Assembly (NCBI GenBank): GCA_963741095.1 | Contig: CAVUGN010000009.1 | Location: forward strand, 32,001-96,000 | DNA: 64,000 nucleotides | Direction of reading: 5' to 3' | Source: an uncultured Candidatus Micrarchaeota archaeon | GTDB lineage: Archaea > Micrarchaeota > Micrarchaeia > Micrarchaeales > Micrarchaeaceae | In this document: positions 1 through 64,000 of the stretch, one piece after another | How the letters are laid out: every line of letters begins with the position of its first letter | How positions within the stretch are numbered: position 1 is the stretch's first letter | The notes under the pieces: generated by a model | Seen by the model: only the letters and a program-made list of their open reading frames with translations | What the model was told of the DNA's origin: nothing | The model's database searches: none | Translations under genes and position numbers: made by a program

Positions 1-1029
1 GCCGCGCTGTGCGGCCGCGGGGACACCATAATGGGATTGAACCTGACGGACGGCGGCCATCTCACCCACGGCTGGAAGACGAGCATGACAGGGCAGTTCT
101 TCAACAGCGTGCCCTACCACGTCAAGGCCGACGGCTACATAGACATCGAGGAAGTGCGGACTCTGGCAAGGAAGGAGAAGCCAAAGCTCATATGGATAGG
201 TGCGACAGCATACTCAAGAGCCCTTCCGTTCGAGGAATTTTCGAAGATAGCCGACGAAGTCAGCGCCTATCTTGTTGCGGACATATCCCACATAGCCGGC
301 CTTGTGGCTGCGGGAGCGCACAAGAGCCCGGAACCCTACGTCCACATAATCACCACGACCACCCACAAGACCCTGAGGGGGCCGAGGGGCGCGATGCTGA
401 TGGTGACGGAAAAGGGTCTCAAGAAGGACCCCGAGCTCGGAGACAAGCTGGACAAGGCGATATTTCCCGGATTGCAGGGCGGACCTCACGATAACACCAC
501 TGCTGGAATAGCTGTGGCATTGCTCGAGGCGTCGAAGCCGGAGTTCAAGGAGTACGGCAGCCAGATAGTAAAGAACGCGCAGGCTCTTGCTGCAACGCTC
601 ATGAAAAGAGGCCTTAAGCTCGTGACCAACGGCACGGAGAACCACCTCATCCTCATAGACTTGACGCCATTCGGCAATGGAAAAGGGGTGTTTGCCCAGG
701 AAGCGCTCGACCTAGCCGGCATAGTGGTGAACAAAAACACGATACCGAAGGAGCCTTCAAGCCCGTTCTATCCCAGCGGCGTGAGGCTGGGAACGCCCGC
801 GATAACCACGAGGGGCATGAAGGAGCAGGAGATGGACGAGATCGGCAACATCATGGCGGACGTCATAAACGAGGTTAAGGACTACGACATGTCAAATGAC
901 AAGGCGGTCCGCATGGCGACGATAAAGAATTTCAGGAAGGAGATAAGCGCAAACGAGGTCATAAAAGCGGCAAGGGCCAAGACGCTCGAGATGTGCAGGA
1001 AATTCCCTCTCTATCCCGGCCTCGAATAG
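1..1029 (+). CDS. glyA: Serine hydroxymethyltransferase (5'-partial)
   Basis: GGHLTHG, TTTTHKTLRGPRG (PLP lysine), FPGLQGGP and SGVRLGTPAITTRG motifs; frame open from base 1. Confidence 0.97.
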   Translation, partial: AALCGRGDTIMGLNLTDGGHLTHGWKTSMTGQFFNSVPYHVKADGYIDIEEVRTLARKEKPKLIWIGATAYSRALPFEEFSKIADEVSAYLVADISHIAGLVAAGAHKSPEPYVHIITTTTHKTLRGPRGAMLMVTEKGLKKDPELGDKLDKAIFPGLQGGPHDNTTAGIAVALLEASKPEFKEYGSQIVKNAQALAATLMKRGLKLVTNGTENHLILIDLTPFGNGKGVFAQEALDLAGIVVNKNTIPKEPSSPFYPSGVRLGTPAITTRGMKEQEMDEIGNIMADVINEVKDYDMSNDKAVRMATIKNFRKEISANEVIKAARAKTLEMCRKFPLYPGLE

Positions 1030-1030
1030 G

Positions 1031-1510
1031 TCATCTCGCTTTGTGCACATATTCCCTGTAAGTGAAACCGTCGAAGTCCTTCGTCTCCTTTTCCTCCCAC
1101 AGATCGAGATCCACCTTCGGGAAATAGGTGTCTCCATCATAGGAGATCTTCACCCACGAGATGTGCAGCACGTCCGCCAAGGGCAGCATCGCCTCATACA
1201 GTTGCGCCCCTCCGATGCAGAAAACGTCATCCCCATATATCCTCGCCACCTTCAACGCCTCCTCAACGCTCTTGCAGACAATCGCGCCTTTTTGCTCCTG
1301 CAGGGTGCCGCTCACTATGATGTTTGTCCTGCGAGGAAGCGGCCTGTACTTGTCGGACAGCGAGAGCCAAGTGTTCTTGCCCATGATCACTGTGTTGCCT
1401 GTTGTAAGCTCCTTGAAGAGCTTCGAGTCGTCGTGTATGTGCCACGGAAGGGCCCCGTTCTTCCCTATCACCAGGTCTTTCGTCATCGCGACGATGATGT
1501 GGATCTTCAT
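1031..1510 (-). CDS. folA: Dihydrofolate reductase
   Basis: VIGKNGALPWH, VIMGKNTW, IGGAQLY and GDTYFP motifs; directly downstream of thyA. Confidence 0.96.
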   Translation of the reverse strand: MKIHIIVAMTKDLVIGKNGALPWHIHDDSKLFKELTTGNTVIMGKNTWLSLSDKYRPLPRRTNIIVSGTLQEQKGAIVCKSVEEALKVARIYGDDVFCIGGAQLYEAMLPLADVLHISWVKISYDGDTYFPKVDLDLWEEKETKDFDGFTYREYVHKAR

Positions 1511-1511
1511 T

Positions 1512-2411
1512 TCAAACAGCTATCTCAAACTCTATCTTCGGGTAGCTCTGGTAGCCATCAAGAACGGTGTCGGTGTACTGCCAGTCGAATATGCTCTTGA
1601 AGTTGTCAGTCCTTATCTTAGGCAACGCATACTGCGAAGGATTCCTGCTCAGCTGCTCCTTCGCGCCGTCCATGTGGTTCTCGTAGATGTGCGTGTCGGC
1701 GAGGAAGCCAACGAGCCTGCCCTCCTTCAATCCGGATTCCTTCGCCAGCAGGTGAAGCAGGATTCCATAGCTTGCTATATTGAACGGCAGACCCAGCATC
1801 GTGTCAACGGAACGCTGGTCCCATAACAGATTGAGCTTGTCCCCTATGACCGTTACCTGGAAGGCGTAGTGGCAGGCCGGCAGTCCCATCATCGGTATCT
1901 GCGGCGGGTTCCATGCCGAAACTATCATGCGCCTGTCCGTCGGGTCTGTCTTGAGCTTCTTCACGACATTTGCCAGCTGGTCGATGCCCTGTCCTGTATA
2001 ATCCGTGTCATAACTCAAGTACTTCGCGCCGAAGTGCCTCCACTGCCATCCGTACACCGGACCCAGATCACGCTCCTCAAGCATCTTCTTCTTCTCCTCT
2101 TCGGTGTGGCCGTACTTGACCTTCGCCTGATTCGCCCATTCGTCCCAAATATGATTGTTCCTGTCCTGCAGCCACTTCTTGTCGGTTATGCCTTTTATGA
2201 AGAACTCAAGCTCAGAGGCAACATTCTTGAACGGCATCTTCTTCGTGGTCAAAAGAGGGAAGCCCTTGCTCATGTCGTGCTCGAATATCGCTCCCGCTAT
2301 GGACTTCGCCTTCACCCCTGTCCTATTGTCCTTCCACTCCCCCTCGTCGACTATCCTCCTCACAATGTTGAGGTATTGCACGTCCGCGATTGTGTTGGTT
2401 GTTTCGGCCAT
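1512..2411 (-). CDS. thyA: Thymidylate synthase ThyA
   Basis: DNRTG, FPLLTTKK, LGPVYGWQWR, LPACH (catalytic Cys), QRSVD and GLPFNIASY; start placed at MAETT (ORF track begins 2441). Confidence 0.97.
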   Translation of the reverse strand: MAETTNTIADVQYLNIVRRIVDEGEWKDNRTGVKAKSIAGAIFEHDMSKGFPLLTTKKMPFKNVASELEFFIKGITDKKWLQDRNNHIWDEWANQAKVKYGHTEEEKKKMLEERDLGPVYGWQWRHFGAKYLSYDTDYTGQGIDQLANVVKKLKTDPTDRRMIVSAWNPPQIPMMGLPACHYAFQVTVIGDKLNLLWDQRSVDTMLGLPFNIASYGILLHLLAKESGLKEGRLVGFLADTHIYENHMDGAKEQLSRNPSQYALPKIRTDNFKSIFDWQYTDTVLDGYQSYPKIEFEIAV

Positions 2412-2495
2412 TCTTCCACCCCCTGATATCGTCTTCTGCATCTATTCCCCCCGTCCCGATGTCTATCAGAGTTATCAATTATTTAACCCTTATGC

Positions 2496-2727
2496 AGTGG
2501 CAGGCCGTAGCCCTCTTTTTGTTTTAGGCAGCATCAGTCTAAGCGGCTTTAAGCCTTGCATACTCACCGCACACGCATCGGCGCGTTTCATCCATCACGG
2601 CGCGCTCGTATTGTCATCGCTTTATGCGCCGCTCTGGTATCGTTTCTGTTCCGAATCAGGCCTTAAGCCCTCGTGTGCTCTGTATGAGAGGAGCTTCCTC
2701 CTTTCGGTAGGCTGCCCACCTGCCACC
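2496..2727 (-). ncRNA. rnpB: RNase P RNA, compact (~230 nt)
   Basis: Minus strand: P1 GTGGCAGG/CCTGCCAC, P2 GGGCAGC/GCTGCCT, CR-I GAGGAAGCTCCTCT, CR-II AACAGAAAC, CR-III GATGAAAC, CR-V AACAAAAAGAGGGCTAC; Rpp30 and Pop5 genes are in the same window. Confidence 0.9.
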
Positions 2728-2777
2728 ACAGCAATATATGGGACAAGCCTTTTATTAATTGTTACCGATAGATTTCC

Positions 2778-3071
2778 ATGGTGACATTACCGGCACTGCC
2801 CGTCGGAAACACGCTTCTGAGTGAGGCAATCCTTGTGATACTGATCGCGCTGGTCCTTTTCATAATATTCAAGCTCGGAAAATCGCTGCTCAGGATAATC
2901 TTCGGCCTGATAGCGAACAGCATACTCGGCATACTTGCAATATTCTTGCTCGACTACTTCTTCAACATCGGCATACCACTTGAGGTGGCGACACTTGTGC
3001 CGACCGCACTGTTCGGCCTCCCGGCCGTGGGAACATTGATACTGCTGAGGTTCTTCGGCATACCCTTGTAA
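2778..3071 (+). CDS. Small membrane protein, BofA-like
   Basis: Three hydrophobic segments with ANSILG...GIP...GLPAV pattern typical of the BofA family. Confidence 0.6.
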   Translation: MVTLPALPVGNTLLSEAILVILIALVLFIIFKLGKSLLRIIFGLIANSILGILAIFLLDYFFNIGIPLEVATLVPTALFGLPAVGTLILLRFFGIPL

Positions 3072-3089
3072 CTCCTTTAGGCGCTCACC

Positions 3090-3524
3090 ATGCAGAAAAA
3101 GGCGATTGGGGCAGTGGCGTTAATAGTGGTGCTGGCAATCGTTCTATCCTTTACCTTTTTGAACAATGGCAGCGTTGTCAAAACAACCGCTAGCACATCA
3201 ACAATATTGGTCAACGCATCGGCGCGGACCTATGCGCCCTCAGAAGAGATTGCGAATGTTTCCGCCGTGTACCCAAACGCCACAACCAGCACATTCTACT
3301 GCAACACGAGTGCTGATTGCATTATCGTGCACACCACCTCCTGTTTCAACAATCTGGCCTCTCAGCAGGCATGCATAAGCAAAACAGATTCCAACCAGTA
3401 CGCGACCTACTACAACAACTTCCTCAGCCGCAGCCCGGTGGCATGCCCACAATTCATAATAAACGCGTATGCAAGCTGCAGCTGCATAAACAATGGCTGC
3501 AGCCTGGTTTATGAAACAGGGTAA
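3090..3524 (+). CDS. Exported or membrane-anchored Cys-rich hypothetical protein
   Basis: N-terminal KK plus hydrophobic helix, Ser/Thr linker, eight Cys including CxxxADC and CSCINNGC. Confidence 0.7.
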   Translation: MQKKAIGAVALIVVLAIVLSFTFLNNGSVVKTTASTSTILVNASARTYAPSEEIANVSAVYPNATTSTFYCNTSADCIIVHTTSCFNNLASQQACISKTDSNQYATYYNNFLSRSPVACPQFIINAYASCSCINNGCSLVYETG

Positions 3525-3557
3525 GAATATAGACTTGGTTCTGCACCATATGCAGAA

Positions 3558-3764
3558 TCAACTGCATGCAAGCTTTATGTCCGAAACGTCTATCGTCTTC
3601 CTTTTTGCGTGATGCGACAGGAGCACGGCCTTCTGTGCCGTGTTGAAGGCGATCCTGTTCACGTACTTCTGCAGCTCCATGCTGGCATCCGACCTTACCC
3701 GGTTGGCTCCAGCCTCTCTTAATATTTTCTTGACAGTAGACTCTGATATATACACAAAATTCAC
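3558..3764 (-). CDS. Archaeal histone (HMf-like)
   Basis: VKKILREAGANRV...HAKRKTIDVSDIKLA histone-fold signature; true start may be a few codons downstream. Confidence 0.92.
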   Translation of the reverse strand: MNFVYISESTVKKILREAGANRVRSDASMELQKYVNRIAFNTAQKAVLLSHHAKRKTIDVSDIKLACS

Positions 3765-3830
3765 CCGTGAGAGAGTATACCCAACAAACCTTTAAGAACA
3801 CGCAAATCTTTTGTGCATTAGCGGAATAGA

Positions 3831-5972
3831 CTACATGTTCAGTTGCTCGAAGACCCTTGCAGCAATGTCCTTGCCGAGCAGCTTCGTTACCTTGTCCTTG
3901 TTTTCCCGAATGTCCTGCACGGTCTTCACGCCGTTCGTGAACAGTATCCTCGCCCTGACGCGTCCTATCTGCTCCAATCTCACCAGGTCAAGAAGCTCCT
4001 CCTTTATGCCGTATCTCATTCGCACCCTCGTTTCGACGAGTTTCCTTGCCGGCACCTTCATTATGTGCGCCAACTCAGTGGCGGAATAGACCAGCCAGTC
4101 CGCATTGGTCATCTTGCTGTAAAGCCCTCCAGGCGTAGTGGAATACTTCTTCACGAGCTCCGGCTCCTTGACCTCGTCCATCCAGTCCTTGAGCATAAGG
4201 GCTGTGCTGAAGGCCTTGACCGGGTCATAATAGCCGTAATCCATGTTCATGTAGCCGTCAGAAATCTTGCTCTTCCTGAAATGCACGTAAGTAACGTATT
4301 CCAGCTCTGCTTCCTGCGTGGCCTTGACATAGGGCCGCATCTCAAGCGTGTTGGATATCATGTAAAGAACCCCAAGGGTATCAAGCTCCTGCCCCAGCGA
4401 GTCTATCATCCATCTGGCCGAAAGCGGATCAAGATAGAGCTGGCTTACCCGCTCGCCCATCTTCGTTGCCCTGTAGGTGCCTCCGCCGAGGTCCTCGATG
4501 AACTGCCATTCCAAAAGGTCCTCGACTATGTCATCGATCATGCTGTTTATGTGGCTCTGGCTCTTGTACTGGAAGCTGTAGAAGCTCTTTGCCAGAAAAC
4601 GCTGCATCGCCTTCTTGCTGTTCAGGAAGTTCTGCGCCACGAACGCGAGGATGTGTGTTCTCATTATAGGTGCAATGCCAAGAGAGGACTCGACAGGCTC
4701 GAGTTTCGCGATTATGTAGCTGTTGTACAGCTCCTCTATGCGCTCCTTCGATGAGGCGATGAGCAGCGCTCTCCCTTCAGTATCATATTTCGGCCTTCCA
4801 GCCCTTCCAAAGAGCTGTGTGACTTCGTTGACGCCCAATCTCTCGCTGGAGCCATTGTCATACCTGCTGGTGTCTCGCACGACAACCGTATGAGCGGGAA
4901 GGTTGACGCCAAACCCGAGGGTAGTGGTCGAACATATCGCTTTGATCAGGTTCGCCTTGAACGCCTCTTCTATCAAGTGGCGTTGCTTGTTCATCAATCC
5001 CGCATGGTGGAACGAAACGCCCTTCTCCACCAGCGATGCAACTTTCTTGCACTGTTCGGTCGGCCGCTCCAGGACATTAAGAACATCCTCGCTGACCTTC
5101 TCAAGCGCTGCACGTTCCTCCTTCTTGAGCATTGCGTCAACGGTGTGGGACAACCTTACTGCGCCGGCCTCCGCATTCCTTCTGGCAGAATAGAAAAGCA
5201 GTATCTGCTTCTTCTGCAGCAGCGTATCTTGCGTTATCCTTGCCTCTGGGATCTCCGCCGTGCCCATAAGGTCCTCTTCTTTCACGATCTCCGTATCGTC
5301 ATGGTAGTAGGCCTTGCCGTTGTGGATTATCCCCTTCACCAGTTTCACCGGCCGGTACTCGCTTTGCACCAGTTCTGCGCTCAGCCATTTCGCGATCTCG
5401 TCGCAGTTGGCTATTGTGGCGCTCAGCGCTATGATCTGCGCGTCGCAGGTCGTGGCCAGCTTCGTCATCAGCACCTCCAGGGTAGGTCCTCTCGAAGAAT
5501 CGCCGATCATGTGCACCTCGTCGAAGACAATGCAGCCCACGCTATCAAGCCAGTTTATCCCATGCCTCAACAGGCTGTCGAACTTCTCGGTAGAGAAGAA
5601 GAGCATGCTGTAATCCGCGAGCCACTGGTCGTTAGAATCAAGGTCGCCTATCGATATTGCCGACTTTATGTACGGATACGATGCCTGGAACTCGCTGAAC
5701 TTCTCGGTGGCAAGCGCTCGCATAGGGGCAATGTAAACCGCCTTCTTGCGTTTGGAGAGTATGGAATTGATGCAGGCCATCTCCGCCACCAGCGTCTTTC
5801 CGCTTGCGGTCGGGGAGGCAACAACCATGTTCTTGAAGGAAAGCAGCCCGCTCTCAACGGCCTGAACCTGCGGAGGCGTTAGCTTGGTTATGCCTCGGTC
5901 AACCAGGGACTCAAGCAGCTCGTTCGGGACCCTGCCTTTCAGCGACGACACCTCCATACAAACATATCTCAT
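3831..5972 (-). CDS. hel308: Ski2-like DNA helicase Hel308/Hjm
   Basis: SPTASGKT, DEVH, ALSAT, FHHAGL, GVNLPA, QLFGRAGRP and C-terminal HhH (IGRVRARILF). Confidence 0.93.
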   Translation of the reverse strand: MRYVCMEVSSLKGRVPNELLESLVDRGITKLTPPQVQAVESGLLSFKNMVVASPTASGKTLVAEMACINSILSKRKKAVYIAPMRALATEKFSEFQASYPYIKSAISIGDLDSNDQWLADYSMLFFSTEKFDSLLRHGINWLDSVGCIVFDEVHMIGDSSRGPTLEVLMTKLATTCDAQIIALSATIANCDEIAKWLSAELVQSEYRPVKLVKGIIHNGKAYYHDDTEIVKEEDLMGTAEIPEARITQDTLLQKKQILLFYSARRNAEAGAVRLSHTVDAMLKKEERAALEKVSEDVLNVLERPTEQCKKVASLVEKGVSFHHAGLMNKQRHLIEEAFKANLIKAICSTTTLGFGVNLPAHTVVVRDTSRYDNGSSERLGVNEVTQLFGRAGRPKYDTEGRALLIASSKERIEELYNSYIIAKLEPVESSLGIAPIMRTHILAFVAQNFLNSKKAMQRFLAKSFYSFQYKSQSHINSMIDDIVEDLLEWQFIEDLGGGTYRATKMGERVSQLYLDPLSARWMIDSLGQELDTLGVLYMISNTLEMRPYVKATQEAELEYVTYVHFRKSKISDGYMNMDYGYYDPVKAFSTALMLKDWMDEVKEPELVKKYSTTPGGLYSKMTNADWLVYSATELAHIMKVPARKLVETRVRMRYGIKEELLDLVRLEQIGRVRARILFTNGVKTVQDIRENKDKVTKLLGKDIAARVFEQLNM

Positions 5973-6049
5973 AAAAGATATTTAACTCATCTTCCATTTT
6001 CGCGCTAATCAACTTATTTATAGGTTTATTATGAATGTAATAGGAGTTC

Positions 6050-8809
6050 ATGCCCGAACAAAAGGGAAACGCCCGTCCCAGAGCGCAGATAGCCCTTGAA
6101 TTCGTTATAGTCTACTCATTCATCCTTGTCATTTTCGTGCTGATTTTCACCCTGATCTCAACGCAAAGAGCAGCCACCATGTCGGAGCAGGAATATTCGC
6201 TGCTGCAGCTGCAGGCGCAGAACATCGCAGACTACATAAATCAGGCACTGGGCGCTGGCAGCGGCTATTCAGCCGTGATACCCATAGCGGGCAGCATAGG
6301 CGTGCAGCAATTCAACATCTCGATGTCCACAACGGGAGTGGTGGAGGCGCAGACGAAAGTAGGCACGCAGATCGTAAGGGCCTACGCCTTCAGCAACGCG
6401 AGGAACATGGTGATAAACGGCACGCAGACCCAGACGGGCAACGGGATAACCGTCTATCTGCTGTCGATACAGATGGGCAGCATCTCCCTCACGAACTCAA
6501 ACGGCGCAGTATACGTCGACATGCAGCCCCCATCAACAACTGGCCTTCCGAAAAGTGTTACGTTCACCAACATCGCAAACACAAAAACAGCAAACTTCGG
6601 CAGCGGAGGCAGCATATCCGTTCCGATAACACCATTATTGCAGATGCAGACTTTTACTGTTTCAATGTGGGTCTATATAACCCCCGGGAATCCCTGCTTG
6701 ACGAATTGCGACATGTTCTTCATATCTTTTGGCAACAGCACCAACGTGTACCGCTTTTTCATGGACAAGGAGGGCTATAGCGGTCAATTACAATACGCCT
6801 GGCGAGCAGAACTTCAACCAACTGGTTCTGGTTGTTGCTCAACCGATGTCGACGGAGGCGGCTGGGTTGCAGGGAAATGGTACCATTTTGTTGCAACAGT
6901 CGATAGCAACGCAGATATGCTAAAAGTGTACATGAACGGAGTTTTCGTAGGTCAATCCCCCTTCACAGGGCCGATTATAACATCGACGATAACTGACCTT
7001 TATATACCCTGGTCCGCCTCTCAATCACAGATGACCAACGTTCAGGTCTATAATTCTGCGCTCACCGCGACTCAGGTATCAAACCTGTATCTCGAAGGCA
7101 TCGGTGGCGCTCCCATCCTGCCAGCAAACGTCGTCGGCTGGTGGCCGTTGGAAGGTAACACAAACGATTACAGCGGAAACAATCAGAATGGCGTGCCAAG
7201 CGGGGTTTTAGCATACCAAAGTGTAGCTCAAATAAACGCCCAAGTAAAGGCTGGAACCGGCGCAAATGTAGTGGGGGCACCTATGGGCATTGTTGCAAGC
7301 AATGGCGTTCTAAGCTCAAATGGCATGGTGCTATCGCTTTACACAAACGCGACTGGCAGCAACACAATCTTCATTTCATCAAACGGCGTAAAAAAGATTG
7401 CAAACCTGACAGTCAACGTTTTCGATGATAACATCACTACAGCAAACAACCTTGTGGGATGGTGGCCTCTGGATGAAGGTTACGGCAGTACGGCATACGA
7501 TTTGAGCGGCTATTATAACAACGGCGCATTCAGCAATCCTGCATGGGTTCCGTTCACGAACCAGACAAATCTTGCAGTTGCAAACTTCAATGGACAAAGT
7601 AGTACGATAACTGCTAACATCCCTAATGTTGGAACACACGCATTAACCGTAACTACCTGGATTTATGTGAACTCTATTAGCGCAAGCAGATATGGATTTA
7701 TAGATGCCGATGGCGCATCTGGGAATAATTATGATACTTTTTATTTAGGCACAGTAAACGGCAACCCAACACCCTACTTTGCAGTAGCAGAATCTGCGGG
7801 CACTAACTGGAATTGGTACTCATCACCCTCAACAACTTTAAATCTCAATACCTGGTATTTTCTAGCGGGCAGATTTAATGGCACATACGCAAGTCTTTAT
7901 GTTAATGCCAACCAACCTTTAATCACACCAGTAGGTAGTAACGGTCTGGGGATTCCATCAACTCCAACCGATATTGGCTGGGATGCGTGTTGTGGCGGCA
8001 TGAACCTTCCGGGTCAGATGGCAAACATCCAACTCTACAACACCTCCTTGACATATTCGCAGATAACGCGGCTCTATCAGGAAGGCATTTCAGGATCTCC
8101 GATAGGTGATACGGGTCTTATAAGCTGGTGGCCGCTTGCCTATAGTGCTAACGATTATTCTAGTAAAGGTAATAACGGCGTACCAACAAGTGTGACATTC
8201 AGTAACGTTAATTACACCAATCCAGCAACAACAAGCAGTGCAATAAAAGTTGCAAGCTTCAACGGAGTGAGCAGCTACATCGATGTTGGAAATGCAGTGA
8301 ACTTGAATCTTGGGGATTCGTTCACAATAGCTGCGTGGGTTTATATAAACAGTGTAACTCCACCTAGTACATATCCACGAATAGTTGCCAAAGATTATTA
8401 TTCTGCTCCATCCGTTCAAGGATATGGTATTGAAATGATTGGTGGGACGACCACCCCTTCTTTTGATGTATGTAATGGCGCAGCACAAGGATCAGGGGGA
8501 TTATCACAAGTTTATTTTGGTAATCTTAATACGGGCCGATGGTACTTCTTAGTTGGTACTTTTAATAAACCAATACAATCTACTTATGTGAATGGGCGAT
8601 TTGTAGGGAGTACTTCTTACAACTATGATTTGGTTAATTCGGCATACGATTTACAAATCGGTAAATCTGTCTGGCGGCCAAGCGATTACTTCAACGGTCT
8701 CATCTCAAACGTCCAAATCTACAATACCGCACTTAATTCCAATCAGATAATGCAACTCTATCAGCAAGGTATGCCACTGTATAATAAAATGAACGTTTCG
8801 CTGGGTTGA
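6050..8809 (+). CDS. Class III signal-peptide (pilin-like) protein with three LamG/concanavalin A-like modules
   Basis: RAQ-IALEF prepilin-type N-terminus plus hydrophobic helix; three repeats of A[NS]F.G...W...NVQ.YN.AL, with GWWPL segments. Confidence 0.85.
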   Translation: MPEQKGNARPRAQIALEFVIVYSFILVIFVLIFTLISTQRAATMSEQEYSLLQLQAQNIADYINQALGAGSGYSAVIPIAGSIGVQQFNISMSTTGVVEAQTKVGTQIVRAYAFSNARNMVINGTQTQTGNGITVYLLSIQMGSISLTNSNGAVYVDMQPPSTTGLPKSVTFTNIANTKTANFGSGGSISVPITPLLQMQTFTVSMWVYITPGNPCLTNCDMFFISFGNSTNVYRFFMDKEGYSGQLQYAWRAELQPTGSGCCSTDVDGGGWVAGKWYHFVATVDSNADMLKVYMNGVFVGQSPFTGPIITSTITDLYIPWSASQSQMTNVQVYNSALTATQVSNLYLEGIGGAPILPANVVGWWPLEGNTNDYSGNNQNGVPSGVLAYQSVAQINAQVKAGTGANVVGAPMGIVASNGVLSSNGMVLSLYTNATGSNTIFISSNGVKKIANLTVNVFDDNITTANNLVGWWPLDEGYGSTAYDLSGYYNNGAFSNPAWVPFTNQTNLAVANFNGQSSTITANIPNVGTHALTVTTWIYVNSISASRYGFIDADGASGNNYDTFYLGTVNGNPTPYFAVAESAGTNWNWYSSPSTTLNLNTWYFLAGRFNGTYASLYVNANQPLITPVGSNGLGIPSTPTDIGWDACCGGMNLPGQMANIQLYNTSLTYSQITRLYQEGISGSPIGDTGLISWWPLAYSANDYSSKGNNGVPTSVTFSNVNYTNPATTSSAIKVASFNGVSSYIDVGNAVNLNLGDSFTIAAWVYINSVTPPSTYPRIVAKDYYSAPSVQGYGIEMIGGTTTPSFDVCNGAAQGSGGLSQVYFGNLNTGRWYFLVGTFNKPIQSTYVNGRFVGSTSYNYDLVNSAYDLQIGKSVWRPSDYFNGLISNVQIYNTALNSNQIMQLYQQGMPLYNKMNVSLG

Positions 8810-8813
8810 TTCT

Positions 8814-9392
8814 ATGAGCGTTGATAAAACTTTCGGGAAAAGTTTTAAAGCCCAGTTCTGGAGCTTCGATGTGGTATTTGCACTTGTAATATTCGGCATA
8901 GCGTTGACAGTGCTCACGTTCACGTGGTATAATCTCAACAATCAGCTAGCACTGGCATACGGCGGCGGTGATACGATACTTCAACTTCAGACCAAATCGC
9001 TTGCAAGCGGCATACTGTCTACTGGTGTGCCAACGAACTGGCAGAGCATAACAAACACTGTAAACACTGCCACATGGAGCAACGTGAGCATAGGTCTTGC
9101 GAGCGCACCACTAGGCAGCAATATATCAACTAGCAAGCTCTACACCTTTATGTCAATGTCCAATTACAACTACCAAGCCTCAAAACAAACTCTTGGCATG
9201 GCATTTGATTACTACGTCACGATAACCAGCAATCCGACCGTTGGCGCGGGGCTGAACATAACAATAGGCAGGAATCCGCAGACCAATGGTGCGCTCACGA
9301 CTTACGTCGAAAGAAGGAGCGCGTTCATCAATGGAATTCCAGTTTCAGTAAGAGTAATGGCCTGGACCAACACGACACTGGCGACGAGCTGA
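8814..9392 (+). CDS. Class III signal-peptide (minor pilin-like) protein
   Basis: KAQ-FWSFD plus hydrophobic helix, G.P.NW motif; co-oriented within the operon. Confidence 0.75.
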   Translation: MSVDKTFGKSFKAQFWSFDVVFALVIFGIALTVLTFTWYNLNNQLALAYGGGDTILQLQTKSLASGILSTGVPTNWQSITNTVNTATWSNVSIGLASAPLGSNISTSKLYTFMSMSNYNYQASKQTLGMAFDYYVTITSNPTVGAGLNITIGRNPQTNGALTTYVERRSAFINGIPVSVRVMAWTNTTLATS

Positions 9393-9401
9393 GATGCGGA
9401 T

Positions 9402-11606
9402 ATGATACAAACGAAAAGCAACTTCAAGGGATTCGTCTTCACCCTAGACGCGATATTCGCGCTCATAGTGGCAGTTGCAAGCATCTCCATACTGATGTAC
9501 GTGCACTTCAGCAGCACATTACTCTACACTGCACCTGCAGCCGAGGCGTCCAGCATCCTTCAGAACCTCATGCAGACAACTGTTTACTCCGCATCGCTGG
9601 GCAACGTGTACGCCAGCTACCTGTTGAATTCATGGCAAGGGAATACCTATACCTGGCCGCAGTTTGGGCATGACCAGTACCATTCGTCGAACAACAGCTA
9701 CGGGCCACAGACGGCTTCGCTGCTCTACACGTTCTCGGCACCATACCCGATCGTTCCATCTGTCGCGGTTGATCAAGGTGTTGTTGCCTTCGGCGCGGGC
9801 ACGTACCTTTACGCGCTCAACGCGACGACCGGCGCCCCGCTCAACACGTACCCGCTCATAAATGTAGGGGCGGTGCAGGTTACACCACTCATATACAAGA
9901 ACGAGATAGTCTACACCTGCCCAATCGGCTGCATAATTGCGGAAAGCATATCCAATTCGCTGTTGCAGCTATGGAGCACGGAGCTGAGCACGGACGTGTC
10001 CACACCTCTCCAGATAGAAGACGGCTACCTCGTCGCAGGCACTTCCAACAGCATATATCTTTTGTACCCGCAGAATGGCACCACCGCTGCTTCTGTCACC
10101 GTGCCGGCGGCTAGCACAGTGCAGCCACCTGTCTACATCAACGGCGAATTCATAGTGACTACCGGCAAGCCCGGCGTGCAGAACTACATCTACGCGTATG
10201 TGCTCACCGGGGGCACTCTGACAAACGTCTGGAGCTACCCGCTCAAGATCGCGCAGACCACTCAGCCAGTGGTGAACGGAAGCGTGATAGCTGTGGGCAG
10301 CGGGAGCTCACTCTACACATTTAATCTTGACGGGACTCTGATAAAGCAAAACGTTCTTCCCAACGCACAGATCGTCGGATTGGCATCATCAACCAACAAC
10401 TTCTATGTCGAGACCGTCAATGCAATCTACCGCTTCTCGCCTTCGGGCAGCACAATATTCTCATACCCGACAATAACCGACAACCAGAACTCGACGCCGT
10501 CCGTGAGCCCTCCAATATTGTACACGCTGGTGAGCGGCACCAACTATCAGGGCTACAACATCCAGGCCGGCACGAACATATGGAACGTTTCGCTCCCGTA
10601 CGCATCAGCCTACACGGGCTACTCTGCTGTTGCTCTTGCTTACGGCAACGCCTATGTGGTAAACGGCAATACGCTGTATGTCTTCGGCACACCCGAAGCG
10701 CAGCCAAGCGACAGTCTGTTGCAGACCGTTACCCGCATGTACCTGAACAACGAGAGCGCCTACTCCAATCTAATGTTGAACAAGATATACAACTCGTCGA
10801 ATGTGGGCCTCTTCATCAATGGCACCTATGCGCCAACATTAAAGACCGCAAGCTTCAACGGCGCGAACAGCCATATCAATATAGGGAAGATAAATCAGGA
10901 GACATCCAACAATCCGATATCATTTACGGTTTGGTTCTACACGGCTTCACTTACGAGTAGTTATCCGATGCCATTCGGCGACACCATCAATAGTCCACGA
11001 GACGGATATGACCTGTTTATCAGCGGGCCAGGCAGTGGGTCGAACGGCATCGTTGGCGCAGAAAGATTCTGGGGCACAGCAGGGTGTCTTTCCTGCGGTA
11101 TTGGCATAGGAACACCAAGTCCAATATCAATGAACACCATCTATTTCGCGACTTTGACCTACGACGGCAGCACATTCAAATTCTATTTGAATGGCGCTTT
11201 GGTTGGTTCGTTTGCAACGACAAACTCCATAACCCCCGATTCAATAATGAGCATCGGAGCCGCCAGCGGCTACGGATATATCTGGGACGGTAGTATTTCA
11301 AACGTCCAGATCTACAACATCGCTCTTTCCTCATCGCAGGTAGCGCAGCTCTACCAGAGTGGGCAGTACGGAATGCCGGTCAGCATGCAAAACCTCATAG
11401 GCTGGTGGCCACTCGAAGGCGATACAAACGACTACAGCGGTTACAACAACGTCGGCATACCCACTTCTGTGACCTTCCAGAGTTCGAATGCGCTTCCCGC
11501 ATCCCTCAAAAATGCGTTCCAGATAAGCAAGGCTACAACGCCGCTCAGCATCACGTCAAACGGCGTCAACAAACTCTACAACGTGAGCGTGGTGTCATGG
11601 AGATAA
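9402..11606 (+). CDS. Class III signal-peptide protein with PQQ-like beta-propeller and one LamG module
   Basis: KG-FVFTLDA N-terminus; WPQFGHD and LYALNATTG propeller motifs; C-terminal ASFNG...ISNVQIYN...GWWPL. Confidence 0.82.
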   Translation: MIQTKSNFKGFVFTLDAIFALIVAVASISILMYVHFSSTLLYTAPAAEASSILQNLMQTTVYSASLGNVYASYLLNSWQGNTYTWPQFGHDQYHSSNNSYGPQTASLLYTFSAPYPIVPSVAVDQGVVAFGAGTYLYALNATTGAPLNTYPLINVGAVQVTPLIYKNEIVYTCPIGCIIAESISNSLLQLWSTELSTDVSTPLQIEDGYLVAGTSNSIYLLYPQNGTTAASVTVPAASTVQPPVYINGEFIVTTGKPGVQNYIYAYVLTGGTLTNVWSYPLKIAQTTQPVVNGSVIAVGSGSSLYTFNLDGTLIKQNVLPNAQIVGLASSTNNFYVETVNAIYRFSPSGSTIFSYPTITDNQNSTPSVSPPILYTLVSGTNYQGYNIQAGTNIWNVSLPYASAYTGYSAVALAYGNAYVVNGNTLYVFGTPEAQPSDSLLQTVTRMYLNNESAYSNLMLNKIYNSSNVGLFINGTYAPTLKTASFNGANSHINIGKINQETSNNPISFTVWFYTASLTSSYPMPFGDTINSPRDGYDLFISGPGSGSNGIVGAERFWGTAGCLSCGIGIGTPSPISMNTIYFATLTYDGSTFKFYLNGALVGSFATTNSITPDSIMSIGAASGYGYIWDGSISNVQIYNIALSSSQVAQLYQSGQYGMPVSMQNLIGWWPLEGDTNDYSGYNNVGIPTSVTFQSSNALPASLKNAFQISKATTPLSITSNGVNKLYNVSVVSWR

Positions 11607-14600
11607 TACCCAAAAGCCGCAAGGGAATAATGCTCACGCTCGCCACTGTGGTCCTTTTCGTGCTCATGCTCGCAGAGCTCGTTACCTATGTGTCATTGAA
11701 CATAAACTACAACACAATCGTATCGAGCGCGTCTGCGGTTACTGGCGGTGCATCCGCGATTACGACCCTGAATTCTGCAGTTCCAGTATTCTTACACCAA
11801 AGTCTCCAAAATGCGCTGAGTGCACTTCTACAATACGAAGGCACGCCTACTTTAAGGAAAGACCATTTCATCAACAACACCGCTTACGCATTGCAGTCGC
11901 TCATGTACAATGGAACCATAGCCAATGGAACAAGCTCTGGATACTTCAACGGGCAGAACACCTATATCGATGTTGGGAATGCAGTAAGTCTTAACCCTAC
12001 AACTGCGATAACGATGGTTTTATGGGTAAAGCAATTTTCACAAGCTAACGGTGTGAGTTCTCAATGTTGGCAATGGCGCGCTCTCCAGAAGACATGGGTC
12101 ACCTATAAGGGATATGGTATCCAAGTTGGGTGTGCTGAGATAGATGCTTTATTTGGTAATGATATTAGCTGGCAAGAGTACCAGGGTTCCACCTACAGCT
12201 TAAACACCTGGCATCAGTTAGTAGTAACTTACCAAAATTATGGGAATACTTACGGCTATTTGGACGGAAAACTGAATTATGGACCTATACCAGTGACTAA
12301 TTTAGACCCTGGTCCAGGAGACCTACAAATTGGTGGACCATCAGCATCAGGAAACTGGTACAATGGTCTTATCTCCAACGTTCAAGTCTACAACGTCGCG
12401 CTCACGGTGAATCAAGTAGCGCAACTATATGCAGAGGGCATCAACGGTGCACCAATTATGTCTGCAAACAATGTCGGCTGGTGGCCTCTCAACAGCGATA
12501 CGCTAGACTACTCTGGTAACGGCAACAACGGCGTCCCGACAAACTTAATGTACAATAGCGTGCTTTCTTACACGAGCTTTGGTATGCTTAATTCGACATT
12601 CAGCGGCTTCATGAATCGGATGACAAATCAAATATCCAACGACGGCTTCAATGTGGTCATAACAAACGCTACTCTGAATGTTTTCCAGAACTCGCCATTC
12701 ACGATAAGTGCTAATTATACTGCGCTTGCTGTGGTCAACTCCACACGCGGTCTCTTCACATTCCCGTTAGAATCAACCACTAGCGTCTCGCTCAATGGAA
12801 CACAGAGCCTCTACGGTCTCGAAGCAGGCGACCCGTTCACAATAAAGCCGCAGCCAAACCTCCCTAAGGCGGTGCTCGTAGGCAATGTTCTTGCCATGTC
12901 CAGTAATACAGGAGCAAACTTCAACGGCGGAAGTTCATACATGACATTGCCAAACATGGCCAGTGCGGTTGTAGGTCTTTCCCAACTAACCGTTAGCGTA
13001 TGGGTGAAACCTTCCGTAGCGTTTGGCGGCAGAACAGAATTCTTAACGGATTGCGCCAACGAATTCTTCCTCGCTGCTGATGCAAATGGCAACCAGGAAG
13101 GGGACATGTGCGTGAACACTGGCGGCGCTTGGTACTGTTATGCTACCACAACCACGACAATAAACCCGAACAACTGGTACATGGTGACCGGGGTTTTCAA
13201 CGGCGTTGCGAGCACGCTCAATATCTACCTGAATGGGCAATTAGGCAACGGCGTTACCGTCACTGGTACAATAACCAACGGCGGAGGCAGTGTCACGTTG
13301 GGAGAACCCCAGTGCGACTCTAATTGGTTCTCGGGCAGCATGGCTGACGCCCAGATTTACAACACCGCGCTTTCACCGACCCAGGTCGCAAACCTGTACA
13401 ACGAGGGCATGGGCGGTTCGCCAATCCTTCCGGCGAACAACATAGGCTGGTGGCCGCTCAACGGCAATGCAAACGATTACAGTGGAAACAACAACAACGG
13501 CGCACCAACAAGCATAACCTACACAAACATGTTTTCATACGGCACTGCATATTATGCTAGCGGCACGCCCTCATGTGCATCGATACTCGCGCAATACAAG
13601 AACGCCAACTTCATACTTGTTACGCCCAGTGCGGCGAGCATAACAAGTGACATGTGTGGCATGGGTGGGCTAGTAACATACACACCTCCTTCGCCGTTGC
13701 CTACGGGGCCCTATCTCGTCTATTCAAGCTCGTCCAACGTCGTGAACGTGATAAAGGCGGGTACATCATTACTTTTGAGTGACAGGAGCGTGGGCCTTTT
13801 AAACATCTCAAACCTGCAAAGCGCAATACAGAATGGATACTCTTTCGCCTCACCTTACGTTCCATCATATCTTGACTGGGCTCAGGACAGCCTGACAAAG
13901 AGATCTACCAACGGCATGTTCTCCTTCAATTTGCTTAATCGGCAGATTGCAAGCTTCAACGGGGCAAGCAGCTATATTGATACTGGCTCTTCCGTTTCTC
14001 CAACTACTGCAATTACAGTTACATTATGGATGAATAGTGCTGGAGGCGTACAACAGAATCTGGTCACAGAAGGTCCATCTGGCACAGCATGGAGCTTCCG
14101 ATTTTGGAATATTCTTGCCGAATACATGTTTAGAGTTTCTTTAAATGGCGAATCTCCAGCCTGTGGATACACACCACCAGCGTTACTAACCTTGAATACC
14201 TGGCATCATGTTGGTTTTAGTTACGATTCATCTACTGGAATAGTACGCATATACCTAGACGGAGTCAATGTTCAAACCTGTACGGGTTTCTCAGGTAATT
14301 TGAATACGGGAAGTGATCTCTGGATAGGAAAGGGCAGCAACTACGCTTATTTCAATGGTTTCATCTCTGACGTCCAGATATACAACACTGCTCTAACACC
14401 CTCTCAGATGTCACAACTTTATCAAGAAGGTATAGATCCCATTCCAATAAGTAATGCTGGTCTCATAGGCTGGTGGCCGCTCAACGGAGACTTCAACGAT
14501 TATTCCGGGCAGAACAACAACGGCATAGCTGCAAGCGTGCCGTTCAACAGGCTGAACGACTACCAGGCGGATCCGATTTGGGGCGGATCGCTGTACAACA

Positions 14601-14788
14601 ACAATGCATTGAATTCAAACGCGCTCAATCTAACCGAAGGCGTGCTGAACTGCGGTACGCTTGCACAATGTTACAGCACGAATCTAGAGCATTTGTACCT
14701 TGCAAACCTCTCGCTCACTGGTACCTATTCTTCCGCGTCGACCGAAGCCGCGTCATTGGGTCTTGCAAACTCTATTATGCCCCCTTGA
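11597..14788 (+). CDS. Class III signal-peptide protein with three LamG modules
   Basis: Start reassigned to ATG 11597 (MEIIPKSRKG-IMLTL), overlapping the upstream stop; three LamG repeats. Confidence 0.82.
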   Translation: MEIIPKSRKGIMLTLATVVLFVLMLAELVTYVSLNINYNTIVSSASAVTGGASAITTLNSAVPVFLHQSLQNALSALLQYEGTPTLRKDHFINNTAYALQSLMYNGTIANGTSSGYFNGQNTYIDVGNAVSLNPTTAITMVLWVKQFSQANGVSSQCWQWRALQKTWVTYKGYGIQVGCAEIDALFGNDISWQEYQGSTYSLNTWHQLVVTYQNYGNTYGYLDGKLNYGPIPVTNLDPGPGDLQIGGPSASGNWYNGLISNVQVYNVALTVNQVAQLYAEGINGAPIMSANNVGWWPLNSDTLDYSGNGNNGVPTNLMYNSVLSYTSFGMLNSTFSGFMNRMTNQISNDGFNVVITNATLNVFQNSPFTISANYTALAVVNSTRGLFTFPLESTTSVSLNGTQSLYGLEAGDPFTIKPQPNLPKAVLVGNVLAMSSNTGANFNGGSSYMTLPNMASAVVGLSQLTVSVWVKPSVAFGGRTEFLTDCANEFFLAADANGNQEGDMCVNTGGAWYCYATTTTTINPNNWYMVTGVFNGVASTLNIYLNGQLGNGVTVTGTITNGGGSVTLGEPQCDSNWFSGSMADAQIYNTALSPTQVANLYNEGMGGSPILPANNIGWWPLNGNANDYSGNNNNGAPTSITYTNMFSYGTAYYASGTPSCASILAQYKNANFILVTPSAASITSDMCGMGGLVTYTPPSPLPTGPYLVYSSSSNVVNVIKAGTSLLLSDRSVGLLNISNLQSAIQNGYSFASPYVPSYLDWAQDSLTKRSTNGMFSFNLLNRQIASFNGASSYIDTGSSVSPTTAITVTLWMNSAGGVQQNLVTEGPSGTAWSFRFWNILAEYMFRVSLNGESPACGYTPPALLTLNTWHHVGFSYDSSTGIVRIYLDGVNVQTCTGFSGNLNTGSDLWIGKGSNYAYFNGFISDVQIYNTALTPSQMSQLYQEGIDPIPISNAGLIGWWPLNGDFNDYSGQNNNGIAASVPFNRLNDYQADPIWGGSLYNNNALNSNALNLTEGVLNCGTLAQCYSTNLEHLYLANLSLTGTYSSASTEAASLGLANSIMPP

Positions 14789-14820
14789 TGCGCATGTTCC
14801 TTAATCAGACCGTCTAATCT

Positions 14821-15807
14821 CTAAGCTCCGCCTATGTGGCCGAACAGGTTGCCAACCACCGAGACCATCACCAGGAAGATGGCTATGCCTATGAGCACGA
14901 AGACCGGCAGGAGCCTGATGCCCTTCATAGCCGATCCGGAGTTTATCGCTGAGACTATCAGGCTGGCGAAGGCGCATATTATCACGATGGCCGCTATCGA
15001 GAAGTCATGATAGGCTTCTACCGTTATTGTCGGCGGGCTGGGCTTCAGGAACGATATGCCCGCGGTGGGAAGGCCGCCGGGGTTCTGCGCAAGTATCCCC
15101 TTCCATACTGTGTCGGTGACGACTATCATCTGGCTCGTGAGGCCGTACAGCACCGGCGCGGCTATAAGGGCAGCGAAGAGTATGAATATGCTGTACATCA
15201 GCATCTGACCGGCTATCTCCTTCTGCATCAATTGCTGCTGGCGCATGTCCTTCGATATCTGCATCAGAAGGTCAGCAACGGCTCCTCCGTACCTCAGGGC
15301 CTCGAGAATCATCTTGACTGCATGGTTCAGCTGGTACGACCTGTACCTGGCTGCGAAGGTCCTTATGGCGGTCTCGAAGCTCTCCCCTCCGAAGACCCGC
15401 CGGTTCATCTCCTTCACATCATCGCTGAGGTAGCCGAACTCCGGCTTTGCGGCCATGAGCATGGCCCGGTCAAGGGCGACTCCGCTCCTGAGGTTCGCAG
15501 AGGTTATCTGCAGATAATCCGGCAGCATCTCCTCCAGCTTCGTTTTCCTGCCCTCTATCTGGTACTCCAGTAGCAGGTAGATCACTCCTATGTAGAGCGC
15601 TGCCGCAAGCAGGCCCGCGGCTGCATCCAGCAGCGTGTTCACCTTGAATATGAAGAGCGTGAAAGGCACGATGATGAGTATCGCCAGGGCTCCGAGTATC
15701 GCGACCCTCAGCAGATTCTCGACCGTCGTCTTTATGCCTGCAAGGTCAATCTCGTTGGATATCCTCCTCACAAGGCCTCTTGAGACGAGCCGTTCGAAGG
15801 TTATCAT
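14821..15807 (-). CDS. Type IV pilus/T2SS membrane platform protein (TadC/ArlJ family)
   Basis: LPDYLQITSANLRSG motif, multiple TM helices, downstream of the assembly ATPase. Confidence 0.9.
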   Translation of the reverse strand: MITFERLVSRGLVRRISNEIDLAGIKTTVENLLRVAILGALAILIIVPFTLFIFKVNTLLDAAAGLLAAALYIGVIYLLLEYQIEGRKTKLEEMLPDYLQITSANLRSGVALDRAMLMAAKPEFGYLSDDVKEMNRRVFGGESFETAIRTFAARYRSYQLNHAVKMILEALRYGGAVADLLMQISKDMRQQQLMQKEIAGQMLMYSIFILFAALIAAPVLYGLTSQMIVVTDTVWKGILAQNPGGLPTAGISFLKPSPPTITVEAYHDFSIAAIVIICAFASLIVSAINSGSAMKGIRLLPVFVLIGIAIFLVMVSVVGNLFGHIGGA

Positions 15808-15811
15808 AGCA

Positions 15812-16918
15812 TCACAATGTAAAGACAGGCCTTGAATTCCTTATCATCTGCAGGAATATGATCTGCAGGAATATTAACCCCACTATGACGAACTCAAGCA
15901 CGGAATCGTTCATCGTGAATATCGCGACGAATGTTGTGAGTATCGTGACTACCGCGACTCCCATGCTTGGGAGTATTATCCCGAAGAGCATGTAGAACAT
16001 TGCTATGGCGTTCAGGCTCTGGCCGTACCTGCGCAGTTCTATCACGCGCTCCTCCGCCAGCTGGTCTATGACGCTCTGGAGTGCTCCAACCACATCGGCG
16101 CCTGCCCTTATGCTCACCGATGCCTGCAGCATCATCCTCCTGAACGACTTGCTCTTGGTCTCGCTGACCGTCTGGTCTATCGCATCCTCGAGAGGCGTGC
16201 CCAGCTGAACGCGCTCGACTATCCGTGCGAACTCCTTGCTTGCGTCTCCGTAGCCTACGCTTATCGAGGTTATGGCATTGAACAGCGGCATTCCGGACCT
16301 GAGCGATATTATCATATCCCTTGCGGCGAAGAGGATGTCCCTCTCGATGTTCTTCGATGTCACCTTGCCCTTCTGGGTGGGGTAGTTGAGGAACGTTCCA
16401 AGCGCGGTGTAGAAGATCGATATCCCAAGGACGGCCGAAAACAGCACGGCCGCGAAGACCGACATGCCGAGCTTTATGAACAGGATCAGCATGGCAACGG
16501 CGATGACCACCGACAGGGCGACCGAGGCGATGAGCATGCGCTTCACGAACTCGTACAGGCTCTCCTTTATGCCCTGCTCCCTGAGCGCGGTCTCCAACCC
16601 CTTGTGCTTGGCGCCGATGCTCGATATGTACATCGTCACCCTGTTCGTGTTCTTCGGTGCGCCCGCGGCGGGTCCGGCCTGCTTCTTCGGCGCGGCTGCG
16701 CGGCTCTGCATCCTTGCCGCGAACGTGGCGGTGACCTGCTGAGGCTGCGGCGCAGTTGCCGGCTTGGGTGCGGCCGCGGGTGGCGTGCCGGCGAACCTCG
16801 CAGCGGGCTTCTTCCCGAACAGGGAGGCGGCTATGCCCTTGCGCGGCGGCTCGAGCTCTATGGTCTTGCCGCCGACGTCAATGGTCCTCTTCTTCTTGTT
16901 GAAAATCATGAGTGTCAT
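15812..16918 (-). CDS. Type IV pilus/T2SS membrane platform protein (TadB/C family)
   Basis: ISLRSGMPLFNA...GTPLEDA T2SSF domain; Pro/Ala-rich N-terminus. Confidence 0.9.
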   Translation of the reverse strand: MTLMIFNKKKRTIDVGGKTIELEPPRKGIAASLFGKKPAARFAGTPPAAAPKPATAPQPQQVTATFAARMQSRAAAPKKQAGPAAGAPKNTNRVTMYISSIGAKHKGLETALREQGIKESLYEFVKRMLIASVALSVVIAVAMLILFIKLGMSVFAAVLFSAVLGISIFYTALGTFLNYPTQKGKVTSKNIERDILFAARDMIISLRSGMPLFNAITSISVGYGDASKEFARIVERVQLGTPLEDAIDQTVSETKSKSFRRMMLQASVSIRAGADVVGALQSVIDQLAEERVIELRRYGQSLNAIAMFYMLFGIILPSMGVAVVTILTTFVAIFTMNDSVLEFVIVGLIFLQIIFLQMIRNSRPVFTL

Positions 16919-17535
16919 CTCTTGATCAACGCCAGTGCCTCCCTGAGCCTGTGCTCCCTCATGTTCCAGAGCGACCTGTCCAGCTCGTTCAGGGTCTTCT
17001 TCTCCTTGGCCATCTCCGCGTCCAGCTCCTCCACGTAACGCTTCAGGCCCTCCAGCTCCTGCCTGGCAACCTTGATCTGCTCCCTGTCGAAGCTCTTCTC
17101 CCTGAGCGCTGCAACGATCTGCTCCAATTCCTGTATTTGGTCCGATATCGGGAGGTTAGGGAGCACAAGGTCTTCGATGTCTGCCGTTTTCATCTTCAGC
17201 TCGGTGAACTTCGGCGTCATCTCCTGCATGCCGCCGACTATGCCCTGCATCTCCTTCTTTATGTTTCCGCGCTTCGATGGCTGTCCCGACGCGGCAACCT
17301 CAACCGCCCTGCGCTCCTCCTGCTTCGCCGCCTGCTGCCTTGCCGTCATGACCTTCTGCGGCCTTGCCTCGATCCCGTCAACTATCGCAAGCATCCTGCC
17401 ATAGCCTGGTGCGGGGGCCTCCTGCTCCGTCTCAGAGACTCCGGATATGTCCACGAGGCAGAGCTCCTCCTTCTTGGCGCCCGCCTCAAGCCCTTCTATC
17501 AGGGCCAGCATGTCCTCGTAGCTTGCGTCCGGCAA
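16915..17535 (-). CDS. Hypothetical coiled-coil protein in the pilus operon
   Basis: Co-oriented, overlapping the neighbouring start; Glu/Lys-rich helical sequence. Confidence 0.75.
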   Translation of the reverse strand: MPDASYEDMLALIEGLEAGAKKEELCLVDISGVSETEQEAPAPGYGRMLAIVDGIEARPQKVMTARQQAAKQEERRAVEVAASGQPSKRGNIKKEMQGIVGGMQEMTPKFTELKMKTADIEDLVLPNLPISDQIQELEQIVAALREKSFDREQIKVARQELEGLKRYVEELDAEMAKEKKTLNELDRSLWNMREHRLREALALIKR

Positions 17536-17542
17536 TCAACCA

Positions 17543-19042
17543 CTATTGAAACATCTCCTTCGAGAACTTCGCGTCGCTCGCCGCGGCTTCGATGACCTTG
17601 TTCTTGTCCCTGTAGTAGTTCGCGATCACGAAACCAGCGCCGTCGACGTCGGTTATACTGTTCTTGACCATCCAGTCGAGTATCTTTGTTTTCTCCTGCA
17701 CCTCGTCGTCGATCTCCTTCCTGGCCAATCCACCGTAGAGCTCCAGCGTCTCGGCGAGCCTGGTCATGTTGCTGACGCTGTCGAAATTATCGGTCTTGAA
17801 GTTCCACCTGTCCAGCACGTTGACGTCTCCGCTGTCGAGGACTTCGCCGAACTCGAGAAGCCTTCGTATATCCCTCGTCCTGTGCCTGAAGAGCGTGACT
17901 ATGCCGCCCAATGCGTTCATGTTAACCTTTGGGACGTTGAGCGGCGGGTTTATCATCCTTATGACCGTGTCCCTGGCGTTATCCGCGTGGACGGTGCCGT
18001 ACACCGCATGACCTGTGTGTATGGCCTCGAACAGCGTCTCGGCGTCCTTCTGCGTTCTTATCTCTCCGACAAGCACTATATCCGGACGTTGCCTGAGCGC
18101 GTTTATCATCAACTGGTAGAGCGTGACCTCTCCTTTTCCCTCTGGGTTGGGCTGCCTCGCCAGCATCGGTATCCACTGCAGGAAGTTAGGCAGCGTCAGC
18201 TCCCTAGTTTCCTCGATAGATATCACCCTCCTGTTCGGCGGGAAGAAGATGCTTGACGCGTTGAGGAAACTTGTCTTTCCGCTTGCAGTGCCTCCGGAGT
18301 ACATGAGGCTTATCTCGTTCTGTATGCACAACCAGATTAGCGCGCCGAGCTCGGAATTCAGCGTGTGGTTCTTTATCAGCGCTGTCATGGTCCACGGGTT
18401 CTTCGAGAACTTTCTTATCGTGATCGTGTTACCGTTCTGCGATATCGGCATCAGCGTCGCGTTGACCCTGGATCCGTCGGTGAGCACGGCGTCCATGAGC
18501 GGCGCGAGCCCCGTTATCTCCCTTCCGGTTATCCTGCCTATCTGCGCCGCCTGGTCGTAGACCAACTCGTCGGTCGTCGGCTTTATGCTGGTCTTGCACC
18601 ACTGGTACTTCTTGTGGAAGACCCATATGAAGTCCCTCGACCCGTTTACCGCTATCTCCTCAAGGTTGTCATCGGCCAGCGGCGCCTCGAGGTCGCCGAG
18701 CCCGAGCATCATGTTGAGCACGTACGCTATCAGAAGCCTCTTCACCTCCTGGTCCGGCACCGACATGTACTTGTCTATGAGTATCTCGCTCGCCGATACG
18801 TACTTTTCGTTCAGGTCCTCGATGTAGAGCTTGTCCTGTATCCTCGACGGGTCTATCGGGACCATGGAAAGAAGCTCCTCCCTGAGCGACATGATCATGA
18901 GCTTCGTTGCGGAGCCGATGCCCCTGAACGTGAGGTTGTAGAGCGGTACGAAGTCCGGGGTTTGCACTATGTCTATGTGGACGCGCATGCCGTGCGCATC
19001 AAGATCGTAAGATTCAAGCACCTTGTCCTCAATCATCATCAC
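17543..19042 (-). CDS. Type IV pilus assembly ATPase (VirB11/ArlI/TadA family)
   Basis: DGSRVNA, GGTASGKT (Walker A), SIEETREL, ALRQRPD..LVGEIR and TGH...GTVHA. Confidence 0.95.
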   Translation of the reverse strand: MMMIEDKVLESYDLDAHGMRVHIDIVQTPDFVPLYNLTFRGIGSATKLMIMSLREELLSMVPIDPSRIQDKLYIEDLNEKYVSASEILIDKYMSVPDQEVKRLLIAYVLNMMLGLGDLEAPLADDNLEEIAVNGSRDFIWVFHKKYQWCKTSIKPTTDELVYDQAAQIGRITGREITGLAPLMDAVLTDGSRVNATLMPISQNGNTITIRKFSKNPWTMTALIKNHTLNSELGALIWLCIQNEISLMYSGGTASGKTSFLNASSIFFPPNRRVISIEETRELTLPNFLQWIPMLARQPNPEGKGEVTLYQLMINALRQRPDIVLVGEIRTQKDAETLFEAIHTGHAVYGTVHADNARDTVIRMINPPLNVPKVNMNALGGIVTLFRHRTRDIRRLLEFGEVLDSGDVNVLDRWNFKTDNFDSVSNMTRLAETLELYGGLARKEIDDEVQEKTKILDWMVKNSITDVDGAGFVIANYYRDKNKVIEAAASDAKFSKEMFQ

Positions 19043-20313
19043 ACCTCTTCGCTGCTTAGCTTTTTGTTGGTATCCTCTATCTTCTTTCCTATCCTTGTGA
19101 CTTTGGCTCTTGTGCTCCTGTCCTTGTCGCTGAGCTGGTCGACCACCTCGGCCCGCTGCTCTACGGAGAGGTTCGCGTTGTTAAGTGCCTTCAAGGCTTC
19201 TGAGATGTCGGTGAGCTCCGTCTTGGTCTCGGCGACCTGCTTGTTTATGTCCTCCACGTCCCTCCTCAATCCGCGCACTGTGTCATCAAGCTTCGAGACC
19301 TCGCCGAAAGCGTTCTTGAGGGTGCCTATCTTCTCGAGTATCGTCGCTGAATTCGAATCCACTATCTTGCTGTTCTTGTAAATGCTCTCGTTGAGCTTCT
19401 GGTACCTGTCGGAAAAGGCTATCCTGGCGCTGTTCAGCGTTCGCTTCGCGCTCTCGCTGTGCCTCTTGAATTCCCTTATCTGAGTTGCCAGGTCCTTTGT
19501 CGTGCTCGCCTGGTTGCTGACGCTGCCGGCTATGGCCGCTATCTGCTGAGTCCCCAATTTCAGCCTCGACTCTATCTCGGTGCTCGTCGCATCAAGCTGC
19601 CTGTTGAACTCCCTTGCCTGCGCGTCCATGCTCTTCTTCATCGACTCGAAAAACCTGTCCTTCGTCTTCCTGAGCTCCTCTATCTCCGATATCGCCGCGC
19701 TCGACTTCTTGAGCAGCTCGTTGACCTTGTCTATGTTGGCCGAGACTCCCTTCTCGCCCCCTGCGGCCGTGAGCATGTCTATCTTGGATGACAGATCGTT
19801 TATGCGCCTGTTAACGTCGCCATAGGCGGTCTCGACGCTCTGCTTTATAGTGTTGACCCCTTTCTGCTCCGATTCGACCATCGCGTAGGCCTTGTTTATC
19901 TCCGCGAGCATCAATTGTACCTCCGGCATTCGCTGCCTGTAGACGCTCTCTATGTTCGCTACCGACATGCTCAGTCCGGTTATCCTCTCGGCGAACTTGT
20001 CCAGTTCAGCGCGCTGGACGTTCGTGCTCTGCTCAAGTATGCTCTCTCTCGCCCCTAGCTTGACCTTGACGCTCTGCACTTCCTCCTTCCCAATCACTAT
20101 CGGCTCGAGGTACATCCTGCCTACCTCGTAGCTTATCCTGGCCATCCCTCCGCTCTCGAGGACCTTGGCCCACCTCTCGACTATCTTAGGATCAGCGCCC
20201 AGCTGGACCGCTATGGTGTTGAGCTCGCTCTTGCCCTTGGTCCTAAGCAACTCCACAAGAGCGTCTATCGAGGTTCTCGCCTCACCCGCATCTTGTCCAG
20301 TCGCCCCAGGCAT
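19039..20313 (-). CDS. Coiled-coil protein with an N-terminal winged-helix-like segment
   Basis: TSIDALVELL...VERWAKVLESGG N-terminus followed by long heptad-rich region; first gene of the pilus operon. Confidence 0.75.
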   Translation of the reverse strand: MPGATGQDAGEARTSIDALVELLRTKGKSELNTIAVQLGADPKIVERWAKVLESGGMARISYEVGRMYLEPIVIGKEEVQSVKVKLGARESILEQSTNVQRAELDKFAERITGLSMSVANIESVYRQRMPEVQLMLAEINKAYAMVESEQKGVNTIKQSVETAYGDVNRRINDLSSKIDMLTAAGGEKGVSANIDKVNELLKKSSAAISEIEELRKTKDRFFESMKKSMDAQAREFNRQLDATSTEIESRLKLGTQQIAAIAGSVSNQASTTKDLATQIREFKRHSESAKRTLNSARIAFSDRYQKLNESIYKNSKIVDSNSATILEKIGTLKNAFGEVSKLDDTVRGLRRDVEDINKQVAETKTELTDISEALKALNNANLSVEQRAEVVDQLSDKDRSTRAKVTRIGKKIEDTNKKLSSEEV

Positions 20314-20388
20314 ATGACAACACGATTACTAATGAGCAACAAATGTTTAAATACTATCTATGGCTCGTCGGCACCCAACGTCAAAATT

Positions 20389-21081
20389 CTACAGGGCTAT
20401 CCTGTAGAACATGGAAAACACCAGCGCGATCAGCAGCATGAACGCTATGCTCCACAGGGACACCACGTTGAAGATCAGCATCAGCACGAAGATGGCGCCC
20501 ATGACTGCGAAGTACACCGGCTTGTTCCACGCGAGTATCTTGCTGCCGTCGAGAGGGTATATCGGCAGCATGTTGAAGAAGGCGAGCAGCAGGCTCACGA
20601 ATATCGTGAACGTCAGCGTGGCGTAGAGATAGCTGCTTGAGGCGGGGTTGAACAGGTAGAGCATCGCCGCGAACACCGCAAAAACAACGAAGTTCGTCAT
20701 CGGGCCTGCGAGCGACACGATGCCGTTCTCCCTTTTCGTGAAATTGCTCGCGTATATGACCGTTGCGCCGGGTATGCCGATCAGGAAGCCGAGCGCGCCG
20801 GTGAACAGGGTAATGGCAAGCCCGTTCATCGAGGTCTGGAAGCCAGCTATCGCGCCATAATGCTGCGCGACGAACTTGTGCATCAGCTCATGCAGCACGA
20901 AGCTTAGCGTCACTGCAAGCGCGGCAATGGGCAGGAATCCAACGAAGGTGCCGATGCCCGACGAGGCGATGCCGGCTATGCCCCCTGAAAAGCTGAGCGA
21001 GAAGGCGACGATGAGAACAACGTCGGCTATGACTATGTTCTTGAGCTCCTCCATCCCCGTTACGTTCTGCCTGAACGCCAT
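20389..21081 (-). CDS. Site-2 protease (peptidase M50)
   Basis: HELMH, LAGP and FNMLPIYPLDG motifs; start uncertain. Confidence 0.92.
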   Translation of the reverse strand: MAFRQNVTGMEELKNIVIADVVLIVAFSLSFSGGIAGIASSGIGTFVGFLPIAALAVTLSFVLHELMHKFVAQHYGAIAGFQTSMNGLAITLFTGALGFLIGIPGATVIYASNFTKRENGIVSLAGPMTNFVVFAVFAAMLYLFNPASSSYLYATLTFTIFVSLLLAFFNMLPIYPLDGSKILAWNKPVYFAVMGAIFVLMLIFNVVSLWSIAFMLLIALVFSMFYRIAL

Positions 21082-21135
21082 ACCACTAATTTGCAAATGC
21101 TTTATAAAACAGATGCGTGACAATATAGTGTATTT

Positions 21136-21231
21136 AGCTCCATCGTCTAGTGGTCATTGCAAACAAACGCAACCAAAAAAGGACGGCGGCCTCTGGAGCC
21201 GTAAACGCCAGTTCGAATCTGGCTGGAGCTA
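21136..21231 (+). tRNA. tRNA-Gln(CTG) with ~21-nt D-loop intron
   Basis: Acceptor AGCTCCA/TGGAGCT, anticodon arm GCGGC-CTCTGGA-GCCGT, T-loop TTCGAAT; insert about 21157-21177 with TGGT/ACCA central helix and 3-nt bulges. Confidence 0.9.
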
Positions 21232-21324
21232 GATTACGTTTATCAGAATCAACCAGACGCCTGAAATCCATCGGAATGGACGGAATCAAAAGACGGGCAA
21301 CAAGCAACAATATCAACTGATCTC

Positions 21325-22851
21325 ATGAAACAGGGCAACAAGAAAAAAGCCAGCAAGACCTCCATGGCTTCGTCTGCCACCACGCCGATCATCATAGCGG
21401 CGGTCGTAGTGCTTCTCGCCGCTCTTGTGTTCGCTTTCAATGTTGCAAACGTGCAGGGAACGCTGAATGCCTTCGCGCATCCCAGAACAAACGCAACTCT
21501 TTATTATTGCGGCATCGCCGTTTCGGAACAGCAGTACGCGCTTCTTAATTCCACAGGCCAGTACCAGTTTGAAGGTAATCCATGCCATCAGTATTACATC
21601 AACGGCACGATAGGCGCATTCAACACCGTGCTAAGCGGAGGCATAGATGGACCAATCACCCTATACAAAAACACACTGCTTGTGCCCATGGAACCGCCCG
21701 CCTACAATTACACCCCGCCTTCATACTACCCGCCAAACATGAGCATGATGTGGGGCGGGCTTGCCGCAGTAAACGCAACCACCGGAAAGCTCATCTGGCA
21801 GGACAATTTCACCAACCCGGTCATGACACAACCCTTGGCGGTAAACGGTATCGCCTACGTGGGCACGGGAGACGATTATACGTCGGTCGGCTCGGAACAA
21901 AATGGCATGTTTGCAATAAACATAACCGATGGGCGGATAGTGTGGGAAATAAAAACTACAAGCCAAAACATGCCCACATTCGTCTATTACAACGGCTCCA
22001 TAATAAAAATGTCCACCCTCTGGAACGGCTTCAATCTCTGGAACAAATCCACTGCGAATTTCACCACCCATGCCCTACAAGCATTTGACCCATTAACCGG
22101 CAATCTGAAATGGCAGATGGGCTTGGGCGGATTTTCTGCAATGTCCTCCCCCGTTCTGATAGGCAACACAATCTATTTTGGGGAAATGCACCAAAACAGC
22201 AACACCCTTGTTCGCCCCAACCCCCCATACATCCTCAATCATGGTATAATATATGCAATAAATTTAGACACCCATACGGCGGTGTGGAACACGACCTTCC
22301 CCAACGGCGCAGATAGGGCAACGCAGGATACAACACTTGCAATATGGAACAACACCCTGATTGACGGGTATGCCTTTACTAATTACTCCCTGCCCATCCA
22401 AAACATGATTACAAACTTGACATTGGTGGGCATGGATCGAAATAATGGAAGCATAAAATGGGAATTCAATGAAGGCCGAGGCCCAAACACCCCGCGAAGC
22501 ATGCTACCGGTATTTACTGCCTACAACAACATCGCGTTCTCGGTCACCACGGAGCTGGGTTGGCTGTACGCATTGAACATGTCTACGGGGCAGCGGCTAT
22601 GGAAATTCCATACCGGCCCTTCCCTGCAGAATCCGGAGGTCATCGACGGACACGTCTTTGCGGAAAACCAGACGGGTACGGTGTTCATACTGGACATGAA
22701 CGGCACGCTCTACAAGACGATCAATCTGGGAACGCCGATGGGCTGGTGCGGGAGCGCAGGGATCGCCCAGATAGGGGATAAAGTGGTCTTCGGGGGCGAT
22801 GACGGCAGGCTTATAGTGCTCCCAATATCAAGTATCATATCCCAGAATTAA
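21325..22851 (+). CDS. Membrane-anchored PQQ-like beta-propeller protein
   Basis: N-terminal TM helix; repeated A.D..TG...W motifs. Confidence 0.85.
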   Translation: MKQGNKKKASKTSMASSATTPIIIAAVVVLLAALVFAFNVANVQGTLNAFAHPRTNATLYYCGIAVSEQQYALLNSTGQYQFEGNPCHQYYINGTIGAFNTVLSGGIDGPITLYKNTLLVPMEPPAYNYTPPSYYPPNMSMMWGGLAAVNATTGKLIWQDNFTNPVMTQPLAVNGIAYVGTGDDYTSVGSEQNGMFAINITDGRIVWEIKTTSQNMPTFVYYNGSIIKMSTLWNGFNLWNKSTANFTTHALQAFDPLTGNLKWQMGLGGFSAMSSPVLIGNTIYFGEMHQNSNTLVRPNPPYILNHGIIYAINLDTHTAVWNTTFPNGADRATQDTTLAIWNNTLIDGYAFTNYSLPIQNMITNLTLVGMDRNNGSIKWEFNEGRGPNTPRSMLPVFTAYNNIAFSVTTELGWLYALNMSTGQRLWKFHTGPSLQNPEVIDGHVFAENQTGTVFILDMNGTLYKTINLGTPMGWCGSAGIAQIGDKVVFGGDDGRLIVLPISSIISQN

Positions 22852-23028
22852 TACCTGGCGAAGTAACTTTTCCTGCACCCACTTGCAGCATAAATTCGCT
22901 TGCCGATCCCTGGTTCCTTCCAATCGCCTCTGCCCCTGCGGAAGCACCCTGCTCAAGGCGGCAGAAAGTTGACTTGGCCCTTCGAAACATAAATATTTAA
23001 ACTTGCCCTTGAAAGATTGATTGGATAG

Positions 23029-23352
23029 GTGGCACACATGGCAAACAGAAAATCAAGACCAGATACAAAAATGATGATGATAATCTTCGCGGCCGTTCTT
23101 CTGGTGATCGGAGCGATAATCTTCTCGGCCATAGCAACCATCCCTTCCAGATCCGGGTCAAACGGCGGCACCCCGCTTGTCAGCAGCAAACAATCTGCTG
23201 TTGTGCCAACAAAGCAGACCGCTTCGGGCGCACTCACGGGAAATCCGGCAAGTTCGTCTTCGGATCAAAACAGCGGGACTTCGGTCCAAAGCGAAGCGGA
23301 CAAGTTAAAGGACTATATACTGATCTGTGCATCGTGCGGCGGCGGTCCATAA
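23029..23352 (+). CDS. Small membrane-anchored hypothetical protein
   Basis: Single TM helix, Ser-rich linker, C-terminal CASC; TATA-like TTTAAA upstream. Confidence 0.6.
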   Translation: MAHMANRKSRPDTKMMMIIFAAVLLVIGAIIFSAIATIPSRSGSNGGTPLVSSKQSAVVPTKQTASGALTGNPASSSSDQNSGTSVQSEADKLKDYILICASCGGGP

Positions 23353-23609
23353 TCCTCTAATCGTCTGCCACTTATCGTGCATAGTAACGACGTGCCCGAA
23401 GATTGGATACGCTACACACTTCCATGGGTAAGTTATGCCTCGCAAATCTTGACGAGCCATTCAGACGATTCTAAGATGGTTTAGAATCATCAGACTTAGT
23501 ATGCCCACGATGCAGGCCTTCATACCCACCGTCGGGCACCCCCTCTTTCGGTCAACAGGACTCTGCTAGATGATTATTTAAACTTTAATAGTGTGAAGAT
23601 ACCGATTCA

Positions 23610-24032
23610 ATGCCAAAGGCTCTAACCGATCATGTGATCGTCTGCGGCTACGGCACGCTCGGCGAGAAGGTGGCTGACGTCCTGTCGGGCCACAACGTTT
23701 CCTTCATACTCATCGAGATAGACACGAAAAAGGTCGAGAAGGCCAGACAGCTCGGCTACAATGTGATGGAGGGCGATGCCACCAGGTCGCAGGTGCTGAA
23801 GTCCGCCAATATAATGACCGCGAAGGCGATAGCGATCGCGCTTGACGACGACGCGAAGAACCTGTTCACCGTGCTGACCGCCAGGGACCTTAACAAGAGC
23901 ATATTCATAGCCGCCAGAGCGAACGACGATTTCGTCAGGGAGAAGCTCATAGAGGCGGGTGCGGATTACATAGTGATGCCGCAGAGGGCGGCAAGCAAGG
24001 AGATAGTCAATGAGCTCCTCAAGCCAGAATAG
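23610..24032 (+). CDS. Stand-alone TrkA-N/RCK domain protein
   Basis: HVIVCGYGTLG, GDAT and L..AGAD motifs. Confidence 0.9.
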   Translation: MPKALTDHVIVCGYGTLGEKVADVLSGHNVSFILIEIDTKKVEKARQLGYNVMEGDATRSQVLKSANIMTAKAIAIALDDDAKNLFTVLTARDLNKSIFIAARANDDFVREKLIEAGADYIVMPQRAASKEIVNELLKPE

Positions 24033-24804
24033 CCTGAGTTCGCGTGTCGGCGTTCCACCCCCCACCATAACCGACAGGGTGATCGTCCTGTTGCTCATCG
24101 CGGCAGCTCTCTTCACGATACTCTCGATAGAAGTCATATACGGCGTGACCCACAACTTCTCCGCTTCGAGCTACTACACCTTCGCAGCGCTTTTCAGCAC
24201 CAACCTCTCGACCAGCGGTAGCATAATAGCATCTGAGATAACTCCATTCAGTGGCGGCTTCTACGTTGTACTTGCGATGTCGATGCTTGACGGGCTCATC
24301 AAGGCGGTGATAATCGGTTTCGTAATAGCCGCGTTCACCAGATCAATAATGAACATAGACATCTCCTCGAGGATAAACGCCGCAGCGGCGAGCAGGATGA
24401 AGGGCCATGTGATAGTGTGCGGCTATTCGATGCTTGCGGAGCGGCTGTGCAAGGAGCTGAAGAGAAAGGGCGTCCAGTTCGTTGTCATAGAAAAAAATCC
24501 TGAGATAGCGGAGCTGCTGGAGGAGCTGGGCTACCACACGGTGAACGGCGACTTCACGGACGCGCGCGTGCTCAACACTGCGATGCTTAAGACTTCAAAG
24601 GCCATCGTGTTCGCCACGGAGAGCGACTTCAACAACCTGCTGGGGGTCGTCACCGCGAAGCACACCTACCCCAACGCAAAGATCATAACGAGGGCGGCGG
24701 AAGAGATAAACATAGGCAAGATGAAGCGTGGCGGGGCACGGCTCTGCCTGGTGCCCGAGATAGTGGCTGGCCAGGAACTCGGGGACAGCATGCTGAAATT
24801 GTGA
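24010..24804 (+). CDS. Two-TM ion channel-like protein with RCK domain
   Basis: TM helices followed by HVIVCGYS RCK domain; no TVGYG filter visible. Confidence 0.8.
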   Translation: MSSSSQNSLSSRVGVPPPTITDRVIVLLLIAAALFTILSIEVIYGVTHNFSASSYYTFAALFSTNLSTSGSIIASEITPFSGGFYVVLAMSMLDGLIKAVIIGFVIAAFTRSIMNIDISSRINAAAASRMKGHVIVCGYSMLAERLCKELKRKGVQFVVIEKNPEIAELLEELGYHTVNGDFTDARVLNTAMLKTSKAIVFATESDFNNLLGVVTAKHTYPNAKIITRAAEEINIGKMKRGGARLCLVPEIVAGQELGDSMLKL

Positions 24805-24808
24805 TCGG

Positions 24809-25540
24809 ATGGTAACACTGAAGAACGCGTGGATAACCCTTCTGACCGTCGCAGTGATACTTTTCCTAATCTCCAACCTCATCGACATATACTCCGGCAT
24901 CCGGCCGGTGTACGCGCTGCTGGAGAACACCTTCGGCTCCCTGCAGATCACCGATTCATTGATACACCTCTACGCCAACGTGAACGAGAATGTGTACACA
25001 CTGACATCAAACCTCATAAACATCGTAGTGTTCGCGCTTGTGACGGTGATGCTCGCAACATGGTTCGTGAACCTGATAAGCGGCTTCAGCATAAAAGGCA
25101 AGCTCCTGCTCTCCAGGATAAACCGCACAAAGGACCACGTCATAATCGCGCCCTTCAATCCCCTCGCCCAGGCGCTCCTGGTCGACCTGAAAGAGGCGGG
25201 CATAAAGTCGGTGGTCATAACCGAGAACAAGGGCGACCTTCCGGACCTGCACGACCAGAACGAGATGGCTCTCGTCGGCGTTGTAAAGTCGACCGAGGTG
25301 TTCGAGACTGCGGGCATAAAGCGTGCCAAGTACGTCATCGCGTGCAGCGACGACGACCTGCAGAACGCGCTCATAACTGTCACCGCAAAGAACGCGAACC
25401 CGAGGATAAAGATAATATCGAGGGTCAGCGACGAGGCGGACATACCCAAGCTGAGCATAGCCGGAGCCTATTGGATGATAAAGCCCGAGATCACTGCCGG
25501 CGAGAAGGTCGCCGACGAGATACTGAAGATAGTCGTGTAG
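24809..25540 (+). CDS. Second two-TM channel-like protein with degenerate RCK domain
   Basis: TM helices, then DHVIIAPF...AGI..AK...N...T.TAK..NP; paralogous to the upstream gene. Confidence 0.78.
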   Translation: MVTLKNAWITLLTVAVILFLISNLIDIYSGIRPVYALLENTFGSLQITDSLIHLYANVNENVYTLTSNLINIVVFALVTVMLATWFVNLISGFSIKGKLLLSRINRTKDHVIIAPFNPLAQALLVDLKEAGIKSVVITENKGDLPDLHDQNEMALVGVVKSTEVFETAGIKRAKYVIACSDDDLQNALITVTAKNANPRIKIISRVSDEADIPKLSIAGAYWMIKPEITAGEKVADEILKIVV

Positions 25541-25564
25541 CGCACTTCGCTGATTTTACTGGGG

Positions 25565-26995
25565 CTAGGGGCGCTCTACTTTGAAGCGGCGCGGCTTGGC
25601 AACTGTCTTGAGGGTCTCACCAGCAAATCTGGCCCATCCATTAATCCCCGTCCATTCGCCTACTGCAGGGAAGGGTGTGTACGTCCTAATCAGATAACTG
25701 CGTCTTGGGTTCTTTGCGTACTCGCTCAACAGCGCCTCTAGCCTCTTCCGATCTTCCTCCTCCAGCTCTGCGACCTTATTTTTGCCCCTGTCCACCAGGA
25801 ACTCCTTGGTCACCGCACCCTCGTTAGCCATCTGCCAACTCGATTTAGGCATTTTAGGCACGGGTTCACCAGATTCTCCTACCGAACTTGCCGCATTTCT
25901 GCCGACTGTCCGCACAGCCAGCAGCAGAGTTGCCGCAGCTACACCGTACGAACCGACAAACGGAACCCTGCTTGCGCCATACCTCCATTCTGCTATGTTA
26001 GCAGCTTCCGGCCCATACGGCTCATACTTTTCACTCACCTTATTGCGCAGCACGGTGTTCAAGTACCCATTCTTAAGATACTCAGGATGCTCTGCCGTGC
26101 GCATTTCGGCTTCCTTTTCCTTCATCATCCTTCTGATGTCCTTGCTTACCGAGTTGCTTATGCCAGACTTTAGCGTTACTAGCTCCCTCCAGTTAGTCCA
26201 GGCCATGGGCATATTCCAGCCGCCTGCCCACTTCCCCATTGCACCGGTAGGCGACTTAATATTGTCTTTGTCTTCCTCCAACGCCTCTCCCTTCTTCACG
26301 TGCCTGAACCTTGGGTTGAACTGGGCTCCGCCCGGGCCAGCCATCAGCCCGAGATTGACCCTTAAGTTGCCAACACCGAAGCCCTTGCCCTCCGTTCCTA
26401 TCTTAATCTTGTCTGTGCTCACAAGAAAATCCGAGGCTTTCTTTCTCCAATCTGTGCGGGCATTGAACGCATCCCGTCTCGCCTTTGTCATGCTTCCAGT
26501 CGGATTTGCGAGTATAACAGTATATAATTCCTTGCGCTGGGCAGCGTTCAGATCACTCACCTTGGTTACCCCCTTCGACTTGAGGTAGTCGTCAGTAGGC
26601 TTTATATTTAGGAACGCAGCCTGGCGCGCCGCGTTCTTCGTCTTATTCTGGGCCCTTACGGTTTTGCCAAGCCCGGCTATCTTTGGCTTCGCGCCTCCTG
26701 TCGGAGTCGACATCTGCTCCTTGAATTCGGTTGCCTTGCTTATTCCCTTTCCCGCGCCGCCCGTGCCGAAGCCGGTCGCCATCTGCATTATCGTGCCGAA
26801 CCCGAGCAGGGTGAAAAGGTCCGCGCCGCCCCTCAGTCCTGCGGCCGCGGCTATGAGTATGAGTATTATTATCACTGGGATCAGCGCGTACACAGCGCCT
26901 ATGCTCAAAAGATCAAACACCAGCATATCCACCGATAGTATAGCGTCGCAGGTGATATTTAAAGATTTTGTCACCATTAGACAGGCGTCATACAT
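25565..26995 (-). CDS. Hypothetical membrane protein with large basic domain
   Basis: 476-codon ORF with N-terminal hydrophobic segments; true start probably at MLVFDLL. Confidence 0.65.
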   Translation of the reverse strand: MYDACLMVTKSLNITCDAILSVDMLVFDLLSIGAVYALIPVIIILILIAAAAGLRGGADLFTLLGFGTIMQMATGFGTGGAGKGISKATEFKEQMSTPTGGAKPKIAGLGKTVRAQNKTKNAARQAAFLNIKPTDDYLKSKGVTKVSDLNAAQRKELYTVILANPTGSMTKARRDAFNARTDWRKKASDFLVSTDKIKIGTEGKGFGVGNLRVNLGLMAGPGGAQFNPRFRHVKKGEALEEDKDNIKSPTGAMGKWAGGWNMPMAWTNWRELVTLKSGISNSVSKDIRRMMKEKEAEMRTAEHPEYLKNGYLNTVLRNKVSEKYEPYGPEAANIAEWRYGASRVPFVGSYGVAAATLLLAVRTVGRNAASSVGESGEPVPKMPKSSWQMANEGAVTKEFLVDRGKNKVAELEEEDRKRLEALLSEYAKNPRRSYLIRTYTPFPAVGEWTGINGWARFAGETLKTVAKPRRFKVERP

Positions 26996-27023
26996 CCCTG
27001 CAGGAAAAGGCGATCAAACAAGG

Positions 27024-27144
27024 CGCTGGGAGTGGGAATCGAACCCACGAAAGCCATTTCTAGCTAAACAGCTTAGCAGGCTGCCGCCCTTTAGTGAACT
27101 TTCCTTTCGTTAAAAAGTTTTGTTTACCACTAGGCGATCCCAGC
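27024..27144 (-). tRNA. tRNA-Ser(GCT) with 35-nt D-loop intron
   Basis: Acceptor GCTGGGA/TCCCAGC, anticodon arm GCAGC-CTGCTAA-GCTGT, long variable arm; intron 27091-27125 with AGTG/CACT helix and GTA/AAA bulges; removal restores an 86-nt tRNA. Confidence 0.92.
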
Positions 27145-27182
27145 ACGGTAATAATTTGCAGGGCAACTTTAATAATAAGTGC

Positions 27183-27473
27183 GGCAGAAGCCGACCTTGC
27201 AATACTGGACATCGTCAAGCTTACTGCACCAAGGCTTGGCCCTGTATCTTAAGAGCATAGTCTTATTGCACGCCCGCTTCCTCTTGAAGCTTGGGCTATA
27301 TGCTTAGGGTTGCTCCTTCCGGCCTGGCCCGGTTTGCACATGAGACCACCACCTAAGGCAAGGCTTCACGGCCCTGATGCAGACTTGCCGAGATCCAAAT
27401 ATCACTCGATCGGCATTGGTTCGCCTAAAGGGATTTGCGAACGGGAAACCCTTAGCTTCCCGACCTATCTGCC
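27183..27473 (-). ncRNA. ffs: Archaeal SRP (7S) RNA
   Basis: Minus strand helix 8 GGGCCAGGCCGGAAGGAGCAACCC (27307-27330); terminal helix GGCAGA/TCTGCC; ~290 nt. Confidence 0.92.
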
Positions 27474-27540
27474 AGATAACTCTTTGAGTTAAGTATATTA
27501 ATAAGTTCGCCCAATACCATACTGCACAAGGTGCTTTTGA

Positions 27541-27954
27541 TTGGGCAATGACGAATATAATCAGCTGATTGACGACGCCTTCGCGAAGATCCCGAACCTC
27601 TCGATGGAGAAGGCGGACTTCGTGATACCAAGGGCCGACGGCCTCACGCAGGGGGCCAAGACCGTGATAAGGAACATCGCGGCGATAGCCGACAGGGCGA
27701 GGAGGAAGCCGGAGGAGATAGCGAGATACCTGAGCAAGGAGCTCTCCGCTCCGGCAAGCATAGCCGAGCAGGGACTGATAATAAGCGGGAAGTTCTCGGG
27801 AGACGAGCTCGACAAGCGCATAACGAAATACTTCGAGACCTACGTAATATGCAAGGAGTGCCACAAGCCCGACACCCATCTCGAGAGCGCGAAGAACGGC
27901 ATGTACCTCGTCTGCGAGGCGTGCGGGGCAAGGTACTGGGTTAAGAACTATTAG
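27541..27954 (+). CDS. eif2b: Translation initiation factor aIF-2 beta
   Basis: YLSKEL, YVICKECHKPDT and CEACGA zinc ribbon. Confidence 0.95.
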   Translation: MGNDEYNQLIDDAFAKIPNLSMEKADFVIPRADGLTQGAKTVIRNIAAIADRARRKPEEIARYLSKELSAPASIAEQGLIISGKFSGDELDKRITKYFETYVICKECHKPDTHLESAKNGMYLVCEACGARYWVKNY

Positions 27955-27962
27955 GTGTATGA

Positions 27963-28286
27963 ATGGACCGCAGCGGAAGGACTCACGATAGAAGAAGGGG
28001 CGCAGTGGTGGAGAGCAGGCTCAAGATGCCCATAGACAACGAGGTTGTCGGCAGGGTCATGAGGATAGCTGGCGCCACTAATTTCTTCATCAAGTGCAAC
28101 GACGGCAAGGAGCGTCTCTGCACAATACCTGGCAGGCTGAGAAGGATGTTCTGGATCAAGACGAACGACATCGTGATCGTCAAGCCATGGATAGTCCAGA
28201 GCGACCAGCGCGGCGATATAGTCTGGAGGTATAGCCTTCTTGACATAAGCAGGCTCAAGGAGAAGGGCATGATGCAGAACATATGA
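27963..28286 (+). CDS. eif1a: Translation initiation factor aIF-1A
   Basis: CNDGKERLCTIPGRL, WI...D.V.V.PW and RGDIVWRY. Confidence 0.95.
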   Translation: MDRSGRTHDRRRGAVVESRLKMPIDNEVVGRVMRIAGATNFFIKCNDGKERLCTIPGRLRRMFWIKTNDIVIVKPWIVQSDQRGDIVWRYSLLDISRLKEKGMMQNI

Positions 28287-28383
28287 CCGCTTTTCGCTTC
28301 GGAGGCCCAATCACGGCAGCAAGACACTAATTCTAAGGAAAGGATTTTAAGCTTAAGATGCGATACCCTCTTACTCTGGGGGT

Positions 28384-29613
28384 TTGATGCAGTCTCTTAA
28401 CGACCTACTTGTCGAATCAAAAATCTTTGCCGACAGGGAGGTGCTTTCTCCGCACTACATGCCGAAGAAGCTGCTTTTCCGGGAGAAGGAGATAAACAAC
28501 ATAGAGAAGGCCCTGGCGCCATCTCTCAAGGGCGAACGAGGGAGAAACCTGTTCATCTACGGCAAGACCGGCACCGGCAAGACCTCGTGCACAAAGTATG
28601 TCATCGACGAAGTGAAGAACATACCTAACACGAAGGCAAGGATTTCATACGTCAATTGCAGGATATACAACACGCGCTACAGGGTTCTCAACAAGATAGT
28701 CAGCGACCACCTGCCCACATATGCAAAGCGCGGGTACGGCGCAGTCGATCTGTACGAAAAGCTGACCAGCTGGATAGAAGAAGATAGCAAGATACTGGTC
28801 ATCGCGCTTGACGAGGTCGACGTGGTGAAGGATCTCGACGACCTTGTTTACACCCTCACAAGAATAAACAGCGACATAAAGGCAGGGGGAGTCACGATAA
28901 TGGGCGTATCCAACAAGATCTCATTCAAGGAGATACTAGATCCAAGGAGCCTTTCGACCCTGTACGAGACGGAGCTCGTCTTCCCGCCCTATTACGCAAC
29001 AGAACTTTATGCGATAATAAAGGACAGGGTGCAGCACGGCTTCAAGGCCGACATCGTCAGCGAGGACGTTTTGCATCTCATCGCAGCGACCTCCGCCAAG
29101 GAGGGCGGCGATGCAAGGCTGTCGCTGAAGATACTCTCAAGGGCGGGCGAGCTTGCAGAGGAGCGCGCAAGCAAGGAGGTGACGATCAAGGATGCGGAAG
29201 AGGCCGTCAAGATAGCGGAGAACGAGATAGTCTACGACCTGATAGTCACTCTGCCGGAGCACCACAAGCTTGTCCTGTACTCGATAGCGCTGCTGACGCA
29301 GAGCGGCGGCTCCTACAAGAAACTGACCGACGGTGTTGACACCTATCTTTTCAGCGGGGAGGTCTACAACAGGTACAAGAGCATAACCGAGAGCCTGCAC
29401 AAGGAGGCGAAGAGCGAGAGGTGGTACAGGAAATACCTTTCAGAGCTTGAGATGCAGGGCCTGATCCTGGCGTTCGAGTCCGGAAAGGGCATAAGGGGCC
29501 ACACCAAGCTGATAAAGCTGATGTACCCGCCGCAGAAGACAAAGGAGGTCCTGGAGAAGGACATCTTCGGCTCCGATGCCGCCAAGGAGGTCAAGGAAGA
29601 GGTCAAGCAGTAA
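28384..29613 (+). CDS. cdc6: Orc1/Cdc6 replication initiator
   Basis: YGKTGTGKT, LDEVD, FPPY, GDAR and C-terminal winged helix (GKGIRGHT). Confidence 0.95.
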   Translation: MMQSLNDLLVESKIFADREVLSPHYMPKKLLFREKEINNIEKALAPSLKGERGRNLFIYGKTGTGKTSCTKYVIDEVKNIPNTKARISYVNCRIYNTRYRVLNKIVSDHLPTYAKRGYGAVDLYEKLTSWIEEDSKILVIALDEVDVVKDLDDLVYTLTRINSDIKAGGVTIMGVSNKISFKEILDPRSLSTLYETELVFPPYYATELYAIIKDRVQHGFKADIVSEDVLHLIAATSAKEGGDARLSLKILSRAGELAEERASKEVTIKDAEEAVKIAENEIVYDLIVTLPEHHKLVLYSIALLTQSGGSYKKLTDGVDTYLFSGEVYNRYKSITESLHKEAKSERWYRKYLSELEMQGLILAFESGKGIRGHTKLIKLMYPPQKTKEVLEKDIFGSDAAKEVKEEVKQ

Positions 29614-29623
29614 CGGTGTTCTG

Positions 29624-30145
29624 GTGGACTATTACGACATCGTCATGGATTCCTGCAGCACCGACGAGAAGCTGGCGCAGAGGCTCGGTTTCAAGAAAAT
29701 ATTCTCAACAGGAAAAGACGTAAGGCTCGCGAACCTCAACGACCCAAAGATAAAAGGGGCTTCTGGAGGCATCATAATGGGCGAGGACAAGAACAAGCTC
29801 TTCACCTGCGCAAGGGGGGACGTCAAGGCGGTCATAGTCACCGATTTCAGGATAGACAAGAAGCTGATGGCACACATGGCGGAGAATGACATCGCATTGT
29901 GCATACCACTCAGCACGATAACCTTCAGCTACGGGCTGTCGCGGTCAAGGGCGATATTCATGCTCAACACGCTCTTCACCTACGCAAGAAAGAGCGGCAT
30001 AGATGTCAGCTTCATCACGCTGGCGAGCACGGACATGTACCTTGCATCTGTGATGCAGCTGATCGAGTTGGCGATGCTTGTCGGCGCGGACGAGAAGTAC
30101 GCGAGGCACAGCATCAGCGAAATTAACAGGGCGTTGATCGAATGA
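29624..30145 (+). CDS. Probable RNase P protein Rpp30
   Basis: Position directly upstream of Pop5 in the exosome superoperon, with suitable size; start reassigned to GTG 29624. Confidence 0.65.
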   Translation: MDYYDIVMDSCSTDEKLAQRLGFKKIFSTGKDVRLANLNDPKIKGASGGIIMGEDKNKLFTCARGDVKAVIVTDFRIDKKLMAHMAENDIALCIPLSTITFSYGLSRSRAIFMLNTLFTYARKSGIDVSFITLASTDMYLASVMQLIELAMLVGADEKYARHSISEINRALIE

Positions 30146-30462
30146 TGCGAAGGAAGATCAGGTACATCCTGACCGAATCGGCCAAGCCGGTCTTGGAAAG
30201 CGACAGGTCGCAGTTCGAGCAGCAGCTCTACAGGGCCATGCTGCATTCCATAGGCGAGATCAGCTACCACAGGACCAACCCGAAGATCATGAAGTTCATC
30301 GACAGCAAGACCTTCATACTGCGCTGCAGCCTTGACGGCTACAGCAACGCGCTGCTCGCCCTTTCCATCATAAAGAGGCTTGACGACAAGGAAGCTGCAT
30401 TCTACACCCTCAAGTCCTCGGGAACAATAAAGGCGCTGCTGAAGGAGCCAAAAGCCAAATGA
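30142..30462 (+). CDS. rnp2: RNase P protein Pop5/Rpp14
   Basis: RRKIRYIL N-terminus and SSGTIKAL C-terminal motif. Confidence 0.88.
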   Translation: MMRRKIRYILTESAKPVLESDRSQFEQQLYRAMLHSIGEISYHRTNPKIMKFIDSKTFILRCSLDGYSNALLALSIIKRLDDKEAAFYTLKSSGTIKALLKEPKAK

Positions 30463-30545
30463 CAACTCCATCCTTTCTTCCGCAATTTGCAAAGCCCGTC
30501 GGCAGCTATAAATATTATACGAATTCAAGCCATACCTAAGATCAA

Positions 30546-31064
30546 ATGACCACAGAAGTTCCCATAACAAATTCGTACACCGGCACGCCCTTCACGATAG
30601 AGGATGCTGGGCGCCAGACGAAATACCAAGCCAACAGCTATTCCGGCGCGGGGCTTGATTTTGCGCAGTCAAAGGGCGAAGCAAACAAACTGAGTACGTT
30701 AAACAGCACGCTGGAAAGGATTTTCAAGCTGGAAAGGGGATACTTCGGAAAAGAGGATAGATACGAGCTGCTGCCGGCCAAAGAGGTGAAGCTGGAGATA
30801 GCATCGAAGGGCAAACTGTACCAGTCGCTTAGAAATGTGATGAATCCAGGTGACAAAGGGTACCTATTGGACGAAGTAGCAGAAAAGGCCTCTTTGGCAA
30901 CGTGCGTGTATCGTACGTCATCGCCGGATGAACCTCTTATCCTTGTCACCGGCAAGCCTGACGTTGCCGTCAAAACAGTTATCATGAGATGCACAGAACC
31001 CGGCAACAAGGCTGTTTCCCCGCAAGCCGAAACAGAGAACCTGCTCCGGCCAAAAGAAGACTAA
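30546..31064 (+). CDS. Hypothetical protein (first gene of the island between pop5 and psmA)
   Basis: 172-codon ORF with TATAAATA upstream; no recognisable motif. Confidence 0.65.
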   Translation: MTTEVPITNSYTGTPFTIEDAGRQTKYQANSYSGAGLDFAQSKGEANKLSTLNSTLERIFKLERGYFGKEDRYELLPAKEVKLEIASKGKLYQSLRNVMNPGDKGYLLDEVAEKASLATCVYRTSSPDEPLILVTGKPDVAVKTVIMRCTEPGNKAVSPQAETENLLRPKED

Positions 31065-31233
31065 ACTACTCCTACTTCTACGATTGACGAAGGCCGTCGG
31101 GAGGCATAAATATCAGGAAACCGCAAATTCATGTGATATCATACCAACAATCAGGGCAGCGACTGCACTAACGCGAGTAGCCGCAAGCGGGAAGGCAACG
31201 GCATGCTAGCACAGACCTTCTCATGGAGATAAG

Positions 31234-31785
31234 ATGGAAAGCAATGCAAACAAGGACGGAAAGATGACTCCAGACAGAGTGGACGCGATAAAGATCTTCC
31301 TCAGGGGGGTTGAAGCAAATGGTGGCATCCCCGATAAAGCCGCGGTATCGCAAGAAAAAGCAAAAAAGCCTGTTCTGAGCAAGGACGAGGCAAAAAAACT
31401 CGGCTTGGAGTTGATCACAGAGTCGAAAAAGCTGGATGCAAACCTCAACACAATTAAGGAGCTGTTATCCGAAGGGGCGGACATAAACGCCCAAAACGAT
31501 ACCGGCATGACGGCGCTGATGTGGGCGTCTTCATGGGGCAATGGAGAGGTTATTGAGATATTGTTACGCGGCGGAACCGATGTGAACTTGAGAAAGTGGG
31601 ATGGAAGCACGGCTCTGATGTACGCTTCGGCGGACGACCACGAGGAGGCAGTCAAAACGCTACTAAACCACGGGGCGAGCGTGGACTGCAGGAGCGCGAA
31701 TGGCAAAGATGCCATAAGTTACGCCAAAACAGAAAGCACAAGGAAGCTACTTGTGGATGCGCTGCACAAAGAATCGGCATGGTAA
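31234..31785 (+). CDS. Ankyrin-repeat protein with shared N-terminal leader
   Basis: GADINA..DTGMTALMWAS and GSTALMYAS ankyrin repeats. Confidence 0.9.
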   Translation: MESNANKDGKMTPDRVDAIKIFLRGVEANGGIPDKAAVSQEKAKKPVLSKDEAKKLGLELITESKKLDANLNTIKELLSEGADINAQNDTGMTALMWASSWGNGEVIEILLRGGTDVNLRKWDGSTALMYASADDHEEAVKTLLNHGASVDCRSANGKDAISYAKTESTRKLLVDALHKESAW

Positions 31786-31786
31786 G

Positions 31787-32599
31787 ATGGAAACCAACGC
31801 GAACCAGGACGGAAAGATGACCACGCAAAGAGCGGAAACGATAAAAGCATTCATCAGAAGCGTGGAGGGGGCATTTGAAAATGCAATCAACAAAGAAATT
31901 GCGGGATCGGGGATCAGTGCAAGGATGTTCGTCGATAAGAAGGAGGCAAAAAGGCTTGGAAAAGAGCTGGTCGAAGAGGTAAAAAAGGATGTTGCGGGCA
32001 TCGACAGAATCAAAGAACTCATACGCAACGGAGCAGATTTAAACGCGAAAAACCAGATCGACATGTCCGCTCTTATGTACGCTTCTTGGTATGACCAAAA
32101 AGAGATTGTTAAGATATTAATCGACAACGGCGCAGACGTCAATCTAGGAAATAAATTTGACAATACAGCGCTTCAGTTTGCTTCAAGGATGGGGCACATA
32201 GAAACGGTCGAAATACTACTGACCAAAGGCGTCAATGTGAAAAAGTATGATCAAGGCGCGAAGTCATTGATCGAAGCTTCATTGCTCAATCACAGAGAAA
32301 TCACTGAAATTATGATACGCAGCCACGTAAATCTGGATAAAATGGACAGAACTGGAATGACTGCGCTGATGCGCGCTTCAGAGGGAGGGCACAAAGAGAT
32401 TGTCGAGATATTGATGTGCGCCGGCGCCGACGTGAACCTGAAGAGCGGTCTAGACAATAATCGAAAAGAACTTGCCAAAATCTTCCCAAGTACCCGTACT
32501 CGGGTCAACCAGAGCAATGATGGCGGTAAGACCGCTGCAGATTACGCTAAAAACGAAGAAATAAAAAAAATGCTCGAAGACGCGGCAAAGTGCAAATGA
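31787..32599 (+). CDS. Ankyrin-repeat protein with shared N-terminal leader
   Basis: Start reassigned to ATG 31787 (METNANQDGK); SALMYAS, TALQFAS, TALMRAS and GKTAADYA repeats. Confidence 0.9.
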   Translation: METNANQDGKMTTQRAETIKAFIRSVEGAFENAINKEIAGSGISARMFVDKKEAKRLGKELVEEVKKDVAGIDRIKELIRNGADLNAKNQIDMSALMYASWYDQKEIVKILIDNGADVNLGNKFDNTALQFASRMGHIETVEILLTKGVNVKKYDQGAKSLIEASLLNHREITEIMIRSHVNLDKMDRTGMTALMRASEGGHKEIVEILMCAGADVNLKSGLDNNRKELAKIFPSTRTRVNQSNDGGKTAADYAKNEEIKKMLEDAAKCK

Positions 32600-32600
32600 G

Positions 32601-33212
32601 ATGGAACGCAACGCAGACAACAATGGAAGGATGACTACGCAGAGGGCGGACGCGATTAAGGCATTCGTCAGGGAATCGAAGGAGATCCTGGCAAATTTAC
32701 CAATACCCTCGGGCTTTAACGAAATAAAACGTTCAAGCAAGCCCTCATTATTTTATTCGGCGCGGAAGGCGAATTATCCCGAGACAACCAAAATCCTCAC
32801 CGAAGCTGGGCTTAAGGCGATCAATTATAAAGAGGCGCTATCATCGGCACAAGAATTAATCGGAACGCTGGCAGAAAAATATGGTAAACCAGAGACCTTG
32901 AATGGAAGATGGTTCTACTTAGGAGGCAGCAGCATCTCTGGCCCCAAAGGAATGAGAAAATATGCTGCATACACCGTCACGTTTAATGCACGCGGCGAAC
33001 TCTTACCCCTAACTGGAAAAGAAAAGAGTTTCGACCAGATGGTCAGCCTGTTCCCCGGCCGTGGTAGGATCGCTCTTAGCATCTATCCCGAATACTTCGG
33101 CATCAATCGATTCACCCTGGGCGTAGACGATAAAGGCAGGCGTGACATTGCTCCATTGGTGGTCGGCCTTAGGGAAGAAGATGCCGTGAAGCAGGGGTCT
33201 GTGCAGCCGTAA
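32601..33212 (+). CDS. Hypothetical protein with shared N-terminal leader; probable distant paralog of the DGR target
   Basis: Leader MERNADNNGRMTTQRADAIKAF; C-terminal half aligns by eye with the protein at 53556-54170. Confidence 0.7.
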   Translation: MERNADNNGRMTTQRADAIKAFVRESKEILANLPIPSGFNEIKRSSKPSLFYSARKANYPETTKILTEAGLKAINYKEALSSAQELIGTLAEKYGKPETLNGRWFYLGGSSISGPKGMRKYAAYTVTFNARGELLPLTGKEKSFDQMVSLFPGRGRIALSIYPEYFGINRFTLGVDDKGRRDIAPLVVGLREEDAVKQGSVQP

Positions 33213-33360
33213 ATGCTGCCCAAAGGCCCACATCCGTGAAGTGCTTACCCTACCCGTTTCACATAGCCTTCCATGCCAGGCAAAAGGCTATAAATGTTGG
33301 CGCAGAGTATATTATTCTACTTATCACTGATAGATAATTAGCGTTAAAACGGTGAATATA

Positions 33361-34056
33361 ATGTATCCAAACGTGCAGGCATACGACAGGGGTGTGATGT
33401 TCAGCCCGGACGGCCGGCTCTTCCAAGTCGAGTACGCGAAAGAGGCAGTCAGGAAGGGTGCTACTTCAATAGGCATAACGACGACAGAAGCGGTTGTCCT
33501 GCTGGCCCATAAGCCCAACCTGGACCCTCTGGCGCTGCCAAGCACGAGCCAGAAGATATTCAGGATAGACTCATACATAGGCGCCACTTACAGCGGGCTG
33601 GTCTCAGACGGCCTGCACGTCATAAACACCATGCGCGGCAAGACGCAGAGCCACCGCATGGTCTACGATGAGACCGAGTCTGTGGAATCGGTCGCAAAGG
33701 AGATCTCGGAAGAGATGCAGATGGCCACGCAGTACGGCGGAATAAGGCCCTATGCCATATCATTGCTGATAGGCGGCATAGACAGCAAGCCAAGGCTATT
33801 CGAGATAGAGCCAGGAGCTTCGTACCTGGGATACATGGCTGACGCCATCGGGTCGGGTAAGAAGCTGGCCGGCGACATGCTGCTCAAGGGCTACAAGGAA
33901 GGCATGAGCATAGATGACGCGATAAACCTTGGAGTTAGCATAATAAATAAGGTCAACGAGGCAAAACTCACCGAAAACAACATCGACATCGCAACGATAA
34001 AGAAGGATGTCGGTTTCGAGGCTTTTGGGCCGGAGAAGGTAATGAAATACCTCTGA
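33361..34056 (+). CDS. psmA: Proteasome alpha subunit
   Basis: YDRGVMFSPDGRLFQVEYAKEAV signature. Confidence 0.97.
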   Translation: MYPNVQAYDRGVMFSPDGRLFQVEYAKEAVRKGATSIGITTTEAVVLLAHKPNLDPLALPSTSQKIFRIDSYIGATYSGLVSDGLHVINTMRGKTQSHRMVYDETESVESVAKEISEEMQMATQYGGIRPYAISLLIGGIDSKPRLFEIEPGASYLGYMADAIGSGKKLAGDMLLKGYKEGMSIDDAINLGVSIINKVNEAKLTENNIDIATIKKDVGFEAFGPEKVMKYL

Positions 34057-34066
34057 CCGCAGCATA

Positions 34067-34762
34067 GTGAAAGTCATGGCTCCTTCAAAAACAGTGATAG
34101 TAAAGGTCAGCAAGAACGGGGACGATTTCGAGATATTCGTAAACGCCGACATGGCCTACGAATACATAACCGGCAAGCGAAGCGACCCGATGAGCGTGCT
34201 CGAGGACGAGGAGATCTTCAAGGACGCACGGAAGGGGGAGCGCCAGAGCCCCGAGAAGGTCAAGAAGGCCTTCGGGACCAATGAATTGCAGAAGGTCATA
34301 GAGGCCATACTCAAGAGCGGAAACGTGCCCATAACAACTGAGCAAAGGCACCAGCTCACCGAAGAGAAGAGGAAGCAGATAATAAACATAATCGCAACCA
34401 ACTCCATCGATCCGAGGACGAATGCTCCCAACCCACCAACAAGGGTCGAGAACGCGATGGAGGAGGCAAGAGTTTCGATAGATCCGTTAAAGAACGCGAC
34501 CGAGCAGGTTGATGCGGTCGTGAAGAAGATAAGCGTGATAATGCCGATAAAGTTCACCACGGCGAAGATAGAGGTCACGATACCGCCGGAATTCACCAAC
34601 AGGTCCTACAGCGTGCTCAAGAGGTACGGGCTGAAGTCGGAGAAGTGGCTTAGCAACGGAAGCCTCCAAGCCCTTCTTGAGTTCCCTGCGGGCATGCAGA
34701 CCGAATTCTTCGACAGGATAAACAGCGCAACACAGGGAAAAGCTGAGGTCAAGATTTTATGA
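34067..34762 (+). CDS. Ribosome maturation protein SBDS/Sdo1
   Basis: FEIFV, IFKDARKG, TTEQR and IDPRTNAP motifs; conserved gene order. Confidence 0.95.
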   Translation: MKVMAPSKTVIVKVSKNGDDFEIFVNADMAYEYITGKRSDPMSVLEDEEIFKDARKGERQSPEKVKKAFGTNELQKVIEAILKSGNVPITTEQRHQLTEEKRKQIINIIATNSIDPRTNAPNPPTRVENAMEEARVSIDPLKNATEQVDAVVKKISVIMPIKFTTAKIEVTIPPEFTNRSYSVLKRYGLKSEKWLSNGSLQALLEFPAGMQTEFFDRINSATQGKAEVKIL

Positions 34763-35367
34763 GGCGCATAGTACTACCGGGAGAGCAGATCTCAGAGAAA
34801 CCGATCCGAGTCGCGAACGGCTTCACCCAGGGCGGCAAGGCATACTCGAAGATACTCGGGCTCTACGAGGACCAGGATCGCGAGGTCGTGCCCTTAGAGG
34901 GAGTCTGGGAGCCGCACATCGGAGACACTGTAGTCGGCATCATATCGGAAAGCAAGAACAAGGTCTACGGAGTCGATCTTTCATACTTCAAGAGGAGCAT
35001 ACTGGTCACGAGCAAGTTCGACCGTTACGAGTTCATGTACGGAGACATCGTCGAGGCCTCGATAAAGGACATCGAGGGCAACAAGACGATAATACTGTCG
35101 GAGCCCAAGCTCCTGCACGGGGGCATGCTGCTGAAGATAAAGCCGGTCAAGGTTCCAAGGGTAATAGGGAAACAGAACACGATGGTCAAGCAGATCATAG
35201 AGGCAACGCAGTCGGAGATAGTGGTCGGGGTCAACGGGATAATCTGGATAAACGGCGGCAACGACACGCTCGCGATAGAGGCGATATTGAGGATAGAGAA
35301 CGAGGCGCACGTGCCCGGGCTCACCGAACGGATAAAGAGAATGCTAGAAACAAAAGAGGTTAATTAA
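34759..35367 (+). CDS. rrp4: Exosome RNA-binding subunit Rrp4
   Basis: IVLPGE, VVPLEG, KVPRVIGK and VGVNGIIWI. Confidence 0.93.
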   Translation: MRRIVLPGEQISEKPIRVANGFTQGGKAYSKILGLYEDQDREVVPLEGVWEPHIGDTVVGIISESKNKVYGVDLSYFKRSILVTSKFDRYEFMYGDIVEASIKDIEGNKTIILSEPKLLHGGMLLKIKPVKVPRVIGKQNTMVKQIIEATQSEIVVGVNGIIWINGGNDTLAIEAILRIENEAHVPGLTERIKRMLETKEVN

Positions 35368-36117
35368 ATGGTAGCGAAAACCGACAAAAAAGAGCTCGTA
35401 AAGGACGGCAAGAGGATGGACGGAAGGGCCTTTGACGAGATGAGGAAGATAAAGATAACCGCTTCGGTGCTCAAGAACGCCGACGGCTCTGCGTACATAG
35501 AGTGGGGCAACAACAAGGTGCTCGCAGCGGTGTACGGGCCGAAGGAGGTCATGCCAAAGCATTTGACAGACCCATCGAAGGCGATAATCAAGTGCAGGTA
35601 CTCGATGGCGCCGTTCTCGAACGTTGAGGACCACGGCCGTTCTGCTCCGTCAAGGAGGAGCATCGAGATATCGAAGGTCATAAAGGAGGCCTTCGAGAAC
35701 GTGGTTCTGCTGGGCGAGTTCCCGGGCAGCGAGATAGACATATTCATCGAAGTGCTTCAGGGCGACGGCGGCACAAGGGCTGCGGGCCTCACTGCCGCTT
35801 CGGTCGCGCTTGCAAGCGCGGGAATACCGATGAAGGACCTGATCTACGCGGTCTCGGTGGGCCGCATAGGCGAGCACGTCACGATAGACTTCGACATGAT
35901 CGAGGACAACTACTCGGACAGCGACATGCCCATAGCGATTGCGCCAAGGAACAACGACATAGTGCTGTTGCAGATGGACGGCGGATTGACGAGAAGCCAG
36001 TTCGCGCAGGCCGTCAAGATGGCGGTCGATGCCGGGAAGACGATAAGCGAGCTGCAGAAGAACGCGCTGAGGGACGTGTACGCGAAGGTTGCAGAGAAGT
36101 ACGAAAAGGGTAATTAG
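35368..36117 (+). CDS. rrp41: Exosome exonuclease Rrp41
   Basis: R.DGR, ADGSA, YSMAPFS and DGGTR. Confidence 0.96.
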   Translation: MVAKTDKKELVKDGKRMDGRAFDEMRKIKITASVLKNADGSAYIEWGNNKVLAAVYGPKEVMPKHLTDPSKAIIKCRYSMAPFSNVEDHGRSAPSRRSIEISKVIKEAFENVVLLGEFPGSEIDIFIEVLQGDGGTRAAGLTAASVALASAGIPMKDLIYAVSVGRIGEHVTIDFDMIEDNYSDSDMPIAIAPRNNDIVLLQMDGGLTRSQFAQAVKMAVDAGKTISELQKNALRDVYAKVAEKYEKGN

Positions 36118-36897
36118 ATGGACGCGATCGACATAGTCAAGGTAAACTACATCAAGGAGCTTCTTGCGAAGAAGACGCGAGAGGACGGAAGGGAGATGCT
36201 GGCGATGCGGCCCATATCGGTCCTAAAGAGCCCGATAGAGCACGCAGAGGGCTCTGCACAGGCCGACATAGGCGCCACAAGGGTTCTGGCCGGAGTCAAG
36301 CTGATGGTCGAGGAGCCGATGAAGGACACGCCGCTGCAGGGAAGCCTGAGCGTCTCCGCTGAGCTGCTGCCTCTGGCATCAGCTGATTACGAAACCGGGC
36401 CGCCAAGCCCAGAGTCAATAGAATTCGCAAGAGTGGTCGACAGGGGCATACGAGCCGGAGAATGCATAAACCTTCCCGAGCTGTTCATAGAGGAGGGCAA
36501 GGTCTGGTGCGTCTACGTCGATCTTTACGTGCTTAATTACGATGGCAACCTCTTCGACGCCGGCTCTCTGGCTGCGATGAGCGCGCTTTACAGGACGCGC
36601 ATGCCGAAGTACGAGGACGAGAAGGTCATAAGGGGAGAGACCTCGAAGCAGCTGAAGATAGACAACGTAATAACCTCCACAACCTTCGCGAAGATAGGCG
36701 GCAACATACTTCTCGATCCTACGAAGAACGAGCAGGATGCGACCGATGCAAGGCTGACCATCGCGACAGACGACGAGAACATAAGGGCGATGCAGAAGGG
36801 CCTGAGCGGCAGCTTCTCCGTCAAGGAGGTGAGCGAGCTGGTCGAGGAATCCTTTAAGAAGCACAAGGAGCTTAAAAGTTATACAACCGTTGATTGA
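36118..36897 (+). CDS. rrp42: Exosome subunit Rrp42
   Basis: REDGR, AEGSA, ARVVDRGIR and YDGNLFDA. Confidence 0.96.
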   Translation: MDAIDIVKVNYIKELLAKKTREDGREMLAMRPISVLKSPIEHAEGSAQADIGATRVLAGVKLMVEEPMKDTPLQGSLSVSAELLPLASADYETGPPSPESIEFARVVDRGIRAGECINLPELFIEEGKVWCVYVDLYVLNYDGNLFDAGSLAAMSALYRTRMPKYEDEKVIRGETSKQLKIDNVITSTTFAKIGGNILLDPTKNEQDATDARLTIATDDENIRAMQKGLSGSFSVKEVSELVEESFKKHKELKSYTTVD

Positions 36898-37137
36898 ATG
36901 GCAAACTACAGCATAAGATACGGAGCCAGCCTCAGGAAGAGGAACGCCGAGATAAAGCGAGAGAAGACCGCGCACTACAAGTGCGAAGCGTGCGGCAAGA
37001 TGACGGTCAAGCGCATAAGCACCAGCATATGGAAGTGCAAGCACTGCGGCAAGACCTATGCGGGCGGAGCGTACACAATGACAACGCCGGCAGGAGAGGC
37101 CGCAAAGAGGCTAATCTCGGAGATGGCAAAGAAGTGA
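36898..37137 (+). CDS. rpl37ae: 50S ribosomal protein L37Ae (eL43)
   Basis: RYGASLRK, CxxC...IW.CxxC and AGGAY. Confidence 0.95.
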   Translation: MANYSIRYGASLRKRNAEIKREKTAHYKCEACGKMTVKRISTSIWKCKHCGKTYAGGAYTMTTPAGEAAKRLISEMAKK

Positions 37138-37141
37138 ACTG

Positions 37142-37504
37142 ATGGTAAAGGTAACGTTCTCGCCGGTCAAGGAGCTGGTCGTCCACGAAGCGGTCAGGCT
37201 CGGCTACGAGGATCTGCTGATGGAGCGGATAACCCCATCGGGCAACATGCCGCTCTACTGGTGCAATGGGCTGTTGTTCAGCTTCTCGTCGGTGCCGATG
37301 ACGAGGGACATAATAAAGGACTACCTCAACGGCACGATACACTGGATGGAGATACACTACACGGAAATGCAGGACTACAAGCCCATCCTCGAAGTCAACG
37401 ACGAGAACTACAAGGCGATGCTCAAGATAAAGGTGATAGACACGAGCAAGTCCTTGCTCCACAGCGACGTCACCAAATGGCTGAAGGGCAATAAAAAAGA
37501 ATGA
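37142..37504 (+). CDS. Conserved archaeal hypothetical protein
   Basis: Host-like codon usage, operonic position, P.KELVVHE and LYWCNG segments. Confidence 0.75.
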   Translation: MVKVTFSPVKELVVHEAVRLGYEDLLMERITPSGNMPLYWCNGLLFSFSSVPMTRDIIKDYLNGTIHWMEIHYTEMQDYKPILEVNDENYKAMLKIKVIDTSKSLLHSDVTKWLKGNKKE

Positions 37505-37513
37505 TGTGGCAGA

Positions 37514-38068
37514 ATGGAAACCAAATCACCGCAAAAGTCGGCACAGGATCAAAGCCCTAGCATAGCCGCATCAAGCCGCATCTCCAATTTCCATTTGAAC
37601 GACGGGGCGAAGTGGGGCGATTACGGCGCCAGACGCCACATGGCGGAAGTCGAAGGGAGGATAACGCACGCAATCCCGACCTACATCGGGACATGGTCCC
37701 CAAATTATCCGACCACTGGCCTGTTCGAGATGTTCGTAGAGAAAAGAGTCGGAGTGCGAATATCTGGCACGATAAAAGACGTCATAGGCACTGCAAGCTT
37801 TGATGGAATAATCAGGAGCAACACAGTACATGATGGAATAATCGGGGCTACCACGATACATTTTTCGAAGCAGTATGACCAAGATGCGATACTGATCGGC
37901 GGCGAAAAGAACCCCATACACTACAAAGGAAAGCAAAAAGACGGGCGGACAATCGGCACCTATACGTTCGAAAGCGATAAAACAGATATAAGACCGTTCT
38001 GGATGTATGAGTTCGAGAAAGTGGCGGGGTCTGTATACCAATTATTGAGGGCTGATAAAACATTGTGA
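37514..38068 (+). CDS. Hypothetical protein between the L37Ae region and rpoP
   Basis: 184-codon co-oriented ORF; no function recognised. Confidence 0.65.
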   Translation: METKSPQKSAQDQSPSIAASSRISNFHLNDGAKWGDYGARRHMAEVEGRITHAIPTYIGTWSPNYPTTGLFEMFVEKRVGVRISGTIKDVIGTASFDGIIRSNTVHDGIIGATTIHFSKQYDQDAILIGGEKNPIHYKGKQKDGRTIGTYTFESDKTDIRPFWMYEFEKVAGSVYQLLRADKTL

Positions 38069-38078
38069 TGTTGATACT

Positions 38079-38210
38079 ATGGCTTACGTATGCGCATATT
38101 GCGGAAAGAAGGCAAAGCAGTTGGACAACTTCATCAGATGCTCCTACTGCGGATACAGGATACTGATAAAGGGAAGAACCAATCTGGCGCGGGAAGTCTC
38201 CACTGATTAG
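38079..38210 (+). CDS. rpoP: RNA polymerase subunit Rpo12 (P); not in the ORF track
   Basis: MAYVCAYCGK...IRCSYCGYRILIKGR (43 aa); expected position after L37Ae. Confidence 0.93.
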   Translation: MAYVCAYCGKKAKQLDNFIRCSYCGYRILIKGRTNLAREVSTD

Positions 38211-38309
38211 ACTCCCACAACGCTGCGGTCATCAGCTGCCTGTTCGTCCTTAAACCGCAGAATACACTTTCAGGAAAAGCTCTGATGCGAGCTTAAGCTC
38301 GCAAAAGGC

Positions 38310-38555
38310 CTAATTTCTTTCGGTCCCGACTATTATGGTCTCCGAAACGCTCTTGACCCTGTCGTAGCGCACGCTGTTCTTCGCGAGTGCCGTGCGGCTG
38401 CTCGTTCCCTTCACCAGGTCGTCTATCTTCGCCAGAAGGAGGCTCGAAACGCTGCCGTTTTCAAAATCGAGTACCACGTCCTCCACCATCCCGATCTTCT
38501 TTCCGGTGTTGCTTAGTATCTGCTTGCCGTACAGCTCTGATATTAGTATTGCCAT
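38310..38555 (-). CDS. PRC-barrel domain protein
   Basis: SELYGKQI...GKKIG.V.DVVLD...V.SVSETIIV. Confidence 0.88.
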   Translation of the reverse strand: MAILISELYGKQILSNTGKKIGMVEDVVLDFENGSVSSLLLAKIDDLVKGTSSRTALAKNSVRYDRVKSVSETIIVGTERN

Positions 38556-38564
38556 TTTTCCACC

Positions 38565-39110
38565 TTATCTTATGCGCATTATCTTCTTAGATGCGAATAT
38601 TCTTAATATGTACTCCTCCAACTCGTTGACAAATGCGTCATGGTTGTCGTCCAACTTGGCCAATTCGCCCTGTGCAAACAGGTTCTTGTTCCTGCTTATC
38701 AGATAATCCAGGTATCTGGTAGTCAGGTGATAGCTCTTCTTGCCACAGCTCTTGCAGAGATATATCGGCACGACTGGAAGCTCGTCCCCCGAAACTGATC
38801 TGTCCAATCTCTCCAAAGAGCTGCTTCCGCAGCTCGGGCACGGCTTTTTCAGCTTGACGTCCTCGTACGGCATGCTCTTCACCTCCCGCGCCGCAGCTTC
38901 CTTGAGTTCGCGCTCTATCAGCGCCTCCAATCCGTTGCCCTCCATGTCAAGCAGCTTCTGCTGGAGCACCGCGCCGTTCTCGTCGAAAACGGTCTCAAGG
39001 ATGCGTTTGCCCTTCTCCTCCCATTGCTTTACGACCGCGATGCCCTTCGCGCTGTACTCAAGCCTTACCCTGCCTTTATCCTTGGATACGAACGCTACCC
39101 CTTCGATCAT
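38565..39110 (-). CDS. Hypothetical zinc-ribbon protein
   Basis: CPSCG and CKSCG pairs. Confidence 0.7.
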   Translation of the reverse strand: MIEGVAFVSKDKGRVRLEYSAKGIAVVKQWEEKGKRILETVFDENGAVLQQKLLDMEGNGLEALIERELKEAAAREVKSMPYEDVKLKKPCPSCGSSSLERLDRSVSGDELPVVPIYLCKSCGKKSYHLTTRYLDYLISRNKNLFAQGELAKLDDNHDAFVNELEEYILRIFASKKIMRIR

Positions 39111-39323
39111 TCAATCTCCGAACTTGAGGCGATAGGTATCGACATCCTCTTCGGTCACCACGTCGCGGTTATGCGCCTTCGCCCTCTTCACCGCATATTC
39201 CGCTATCTTCTTCGCCTTGGCCTCAAGCAGCTTCGCGATCGATTCGATGGCGGTATCGCTTATCGCTATGCCCGAGTTGTTTTTCACCAGCCTCTTTATC
39301 TCCGCCTTCGATACCTTTCCCAT
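39111..39323 (-). CDS. Second archaeal histone-fold protein
   Basis: IKRLVK...ISD.A...A.AHNRDVVTEEDV histone-fold pattern, 70 aa. Confidence 0.85.
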   Translation of the reverse strand: MGKVSKAEIKRLVKNNSGIAISDTAIESIAKLLEAKAKKIAEYAVKRAKAHNRDVVTEEDVDTYRLKFGD

Positions 39324-39544
39324 TCACGCACCGCAGCACTAAAACATTGATTTGTCTCTTCTAAGAAATAAATACGTTGCTATGCGGCAAAACATGCGAC
39401 GAACAGCGTAACGGATTGCAACGCAACTTTTATAAGCAGTCTAGTACGGCGATATTAGCAAAGATGCTGATGGAAAACGAAAATGTATTTATACCCATGC
39501 GGTTCAATTAGTTCTGTAAAAAGTGAATCCTACTTGAGCGTGTT

Positions 39545-39868
39545 TTGATGGGCATAACCGACGTAAACGAGGCTAACTTCGAGAAGCAGGTGCTGAAGTC
39601 AGGCGTACCAGTTGTGGTCGACATATGGGCCGAATGGTGCGGTCCGTGCAGGCTCTACGCCCCTATCATAGAAGAGGTCTCAAAGGACTATGACGGCAAG
39701 GTGAAGTTCTTCAAGATGAACGCGGACGAGAACCAGAAGACTCTTGAGAAATACGACATCATGAGCATACCAACGACTCTGCTCATAGAAGGCGGGATAG
39801 TCAAGGCGATGAACATCGGCGCGATATCGAAGGACGCTTTGAAGAAATGGCTAAAGAGCAATCTCTAA
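39545..39868 (+). CDS. trxA: Thioredoxin
   Basis: WAEWCGPC and MSIPT. Confidence 0.96.
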   Translation: MMGITDVNEANFEKQVLKSGVPVVVDIWAEWCGPCRLYAPIIEEVSKDYDGKVKFFKMNADENQKTLEKYDIMSIPTTLLIEGGIVKAMNIGAISKDALKKWLKSNL

Positions 39869-39951
39869 TTCTTCAAAGGCAGGGAAACCTGCCCGAAACG
39901 GATATATATCTCCTAGAATGTAATATCCTCACCAGAGACAAGGTGAAAGTG

Positions 39952-40280
39952 ATGTCAGTCCAACACAACCATACCGTTCTCGTTACAACGGGAGACGGCT
40001 GTATCTGTCTGATGCCCAGCGTCTGGGAATAAGTCTAGTCATAACCAAAGCTCTCAACAAGAATCAGCTTCTTATCCTTTCAAACATCGGCGAGTACACC
40101 AACATAACAGACCTACTCGAGAGGCTCTCCGAACGGTCGTCAATTCCTCTCTCTACTCTTAAGCTCAACGCAAGGGTGCTACGCAGCCTCGGCCTCATCA
40201 AATATGATGTGCCTCCAGTAAAGGTAACATCCACGGGCAGGACCGTACTTGAGATTATAAACAGTGATACCAATGGTTGA
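39952..40280 (+). pseudogene. Winged-helix protein gene with an apparent -1 frameshift or non-canonical start; not in the ORF track
   Basis: Open frame ...LNKNQLLIL...SIPLSTLKLNARVLRSLGLI...VTSTGR..LEII ending TGA 40280; the SD-preceded ATG at 39952 is in a different frame. Confidence 0.6.
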
Positions 40281-41004
40281 AATAACAAAGGCGGGCAATC
40301 TGTGCAGTTCTGCACGGAATCCAGAACGCGGAGAGAGCATAGCAATAGGGCGATGCACCCAATCCTTGTTCACGGGGAATGCAAACGAAATTGCACTGCT
40401 CTACATAAAGGTGTTCGGGGGCGGGCCATGGTATGAGAAGTACCTGGTCCAAATCAACGGGAAATGGGAAAGGGTGGGGTCGCCACAAGAGCTTGAACAA
40501 CTCGAAAGACTGAAGGCAAGCGGCGTTGTCAAAGAGGAGCAGATCAAATCCTACTACCAAACGAGCGATGTGCTGGACAACATACGCAGAGTTGCAGAAT
40601 CGAAAGGATTTGTGGCATCAATCGCATGGTGCAGCGGCAAGATCATAGCCGTATCGTGGGGCATGTCCGCATCGAGCATCCCTTCCGAAGAGAAAATGGC
40701 ATGCGTAAAGACGGTGTTGGAAATGCAAAAACTGTCGCCGGATAGAACCACCTATTTCGACGAAACCTTTGTTGACCCTGACTACCAGGGCAAGGGGATA
40801 GGCAAGGTGTTGGTGAAAATCAGGGGGACATTGGCTGCAAACGAGATGGGGTGTACAAACGCGATTGTTCGCACCATCAATCCGATACAGATCAGGGCCC
40901 TTTCAAGCGAATTCGGAAAAGATAACGTCAGGCCAGTTTATCAGAACAAAGAGGACATCCAGGCGGAAAGAAAGTATTATGTTATTAATCTTTTGAGGGG
41001 ATAA
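40273..41004 (+). CDS. GNAT-family acetyltransferase
   Basis: VDPDYQGKGIGKVL acetyl-CoA binding motif. Confidence 0.85.
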   Translation: MVEITKAGNLCSSARNPERGESIAIGRCTQSLFTGNANEIALLYIKVFGGGPWYEKYLVQINGKWERVGSPQELEQLERLKASGVVKEEQIKSYYQTSDVLDNIRRVAESKGFVASIAWCSGKIIAVSWGMSASSIPSEEKMACVKTVLEMQKLSPDRTTYFDETFVDPDYQGKGIGKVLVKIRGTLAANEMGCTNAIVRTINPIQIRALSSEFGKDNVRPVYQNKEDIQAERKYYVINLLRG

Positions 41005-41011
41005 TCTTGGG

Positions 41012-42118
41012 GTGCATTTTTTGGATAGCCAGGTAGCAAAAACATTCTGCGAACTTGCAGCAATACCTTCGCCTAGCGGGCGCGAATCGGAAGTGGTCCG
41101 GTACATACAAAATTATCTCAAGAAGTTGGGTTACGACTCGTACATCGACAACGCTGGAAAATTCAACAACAGCAACACCGGCAACCTGATTGCCAAGATA
41201 GGTAAGGGCAGCCCAAAACTGTGTTTTGTAGCCCACATGGACACGGTCGAGGATGGAAAATCAAAGGTCAGGCCCGTTGTACGCAGAGGCGTCATAAAGA
41301 GCGACGGCAACACGATCCTTGGCGCTGACGACAAATCCAGCGTAGCCTCTTTGCTTGAAGCGATCAAAGATCTCTCAAAAGAGAAAAATCTGCCCGCCGT
41401 GCTGCTGGCATTCACCATACGGGAAGAGGAAGGATCCATGGGTGTCAGATACATGAACATCGGCAAGATCCCGTTCGTTTTTGATGTTGACGGATCCGAC
41501 AAGGTCGGCGGATTCATAAATCGGGCGCTCGGTTACCTCAATTTCGAATTGGACATATACGGCAAGGAGGCGCACGCGGCAAAGAATCCCGAGAAAGGCC
41601 GCAACGCGATCAAGACCGCGGGCCTCCTTGTATCAAAGCTCCAGCTGGGCAGGATGCCTGATGGCGGCACGATCAACGTGGGTAGCATCTCGGGAGGCAC
41701 CTTCCCTAACGTAATCCCTGGGTATTGCAAGTTGGTCGGCGAGGTCAGGGGATTCAGCGTAAGTGCGATAAACAAAAACTTCGAAAGGGTCAGAAGGACT
41801 GCAGAAAGTGCCTGCAAGACAACGCAGTGCAGATACCAACTCAAAAAAATGAACGAGGTACCCCCATTTTATACTCCGGAGACTGGCAAGATAATCGACC
41901 TCTCAAAACGGGCGTGCAGAGCGGCTGGCATAAAGTTCATGGCCACAACGCTTAACGCCACCATACAGGGCAACATCCTGGCAGAAAAGGGTTACACTAT
42001 TTTGGGCATGTGCAAAGGCGGAAAACTTCCACACTCCAAATCGGAAAGCATAACCATAAGGGAGCTTGAACAGACGAAGAAGCTGATCATGGCGCTGATA
42101 AAGCAGGCCAGGGAATAG
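41012..42118 (+). CDS. M20 metallopeptidase (peptidase T-like)
   Basis: AHMDTV, TILGADDK, EEEG, GKEAHA and PHS..E. Confidence 0.92.
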   Translation: MHFLDSQVAKTFCELAAIPSPSGRESEVVRYIQNYLKKLGYDSYIDNAGKFNNSNTGNLIAKIGKGSPKLCFVAHMDTVEDGKSKVRPVVRRGVIKSDGNTILGADDKSSVASLLEAIKDLSKEKNLPAVLLAFTIREEEGSMGVRYMNIGKIPFVFDVDGSDKVGGFINRALGYLNFELDIYGKEAHAAKNPEKGRNAIKTAGLLVSKLQLGRMPDGGTINVGSISGGTFPNVIPGYCKLVGEVRGFSVSAINKNFERVRRTAESACKTTQCRYQLKKMNEVPPFYTPETGKIIDLSKRACRAAGIKFMATTLNATIQGNILAEKGYTILGMCKGGKLPHSKSESITIRELEQTKKLIMALIKQARE

Positions 42119-42173
42119 CCATCAGTGAACTACTTATAGTTATCTGGATTAAAGATTATGAAAGTGAACGGCA

Positions 42174-43445
42174 ATGCCTGAGATACCCTTCCCAAGAGGC
42201 GTAAGAGACCTGATGCCAAACGAAGCTCTGTTCAGGAACGAGCTGCTCAAGCGCATAGAAGAGGTCTTCCAGCGCTTCGGCTTCATGAGCATAGACACGC
42301 CCACATTCGAGAGGCTGAGCGTGCTCAACGCGAAGGGCGGCATAGGCGAGGACGCAAAGCTAATCTTCGAGCTCAAGGACGAGGATCTCGGCCTAAGGTA
42401 CGACAACACGGTGTCGCTCGCAAGGTACATGAGTATGCACCAGGAGCTGCCGCTGCCGTTCAAGCGCTATTACATCGGGAAGGACTGGAGGCGGGAGGAG
42501 CCGCAGAGGATGCGGTTCAGGGAGTTCACGCAGGCCGACATAGACATCGTCGGGGGCAAGGAGATACTCACAGATGCGGAGGTCATAGCCGCGGGCGCGA
42601 TCGCGATCGAGAGCGCGGGCCTGGACTACACTATAGAGATAAACGACCGAAGGCTTACTGAGAAAGTCTTCGAGAAATTCGGGATAAACGAACTGATGTT
42701 CATGGGCGTGCTGCGCGCCATAGACAAGATCGACAAGATGGGCGAGGAGAAGGTCGCCGAAGCGCTGAAGGGGCTCGGGCTCTCCAACGAGCTCGTCGAC
42801 CAGATCATCGCATTCATAAACCTGAGGGGCGATGCCGAGGAGAAGCTCACCTATGCGGACAACCTCCTGGGCAGCAAGGATTACACTGACAAGCTCCGGA
42901 AGACGCTGGAGCTATTGAAGCAGTACAACATCCGGGGCGAGGCGCGGATAAATTTCTCCCTGGTGCGCGGGCTTGACTATTACACGGGCATGGTCTTCGA
43001 ATACAAACTGGCAAACACCGACCGGAAGGACACAATCTGTGGCGGAGGTCGGTACGACACGCTCATAGGCATGTACAGCGGCAAGAACATACCCGCGGTC
43101 GGGCTCGCGTTCGGCATAGACCGCATGCTCGAGGCGCTCAAGTTCTCCGATTCGACCGCTTACACCTACGCGAAGGTCTTCGTTGCGTTCGTGAACGACG
43201 GCAACTACACCTACGCCCTGGGCATCGCGAACCAGCTCCGGGCCAACGGGATACCCGCTGACATAAACCTGGCTTCGAGAAACCTGTCCAACCAGTTCGC
43301 CTACGCTAATTCGCTGAAAGTCAAGTACGCGGTGATAATAGGCGACATGGAGATGAACTCGGGGAAGGTGAAGCTGCGCAACCTGATAAGCGGCAACGAG
43401 CAGACCCTCTCCTTCGAGGACGCGGTTCAAGTTATAAAAGGGTAA
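42174..43445 (+). CDS. hisS: Histidyl-tRNA synthetase
   Basis: PRGVRD, LRYD.T, RFREFTQAD, RGLDYYTG and GGGRYD. Confidence 0.97.
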   Translation: MPEIPFPRGVRDLMPNEALFRNELLKRIEEVFQRFGFMSIDTPTFERLSVLNAKGGIGEDAKLIFELKDEDLGLRYDNTVSLARYMSMHQELPLPFKRYYIGKDWRREEPQRMRFREFTQADIDIVGGKEILTDAEVIAAGAIAIESAGLDYTIEINDRRLTEKVFEKFGINELMFMGVLRAIDKIDKMGEEKVAEALKGLGLSNELVDQIIAFINLRGDAEEKLTYADNLLGSKDYTDKLRKTLELLKQYNIRGEARINFSLVRGLDYYTGMVFEYKLANTDRKDTICGGGRYDTLIGMYSGKNIPAVGLAFGIDRMLEALKFSDSTAYTYAKVFVAFVNDGNYTYALGIANQLRANGIPADINLASRNLSNQFAYANSLKVKYAVIIGDMEMNSGKVKLRNLISGNEQTLSFEDAVQVIKG

Positions 43446-43449
43446 TCTG

Positions 43450-43956
43450 ATGGCAAAATCTGACGTTGAAATATTGACCGAGGAGAAGATCTCAAAGGGC
43501 GGAGTGCTCGCCAAGCTGTACTTCGACATGCAGCACAAGGAGGGCGACAAGCTGCAGCCATTGCTTGTCGAATTGATAAACGAGCATCTGCTGAAGGAGA
43601 AGGGCGTGATATACTGCTACGGTGCAATAGAGGAGCCCATGGAACAGGGCGGCATATCAATCACAAGCGCTGCGCTCACGATGCTTTTCGAGAGCTTCAT
43701 GCCTCTCGTGAACGTGGCATTCAACTACGCCCCGGCGGGCATAGAGATACTGAAGCCGAACAAGGAGATGACCTTCAAGATCAGTGATCTGCAGTCGCTG
43801 CTCATGGACCTCTCGCAGGTCTCTGTCAACTACTCGAAGTACATAGCCGAGCACGTGCTGAAGCCCGAGGACATGGTCGGCGTGGACGAAATGCTCACAC
43901 GAAGGCTGGCGCTCGGGAAGAAACTCATTGAGAAGAAGGATGACAAGAAGGCCTAA
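43450..43956 (+). CDS. Conserved hypothetical protein
   Basis: Host-like codon usage, operonic with hisS, YAPAGIEILKP segment. Confidence 0.75.
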   Translation: MAKSDVEILTEEKISKGGVLAKLYFDMQHKEGDKLQPLLVELINEHLLKEKGVIYCYGAIEEPMEQGGISITSAALTMLFESFMPLVNVAFNYAPAGIEILKPNKEMTFKISDLQSLLMDLSQVSVNYSKYIAEHVLKPEDMVGVDEMLTRRLALGKKLIEKKDDKKA

Positions 43957-45383
43957 CCCTTCCTGTACCATACCGTGCCGTACTCCGTGTCATCAAGGCT
44001 TATCCCGCTCTTTTCCTTCAGCTCTGCGCGTATCCTGTCAGCGTCTTCGAACTTGCCCTGCTTCCTGAGGTCCTCCCGCTGTTTTATGAGCTGTTTCGCC
44101 TCATCGGTTATCGATTCCTTGTAAGTGTCCTTCTCCAGTATGCCGAGTGTCGAAGAGAGTTCCAGCACCTTTTTCATCGCATTGTCCTTCACCTCCCTGT
44201 CGATGGACACGTGCGTCTCAGCAAAATTCCTCAGCTGGTTTATCGTCTTCATAAGGATCGACTGTGCAAGCGGGGTGTTGAAGTCGTCGTTCATCGCCTC
44301 GATGAAATCTTTATTCAATTCCGCTATCACCCCATCCACAACGACGTCATCGCTGCCCCTGCTGGATTTCATGTTATAGAACATGCCCAATGCTATGTAC
44401 ATGTAGCTAAGCCGCTTCGCCGCGTCTTTCATCGATGCCTCCGTGTAGTCCACGCCCTTCCTGTAGTGCGTCGAAATCACGAGAAGCCTGAGCGCCTCCG
44501 GATCATAGGACTCGAGCAGCTTTCTTATGGTGATGAAGTTCCTGAGGCTCTTGCTCATCTTCACGCCCTTCATGTTCATCACGGCGACGTGCATCCAGTA
44601 TTTCACGAAGGGTTTTTTGCCGAACGCAGCCTCGGCCTGCGCTATCTCGTTGGTGTGGTGCGGGAATATCAGGTCGGACCCGCCTCCATGCAGGTCGTAC
44701 TGCGCTCCGAAAACCTCATGGGTCATGGCAGTGTCCTCGATGTGCCATCCCGGCCTGCCCGAAAGCTCCCTGTCCTTGCCGTCAATCTTTAGTTTTATCT
44801 TCCATGAGGGCTCTCCCGGGGTTGCGGCCTTCCACAGGGAGAAGTCATAGACGTTTATCTTGTCCGGATTCGGCTCTATCCTGTGCTTCTCCAGCTCGTC
44901 GAGCTTTACCCCGGACAGCCGGGTGTAATCCTTGAACTTAGCCACGTTGTAATATATGTCGTCGCCTATGGCGTACGCGTAGCCCTTGTCCAGAAGCAGT
45001 TGTATGTGGCTTCTTATCGCATCGATGTAGTCGTGCGACCTCAGGTATTCGCTCACGCCGCGCTTGACTCCTATCGTATCCATATCATCGAGGAATCGCG
45101 CCTCAAAGTGCCTTGCAAGTTCTATCGGTTCCATCTCTACTTCTTTCGCCCTCTTGATTATCTTATCATCGATATCCGTTATGTTCTGGACGTACCTGAC
45201 CTCATAACCAAGATGCCTCAGCCACCTGGCGACAACGTCAAAGAATATGTACATGCACGCGTGGCCCAGATGCGCGTCATCGTAGACCGTCTGCCCGCAG
45301 ACGAACATGTTAACCTTCTTGCCGGAGATCGGCGTGAACTCCTCTTTTGATCTTGAAAGGGTGTTGTAGACAAAAAGCGGCAT
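43953..45383 (-). CDS. cysS: Cysteinyl-tRNA synthetase
   Basis: CGQTVYD..HLGH, GRPGWHIE, FPHHTNE, KMSKS and DDFNTP. Confidence 0.97.
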   Translation of the reverse strand: MPLFVYNTLSRSKEEFTPISGKKVNMFVCGQTVYDDAHLGHACMYIFFDVVARWLRHLGYEVRYVQNITDIDDKIIKRAKEVEMEPIELARHFEARFLDDMDTIGVKRGVSEYLRSHDYIDAIRSHIQLLLDKGYAYAIGDDIYYNVAKFKDYTRLSGVKLDELEKHRIEPNPDKINVYDFSLWKAATPGEPSWKIKLKIDGKDRELSGRPGWHIEDTAMTHEVFGAQYDLHGGGSDLIFPHHTNEIAQAEAAFGKKPFVKYWMHVAVMNMKGVKMSKSLRNFITIRKLLESYDPEALRLLVISTHYRKGVDYTEASMKDAAKRLSYMYIALGMFYNMKSSRGSDDVVVDGVIAELNKDFIEAMNDDFNTPLAQSILMKTINQLRNFAETHVSIDREVKDNAMKKVLELSSTLGILEKDTYKESITDEAKQLIKQREDLRKQGKFEDADRIRAELKEKSGISLDDTEYGTVWYRKG

Positions 45384-45387
45384 TTGA

Positions 45388-46473
45388 TCACAGCACGGAT
45401 TGCGTATGGTAAGATTTGCTTACTTGCTTATTTAGAACCTTCAGTATGCGCTCCTTCTCGATGCCGTCGGCTTTTGTCGATTTGACTATCTCGGACATTG
45501 CCGAAACGACATCGTCGTAGTCCTTCAGGTTTATCGGGTATGGTATGCCGTCCTTCCCGCCCAGGTTGTAGGAATACATTATCGGATCGCGCTTGTACAC
45601 CTCGTTGTCGTATATCAGCGACGATATTATCGCCAGAGATCGGAGCGTCTTCCTTCCTATGCCCTTGATGGACATCAGCTTCTCGTAGCTGTCGAGCTGC
45701 AGGTCGTTCGCCGTTTTTAGCAGCTCAACCGCCTTCTTCGAAATGTCCGTGTCGATTATCTCATGCCTCTCCGGCAGCACATAGGCTTTCTTCATGTTCT
45801 CTATCTCGCGGAAATCCTCGTTCACCAGACGCAGGCTGAGCTGCTTTGCCCCGTCGTTCTTCCCGAAGGTGAGGTCCATGGTGCTCTCGCTGAAGCCCGA
45901 AGCCACGGCTGTGTTGGTCTCCCTGGTTATGTCCTTCGTGTCGACGGTCTTGCCCGATATCTGGAAGCGCACCGCCATGTTGGATTTGCCGTGCATCCCC
46001 TGCTGGATGACCGCCCAGTCCCTGCCTTTTGAGAATAGGAACGCATGATGGTAGATGCCGAGATTGTCATAGATCAGCGCGGAATCGATCTTCGCCGCCA
46101 TCCTGCTGTAATGCGCGAACTCGTCATTGCAGCCGGGTATGGACAGGTGGTCCACGCCTTTCATTATCTGCTCGGGGGTCGATGTGCCCTGCTTGCCCTT
46201 GCCCCCAGCTATGAAAATATCGGAATTGTAGTTGAGCGCCTCCTTGAGCGCGCCCACCACCACGGTGGTCGTGCCGCTGCTGTGCCAATCGTAGCCTATC
46301 GCGCAGGCAAGGGCCTGAAACCACATCGGGTCCGTCAGCCTGTCCATCAGCCCCGACGTGCCGTACTCGTCGATCATCACGCCCGATATCAGAGCGCCGA
46401 GCCTGACCATCCTCGAGAATAGCCATCTGGGTGCCTTGCCCCCGTGGAGCGGCAAAACAGTCAAGTTCTGCAT
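45388..46473 (-). CDS. DUF763-family protein
   Basis: LPLHGGKAPRWL, GYDWHSSGTTT and GGKDGIPYP. Confidence 0.88.
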   Translation of the reverse strand: MQNLTVLPLHGGKAPRWLFSRMVRLGALISGVMIDEYGTSGLMDRLTDPMWFQALACAIGYDWHSSGTTTVVVGALKEALNYNSDIFIAGGKGKQGTSTPEQIMKGVDHLSIPGCNDEFAHYSRMAAKIDSALIYDNLGIYHHAFLFSKGRDWAVIQQGMHGKSNMAVRFQISGKTVDTKDITRETNTAVASGFSESTMDLTFGKNDGAKQLSLRLVNEDFREIENMKKAYVLPERHEIIDTDISKKAVELLKTANDLQLDSYEKLMSIKGIGRKTLRSLAIISSLIYDNEVYKRDPIMYSYNLGGKDGIPYPINLKDYDDVVSAMSEIVKSTKADGIEKERILKVLNKQVSKSYHTQSVL

Positions 46474-46479
46474 AAGCGC

Positions 46480-47535
46480 TCACCCTCCATTCATGAAGGT
46501 GAGGTTAGTTACGATGCCCAGCTGCTGCACTGGCTTGTCGGAGAGTGCGAAATCCCCAACGGCTATGAAATTCTGGCGCTGGTTAAGTATCGCAGAGACG
46601 ATCCTGACCTGCACCACCTTGTTCACGAGCGTCGACAGCGGTATGCTTGCGTTGTCGAAGGTAGAAGCGGCATAGATCCCAACCGATATGTTGAACGTGT
46701 TGTAATGCACCACGATCTTCGGAGTGTTGTTCTCAAGCACCTCGACATAAATGTTCTGGTTTTCAGGGCTTATTATCCTGAAGTTCAGGAACGGATCCGA
46801 GGCGTTGACATAGAACTTGCTTGAGGTCAGATTGCCCGGCGCTATCGAAGTGCCGCAGTTGTAGGTCGTGGCGAAGAAGGTGCCGTTGTAGTTGCTCCAG
46901 GTCCTGTTAAGGTAGCAGCCTTCTGCATCCGCTGCAGTCACGTTCAGCGGTCCGGGACCCCATCCCACGCCGCTGCTCAGGAACCATCCGGTGTACTGCC
47001 CTGAGCCAAAGTCGCCGTTGTAAACGGTCTTGTGCACAGTTATGGGCAACACCGTCGTCGTGTTGAGCTTGACAAGCGCGCTGCCGCAGTTGCCTCCGGT
47101 CGTCGGCGCTGTCCTGAGTGTCATCAGGTAACGTTGCGCGGGCGCAGTGAAGTTCTTGTACAGGGTAACGCAATCGTACGGAGAACTCTGGTTAATGTAC
47201 GTTTTGTTGTCAGCGCCTATCACCGTTACGAACTCGCGGCTGCTGTTCCCGCTCGCGACCCAAAGGCCAAGGATGCTGTTGCTCGCCACATTGCAATCTC
47301 CGGTGGCAATGGCGTTGAGCGCGGGCTCTTCAAGCTCGAATCCGTTGCACGGGTACGCGTAATTTATCGTTGTGGTGGCATTGAAGACGTTGCTCGGTAT
47401 GGTTGACGTCGTTGGGATGGATGTCAATACCGTCGTTGACTTCGTATGTGAAAAGTTGAAACCAGTCTCAAGGTAGCCAACCACGGCCAGCAGCACAATT
47501 ATTATTATGAAAGCGATTATACCCTTGCTTGCTAT
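46480..47535 (-). CDS. Exported or membrane-anchored hypothetical protein (possible ATA start)
   Basis: Frame extends beyond 47496 to ATA-GCA-AGC-AAG, giving a complete signal/TM helix; NGDF..G.YTGW segment. Confidence 0.7.
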   Translation of the reverse strand: MASKGIIAFIIIIVLLAVVGYLETGFNFSHTKSTTVLTSIPTTSTIPSNVFNATTTINYAYPCNGFELEEPALNAIATGDCNVASNSILGLWVASGNSSREFVTVIGADNKTYINQSSPYDCVTLYKNFTAPAQRYLMTLRTAPTTGGNCGSALVKLNTTTVLPITVHKTVYNGDFGSGQYTGWFLSSGVGWGPGPLNVTAADAEGCYLNRTWSNYNGTFFATTYNCGTSIAPGNLTSSKFYVNASDPFLNFRIISPENQNIYVEVLENNTPKIVVHYNTFNISVGIYAASTFDNASIPLSTLVNKVVQVRIVSAILNQRQNFIAVGDFALSDKPVQQLGIVTNLTFMNGG

Positions 47536-47618
47536 GATAACACCCGAACGTTAGTATTGATTAACATTAGAATAAATATTTATCCCTGCTTATACATACC
47601 AAGCACAATGGTGTTATA

Positions 47619-47732
47619 TTGGGTAGCATACCTAGAAAATGGAAGAAAAAAGGAAGAATGCGCTGGAAGTGGAAGAAGAAGCGAAGAAAACGCTTGAAAC
47701 GCGCACAGAAGAGGAGAGTCGGAGAGCTCTGA
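47619..47732 (+). CDS. rpl41e: Ribosomal protein L41e (eL41/eS32); not in the ORF track
   Basis: TTG start after GGTG; MGSIPRKWKKKGRMRWKWKKKRRKRLKRAQKRRVGEL matches the archaeal L41e pattern. Confidence 0.9.
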   Translation: MGSIPRKWKKKGRMRWKWKKKRRKRLKRAQKRRVGEL

Positions 47733-47893
47733 TTCTCCTGTCTACTTTCAGCGGAAGGCTTCGGCCTTCCGCTACAGTAAGATTACAAAATGCAGGCGAA
47801 AGCAAGCTCACGGAGCGCAAAGGATCTTCTGTTGGTCCAAAGAGCGTAAAAAGCGCTTCCACTGGGCGTTAATCGCCTTAAACCCCGTGCCTG

Positions 47894-49363
47894 TCACTGC
47901 GCTATCTTTGCGAGGAACGGGTAGGTCTCGTACAATCTCTCCTGCTCCAACTGCTTGTAGAGCATGTAGATTATGCCCACGGTAAGAAGGATTCCCATCC
48001 CCGAGCCTATGGCTCCCGATAGCGTGGCCAGCGCAGCGAGCAGCCCTACGAATATGCTGCCCAGCGTTGTTAGCGTCGGTATGTACTTGTTGAGAACGTT
48101 CTCGACTATCCTTGGGTCCCTCCTGAAGCCCGGTATCTGCCAGCCGTAAGTGCCCAGCTGCTCAGCGACGTTCTTCGGGCTCTGGCCCGTAAGCTCTATC
48201 CAGAACCTGCCGAAAACGACGCACAGCGCCACCAGGACGACCGTGTATATTATGACGTGGATCCATTCGGGCACCGGTATCACTCCGCCCCATGGAAGGA
48301 AGAGCTGCGTGGTGCTCTGTGCCAGATAGGTTATGTAAGGCCCGTATCCGCCTATGCCCCCGTAAGATGCCGAATAGGGCAGCGGGAATGTCGGTGATAT
48401 GAGGTAAGCAAGCCCGCCCTTGAGCGTCAATGTTGTTGCGCCTGAAGTCGTGGCGGTCGGCTGGTAGAATGCGATGAACCTCGCCAGGCCCTGCAGCGAG
48501 CCCTGCACGCCTGCAAGGAACCTGAACCAGACCGTGAAGCTCAACTCAAGCGAAGAGGCGAGTATGACCGGCAAGACGCTAACATAAAGGAACGGCAGCG
48601 GCAGTCTTCCGCCCATGCCCCTGAACTGCTCGAACGCCAGCGGCAGCTCGACCTTCATCTCGTATGTGTATATGCTCGCGCAGAAGACCACTATCGCGAA
48701 GAAGAGCGGCCCGAAGGCTATCAGCGCGCTTGAGAGCGCGGCTGCGCCGCCGCCCTGCACCGCCGCTATGGCTTCAGGAAGCAGTATGCTGAAGGTTCCC
48801 GCGACTATCGCGTAGGAGACTCCCGCAGCGATGAACATGTTTATCCCCGAAGTGACGCCGTACTTGGTCATCATCTCGTCTAGGTAGATTATCGTTATGG
48901 CTCCGATCGCGAGCTGCAAAACCACGATGGGTATGCTGGCCGCGTTGCCTATCGGCACGTAGCCGGTCCAGACGAATATGACTGATTCGACGACCGCAAG
49001 GCATATGGCGGCTATCTTCTGCAGGCTTTGGAAGCGCGCTTTCTGCGTCGGGTCGTTCATGTCGATGTCTATTATGCCCGAACCGGATACCAACTGAAGC
49101 ACTATGCTCGAGAGCACTATCGGGCCTATTCCAACGGTTATGAGGCTGCCTATCTTCGATGCGAATATTATGCTGACCAGCTGAAGGAAAGGCTGGTTGA
49201 CCGCTGCGGGATTCACTCCGATCGCGTAGGTGTTGTACAGCAGGAAATAGATCGCTATTATCGCGCCAGTCCAGTACATCTTCTCTCTGAGCGAGAGAGG
49301 GCTGGCGGGGTCCTTTATCACCGGTATGAATCTCGATATACTGTCAATAAATTCCAATCCCAT
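47894..49363 (-). CDS. secY: Protein translocase SecY/Sec61 alpha
   Basis: VGIGPIV.SSI, SGINMFIAAG, QIPGFRRDP and SGMGILLTVGI. Confidence 0.96.
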   Translation of the reverse strand: MGLEFIDSISRFIPVIKDPASPLSLREKMYWTGAIIAIYFLLYNTYAIGVNPAAVNQPFLQLVSIIFASKIGSLITVGIGPIVLSSIVLQLVSGSGIIDIDMNDPTQKARFQSLQKIAAICLAVVESVIFVWTGYVPIGNAASIPIVVLQLAIGAITIIYLDEMMTKYGVTSGINMFIAAGVSYAIVAGTFSILLPEAIAAVQGGGAAALSSALIAFGPLFFAIVVFCASIYTYEMKVELPLAFEQFRGMGGRLPLPFLYVSVLPVILASSLELSFTVWFRFLAGVQGSLQGLARFIAFYQPTATTSGATTLTLKGGLAYLISPTFPLPYSASYGGIGGYGPYITYLAQSTTQLFLPWGGVIPVPEWIHVIIYTVVLVALCVVFGRFWIELTGQSPKNVAEQLGTYGWQIPGFRRDPRIVENVLNKYIPTLTTLGSIFVGLLAALATLSGAIGSGMGILLTVGIIYMLYKQLEQERLYETYPFLAKIAQ

Positions 49364-49367
49364 AGGC

Positions 49368-50423
49368 TCATCTTCTGTTTACTGCCTTCTTTTCTATAAG
49401 TTTAACATTATATCTGTTTGCATTGGTCACCGCGGTCACCTCCACCCGCGAATTCTTGCCGATCGTGCCCGAAAGAAGGCCATCGAGGAAGGGCATGGCC
49501 ATGCTCACGAACTCCTCCCTGGCTCTCAGTCTTGCGTAGGATACGCTCCCATTCAGTGGCCTGAGGCTCGCTATCCTCATCTCGCCGAGGCCGAGCAGCC
49601 TCACCACGTTCTCGATGTTGGACTTCGTTATCGGCATGCTGCCCGCAAGCCTGCTTCCCATTGTCATCATTATCTGTTTTACCTCGCTGGCGTAGTCCTT
49701 GTTCATCAGCATCAGCGATGCCAGCAGATAGTACTCCTCGGGCATGTGCGCGCCCTCGTTGTACTGCCTTTCAATCTCATGCATGTGCCCGCCGATGTAG
49801 CCGAAGAACCTCTCGGCGGTCTGCGGGTCTATCCAGCCCGGCGAGTACCTGTCTGAGGTAACGAACCTGCAGAACTCCGAATCGTTCTCGCTGCAGAGCA
49901 CCTCGTTGACATGCACCAGCCGCCTTCTCGCCGCGGTCAGGAAGCCTGCCATGGTGCCAGCCTCGAAAGCGTGCATGTTGGTGCCGAGCTTCATGCCCGT
50001 CTTGTGGTGCAGAAGTATCTCGACCCTGCCGGGGAATACCTGGTAGGTCACCCTCCTGTAGCCCGCCCTTTCCAGGAACGAGACGAGATCGTGCACGCTC
50101 TCCTCATACCATTCGTACCTCCTTTTCTTCTCGTAGAGCCGGTAAAGCGCCCTGCCTATCGACATCCCGTACCTGTAGTTGTGGTCGCGCATGCCCTCCG
50201 ACAGATTTGACAGCACGGAGCTGAAGAGAGTGGCGCATTCCGCCACGCTGTGCCTGTGCTCGGTCTCGAGTATGCTATCCAGAAGCACATCCTCATAGCT
50301 GAGAATGGGCGCGTGCGACTTCCTGATCTCTCTCGTTGCGAGAGCCTTCCTTTTAGGCTTTGGCGCCGCGGCCTTCGCCGCCCTCTTGCGCTCCCCGGCC
50401 TTTTGCCTCACTCTCGCAGCCAC
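49368..50423 (-). CDS. V4R-domain-like protein
   Basis: FEAGTMAGFL...VNEVLC......CRF V4R pattern. Confidence 0.7.
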   Translation of the reverse strand: MAARVRQKAGERKRAAKAAAPKPKRKALATREIRKSHAPILSYEDVLLDSILETEHRHSVAECATLFSSVLSNLSEGMRDHNYRYGMSIGRALYRLYEKKRRYEWYEESVHDLVSFLERAGYRRVTYQVFPGRVEILLHHKTGMKLGTNMHAFEAGTMAGFLTAARRRLVHVNEVLCSENDSEFCRFVTSDRYSPGWIDPQTAERFFGYIGGHMHEIERQYNEGAHMPEEYYLLASLMLMNKDYASEVKQIMMTMGSRLAGSMPITKSNIENVVRLLGLGEMRIASLRPLNGSVSYARLRAREEFVSMAMPFLDGLLSGTIGKNSRVEVTAVTNANRYNVKLIEKKAVNRR

Positions 50424-50439
50424 TCATACACCTATGCCA

Positions 50440-51516
50440 TCATGCGATTATGCCCTCCATCGTCTTTATCGCGGGCAGGCTGCACGCCGACGCCGTGTTG
50501 TTTATGGCTATGCAAACCTCGGCTACATAAACGTCCGCAGCCGCGTACTCCTCAACAGCGAACTCGTTTTTCATGCTGCCGATCTGGCCCAGTATGCCGC
50601 TGTGCGTCATGTAGGTCAACGGCGCCAGCTTCGTGTTCTGCTGTGTGGTGCTGTTTGCTATGCCGAAAATCACCGCATCAGCTCCGCCAACGAGCGTTGT
50701 GCCCCAGAAGCTCGTCGGAGTGCCCCTGAACGCGCTGAAATTGGCCATGTACTCCATCGCAAGCTTGTCCGACGAGTTGCTCGCGGCCTGTATGAAGGTG
50801 TTGTAGCCCGCGCTCGGAGCCTGGAAGCTTCCATTTATCGGGGAATCATACTCTCCGGTGAAGAAGTTTATTGTGTTGCTGGTGAAGTAGTTTGCGAAGT
50901 CCACGCCCGTCCCAGTTATATCCTCACGTGCCCAGTAAAGGGTCGGCACGTCGCCGTCTCCCAGCGCACTGTAGCCCTGGTACAGGGAGCCAAAGCTGCC
51001 AAAGCGCGATAGCGCAAGGGCCATCGCCCACCTGTTCTCCGCGCAGTATATGCATGATATCGCCCCGATGTATATGACGCTCGGCTTGCCATTGATGATG
51101 AGTGGTTTGTACTGGGTTTGCTTCATCAGGTACACCACGCCCACATAGGTGCCGTTGCTTATGGTCTCGCCCGGTATGCTCCCGTTGAGCAGCGCCGCGC
51201 CCGCGCTCTCGAAATAGCTGTTGGGCACGTTGTTTATCTCAGCGAGTTCTGTGCTGCTCAGCGGATTGTTTATCCCGGCAAGCGTGTCCCCGACCGTCGA
51301 TCCCCCCGCGATCGTGGTTGTGGTCTTCCCGCCAATTCCAAAGAGCGGGTAGACCGAATATGCTACGGCAAGCACCAGCGCTATGGCCAGCACCACGCTC
51401 AGCATCTTGAACATCCTGACCTCCTCCTCAAGCTTGCGCTTGGTTTCGGCATGTTCGTGCTCCGTGTGCCCTGCATGTTCGTGTTCGGCATGCGCCGCGC
51501 TAGTATTCTCTGCCAT
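50440..51516 (-). CDS. DUF929-like membrane-anchored thioredoxin-fold protein
   Basis: GKPSVIYIGAISCIYCAENRWAMALALSRFG. Confidence 0.8.
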   Translation of the reverse strand: MAENTSAAHAEHEHAGHTEHEHAETKRKLEEEVRMFKMLSVVLAIALVLAVAYSVYPLFGIGGKTTTTIAGGSTVGDTLAGINNPLSSTELAEINNVPNSYFESAGAALLNGSIPGETISNGTYVGVVYLMKQTQYKPLIINGKPSVIYIGAISCIYCAENRWAMALALSRFGSFGSLYQGYSALGDGDVPTLYWAREDITGTGVDFANYFTSNTINFFTGEYDSPINGSFQAPSAGYNTFIQAASNSSDKLAMEYMANFSAFRGTPTSFWGTTLVGGADAVIFGIANSTTQQNTKLAPLTYMTHSGILGQIGSMKNEFAVEEYAAADVYVAEVCIAINNTASACSLPAIKTMEGIIA

Positions 51517-51587
51517 AGAATCATCTTCCTATCCCTAATCAATTGCAGCTTTCTGTATTTAACCTTTTTGCAACTATATATTTGGGC

Positions 51588-52385
51588 ATGGAAACCAAGG
51601 CTCTGCAGAAGGAAAGGGAGACGACGCAGGCAACCATAATTGAGATGGCTGACGCGCATTGCCATCTTGATCTCATGGACCCATCGGAGATAGCCGACTG
51701 CATCAAGGCCGGGGTGATGACCCTGATCACGGACGGCGTGGACACGAAATCCAACGCCAGGGCGGTGGAACTGTCTGACGGCAGGCACATCTTCGCCGCG
51801 CTGGGCATAGACCCGGAGCATGTGCCGAACACGAGCGACGAGGAGCTCGCATTCAACATCGGCCTAATAAGGAGCAACGCAAAGAGGATCGTCGCGATCG
51901 GGGAGATAGGGTTGGATTACAAGTACAAGCCGGACTTCAATGCCATGGAAAAACAGCGAAGATTCTTCGAAGGTTTCCTTGATTTGGCGGAGAGCCTCAA
52001 GCTGCCGGTGTGCGTGCATTCAAGGAACGCGCTTGACGACGTTCTATCGATAACCGGCGAGCGGGACAGCAAAATGGTGCAGATCCACTTCTTCGAGGGC
52101 AACGTGCAGCAGGCAAAAGAGATAGAGCGCCGCGGTTACATGGTCTCCATCCCCCCTCTCGATTCCGGCAAACGAATGAGGACATTGAAGGAGATGGCCA
52201 TAGACAACATAATGGCGGAGAGCGATGCCCCGGTGGCAGTCGGTTCGCCATTGATGGTAAGGAAATCCATAGAGATGATAGCAGCAGCAAAGGGTATGAG
52301 TTTCGAGTCCACGGCTGAGGTAGTGGTAAACAACACGAAGAGGTTCTTCAACCTGCGCGCGAAAGCGGGCCTCATGCGTGCATGA
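51588..52385 (+). CDS. tatD: TatD-family nuclease
   Basis: DAHCHL, IGEIGLDY, VHSR and ESDAP. Confidence 0.93.
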   Translation: METKALQKERETTQATIIEMADAHCHLDLMDPSEIADCIKAGVMTLITDGVDTKSNARAVELSDGRHIFAALGIDPEHVPNTSDEELAFNIGLIRSNAKRIVAIGEIGLDYKYKPDFNAMEKQRRFFEGFLDLAESLKLPVCVHSRNALDDVLSITGERDSKMVQIHFFEGNVQQAKEIERRGYMVSIPPLDSGKRMRTLKEMAIDNIMAESDAPVAVGSPLMVRKSIEMIAAAKGMSFESTAEVVVNNTKRFFNLRAKAGLMRA

Positions 52386-52426
52386 CCGCCCATTAATAAA
52401 TATTCGGTGCGCAATACCTTATGCGT

Positions 52427-52501
52427 GGGCCTGTAGCTCAGCTTGGATAGAGCGACACCCTTCTAAGGTGAAGGTCGTGGGTTCAAATCCCACCAGGCCC
52501 G
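52427..52501 (+). tRNA. tRNA-Arg(TCT); integration target
   Basis: Acceptor GGGCCTG/CAGGCCC, anticodon loop CTTCTAA, T-arm GTGGG-TTCAAAT-CCCAC; 75 nt. Confidence 0.95.
52466..52501 (+). repeat. attL core (36 bp)
   Basis: AGGTGAAGGTCGTGGGTTCAAATCCCACCAGGCCCG, identical to 56698-56733. Confidence 0.95.
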
Positions 52502-53445
52502 GCGTATTTTACGACGACAAAGCCGGGCTCGAATCTGCCAGTCAAGCAAAAGAAGATCGTGCCAAAAGGCGGGTTCGGGGTGCGTTTTGGCCGTCTTCCA
52601 AGCATTCAGAAAGTCGGGAAAACCAGGGTTCGGGGTTGGATTTTCAGGACTTTCTGCACCAAACAGAGGATTTCAGCAACAATGTGTCAAAACACCCGTT
52701 GGAACAGATCAGAGCCATAGTTGCCAAAGTTCACACAAGACGCTTCAGACGCAGAAAAGAGCCACGTTACGGCACCATCAACAAAGGCTTCACCGAACTT
52801 GAGCTGCAACGCTTCCTAAGAAGCGTCAAGAACGACAAGTTCGGGCTTCTTTTCAAGTACCAGGCCTTCATGGGCCTTCGAGTTGGAGAAGTCAGCAAGT
52901 TGCACGTAAGCAACATCGACTTCGACAAACGAGAGCTCACAATACTTAGTGAAAAATCTTCCAAGATGGACTCTCTCATAATTCCTTTGGACTTGTTCAA
53001 AGAGACCATATCATTCATAAATCAGAACAAAGAGGCCATTGAGTCAGCGCACGGCTTCATTTTCTTCAAAGAAAACGACAACAATCACAACGAGGTTCCG
53101 CACGTAGACCTTGATTACGTCAGAAAGGTCTTCCGAGAATCTGTAGCGCGAGCCAATGTAGACCAAATCTATGCCTATTCAGAAGAGACAACCGTCGGGC
53201 ATAAAGAAAGACCATTACATCGGCTTACAACGCACAGCCTACGCCACTACGCGATAACACACTTCGCCAAGGCTACGAATGGAAATATCGTCTTATCCTC
53301 TAGGTTCGCCAGACATGCCAGTCCTTCCACAACTATGCGCTATATCGCAAAAGACAAAGAACAGCTTTACAATGAGATAGATAACGCATTCACAAACAGC
53401 AAAATCGAAGCAATAAAAGTTCTAGCTAATAGACACAGATTATAA
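52466..53445 (+). CDS. int: Tyrosine recombinase, C-terminal part int(C) of a partitioned integrase
   Basis: GLRVGE, HSLRH, RH and TTMRY catalytic residues; frame reads through the att core; no ATG between att and the catalytic domain. Confidence 0.9.
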
Positions 53446-53555
53446 TCATGCTGTCCTGCACTCTTCAAATGGCAAAACCCAAGTAATCGTCAAAAGCCGA
53501 AACTAAAAGTAAGTTATAAATATTATATAAATCACAGCACATAATAGTGATTATA

Positions 53556-54170
53556 ATGTCAGTACAAGGATCAAAAAGTGTTCCAACATCTCAGCAGGTG
53601 CGAGAAGGGATTTCCGAGGTATTTTTCACTGAAAAGACTGTAAAGAGCTCGGAGGCAGTCGCAGCAGTGCCGAAAGGCTACAGAATGGCTCGGCCCGATG
53701 AAGTTGCTTTAAACTGGAAAGAAAGTCCAGCATTTCTGAAAGCATTGTATGATCTTCCATGCGCGGTTTGGTCGGATCAAACAGGACTGACTTCTTCAGG
53801 ACCTCATAAAATAGATGAGAATGGCAAATCGGTAAAGATAACAGAAGCTGAATTTATGGCACTTGACGCTAAAGACAGAAGCTGGCATTATTCAGGAACC
53901 GGCCTTGTGGCCCTCCTCGGCTACCACTACTGGGGCGGGGGCGGGAGCTTGGACGTCAATGCGGGTGCGAGGTCTGACCTTGCTGCCCGGGTGGCTTATG
54001 TCGCCCTCGAAGAGGGCGCGCAAAAATCTGGAAACTCGAATACTGAACTAGCCTCCCTGGTTCGAGAAACTCTACCTCCGATAATTGCTGTGCTAGAGCC
54101 ATCAACGAAGCCAGAAATACTAGAGAATCTAAGAAGTCTGCTAAGAGCGGCATCAGAAACGAAGGAATAA
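53556..54170 (+). CDS. DGR target (variable) protein
   Basis: Contains the VR in frame (GLVALLGYHYWGGGGSLDVNAGARSDLAARVA); TATA-like TTATAAA near 53514 and GTGAT before ATG 53556. Confidence 0.9.
   Translation: MSVQGSKSVPTSQQVREGISEVFFTEKTVKSSEAVAAVPKGYRMARPDEVALNWKESPAFLKALYDLPCAVWSDQTGLTSSGPHKIDENGKSVKITEAEFMALDAKDRSWHYSGTGLVALLGYHYWGGGGSLDVNAGARSDLAARVAYVALEEGAQKSGNSNTELASLVRETLPPIIAVLEPSTKPEILENLRSLLRAASETKE
53901..53996 (+). repeat. DGR variable repeat (VR)
   Basis: Aligns to TR 54403-54501 with 18 substitutions (16 at TR adenines) and one 3-nt gap. Confidence 0.95.
54002..54018 (+). promoter_or_regulatory. DGR homing hairpin 3' of the VR
   Basis: CGCCCTC-GAA-GAGGGCG: 7-bp stem with GAA loop, 5 nt after the VR; absent after the TR. 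Confidence 0.85.
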
Positions 54171-54197
54171 ATATCTGATGCTGTCTTACTCTTTTTT

Positions 54198-54519
54198 ACC
54201 TAGGTTTGCATGGAGAAATCCTGCAAAACATCGCGGAAGCGATGGGTGTAAGCCTAGGAGCCACACACCCGTCTACAGTGCTAGCAACAATTAGGCATGC
54301 TAGACATGAAATTCAGCAGCGACACTGAGTAAGTATCAACTGAAATCGTGAAGCTGCGGTGCGCCACGAAAGTGGCATATAAAGTAGATGGATTAGCATT
54401 GCGGCCTTGTGGCCCTCAACGGCAACTACAACAACTGGAACAGGGACAGAAGGTTGAACGTCAATGCGGATGCGAGGTCTGACAATGCTGCTCGAATGGC
54501 TCTTGTTTACATCCTAGGT
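54198..54519 (+). ncRNA. Candidate structured DGR RNA (5' structured leader plus TR)
   Basis: GNRA-capped hairpins at 54205-54227, 54229-54244 and 54363-54376, further stems, and ACCTAGG/CCTAGGT terminal complementarity. Confidence 0.6.
54403..54501 (+). repeat. DGR template repeat (TR)
   Basis: Eight AAY triplets in the target reading frame; lies immediately upstream of the RT. Confidence 0.95.
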
Positions 54520-54536
54520 CCACATTTGGTAATCCT

Positions 54537-55666
54537 ATGGAAACCTACAGAGACCTTTACACTAAGCTTTGCTCTTATGATAACCTTGAATTGGCTTGGT
54601 TAAGAGCAAGAAAAAGAAAGACACTCAAGGAATACGTCATAGAATTCGAATCGGATTTAGACTGGAATATAAAACAGTTGAAACACGAGCTAGAAACCTT
54701 CACATATTCACCAGCTCCGCTTACTACATTCATCATAAAAGACCCAAAAACCAGAAAAATAAGCGCAGCGCATTTCAGGGACCGCATCATACACCATGCG
54801 ATATGCAACATAATAGCACCCATTTTTGAAAAGGATTTCATCTACGATTCCTTCGCCAATCAAAAACACAAGGGGACGCACATGGCAATCAAGAGACTAG
54901 AGAAATTCATGAGAAAAGTAAGTAGCAACCACAAAGCGGTGCGGGGGGGCAAAGTAAACTTTTTATCAACAAAAGCAATACCGGATACGCCCTTAAAGCC
55001 GATGTGCGTCATTATTTCGACACTGTCGATCATCAGATATTATTGTACATTGTAGAACGTAAAATAAAGGATGCTAATCTTATTTGGCTAATAAAAAAGA
55101 TACTTGAAAACCATAAAACCGTTATTGCAGGCAAAGGAATGCCGCTTGGTAACTTAACCTCGCAATTTTTTGCAAACGTCTACCTAAACGAATTTGACCA
55201 CTTCGTTAAACAGGTGCTAAAGGCAAAATATTACATCAGGTACGTAGACGATTTTATAATTCTCCATAAAGACAAGAAAGTGCTGGAAAAATGGAAAGTC
55301 GCGATAGACACATTCTTGAAAATTAACCTGAAGATAGAACTTCATCCAGAAAAATCAAGAATAGTGCCCATAGTGCGGGGCATAACCATGTTAGGATTCA
55401 GAATTTTTCATCATCACAGGCTCCTTAAGAAGAGCAACGCTCGAAGAATTTGGAAACGCTTAGAAAGATTCCAAGAAAGAACTGATACGGGCAAAATGAC
55501 CGTAGACGAAGCAGCACGAAGCATGGAAGGCTGGCTTGCGTATGCCCGCTTTGCCAATACGTATAACCTGAGAAAAAGAGTTGCTGCAAGATTTAACGCT
55601 TTATTCATAAAGAATCCTTCAGTCCTTCAAGCATATCCCGTTCGCTCTGCTCCGCAAGGCCCATAA
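54537..55666 (+). CDS. DGR-type reverse transcriptase, interrupted by a -1 frameshift near G7 (54943-54949)
   Basis: DPKTRKI, FRDRIIHHA and KGTH in the first frame; GYALKADVRHYFD, GMPLGNLTSQFFANVYL, YIRYVDDF and LGF in the second; one extra base gives a 376-aa protein. Confidence 0.93.
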
Positions 55667-55685
55667 TAAACTCGTTTCGACATGC

Positions 55686-55946
55686 TTAAGCCAACAACCT
55701 GTTAAACTCGTCCACTGACAGGTCCGCTTCCCGCATTATAGTACGCACCATCCCCTTGCCAATCGGCTTGTGGGCAGGCACTACAATCATGTTCTCGGGA
55801 TTCCTTTCTCCAAAAATAGAAGCATATCTTTCCATGTCTGCAAGCTGCATCACGATATGGCTGCCCCTCTGGTGGCTGATAATGTAGCCTGCTCTGGTCA
55901 GGGCCTTCACCACCCTGTCATAATCTATTGGTACCAGCCTAGACAC
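55686..55946 (-). CDS. hicA: HicA-family toxin
   Basis: QRGSH, VVPAH and IGKG...I...A motifs. Confidence 0.9.
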   Translation of the reverse strand: MSRLVPIDYDRVVKALTRAGYIISHQRGSHIVMQLADMERYASIFGERNPENMIVVPAHKPIGKGMVRTIMREADLSVDEFNRLLA

Positions 55947-56148
55947 TTACCTGCACCATCGCCACGGGCACAGGGTTGCCGTGTTTTTTGAGTGCTTCCA
56001 GGTATGCCTGTATCGCTTCCTTGACGTTCTTCATCAGTTCCTTGCGCGTCCTGCCTTCGGTGGCGCAGCCCGGAAGGTCAAGCACCTTTGCTACATACAT
56101 GTTGTCTTCGTCCTTTTCTATTATGACCCTGTACTTCATCCTTTCCAT
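55939..56148 (-). CDS. hicB: HicB-family antitoxin (short, no DNA-binding tail)
   Basis: Y.VIIEKDED..Y.A....LPGCATEG.T..E...N..EAI..Y. Confidence 0.92.
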   Translation of the reverse strand: MERMKYRVIIEKDEDNMYVAKVLDLPGCATEGRTRKELMKNVKEAIQAYLEALKKHGNPVPVAMVQVSV

Positions 56149-56275
56149 GGTTATATCATGGTTGTGCGGATATTAAATCTTTTCCTCGGGTCGCACATCT
56201 CTATCGCCTTGCTTTGCAAGGCTCACGAGGTGCCTCCCTAAGCCAGCAACCTGGCAGTTCAAGGAACCTTACTGC

Positions 56276-56384
56276 GCCGCTTTTTGCCCCCACTCAAAAA
56301 GCGGCCGTTTCTGATGAAACTCTTTTTCAAAGAGTTTCCGCTTGAGCCCGCCGACCGACGCCGAAGGCGTCGCTGGAGGCGGGC
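56276..56384. repeat. Cluster of perfect inverted repeats in the element's non-coding arm
   Basis: 11-bp stem 56276-56305; 10-bp stem with TTC loop 56316-56338; 7-bp stem with GAA loop 56356-56372 nested in GCCCGCC/GGCGGGC. Confidence 0.8.
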
Positions 56385-56657
56385 GAAGGCTTCTTAAGAC
56401 GAACTGTGGGCGTATGTAGGTCGTAACTTAATGGTAAGTAGCTCTCTCGATAAAATTTCGCTCCAAAAAACCTGTCGACGAAGCCGTTCTTAAGACGATT
56501 TCAAAAAATCATCTTAAGTCTCTGGCGTCATCTTTAGTTTTTTGATCGGGTCGAAATTTGTACGGAACCGCACCCGAAATGCGTATAAATCCTAAGCGCG
56601 TAGAAACATTGAAATTCGTGGTTCAATTGCGTCAAACGATCAGGGTTCGGGGTTGCC

Positions 56658-56733
56658 ATGGAAAACTCAAAAAGACGAGAGAATTTGCTTGGAAGAGAGG
56701 TGAAGGTCGTGGGTTCAAATCCCACCAGGCCCG
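56658..56733 (+). CDS. Integrase N-terminal fragment int(N)
   Basis: ATG 56658 reads MENSKRRENLLGREVKVVGSNPTRP, crossing attR in the same frame in which int(C) crosses attL. Confidence 0.75.
56698..56733 (+). repeat. attR core (36 bp)
   Basis: Exact copy of the tRNA-Arg 3' end 52466-52501. Confidence 0.95.
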
Positions 56734-56749
56734 CTGTTTCAGTGATTCC

Positions 56750-57187
56750 ATACCGGACAAAAGATTTTTCATAGGCGTAAAGGCGCTGATCACCGACTCC
56801 AAAGGCAAGTTGCTCATAATGCGTAAAGCGCCTGGGTCTACCGACAGATGGAAACCTTTCTGGGACCTTCCAGGCGGCAAGATGCAGCAAGCCGGGATAA
56901 AAGAGACGCTGCTCAAGGAGGCGAAAGAGGAACTGGGCATAAGCAACTTGAGGATAGGGCCCCTGTTCGATGTCGCGATATCCAATTTCAACATACATGA
57001 TCGCGAAGGCGCAGTCTTGGGCGGCCTGCTCTATGTCCTGTACGAATGCAAGCTACCCGCCGGTTCAAAGTTGAAGCTCAGCGAGGAGCACAGCGAGTAC
57101 AAATGGGTCAGTCCAAACGAGGCAAAAGAGCTGCTGTCCTTCATGCTGCCCAGAGATCTCCTCGAAAAATTGGCTACAAGTTTGTAG
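56750..57187 (+). CDS. NUDIX hydrolase (possible ATA start)
   Basis: WDLPGG......ETLLKEAKEELG Nudix box and LSEEHSEYKW; the ORF-track extension to 56558 crosses attR and is probably not part of the gene. Confidence 0.85.
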   Translation: MPDKRFFIGVKALITDSKGKLLIMRKAPGSTDRWKPFWDLPGGKMQQAGIKETLLKEAKEELGISNLRIGPLFDVAISNFNIHDREGAVLGGLLYVLYECKLPAGSKLKLSEEHSEYKWVSPNEAKELLSFMLPRDLLEKLATSL

Positions 57188-57448
57188 AAAAGACTTAAGA
57201 ACGATTGCATTCTAACAAACACTTACGCGGTAGAATGTCAATAACATCATTTGAGTTTAGTCAGAGGAGTATGCCTGCCGGATGGCGGTATAGCTTCCTC
57301 TTGTAATGTCCCAGACAGCGCAAGCAGCCTCTTTCTCATGTTTCTATGGCAAATTGCATAACCCATAGAGCATCTTCTCCATCAGTTTTCGATCATAACA
57401 CACCAAGCAGCTCTGCTGCTTGCGCTATTTCTCGCTAAAGTGGTTGAA

Positions 57449-58405
57449 ATGACAACGATGATAGGAAGAACGGATAGACAAGACACAGGGACTGTTGTAA
57501 CGAACGCGGTCATGGTAGAGTCATCTTTCCAATTGTACAGCCGGCAGATCGACGTGACGCCGCATACGATGCATGGAAGAAAGATAATGGAAAACGGCTG
57601 CATACTCGATACCTCAAAGCCAGTGCTGGCCAGCAGGAACTGGAAGCATGAAGACACAACTGTGCAAGTCGGGAATGTGAGAATCGGCGGCGATAAATTA
57701 GTCGTCATGGCCGGTCCCTGCTCCGTAGAGAGCGGGCAGCAGATGTGGGATACTGCGGTTGCCGTAAAGAGATCAGGAGCTGCGATGCTGCGCGGTGGAG
57801 CCTTCAAACCCCGCACCACACCCTACTCCTTCCAAGGATTCGGAGAAGAGGGCTTGAAGATATTGAAGGACGTGGGAATGAGGCTCGACATGCCTGTTGT
57901 ATCCGAGATACTCTCGCCCAATCAGATTGAGATGTTCGAGCGCATAGGCATAGACATGATACAGATAGGCACAAGGAATGCGCAGAACTACGACCTGATA
58001 AGCGAAGTCGCAAGATCCGGAATACCAATGCTGCTGAAAAGAGGGCCGGGAAGCACGCTGGATGAGTGGATGGGCGCGGCGGAGTACGCTCTGCTTAGGG
58101 GCAATGGCAACGTCGTGCTCTGCGAGCGCGGCATCAGGACCTTCTCGAACGACATGCGATACACCTTGGATATTCCCGGGATATTCTCCATGCAGCGCAT
58201 GACGCATCTTCCGATTGGCGCAGATCCGAGCCATGCTGCTGGGAAAACCGAGAACGTGGCGCCATTGACGCTTGCTGCGAATGGAGTTGGGATTTCGTTC
58301 CTATTGATAGAGGTGCACTGCAATCCAAGAAATGCTCTGAGCGACGCCGAACAGCAGCTCAACCCCATGCAATTCGCGGATCTGATGGAAAAACTGAGAA
58401 GATAA
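57449..58405 (+). CDS. aroF: DAHP synthase, class I-beta
   Basis: [40 protein letters not shown] and DPSHA; start uncertain. Confidence 0.92.
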
Positions 58406-58414
58406 GATGAGAAA

Positions 58415-58615
58415 ATGGCACACGGACACCACCACTATAAAGGGCACAACCACCACGACCACTTCGACATCAACAGGTGCTACGGGCATCTGTTGCGTAA
58501 TGACGGGACGCTGCGGCCTTTCAATCCATCCTCTAATTCGGGGCGTGCATCAGAAGCGCTGAACAAGCAGCCAAACGTGGCGCCACTAAGAAATCCGCAC
58601 ATCCAGAAGAGATGA
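58415..58615 (+). CDS. Possible His-rich small protein
   Basis: 66-codon ORF starting 10 nt after aroF; MAHGHHHYKGHNHHDH. Confidence 0.4.
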   Translation: MAHGHHHYKGHNHHDHFDINRCYGHLLRNDGTLRPFNPSSNSGRASEALNKQPNVAPLRNPHIQKR

Positions 58616-58671
58616 TCAATGGCATGCAAACCAGTTAACTATAAATATCACATGCAACTGACAAGAAAGCG

Positions 58672-59447
58672 ATGGAAATGGAGAAGTCAACTGCATCGCG
58701 CGAGCAACTCGGAAAAGATATTATATCAAGCATGTATCAGGAGCGAATGGTGCTTACCTGGTATCGAGATAAACCCGAAGGATGGACCCTGGCAAGTGGA
58801 CTATGGAGTCCCTTCTATGTGAACATGAGGCTGGTATCAAGCACCAAGAATCCTGAACTTTACAGAAACGCTGGCAAGGCCATAGGTATGCTGCTTGACG
58901 ACATTGGTTTTGTGCCGGACGGCAAGCACAGGGTTGTGGGCGTGGCCATGGCTGGCATACCCCTGGCAAACGCGGTTACGTTGCAGAAAGGAATACCATC
59001 CCTTTACACCAGAAAGCTGCCCGAGGACGTCAAGAACCCGGAGAAACTGAACGAATATCTTAAGGCCCACGGCCAGCATGCCATGGTCGAAGGAGAAATT
59101 GAATCTGGCGACAGATTGGCGATAATAGACGACTGGTGACCAAATTCGACAGCAAATTACTGGCGAAGAGCCAGATAGACCAGGAAATCAAGGCAAGAAA
59201 GCTGGTTGATGTTACAGTAAACGATATTGTCGTGCTTATTGACCGGGAGCAGGGTGGTGCTGAGAGGGCCAAGAGCCTGGGCCTCAATCTGTGCTCCTTC
59301 ATTCCGTTCACTTCCAAAGGGCTGGATTGGCTGAGGGGCGATCTTGCAGACATCGAGTACAAAACGATGGCTGATTACCTGAGAGACCCGATAAAATACC
59401 AGAACAAAGAGGTTCAAAACGATCTGAAAGAAATGGCAAGAAAGTGA
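58672..59447 (+). pseudogene. pyrE: Orotate phosphoribosyltransferase with a -1 frameshift in the PRPP-binding motif
   Basis: LASGLWSPFYVNMR, GVAMAGIP, IIDD|VTKFDSK and VLIDREQG; one base missing near 59133. Confidence 0.85.
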
Positions 59448-59460
59448 TGCGCACAACGCT

Positions 59461-59934
59461 TCATTCTGGCGGCAGCTTCGGCAATGTTTTCTCCTCTGCG
59501 GGCGCGCTGCCTGCAGCTTCACCAGAAGCGGTTGCCTTGCCGCCGCGCTTGTTCTGCCTCTCGACTCTCGCGTTAGCGAACTCGACATTGAGATCCTCGG
59601 ACGCGGTGCTGTCCATCCATGCCTTTATGTAAGTGGCTATATTCTTGAAAGGCTTAGTGAACCGGTCAGTCATCATGTAAGCGTTGTCCTCATGCTTCAG
59701 CATTCCAACCTCGACCGCGAAATCGAGATACCTCTTTGCCGTCGATATCGGTATGTTCTTCGGTACTTGTCTCAATCTGAGCTGCCCGTTCTTTTTCACT
59801 TCCAGAAGGAGCGACGAGAACCGGTAAGCCTCGGTCTCGTTGTCGAAGAACACCTTCGCTATCTCCTTGACGTTGACGTTCTTGAGCTTCTCCTTGAGAG
59901 GAGCATCCTCGAACTCCCAGTATTTTATGGGCAA
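59461..59934 (-). CDS. Hypothetical protein, possibly winged-helix
   Basis: ISTAKRYLDFAVEVGML segment; follows the DRG gene. Confidence 0.65.
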   Translation of the reverse strand: MPIKYWEFEDAPLKEKLKNVNVKEIAKVFFDNETEAYRFSSLLLEVKKNGQLRLRQVPKNIPISTAKRYLDFAVEVGMLKHEDNAYMMTDRFTKPFKNIATYIKAWMDSTASEDLNVEFANARVERQNKRGGKATASGEAAGSAPAEEKTLPKLPPE

Positions 59935-59957
59935 AGCAACACCAACAGGTTACAGTA

Positions 59958-61061
59958 TCATTTCTCCTTTATAAAAGTTATTGTGTCCCCGTCCTTGAGC
60001 ACATGCTCCGCTCCGACGCGCTGCTTGCCGAATTTCGAGCTCGGTCCGGTCACATAAGCGCTCTTCAGCTCGTCCGCCAATTCCGTGTGCAGCTTCTTCG
60101 CGGCGTCGATCACCTTCGCGTTCCTGTGCAGTATCACCGGCATCTTATGCTCGTCTTCGGTCCTCGGTTTCAGATACACGGTTATTATGTCGAGATTCCG
60201 GTATATGCACTCCTTCAGGGCATCGATGTTCCTGTTCTGCGTTGCGCTGACCGCTATGACCTCGATCTTGTACATTTCCGATAATTTTTTCGCTATCTTC
60301 TCGTAGTCCTTGTTCGTGTCTATTTTGTTCAACACAACTATAGCCCTCATATAGTGCGCGTTGCCCGTGGCTATGGCTATGATGTCGTCAATGCCAACCC
60401 TCTCCTCTATCTTCACTTTCGCCCCGTACATGCCGAGGCTCGTCAGCACCTCCTTCAAATAAGCGTCATCTATCCCAGACTTGTTGACCTCGAATTCCAG
60501 GCTCTTGTTCAGGCCCGTCTCGATTATCCTGAACTTCGGCCTGCGCTCGTTTATGCGCACCCCAAGCGCCTTCAGTTCCCCCAGAAGTATGCCGAGATGG
60601 TCTGTGTTGTTCACATCGATAACAAAAATGACAAGATCCGACACGCGCATCGCTCCTATTACCGCCTTTCCTCCGCCAAGTCCGATGTGCGCGCCCTCTA
60701 TGATTCCAGGCATATCAAACACCTGTATGTGCGCGTCGTGGTAAACCATCGTGCCCGGTATGATCGTCGTGGTCGTGAACGCGTATTCTGCAGTCTTCGA
60801 CTTGGTGTTGGTTAAGACGTTTATGAGGGATGATTTGCCGACGCTAGGGAAACCTACCAATGCGACAGTAGCGTCTCCGGACTTCTTCACGAAGAAGCCA
60901 ACGCCCTTCGCGTTCCTGCTGGTGCTGATGATCTTCTTTATCTCCGCCATCTTGTGCCGGAGTGCACCGACTGCCTTGTTGGTCGCCTTGTTGTCCTTTG
61001 TTTTAGAGTATTCCTCCTTGAGATCTTCCAGCCGCTTCTCAAGGCCCTCCTTGTCTACCAT
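59958..61061 (-). CDS. DRG/OBG-family GTPase with TGS domain
   Basis: GFPSVGKSS, YAFTT, DMPG, NKID and GPSSKF..QRVG..H.L.DGD; start reassigned to MVDKE. Confidence 0.95.
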   Translation of the reverse strand: MVDKEGLEKRLEDLKEEYSKTKDNKATNKAVGALRHKMAEIKKIISTSRNAKGVGFFVKKSGDATVALVGFPSVGKSSLINVLTNTKSKTAEYAFTTTTIIPGTMVYHDAHIQVFDMPGIIEGAHIGLGGGKAVIGAMRVSDLVIFVIDVNNTDHLGILLGELKALGVRINERRPKFRIIETGLNKSLEFEVNKSGIDDAYLKEVLTSLGMYGAKVKIEERVGIDDIIAIATGNAHYMRAIVVLNKIDTNKDYEKIAKKLSEMYKIEVIAVSATQNRNIDALKECIYRNLDIITVYLKPRTEDEHKMPVILHRNAKVIDAAKKLHTELADELKSAYVTGPSSKFGKQRVGAEHVLKDGDTITFIKEK

Positions 61062-61200
61062 GATTTCCCTTTTTTGAATGAAATTCGTATCAATTAGTAA
61101 AATCTGTTGTATGCAAGTGAATGTAAGTGTAAAATGTAAGTTGATATTTATAAGCATTGTTAAATAAATTTGCATTGATTGCTCTAACGAAGTGACAAGA

Positions 61201-61263
61201 ATGGCAAAGAAAACAAAGAAGAAGGCAAGCAAGTCAAAGAAAGGAAAGAAGAAGGGCTGGTAA
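61201..61263 (+). CDS. Candidate 20-aa Lys-rich peptide
   Basis: MAKKTKKKASKSKKGKKKGW; TATA-like TTTATAA near 61148, GTGA upstream, T-rich tract downstream. Confidence 0.5.
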   Translation: MAKKTKKKASKSKKGKKKGW

Positions 61264-61324
61264 CAACCCCGCAAAAGAAAGTTGTTGCCATTTTTGGCCT
61301 AAATTTTCTATTTTTTGTTTTCTG

Positions 61325-62620
61325 TTACATCAGTCCCTTGAATCTCTTCTTCATGTTCCTGTCGTTCTTGAACATGCCGAACATCTTCTTCATCTTGTTG
61401 AAATCAGACACGAGCGCATGAACGTCCTTCTCGCTGGTGCCGCTGCCCTTCGCTATCCTCGCTATCCTTCCGGGCTGGTGCAGGAGCTTCTCGTCGTTTC
61501 TTTCGGCTTTTGTCATCGATGATATTATGATCCTGTACTTGTTCAGCTTCTCGCCGCCCTGCTCCACGAGCTCCTTGGGCACGTCCGGAGCTCCCATCAT
61601 GCCGAAGACATTCTTCAGCGGACCCATCTTCTCAATAGCCTTCAATTGGGTGTAGAAGGTATCGAAGTTCAGCTCTTCGGCCTGCATATCCTCGGGCTTT
61701 ATGTTCGCCTCCTTAACCGCGGTCTGCACGTGCTCCACGAGTGCGCTTATGTTCGGTATGCCCAACAGCCCGCCTATGAACTTGCTGGCGTCGAACGGCT
61801 CTATGTCATTGAGCTTCTCGCCCATGCCTATGAACATCGCCCTTGCCTTGGCGGCGTTGGCCGCGCTGAGCGCGCCTCCGCCCTTTCCGGAGCCATCCAT
61901 CTTCGTTATCAGAACTCCGGATATCTTGACCGCTTTGTCGAATTCCCTTGCCTGCCTGCCCGCTATCTGGCCTATGTCAGCGCTTATCACGAGCAGCTTT
62001 TCGTCAGGGTTGAATGCGCCTGAGACGTCCTTGAGCTCCTTTGTGAGATTCTCGTCCAGCGCGCTCCTGCCGCTGGTGTCGCATATCACGACCTGCTTGC
62101 CCTTGAACTTCTCTAGAGCCTGCTTCACTATCTTTACGGGGTCCTTTTCCTTCTCGTCGCCGTAGAATGGCACATTGGCCTGTTCGGCCAGCGTCTTCAG
62201 CTGCCGGTAAGCTGCAGGCCTTGAGACGTCGCAGCATATCAATGCGGCGCTCAATCCCCTGTCTTGATAGAACTTCGCGAGCTTTGCTGCGCTTGTGGTC
62301 TTCCCGGATCCATAAAGACCCAGAAGGAGTATGCGCCGCGCCGCCATGTCCGGCACGTACGACGCGCCGAGCAGTTTCACAAGCTCGTCGTAAACGATGT
62401 TCGTTATGTAATCTTTTGCCGCCAGTCCCGAAGGCGGTTTGCTCTTCAGCGCCTTCTCCTCCACGTTCTTCGTGAATTCAAGAACCAGCGATACCTCTAC
62501 GTCAGAGCTCAGCAGCGTCTTCTGGAGCTCCTTGCTGAACTCCTTTATCGTTGAGGCGTCTATTATCGTTGCCCGGGTGAGCTTCGCTATCGCCTGCCTT
62601 AGGCCCTCTCCCAAATCCAT
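61325..62620 (-). CDS. ffh: Signal recognition particle protein SRP54
   Basis: GLYGSGKTT, DTSGR, TKMDGSGKGGGALS, and M domain SMT..ER...RI.RIA.GSG. Confidence 0.97.
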   Translation of the reverse strand: MDLGEGLRQAIAKLTRATIIDASTIKEFSKELQKTLLSSDVEVSLVLEFTKNVEEKALKSKPPSGLAAKDYITNIVYDELVKLLGASYVPDMAARRILLLGLYGSGKTTSAAKLAKFYQDRGLSAALICCDVSRPAAYRQLKTLAEQANVPFYGDEKEKDPVKIVKQALEKFKGKQVVICDTSGRSALDENLTKELKDVSGAFNPDEKLLVISADIGQIAGRQAREFDKAVKISGVLITKMDGSGKGGGALSAANAAKARAMFIGMGEKLNDIEPFDASKFIGGLLGIPNISALVEHVQTAVKEANIKPEDMQAEELNFDTFYTQLKAIEKMGPLKNVFGMMGAPDVPKELVEQGGEKLNKYRIIISSMTKAERNDEKLLHQPGRIARIAKGSGTSEKDVHALVSDFNKMKKMFGMFKNDRNMKKRFKGLM

Positions 62621-62685
62621 ACAATCTTATAAAAGCTATGAATTTCCATTTATATATTTGTTTGTCTAATAGAAATCGTGGTGTC

Positions 62686-63816
62686 TTGAAGGTAATAATT
62701 GCGCAATCGAACCTGACGCTCAGGGGAGGCGCGGAGCGTATCGTGCTGAAAGTAGCGCAGCACTACGATGCGAAAATATACACTGCCGAATACGATGCCA
62801 GCGGCACCTACGAGGGATTCAAGGATCTCGACATCAGCGTCGTGAAGAAGGGCTTCGTATCGAGCATGCTCCCATACGGCCGCGTTTCGCAGGGGCTTCA
62901 CTATGGGTTGTCTTTCTACGGCCTGAAAATAAAAGAGGATTACGACGTGATAAACGCGCACATCGCGCCCAGCCACTGGATCCGGAACAGGAACGAGCGC
63001 GTCCTTTGGTACGTCCACACGCCTCTGAGGGACCTGTACGATCTTTACCAGTACCGGCTTTCGCTGAAGAAGAGCTACCAGAAGCCGATTCATATCGCCG
63101 GCACGAGCGCGGCAAGGGTGCTGGACCAGTCGGTCGTGAAAAAGATAGAGGGGATAGTCGCTAACAGCGAGAACACCCAATCACGGGTGACGAAATACTA
63201 CAAAAGGGATTCCAAGGTCATCGGCGGGGGCATAGACTACGAGGGCTACAAAAACGACGGCGATGGCAAATATTTCCTGTATCCGTCAAGGATATCCCCA
63301 AACAAGCGCCAGGAATATGCGCTGAGGGCCTTCGAGATCTTCAAGCGAAGGACAAAGGGGTACAAGCTCGTCCTCGCCGGGGCGGTTTCAAAGGACAAGA
63401 CCTACGAGAATTATTACCTGAAGATCAAGGAGCTGGCGAAGAGGGTTGGAGACGTAAAGATCACCACCAACGCAAGCGACGAGGCGCTGAAGAGGCTGTA
63501 CTCAAGATCCACCGCCGTGCTCTACGCGCCGATGAACGAGGATTACGGTCTCGTGCCTCTCGAGGGCATGGCAAGCTCGAAGCCGGTCATATCCGTAAAC
63601 GAGGGAGGCCCGAAGGAGACTATAACGAGCGGAAAGACCGGGTTCCTGGTCAACGACGAGCTCGAAATGGCGAACACGATGCGGCTTCTTGCCGAGAATC
63701 CGTCACTCGCAGAGAAGACCGGCAAGCAGGCGAGAAAGAGCGTCGTGGCTGAGCACTCATGGAAGGAATTCTTCAGGGTCTTCGACAAGGAGATGAGGAA
63801 AGTTGCCGGCCGTTAG
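62686..63816 (+). CDS. Glycosyltransferase family 4
   Basis: GGAERIV and EDYGLVPLEGMAS.KPVI....GGP.E; TTG start after GGTG. Confidence 0.92.
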   Translation: MKVIIAQSNLTLRGGAERIVLKVAQHYDAKIYTAEYDASGTYEGFKDLDISVVKKGFVSSMLPYGRVSQGLHYGLSFYGLKIKEDYDVINAHIAPSHWIRNRNERVLWYVHTPLRDLYDLYQYRLSLKKSYQKPIHIAGTSAARVLDQSVVKKIEGIVANSENTQSRVTKYYKRDSKVIGGGIDYEGYKNDGDGKYFLYPSRISPNKRQEYALRAFEIFKRRTKGYKLVLAGAVSKDKTYENYYLKIKELAKRVGDVKITTNASDEALKRLYSRSTAVLYAPMNEDYGLVPLEGMASSKPVISVNEGGPKETITSGKTGFLVNDELEMANTMRLLAENPSLAEKTGKQARKSVVAEHSWKEFFRVFDKEMRKVAGR

Positions 63817-64000
63817 GCGTTTGCCTTCCTCTTTGCGATCCTTGCAGCGTTCTCCGCCCTTATCTGGGCCCTTGTCTGCGGAGGATTGACCGATATCACA
63901 TACTTGGACACGACCTTTGATGCGTAGGCAAGCACGCGCTTGACATTCGCCTCGGACTTCGTGCCTGTGCATATCAGCTTCCCGTTCTTGAAAAGTATGA
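63813..64000 (-). CDS. tbp: TATA-box binding protein (3' end, partial)
   Basis: Minus-strand frame ILFKNGKLICTGTKSE matches the TBP repeat motif; not the frame given in the ORF track. Confidence 0.8.
   Translation of the reverse strand, partial: ILFKNGKLICTGTKSEANVKRVLAYASKVVSKYVISVNPPQTRAQIRAENAARIAKRKANA

Follow-up and report, generated by a model that had tools for sequence, protein, structure and literature searches.

The 4,232-bp segment described here is very probably a small integrative island seated in the 3′ half of a tRNA-Arg(TCT) gene, with a DGR and HicAB as cargo and an integrase gene (int) that spans attP and is split into int(N) and int(C) on insertion. We further consider it reasonably likely that self-splitting integrases had a second origin, separate from that of the PF16795 lineage, in an Xer-like PF00589 family present in more than a quarter of the sampled Micrarchaeota genomes, outside hot environments. 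In these elements, attP with its putative protein-binding, T-loop-like repeats would be overprinted by a leader that is dispensable and disordered, and integration would therefore switch off expression, by removing the promoter and start codon, while sparing the fold of the enzyme.

The Island and Its tRNA Target

ARAGORN placed a tRNA-Arg(TCT) gene at 52426-52503 on the plus strand of the window, the 64,000-nt stretch of DNA analyzed here. A repeat search returned an exact 36-bp direct repeat, corresponding to the 3′ part of this tRNA gene, at 52466-52501 and 56698-56733. The repeats bound the 4,232-bp island, which holds the integrase, DGR and HicAB genes. Having copies of a tRNA 3′ part at both ends and an integrase beside one of them, the segment has the organization of a tRNA-targeting integrative element. 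A related mini-element occupies a tRNA-Lys gene in the same genome. The features of the region are as follows.

52426..52503, plus strand: host tRNA-Arg(TCT) gene (ARAGORN), its 3′ part provided by attL
52466..52501: attL, exact 36-bp copy, beginning on the 3′ side of the anticodon stem and ending at the discriminator (repeat family D2)
52468..53445, plus strand: int(C), 325 codons from inside attL to the stop, with PF00589 from about residue 106
52502..52531: conserved box immediately 3′ to att, TTTACGACGACAAAGCCGGG(C/T)TCG, which the int frame translates as FYDDKAG(L/F)
52564..52588: arm repeat A, GCGGGTTCGGGGTG core, T-loop-like, inside the int leader (repeat family D4)
52624..52638: arm repeat B, CAGGGTTCGGGGTTG, read QGSGL, its last codon being TTG 52635 (repeat family D13)
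53547..54170, plus strand: DGR target gene (ORF), variable region 53900-54001 (VR/TR families D1 and D3)
54402..54506, plus strand: DGR template repeat (D1 78% identical, D3 84% identical)
54537..55666, plus strand: DGR reverse transcriptase, two overlapping ORFs (54537-55055 and 55004-55666), RVT_1 halves
55686..56148, minus strand: toxin-antitoxin pair HicA (55686-55946) and HicB (55939-56148), Pfam PF07927 and PF15919
56584..56590, plus strand: TATA-like box TATAAAT, 67 nt before ATG 56658, the putative int promoter, facing attR
56641..56655: arm repeat C, CAGGGTTCGGGGTTG, an exact copy of arm repeat B (D13), 2 nt before the int(N) ATG
56658..56699, plus strand: int(N), an ATG followed by 13 codons (MENSKRRENLLGRE) in the same phase as the att codons
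56698..56733: attR, exact 36-bp copy (repeat search, identity re-checked)

Within the cargo, the differences between template and variable region fall mostly at template adenines in our own reading of the aligned pair. The reverse transcriptase is in two frames, and its region contains a run of seven G at 54943-54949.

An Integrase Gene Probably Split Between attL and attR

The int(C) frame (P0001) reads VKVVGSNPTRPGVFYDD... and is free of stops from the catalytic domain into attL. Its first in-frame ATG is residue 134, within the catalytic domain, in agreement with the original prediction that no ATG lies between attL and that domain. An in-frame TTG occurs at residue 57 (52635) and an in-frame GTG at residue 73 (52684; read by eye from the sequence), and upstream of attL the frame stays open through the tRNA gene to GTG 52378. 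At the right end, the int frame opens after the stop at 56610 and its first start codon is ATG 56658, from which it runs as MENSKRRENLLGRE-VKVVGSNPTRP across attR in the phase of int(C); both this phase and the nearby TATAAAT had been noted beforehand and were confirmed in the sequence. When 56658-56699 was joined in silico to 52468-53445, the result was 1,020 nt, that is, 339 codons and one terminal stop, confirming the earlier claim that the ends join into a single ORF. Neither half-gene has a defect, and the window displays the layout termed type I or "suicidal," with attP inside the int ORF and a same-phase gene part at each of attL and attR.

The circle joint (56697/52502) was absent from the contigs of four sequencing runs, contigs which are of low depth and break at att. 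The genome itself contains only the split int copy and the mini-element, a search of viral_contigs found no relative and no free-form contig, and neither an empty site nor a full-length integrase protein was observed.

These features suggest the following mechanism. The free circle would carry the promoter (TATA-like box 56584), ATG 56658 and 14 codons on one side of attP; att itself would be translated as int codons 15-26, followed by about 45 poorly conserved codons and then by the folded enzyme, this long form presumably being the one that is translated. Integration would be strand exchange inside the 36-bp att and would carry the promoter, the ATG and the 14 codons to attR. Because attP lies inside the int gene, insertion would sever the gene from its promoter and start codon, leaving int(C) with neither, directly behind the tRNA at attL, and expression would be expected to stop. 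Recombination of attL with attR would restore a single 339-codon gene, so that the rebuilding of int on excision can be deduced from the layout. As the severed part is only a short, predicted disordered leader of about 14 codons together with the promoter, it is no more than plausible that this layout "locks" the DGR into the chromosome.

The Enzyme Belongs to an Xer-Like PF00589 Family

The window protein matches PF00589 at 47.1 bits (gathering cut-off 27.1) and is thus assigned to the tyrosine recombinases; R138, H256-x-x-R259 (here H256-S-L-R259), H283 and Y292 are invariant in alignment A1. All 26 family members examined match PF00589 and none matches PF16795 at E ≤ 10, a search in which the positive control, SSV1 D-335, matched at 1.5e-61. 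PF16795 likewise had no match in the window's own genome. In that genome, which is 94% complete, the window integrase is the sole PF00589 match, an observation that fits the DGR being locked in.

The closest structures are those of XerA (PDB 4a8e and 5hxy; sequence-profile 8.3e-6, Foldseek 7.6e-9), and the top Foldseek matches have Xer, IntI and Tn1549 folds. SSV1 Int was absent from the PDB sequence matches at E ≤ 1 and was not among the Foldseek matches listed (ranks 1-50, with gaps). Two assignments were rejected. The protein is not taken as an archaeal XerA equivalog, as it scores 49 bits against an equivalog cut-off of 220 with the NCBIfam XerA model (NF040815) and its gene lies on an island flanked by att repeats. 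Nor is it placed in the SSV/pTN3/pT26-2 superfamily, since it lacks PF16795, has HxxR rather than KxxR and shows no detectable profile similarity to SSV1 Int. The enzyme is instead a member of a distinct, Xer-like PF00589 family, one widespread in Micrarchaeota. The original prediction of an SSV1/pTN3-type strategy is supported as to gene layout, which is all that this enzyme has in common with those integrases.

The Layout Recurs Across the Family

Homologs at E ≤ 1e-30 were found in 112 of 401 genomes sampled across Micrarchaeota (one of them, G197, unpublished), with a patchy distribution and several copies in some genomes; the sequencing runs holding the family are labeled soil metagenomes. 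For an end-to-end comparison we used 22 non-duplicate loci in which a direct repeat of 17 nt or longer links the region upstream of int to DNA downstream. In 21 of these, no stop interrupts the int frame through attL. Upstream of attR, 18 have an ATG ahead of any stop in the int phase, as compared with 4 and 2 of the 22 in the other phases. Once L057 was dropped, its 17-nt repeat not being tRNA-like, 21 elements remained with both ends at a tRNA, of which 17 have the ATG in phase versus 6 of 42 off-frame controls (14%; Fisher p = 3.5e-7, a significance overstated because the elements are kin). The in-frame int(N) is thus conserved in most of the homologs compared, as the check proposed with the original prediction had asked. 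Its caveat of a coincidence of frame stands for one element taken alone, given that about 14% of controls have an ATG, while the family data are well above chance. The four exceptions are L076 (leader frameshift), L085 (nonsense codon in int(N)) and the tandem arrays L058 and L060; L076 and L085 retain the MARN... int(N) peptide of their lineage, and show the same layout in a visibly decayed form.

The targets include tRNA-Arg (TCT, CCT and TCG), Asn, Leu(TAG), Gln, Glu and Ala, amounting to at least 8 tRNAs, and across the family each of the three phases is used to read the T-loop. L075 differs in phase from its MARN sisters and nonetheless has its ATG in frame, a compensated change. L001/L052 (64% identical) also resides in tRNA-Arg(TCT), where the T-arm is read GFKS and not GSNP; it has an in-frame ATG at 14883, whereas the stretch between att and residue 85 lacks ATG, GTG and TTG alike. 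L001 constitutes a second complete tRNA-targeting element with flanking direct repeats. A further 20 non-duplicate loci, each followed by 3 kb or more of DNA, gave no repeat reaching 17 nt, four of these loci having no upstream DNA; L007 and L008 (52% identical) begin at ordinary ATGs, with stop codons ahead of them. The direct repeats, phases and open frames are conserved family-wide, and support the placement of attP inside the int ORF, with its int(N)/int(C) partition, as a trait of the family.

Arm Repeats and the Integrase Leader

The box 3′ of att follows attL in most lineages, and the constraint on it may act on DNA or on protein. At the deletion joint of the mini-element (L018), arm repeat A is the left partner and arm repeat C the right. 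In each of the lineages listed, an A/T box comparable to the TATA-like box of the window lies 45-80 nt upstream of the int(N) ATG and is preceded by a T-loop-like motif in inverted repeat. In the arms, the density of the T-loop 5-mer is 8.1 per kb (39 in 4,800 nt) versus 1.8 per kb in element interiors (126 in 71,169 nt), 15 of 19 elements being usable for this count. The T-loop-like repeats in both arms are candidate protein-binding sites.

The int leader is barely conserved in alignment A1. In the structure prediction, pLDDT is below 50 for the first 49 residues after the att start, secondary structure is predicted only from residue 59, and the predicted N-terminal domain consists of two helices (residues 59-93), such that all folded parts are kept in int(C). 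By our own reading, one DNA motif is apparently translated in different frames, as KRRVRGAF in the window versus KAGSGCVF in L030, P0016 and P0020, which suggests that the leader may add nothing to the enzyme.

Alternative Readings of the Locus

These properties of the leader would also suit a classical arrangement, in which attP lies just upstream of an int gene starting at TTG 52635 or GTG 52684, the intervening DNA is a non-coding attP arm and the ATG at attR is coincidental. The predicted fold starts at residue 59 and the TTG is residue 57; several gene callers put the start at this TTG (MDFQDFL...); the leader has repeats at the DNA level and is poorly conserved; and off-phase ATGs turn up in 14% of controls. 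We nevertheless regard this arrangement as unlikely. From the tRNA T-arm to the residue-100 anchor, the int frame is stop-free in 41 of 46 loci, versus 3 of 46 for each of the other frames, and the elements with an in-phase ATG (17 of 21) use three different phases and no fewer than 8 tRNA targets, a change of phase having been compensated in one case. Moreover, the codon aligned with TTG 52635 is a possible start in only 9 of 60 loci, and in L001 some 60 codons beyond att contain no start.

Two other readings concern the integrated state. Translation of the integrated gene from the host GTG 52378 through the tRNA gene, giving the host-derived N-terminus entertained in the original prediction, would exploit a frame that is indeed open from 52378, and many database gene calls of homologs enter or cross the tRNA. 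Yet tRNA genes are rich in G+C and frequently lack stops by chance alone, upstream start codons show no conservation (the open stretch of L001 contains none), and the window's own database gene call (P0003), with its start at a GTG within the tRNA, appears to be an artefact of gene calling. tRNA transcripts are processed at both ends, which would remove a start of this kind. Lacking comparative support, such an N-terminus is extremely unlikely. Somewhat less so, although still very improbable, is that int is a domesticated or decaying remnant, for example one standing in for a chromosomal Xer on a fixed island. Its status as the only PF00589 match in a nearly complete genome, and XerA as its closest relative by sequence and fold, would agree with domestication; the low score with the XerA model, the location between exact 36-bp repeats at a tRNA, the patchy and sometimes multi-copy family, the absence of defects in both half-genes and the related mini-element in tRNA-Lys of the same genome all argue against it. 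We therefore favor an int gene that spans attP.

Comparison With Known Integrases

SSV1 (ORF D-335) and SSV-type elements of Sulfolobales likewise have attP, the 3′ part of a tRNA-Arg, inside the int ORF, with an int(N)/int(C) partition; SSV1 record X07234 places the integration site at 1735-1778 within D-335 (961-1968). However, SSV1 Int carries PF16795 and PF07935, the window protein carries neither, and the family profile aligns to D-335 with an hhalign probability of 0.5%. The SSV-type signature in the sections of a review available to us is R..KxxR..Y (PMC8371274), as against HSLRHY in the window family. The SSV1 att occupies approximately codons 64-78 and severs a folded N-terminal domain, whereas that of the window occupies codons 15-26 and severs the predicted disordered leader. 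The same self-splitting layout at tRNA genes is described, in the available sections, for the pTN3-like and pT26-2-like "suicidal" integrases of Thermococcales, Archaeoglobales and a few Methanosarcinales, whose elements yield int(N)/int(C) pseudogenes and switch targets (PMC7253208, PMC8371274). By those descriptions they form one PF16795 superfamily with SSV, for which a single origin was proposed (PMC8371274), in contrast to the Xer-like PF00589 family in Micrarchaeota. The same sections state that elements with self-splitting integrases are not in fact irreversibly trapped (PMC8371274). With archaeal XerA (4a8e, 5hxy) the window enzyme has R..HxxR..Y chemistry in common, but it is island-borne, with tRNA-derived att repeats, and its N-terminal domain is much shorter. 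Lambda-type integrases also have repeated motifs on both sides of the core, as at -57, +70 and +124 from att in the window; here, unlike in lambda-type systems, the repeated motifs are similar to the T-loop of the core itself, two of the three fall within the int reading frame, and no separate arm-binding domain is predicted in the integrase that may bind them. Our literature search found no description of a self-splitting layout in this Micrarchaeota PF00589 family. Since an enzyme of a different, Xer-like PF00589 family has the same layout as type I, this layout most likely arose independently of SSV1, pTN3 and pT26-2.

Implications

As far as the sections available to us go, self-disrupting integrases have been described as all carrying PF16795 and as deriving from a single event in one superfamily (2021 review, PMC8371274), and their prevalence has been tied to hyperthermophiles (2020, PMC7253208). 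If an unrelated second family of enzymes shares this layout, the design would be a product of convergence and no adaptation to heat. The family is widespread in a DPANN phylum whose genomes measure about 1 Mb. It would also provide a simpler model of the design, in which the leader and expression signals alone are severed, and this makes the purpose of the split testable; candidate purposes are a switch for int expression, a one-way ticket and a compact int-att module. Because of the self-splitting layout, gene callers assign such integrases false N-termini inside tRNA genes. If this interpretation is correct, the outward-facing promoter left at attR may drive a neighboring host gene.

Layout of the integrase gene

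The only tRNA gene of the window, tRNA-Arg(TCT) (52426-52503, + strand), carries one copy of an exact 36-nt direct repeat (52466-52501 and 56698-56733; identity re-checked) which, within the tRNA, begins on the anticodon stem's 3′ side and ends at the discriminator. G+C content is about 55% in the flanks and falls to 36-47% across much of the island between these copies, attL and attR, where we found:

52468-53445 (integrase frame): tyrosine-recombinase gene
53900-54001: variable region, within an ORF of 207 codons
54402-54506: template repeat
54537-55055 and 55004-55666: reverse transcriptase, as two overlapping ORFs
minus strand: HicA/HicB pair

The break of the DGR reverse transcriptase (54537-55666) into two overlapping frames lies just downstream of a run of seven G (54943-54949), and a contig of sequencing run X1 matches 54943-55164 without differences; possible causes of the split are a genuine frameshift, a slippery site and an assembly error present in both.

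From 52468 the integrase frame reads VKVVGSNPTRP-GVFYDDKAG..., with no ATG before residue 134, and it is open upstream as far as GTG 52378. Towards the right end, this phase becomes open past a stop at 56610, and its first start codon, ATG 56658, reads MENSKRRENLLGRE-VKVVGSNPTRP across attR, with TATAAAT at 56584-56590. The sequence description in the original prediction (att repeats, frame without ATG, in-phase ATG 56658, TATAAAT, GTG 52378) thus proved correct in all its elements. So did its expectation that the joined ends would form one continuous ORF, as a scripted in-silico circle joining 56658-56699 to 52468-53445 gave 339 codons and a single terminal stop. A 15-nt motif, CAGGGTTCGGGGTTG, has two exact copies (52624 and 56641) and a related one (52570), and in-frame internal start codons are present at TTG 52635 (residue 57) and GTG 52684 (residue 73, read by eye).

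In the database, this integrase (P0003, 322 aa) is called from a GTG inside the tRNA gene (52477). Judged by eye from their printed N-termini, about one third of 120 listed gene calls for relatives likewise start with translated T-arm peptides, in all three phases (GSNP, GFKS and VQIP). The N-termini called as translated tRNA in many homologs are a systematic annotation artefact of the family.

Conservation of the split frame among relatives

Taken alone, the in-phase ATG of the window's element is not clearly more than chance would provide, and a comparative test was therefore needed. Relatives of the integrase frame product comprised 427 proteins at E <= 0.001 among 1,361 candidates, the few named sources being Micrarchaeota, Parvarchaeota or Marsarchaeota. 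Homologs at E <= 1e-30 were present in 112 of 401 genomes sampled from the window's phylum, a tally that takes in one unpublished genome (G197) on which the other results do not rest. DNA was taken around 16 loci on public contigs, 30 loci from the phylum search and 40 longer stretches; 18 loci duplicating longer ones were dropped, and exact repeats were sought between the region upstream of int and the downstream DNA. This left 22 non-duplicate loci whose repeat was 17 nt or longer, which the ATG test covers, and 20 further loci where 3 kb or more of downstream DNA was available and no repeat of that length was present, four of them without upstream DNA.

The int frame was open through attL in 21 of the 22 loci. 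Upstream of attR, an ATG preceded any stop in 18/22 loci in the int phase, compared with 4/22 and 2/22 in the other phases. After leaving out L057, whose 17-nt repeat is not tRNA-like, the in-phase ATG was found in 17 of 21 elements, against 6 of 42 off-phase controls (Fisher p = 3.5e-7, a significance that is overstated because the elements are kin). Two of the exceptions, L076 with a frameshift in its leader and L085 with a nonsense codon within int(N), the 5′ piece at attR, retain the MARN... int(N) peptide of their lineage and are therefore decayed copies of the same layout; the other two, L058 and L060, form tandem arrays, where the repeat pairs with a second left-type junction. A first stop-count design was dropped, as its intervals were too short, and was replaced by a count from the T-arm to residue 100 as anchor (216 nt away on average). 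Among 67 rows examined, 46 had a recognisable T-arm, and this interval was free of stops in 41/46 in the int frame and in 3/46 in each other frame. The original prediction had placed attP within the integrase gene, partitioned by integration, and had looked to homologous elements for a conserved in-frame int(N); both counts support it.

The layout recurs over diverse targets, namely tRNA-Arg(TCT) twice, Arg(CCT, intron), Arg(TCG), Asn(GTT), Leu(TAG), Gln(CTG), Glu(TTC/CTC) and Ala(TGC), and between them the lineages translate the T-loop in phases 0, 1 and 2. Within the tRNA-Leu lineage, L075 is in phase 2 and its sisters in phase 1, and the ATG of L075 is nonetheless in frame, a compensated change. 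The 5.0-kb element of L001/L052 (64% identical), within an intron-bearing tRNA-Arg(TCT), has its T-arm read as GFKS where that of the window reads GSNP; its in-frame ATG 14883 gives MQDFTSLGIYGVNSSAS-VGRGFKSRRAR-L..., and no ATG, GTG or TTG occurs between att and residue 85. Together, these patterns show selection for an uninterrupted frame that would be contiguous in the circular form only.

Family elements with both ends measure 1.8-13.6 kb. The cargo of L001 (10817-14821) comprises a GmrSD-type restriction endonuclease, a DprA-like protein and an unassigned 243-residue ORF, and no replication or virion genes were noticed in the two elements inspected. In L051 (G003:C3, attR side) and L026 (G218:C13, attL side), two different tRNA-like 3′ halves stand in tandem in the int 5′ region, reading VAGSNPVMP-ATAMT.I-RVQISA.P; L051 is inserted via the second and L026 via the first, and the tandem may represent an attP with two targets or a remnant of a switch between targets.

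Enzyme family

The original prediction likened this strategy to that of SSV1 and pTN3, and the likeness holds for the layout but not for enzyme kinship. The window's protein scores 47.1 bits against PF00589 (cut-off 27.1), and 26/26 family members match this domain while 0/26 match PF16795 even at E <= 10; the positive control, SSV1 D-335, matches PF16795 at 1.5e-61. Profile comparison by hhalign between the family and D-335 gave a probability of 0.5%. H256-x-x-R259 is invariant in the family alignment, which thus has HxxR where the SSV type has R..KxxR..Y (PMC8371274, main text). The best PDB sequence matches were XerA 4a8e (8.3e-6) and 5hxy; the best fold matches were XerA 5hxy, IntI4 and Tn1549 Int, with SSV1 Int not among the matches listed. 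Identity with XerA itself was rejected (49 bits against a cut-off of 220).

According to the main text of PMC8371274, the SSV, pTN3-like and pT26-2-like families all belong to PF16795 and reflect a single event within one superfamily; that text has no mention of DPANN, Micrarchaeota, Parvarchaeota or Nanoarchaeota. Suicidal integrases are reported from Thermococcales, Archaeoglobales and, for five integrases, Methanosarcinales in the available sections of PMC7253208. The window's family works like these type I ("suicidal") integrases while standing outside their superfamily.

Organization of the attachment region

In each lineage printed, an A/T box lies 45-80 nt upstream of the int(N) ATG.

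A/T boxes upstream of int(N)
Window: TATAAAT
tRNA-Leu and tRNA-Glu lineages: GCTTATATA
L052: TATTTAAG
L056: TATTTATAT
L078: TTAAATATA
L050: TATATAAA

Ahead of the box is an inverted repeat of a T-loop-like motif (e.g., GGTTCAGAT...ATCTGAACC), with a further copy between the box and the ATG. Immediately 3′ of attL, a TTTACGACGACAA-like box is present in most lineages, and one or two further copies of the motif come after it. We infer that the A/T box is a putative int promoter and that the arm motifs are putative binding sites for the integrase or a regulator.

The T-loop 5-mer occurred 39 times in 4,800 nt of arms and 126 times in 71,169 nt of interiors (15 of 19 elements usable). In L080 and L086, where the target T-arm is GGGTGCGATCC and the arm copies are GGGTGCGAAT, T-arm and arms co-vary (GGGTGCGAT in both). 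The tRNA-Leu lineage, with GGTTCAGAT arms beside a AGTTCAAAT T-arm, had no exact match to the 5-mer, its arms being like the T-loop but unlike the stem; exact co-variation of the arm repeats with the T-arm stem was rejected on this ground, and the overall enrichment stands. Two of the window's three motif copies lie within the int leader, and the DNA at 52564-52588 encodes in another frame KAGSGCV, the peptide of L030, P0016 and P0020 at that place (frames compared by eye). This suggests that the leader may be constrained as DNA, and as protein would need only to stay open.

Joined ends and the DNA around attR

In the four best holder runs (Logan contigs, about 5x depth, breaking at att), the circle joint 56697/52502 and the empty-site joint 52465/56734 were not listed, which at this depth does not speak against excision, and a search of IMG/VR for free forms, by protein query and by family alignment, found no relative. 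In a genome of the same genus (G266), the TatD-tRNA-Arg(TCT) contig ends inside att. The sole joint at att, 56733 to 57183 in run X4, was rejected as an empty site, as it matches the tRNA-Arg(CCT) locus of a relative. There (L089, G266:C37, and one X4 contig) the DNA from 57183 on comes immediately after a tRNA-Arg(CCT) with a 3′ half that matches att exactly, and the 449-bp NUDIX segment is absent. The window's own genome has no counterpart of this tRNA-Arg(CCT), and the arrangement could be a rearrangement between tRNA genes sharing the att.

Between attR and the conserved N-terminus of the NUDIX gene right after it (56734-57187) there is no ATG, GTG or TTG; homologs begin 6-9 codons ahead of the RFF(V/I)GVKAL motif, and none of 11 homologous loci adjoins a tRNA. 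Since this stretch offers no start codon and the gene's frame runs open through attR (GFKS phase) as far back as TTG 56558, the outward-facing putative int promoter might drive it.

Elsewhere in the same genome (L018, G000:C1:105034-108210, about 1470-1724, minus strand), a mini-element of about 190 bp lies behind tRNA-Lys(TTT). The tRNA 3′ end is followed by about 85 bp nearly identical to window 52502-52583, then by a right-end piece of about 56 bp nearly identical to 56643-56697, fused at the GGGTTCGGGGTTG motif, and a tRNA-Arg-like att copy; the int(N) ATG is kept and reads MESSKRRENLLGRE. This looks like a related element that entered tRNA-Lys and later underwent a deletion of all DNA between arm repeats A (52564-52588) and C (56641-56655).

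What integration would sever

In an AlphaFold2 model built on a 26-sequence alignment (mean pLDDT 70), residues 1-49 fall below 50 and no secondary structure precedes residue 59, after which come helices 59-72 and 75-93 and the catalytic domain; conservation in the alignment starts near residue 54. The severed leader is probably disordered, judging from this model. Integration would remove the promoter, the ATG and 14 leader codons, leaving all folded parts in int(C), the piece at attL. As nothing else would be severed, the split is best seen as a switch on expression. The SSV1 integration site (1735-1778) falls at about codons 64-78 of ORF D-335, in a region with its own Pfam domain (PF07935), whereas the part severed in the window's family is much shorter, a 14-codon leader predicted to be disordered.

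The original prediction also held that the DGR is locked into the chromosome. The window's integrase gives the only PF00589 match in its own genome (94% complete), so that no helper copy is in sight, which favours a lock; however, with only leader and promoter severed, a lock is plausible at most. Transcription running on from the tRNA promoter, with translation begun at TTG 52635, could conceivably express int(C) after integration. The aligned codon is start-capable in only 9/60 loci (TTG in 8, ATG in 1) and is TTC in 17/60 and GAA in 14/60; it is therefore a Leu/Phe position, and TTG 52635 was rejected as a conserved internal start.

Overall, the finding is real, and the comparisons support its main reading as a self-split integrase, the layout being read from the DNA and the circle, transcript and long protein deduced from it. 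Our searches of literature outside subscription journals, with part of the hits judged by title and abstract, found no description of such a layout in DPANN archaea or in a PF00589 family. The self-splitting layout itself is known; here it is built on an enzyme family unrelated to the earlier ones, the phylum and habitat are new for it, and the severed part is much shorter.

Follow-up and report, generated by a model that had tools for sequence, protein, structure and literature searches.

Between roughly a quarter and one third of the DGRs known to date lack the accessory protein Avd, which poses the question of how such elements make and aim their mutagenic cDNA. Avd occurs in about 74% of surveyed DGRs, hence is not universal, and Avd-less elements made up 29% of a survey of 372 (PMC5758913). 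The locus described here is a case in point: its DGR contains no unassigned ORF of Avd size, as a first-pass annotation of the DNA had already stated, and has a densely self-complementary spacer between its target gene and its template repeat (TR). Our preferred answer, to which we assign a probability of roughly 70%, is that this spacer (54199-54401) is a member of the RT-16 RNA family and makes up the 5' portion of the template RNA in an Avd-free DGR carried by a DPANN (Micrarchaeota-like) archaeon.

All coordinates refer to the window, by which we mean the whole 64-kb stretch of DNA that was analysed, and features lie on the plus strand unless stated otherwise. A tRNA-Arg(TCT) gene at 52426-52503 (ARAGORN; Rfam tRNA 68.8 bits) is followed by an ORF for a tyrosine recombinase/integrase at 52504-53445 (PF00589, E 2.6e-12), the frame of which is open from 52378 and which matches an NCBIfam XerA-like family below cut-off. 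The 3' 36 nt of the tRNA gene (52466-52501) recur as a direct repeat at 56698-56733, with 100% identity over 36 nt and, judged by their sequence, the two copies are the attL and attR sites of a 4.2-kb integrated islet bearing the DGR. Within it, the ORF list gives a target gene for a protein of 207 aa (53547-54170) that contains the VR (53900-54001) and matched no Pfam or NCBIfam family. The spacer, the TR (54402-54506, from the VR/TR repeat alignment) and a DGR-type reverse transcriptase (RT) gene follow, the latter split over two frames in a three-frame translation (54537-55666, comprising 54537-55055 and 55004-55666, with PF00078 matching both). The right end of the islet is occupied on the minus strand by a toxin-antitoxin pair of HicA (55686-55946; PF07927, E 7e-12) and a HicB-like protein (55939-56148; PF15919, E 2e-11).

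The self-complementarity of the spacer reported by the first-pass annotation is borne out by folding and by family membership. Positions 54190-54405 fold with an MFE of -76.1 kcal/mol (z -4.46; none of 200 shuffles as good), and the whole RNA, 54194-54545, gives a z of -4.87 (none of 100 shuffles as good), although the minus strand folds nearly as well (z -4.15), so folding energy alone cannot choose the strand. A cmscan search against Rfam, including its RT-associated motifs, matched 54199-54401 on the plus strand to RF03019 (RT-16 RNA) with 74.4 bits at a gathering score (GA) of 50 and an E-value of 8.4e-12, covering the model end to end (positions 1-158 of 158), and this is the only RT-16 match in the 1.08-Mb genome to which the window belongs. 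The spacer is thus an already catalogued RNA and not a previously unseen one; the passages on RT-16 in Weinberg et al. (2017, NAR 45:10811, PMC5737381) list it as an RT-associated motif to which no role is assigned. When RNAalifold was applied to 23 RT-16 copies from the phylum, it recovered the consensus helices P2, P3 and P4 and predicted 24 pairs, 21 of which show compensatory changes. Chance self-complementarity of the spacer is ruled out by the E-value of the covariance model together with this covariation, and a group II intron by the Rfam scan, which returned no intron RNA domains.

The resulting structure, based on cmscan, RNAalifold and MFE predictions, begins with P1 (54199-54258), which in this copy carries an insertion of two hairpins (54205-54244, 40 nt) shared with a subfamily of relatives (L028, L029, L030, L032, L036, L054 and L055). 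P1 is followed by the invariant linker AGCCACACA (54259-67) and the core, which consists of P2 (54267-76 with 54384-93), P3 (54281-86 with 54298-54303; cmscan flagged some non-canonical pairs in this region of the window), P4 (54316-20 with 54353-57, and 54323-25 paired to 54348-50; its AGUA/GAA loop is of sarcin-ricin-like type) and P5 (54362-76), and the RNA ends in a short tail (54390-54401). CCACACA, AUGAAAUUCA and AGUA/GAA are the invariant loops. Six helices had been named in the first-pass annotation, and four of these agree with the structure of the family or subfamily, namely GGA-GAAA-UCC within UUUGCA/UGCAAA (54205-27), CAUCGC-GGAA-GCGAUG (54229-44), GCAGC/GCUGC, which is P4, and GCCAC-GAAA-GUGGC (54363-76), which is P5; all three GNRA tetraloops it had described are present. 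The remaining two are not conserved pairings: the stretch of the proposed GGTGT/ACACC helix (54245-69) includes CCACACA, which is an invariant unpaired linker, and instead of forming GTCTA/TAGAC (54271-305), GUCUAC pairs with GUAGAU at 54384-89 as part of P2.

The position of RT-16 relative to a DGR is conserved across the phylum and beyond. RT-16 occurs in 19 of 151 phylum genomes at 23 places, and at GA in 32 of 40 further DPANN RT loci that were scanned out of at least 581 RT relatives; of the eight loci lacking a match at GA at least one (L088) has no upstream DNA, and the viral locus L134 likewise shows no RT-16 at GA. At 17 of 22 phylum loci an RT gene with 60-79% identity to that of the window begins 121-209 nt past the nearest RT-16, and in the window the RT start (54537) lies 136 nt past its 3' end. 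TR/VR pairs were aligned with an A-tolerant Smith-Waterman procedure, which placed a TR after 16 of the 23 RT-16 copies, together with a VR about 500-620 nt upstream, with mismatches almost only at A (10-24 A sites vs 0-2 others). For 15 copies, no more than 2 nt lie between the 3' end of RT-16 and the start of the TR. The order of TATA-like box and target gene, RT-16 and TR is kept across the 22 phylum loci and the further DPANN loci. The box that had been noted upstream as TAAATA is real: in the window it is ATAAATAT (54167-54174), about 25-32 nt upstream of the RT-16 5' end and overlapping the target stop codon, and across 48 loci the AT content reaches 0.79-0.92 at positions -30 to -25 relative to the 5' end of RT-16. 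Transcription would be expected to start about 25-30 nt past the box, near 54197-54199 in the window; a contig of 170 nt in an RNA library spans 54065-54234, begins upstream of this proposed start and may be DNA.

An element just 3' of the TR, which we call P1' (54497-54519), is complementary to P1 and the linker, its sequence being the reverse complement of the hairpin at the 5' end of RT-16. In the window, U54497 and G54498 face A54263 and C54262, U54501 and C54502 face G54258 and G54257, G54505-U54512 pairs with G54246-C54253, and CCUAGGU (54513-19) pairs with ACCUAGG (54198-54204). The last of these pairings had been foreseen by the first-pass annotation as closing a domain around the TR; it is found in the MFE structure of the full RNA and is part of a covarying long-range helix. 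P1:P1' was predicted without guidance by RNAalifold on 17 full-length RNAs and is present in the window's own single-sequence MFE. Over its 13 pairs, 93.2% of alignment cells are paired vs 82.5% after shuffling (none of 500 as good) and 24-44% in slid controls, the covariation score is 0.451 vs 0.234 and 8 of the 13 pairs show compensatory changes, with the caveat that the sequences are related and shuffle controls therefore overstate significance. At 27 independent, more distant DPANN loci the cognate P1:P1' duplex averages -25.9 kcal/mol vs -20.5 kcal/mol for non-cognate combinations (permutation, 0 of 5000), the cognate P1' being the best partner in 5 of 27 cases and among the top three in 13 of 27. 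This simple duplex test gave cognate energies no better than those of shuffles for the window, L029, L030, L041 and L042; it is uninformative where P1 carries a long insertion, as the long arm finds spurious partners, and the alignment-based pair count was used instead. A second pairing put forward for the TR itself, AGCATTG in the tail (54395-401) with CAATGCT (54483-89), has moderate standing as a predicted helix: 69.7% of cells are paired vs 62.4% after shuffling (0 of 500), but slid controls reach a similar covariation score.

Considering that P1' ends only 4-45 nt upstream of the RT ATG, we asked whether RT-16 and P1' might act as a 5'-UTR regulator, in which opening and closing of P1:P1' exposes or hides the start region and controls RT translation. 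Such a role would agree with the finding that the module lies directly upstream of a same-strand RT gene in 28 of 32 DPANN loci and in 17 of 17 phylum loci with an RT. However, at four DPANN loci (L064, L071, L084 and L092) RT-16, TR and P1' stay together in unchanged order although the RT gene occupies the opposite strand, and in 15 copies the distance from the 3' end of RT-16 to the TR boundary is at most 2 nt. These two observations point to a role in the template rather than in the RT message, and we consider a 5'-UTR regulator unlikely. Structured 5' ends generally stabilise RNAs, and the base of P2 and the tail abut the 5' end of the TR, so a passive element that shields the 5' end or stops read-through cDNA, with no part in RT recruitment or priming, would also suit the position of RT-16. 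A simple roadblock, on the other hand, would need neither about 150-250 nt with the invariant loops CCACACA, AUGAAAUUCA and AGUA/GAA nor a covarying helix that reaches the 3' end of the TR, where synthesis starts, which makes a purely passive function improbable.

The same helix could in principle act as DNA, with P1 and P1' forming a cruciform or a recombination site flanking a TR cassette. Their complementarity is near-exact, reaching 21 bp in L034, covariation alone cannot separate DNA from RNA pairing, and DGR targets are described as using a DNA hairpin adjoining the VR (PMC4372165). Against this, G-U pairs are frequent on the plus strand, two positions having them in 8 of 17 sequences each; in DNA, or on the opposite strand, they would be A-C mismatches. 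Moreover, the helix runs on into the linker, which is single-stranded, and into the 3' end of the TR, a promoter-like box lies immediately upstream, and the core that the helix encloses belongs to an RNA family showing covariation of its own. We therefore regard a DNA inverted repeat as very unlikely and retain the reading of RT-16 and P1' as parts of one template RNA.

That the locus is a DGR is indicated by the adenine-directed differences between TR and VR. In the window, 54402-54506 and 53900-54001 differ at 16 A sites, with 2 non-A mismatches in the scored alignment, a 3-nt indel and additional mismatches at the 3' edge, whereas relatives with no non-A differences exist. The RT, which is 60-79% identical to the RT genes of relatives, contains LGNLTSQFFAN, the SQ of which we take to be a DGR hallmark; its best NCBIfam match is a group II RT, below cut-off. 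A DGR would be expected to have an intact RT gene of the DGR clade, but here the frame breaks at a run of seven G (54943-54949). Because of this frameshift, the non-A mismatches and the indel, the window copy is probably switched off or decaying, and the element is best described as a DGR by descent that is probably inactive as assembled. In metagenome contigs (Logan, depth 2-9), the VR (53900-54001) is identical in both runs that cover it.

The G7 run is the sole G/C run of at least 7 in the 64-kb window. At the same site, relatives have G10-12, C9-10 or (GA)n in their RT genes. Out of 17 RT loci, 13 carry G7-12, C9-10 or (GA)n at this one site, and 12 of these 13 are out of frame, whereas all four repeat-free loci are in frame; all 12 long repeats found in 249 kb fall at that single RT site. 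Intact RT genes that form one ORF are found, for example, in L034, L040 and L041. A repeat inside an ORF, at a conserved position and with relatives in different frames is the pattern of a phase-variable gene controlled by a simple sequence repeat, and the RT gene displays it, suggesting that these small-genome archaea may also control when the mutator is on. Assembled metagenome contigs end or start at 54943-49 and none spans G7, and an exact search of metagenome contigs for the left flank plus G7 gave no match. Among the matches listed in a literature search, none pointed by title or abstract to a repeat tract in a DGR RT.

Avd, which accompanies many DGRs, is missing not only from the element but also from its neighbourhood and relatives. 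Six-frame searches of the window's own genome, which is 94% complete, with PF05635 and PF22296 gave no match at E<=1, so that no avd in trans was recovered, and PF22296 was above cut-off in none of the 151 phylum genomes. Neither Avd nor HRDC occurs among the 150 ORFs surrounding 22 loci, and avd is likewise absent from all 22 of the closest related DGR loci. PF05635 matches are found in 11 of 151 phylum genomes, and in 5 of the 19 genomes with RT-16 an unlinked protein of this family is present; eight such loci were fetched with 1.5 kb on either side and contained no RT relative (best E 0.33), and because they are not linked to an RT we do not count these proteins as Avd in trans. Conservation among Avd homologues is poor, and a highly divergent Avd may therefore escape profile searches. 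Among more distant relatives, 13 of 17 viral DGR loci with RTs of at most 39% identity carry bAvd and none of the 17 carries RT-16, while among three loci with RTs near 50% identity RT-16 is present in two and bAvd in none. The distributions of RT-16 and bAvd are therefore complementary, with RT-16 and no bAvd in the DPANN RT clade.

The notion that the spacer encodes a small protein or a decayed avd can be dismissed as having next to no probability: for nanoarchaeal DGRs it had been suggested that small basic ORFs in this position are Avd-like, Paul et al. (2015, PMC4372165) labelling ORFs between RT and target by pI and size, the window has a 40-aa TTG ORF (54206-54328) and eight insertion-bearing relatives have stop-free stretches of 37-63 aa, several ending at the same UGA, but there is no Pfam match, the shared residues are those of invariant RNA nucleotides while N-terminal parts vary in sequence and length, members of the family do not share a conserved frame (the lengths of indels in P3, in P5 and between P1 and the core are not multiples of three, and read by hand the short-P1 member L034 has a stop codon closing it just upstream), 203 nt are too short for an Avd of about 110-130 aa, and six-frame Avd searches of the genome were negative.

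Returning to RT-16 as the 5' part of the template RNA, we propose that the conserved module of TATA-like box, P1, invariant CCACACA linker, core P2-P5, short tail, TR and P1' functions as a single unit. Pairing of P1' with P1 and the linker would join RT-16 and TR in a single closed domain, about 320 nt long, and place the IMH*-like 3' end of the TR beside the linker and core. The folded RNA may then recruit the RT in cis, offer the 3' end of the TR to cDNA synthesis by self-priming and, with P2 and the tail beginning at the 5' boundary of the TR, bring synthesis to a halt there. Thereby, the RNA alone would do the work that upstream and downstream RNA and Avd do in the Bordetella phage DGR. 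RT-16 is probably the scaffold that these elements use for mutagenic cDNA, and it is plausible, as far as comparative sequence data can tell, that it functionally replaces Avd. Hence, the first-pass proposal of a DGR subtype with an RNA scaffold stands as far as it concerns an Avd-less lineage with a conserved structured RNA between target gene and TR, but the RNA itself was already known as RF03019. A bolder version, which we offer tentatively and would rather bet against, is that RT-16 and P1' are the complete, RNA-only accessory factor of a large Avd-free DGR lineage, a permuted Bordetella layout with the scaffold 5' of the TR and a terminal helix, which recruits the RT, primes from CCACACA and stops at P2, and that in Micrarchaeota-type elements the hypermutator is gated by the slippage-prone RT repeat and is on in a minority of cells or transcripts.

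The orphan RNA RT-16, at the TR 5' boundary of an Avd-free DPANN lineage and with a covarying partner 3' of the TR, provides a concrete test object for DGRs without Avd, the module being defined as an RNA of about 320 nt and a single RT of about 350 aa. Should the RNA be sufficient, this would be the smallest self-contained targeted-hypermutation module known and a useful contrast to the RT-Avd-RNA particle of Bordetella. A literature search covering the passages of papers that name RF03019 found no link between RT-16 and DGRs, and the main text of Weinberg et al. (PMC5737381) gives RT-10 as the sole DGR-linked motif and speculates that other RT motifs may serve DGRs.

Compared with the Rfam RT-16 entry, the window copy has the same helices, CUACAC/CCACAC linker and AGUA/GAA loop and likewise adjoins an RT gene; the Rfam consensus draws a longer P3 where the window has local hairpins, and its model lacks P1' and TR, both of which are part of the module defined here. 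An order of target, TR and RT without avd, a DPANN host and orphan target proteins are features in common with the accessory-gene-free 'Architecture A' DGRs (Wu et al. 2018, PMC5758913) and the nanoarchaeal DGRs of Paul et al. (2015, PMC4372165). The passages of these two papers that deal with such elements do not describe a conserved RNA upstream of the TR; Paul et al. showed Avd-like ORFs in this position, in which one of their genomes, SCGC AAA011-G17 (L065), has RT-16 at 82 bits. The TR of the window has at its end an IMH*-like GAAUG, which faces GGGUG in the VR, comparable to the reported TGGAAT/TGGGGT pair. As in a retron msr-msd, a structured ncRNA with paired ends lies beside the RT, templating and priming cDNA in the retron, but the RT of the window groups with DGR and group-II-like sequences; a retron is ruled out by the adenine-specific TR/VR pair, and no retron family matched in the Rfam scan of the window.

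A functional parallel would be the Bordetella DGR, which requires RNA on both sides of the TR and for which a 'cPRT Stop' duplex between upstream and downstream RNA was predicted in 207 of 278 Avd-bearing DGRs (bioRxiv 10.1101/2023.10.23.563531). P1:P1', with its 13 pairs, is likewise a duplex across the TR flanks, but its upstream strand, P1 plus linker (54198-54263), lies about 140-200 nt before the TR instead of immediately 5' of it, with the RT-16 core intervening; the analogy with the Bordetella stop duplex is therefore loose. The BPP-1 DGR RNA (avd 3' end, TR and Sp; Rfam RT-10; Handa et al. 2018) has no sequence similarity to that of the window, in which the Rfam scan gave no RT-10 match. 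Nevertheless, in both systems structured RNA flanks the TR, being essential in BPP-1, the upstream and downstream flanks pair and the TR 3' end comes to lie beside the duplex. In BPP-1 the structured RNA Sp (140 nt) is 3' of the TR and binds Avd and RT, whereas in the window the bulk of the structure precedes the TR, which is followed by only about 20-45 nt, there is no Avd and the closing duplex, unlike that of BPP-1, encloses the whole scaffold.

An Rfam search with RT-associated motifs in mind had been suggested in the first-pass annotation, and cmscan against Rfam 15 over positions 52300-57000 returned one strong non-tRNA match, the RT-16 RNA (RF03019), at 54199-54401 on the + strand (74.4 bits, gathering score 50, model covered end to end). 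The RNA in the window belongs to this already catalogued family, and it is the single RT-16 copy in its own genome (1.08 Mb, 94% complete). In agreement with the dense structure that had been noticed here, the folding energy of the spacer lies far beyond shuffles (z -4.46). Since the reverse strand does the same (z -4.15), energy alone does not give the strand, and the + assignment comes from the covariance model and from G-U pairs. Of the hairpins proposed at first sight, GCAGC/GCUGC is P4, whose AGUA/GAA internal loop is invariant, and GCCAC-GAAA-GUGGC is P5; a 2026 survey lists an RT-16 loop as a sarcin-ricin-type match (PMC13085918). The two hairpins at 54205-54244, whose stems covary in the phylum loci L028, L029, L030, L032 and L036, are inserted into the loop of P1 and are specific to a subfamily. 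Neither GGTGT/ACACC nor GTCTA/TAGAC is conserved as a pairing: CCACACA forms an invariant linker that stays unpaired, and GUCUAC instead pairs with GUAGAU at 54384-89, forming P2.

Of 151 genomes sampled from the phylum, 19 carry RF03019, at 23 sites in all, and 21 of these matches are over the cut-off. RNAalifold on the 23 copies recovered P2, P3 and P4, and 21 of the 24 pairs show compensatory changes, so that the structure does covary among homologues. By adenine-tolerant local alignment, 16 of the 23 RT-16 copies are followed by a template repeat (TR) whose variable repeat (VR) lies upstream on that strand, at a distance of about 500-620 nt, with 10-24 mismatches at A sites and 0-2 at others. 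Of the remaining copies, contig ends truncate two, the first copy of L036 and that of L042 have decayed, and three gave no TR/VR by this method, one of them at a contig start. The TR starts at most 2 nt from the RT-16 3' end in 15 copies, and in L033 and L038 the alignment places the true P2 3' strand just before the TR. In the 6 kb on either side of each copy, 17 of the 22 loci have an RT gene that shares 60-79% identity with that of the window and starts 121-209 nt past the nearest RT-16, and neighbouring genes are archaeal, for example Cdc6, S28e, L7Ae and tRNA-intron endonuclease. The recovered DNA of the other five (L024, L027, L028, L042 and L043) contains no RT, and their orphan RT-16 copies lie behind target-like genes: a TR is present in L024 and L042 and absent in L028 and L043, and L027 has an rve transposase in place of the RT. 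These orphans may be remnants, or remote templates or targets served in trans. In L036 (5699-9034), two tandem modules of target, RT-16 and TR precede a single RT gene, the first decaying (6 non-A mismatches between TR and VR) and the second with 16 mismatches, all at A.

The RNA has a partner on the other side of the TR. From 17 full-length RNAs, P1 to RT start, RNAalifold predicted unprompted a helix between P1 and P1', an element just 3' of the TR. In this alignment 93.2% of P1:P1' cells are paired, compared with 82.5% after shuffling (0 of 500 as good) and 24-44% in slid controls; covariation scores 0.451 versus 0.234, with compensatory change at 8 of the 13 pairs. At each of two positions, 8 of the 17 sequences have a G-U pair, which fits an RNA on the + strand. 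The helix reaches 21 bp at -39.2 kcal/mol in L034. It begins at the 5' end of the RNA, extends through the linker and includes the final nucleotides of the TR; the GAAUG motif at this TR end is the counterpart of the IMH* TGGAAT described in DGRs of nanoarchaea (PMC4372165). In the window, G54246-C54253 pairs with G54505-U54512, G54257 and G54258 with C54502 and U54501, and linker bases C54262 and A54263 with G54498 and U54497 of the TR end. All of these form in the single-sequence minimum free energy structure of 54194-54545 (z -4.87), as does the ACCUAGG/CCUAGGU pairing (54198-204 with 54513-19) that had been proposed to close a domain around the TR. A further suggested pairing, AGCAUUG/CAAUGCU, is perfect or nearly so in about 7 of 17 loci, with only moderate support overall. 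In a set of 27 DPANN loci at greater distance, the mean energy of the P1/P1' duplex is -25.9 kcal/mol for cognate and -20.5 kcal/mol for non-cognate pairs (permutation 0/5000), the cognate partner being the single best in only 5 and among the top three in 13.

The RT has its named relatives in DPANN archaea (Micrarchaeota, Woese-, Pace-, Nano- and Aenigmatarchaeota). We confirmed 581 of 600 candidate stretches and retained the best 80; in the first 40 of these, RT-16 is present at the gathering score in 32 (19 of 20 and 13 of 20). The RNA lies on the RT strand in 28 of the 32, mostly ending about 110-150 nt before the RT, and on the opposite strand in four (L064, L071, L084 and L092). In these four loci the TR starts 0-1 nt after RT-16, P1' follows the TR, and a VR lies upstream with 12-20 A-site mismatches and at most one other. 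Because the TR tracks RT-16 here, the RNA belongs to the template and not to the RT message, and the template RNA can be a transcript separate from that message. On the viral contig L152, whose DGR-type RT is more distant, another orphan RT motif, RT-14 (RF02921), matches at 1136-1281 (51.9 bits, threshold 48.1). The match closely follows the RT gene and overlaps an ORF (1029-1361) whose weak hit is FGE-sulfatase-like; this RNA, too, may flank DGR templates.

Across 48 loci, AT content is highest (0.79-0.92) at -30 to -25 from the RT-16 5' end, with TATA-like words starting mostly at -33 to -28. The TAAATA box pointed out earlier thus sits at a conserved position; in the window it reads ATAAATAT (54167-74) and overlaps the target stop codon. 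By the general spacing rule for archaeal promoters, this pattern fits a putative promoter of that kind that would start the RNA at P1. A 170-nt contig from a metatranscriptome library matches 54065-54234 exactly, from the target gene 3' end into P1; if RNA, it would represent read-through from the target gene, and it may also be DNA carry-over.

The first-pass annotation had described the element as lacking Avd, and no ORF with Avd or HRDC was found among 150 (at least 60 aa, -1300 to +3200) at the 22 loci, whose downstream neighbours are unrelated from locus to locus. None of these 22 closest loci carries avd. A six-frame search of its own genome for avd in trans with PF05635 and PF22296 (bAvd) gave no match at E<=1. 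Across the 151 phylum genomes PF22296 is over the cut-off in none (one weak 18-bit hit) and PF05635 in 11, including 5 of the 19 with RT-16, but never within 13 kb of RT-16 and not beside an RT in the 8 loci compared. As a contrast we used 20 of 74 viral-contig RT relatives, the Pfam scan covering + strand ORFs of 70-200 aa (97 of 170). Where the RT is near 50% identical, RT-16 is present in 2 of 3 loci and bAvd in none; at 39% identity or less, RT-16 is found in 0 of 17 and bAvd lies upstream in 13, three of the remaining four having no upstream DNA. That the spacer is a decayed avd or another gene can be dismissed: its 40-aa TTG ORF (54206-54328) matches no family, and although stop-free stretches occur in 8 insertion-bearing relatives, shared residues fall on invariant RNA bases, N-terminal parts vary in sequence and length, indels are not in threes, and a stop codon just upstream closes the frame in the short-P1 member L034 (read by hand).

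The DGR is carried inside a 4.2-kb islet (52426-56733) that has integrated at a tRNA-Arg(TCT) gene (52426-52503); an exact copy of the final 36 nt of this tRNA lies at 56698-56733, and the two form the att repeats. From left to right, the islet comprises a tyrosine integrase, an orphan target gene of 207 aa containing the VR (53900-54001), the spacer, the TR (54402-54506), the RT gene (54537-55666) and, on the opposite strand, a HicA/HicB-like pair. As a mobile element carrying a DGR, it is very small. Close inside the att repeats, a GGGTTCGGGGT-containing motif (15 nt exact) is present in two copies on the attL side and one on the attR side (52564-52588, 52619-52643, 52624-52638, 56641-56655); these copies are possible arm sites of the integrase. 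Between TR and VR there are differences at 16 template adenines and at two non-A positions of the scored alignment, with others at the 3' edge, and an indel of 3 nt. The RT gene is broken into two frames at G7 (54943-54949), and one extra G would restore the frame. Together, frame break, non-A differences and indel point to an element that has probably not homed recently. Of the 17 phylum RT loci, 13 have a simple repeat at the position of this frame break, which lies after the N-terminal ~130 aa and before the GYALKADI motif. The repeat is G7 in the window; the relatives L026, L029-L031, L033, L035-L039, L041 and L044 carry G10-12 (8 loci), C9-10 (2) or (GA)n (2). Twelve of these 13 genes are out of frame, in both directions, and L041 (G10) is in frame, as are all four repeat-free genes. 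Run lengths may be homopolymer length errors of the assemblies; contigs from three soil runs carry the same VR, and none spans the G-run. Over the 249 kb that these loci span, each of the 12 long repeats falls at this single site, the G7 is the only G/C run of at least 7 in the 64 kb, and in the best-scoring 80 DPANN RT loci, a set biased to intact genes, 79 of 79 assessable genes are in frame and 3 bear a repeat. The repeat looks like a contingency (phase-variable) locus or a transcriptional-slippage site gating the mutator.

Avd-free DGRs are already catalogued (75 of 372; PMC5758913). In the main text of Weinberg et al. (PMC5737381), RT-10 is the sole motif named as DGR-linked, such a role for other RT motifs being only speculated. 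The literature searched contained no paper tying RT-16 to TRs; as far as checked, what is added here is that RT-16 sits at the TR boundary, that it has P1' as a partner and a putative promoter in front, and that its distribution complements that of Avd. In the Bordetella phage DGR, the RNA that flanks the TR on either side wraps around the complex of RT and Avd, and an upstream:downstream duplex lies beside the template:primer duplex and also marks the end of cDNA synthesis; such duplexes are predicted in 207 of 278 Avd-bearing DGRs (bioRxiv 10.1101/2023.10.23.563531). The DPANN module follows this logic in a different order: the scaffold lies 5' of the TR, and a terminal helix would place the 3' end of the TR beside the core and the invariant linker. 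The P2 base and tail of RT-16 lie exactly at the TR 5' boundary. Given this shared logic, we read RT-16 and P1' as a cis-acting scaffold that would serve RT recruitment, priming and stop in Avd-free DGRs. We put the probability of a direct role in cDNA synthesis at roughly 70%; that the RNA fully stands in for Avd we consider less likely than not.
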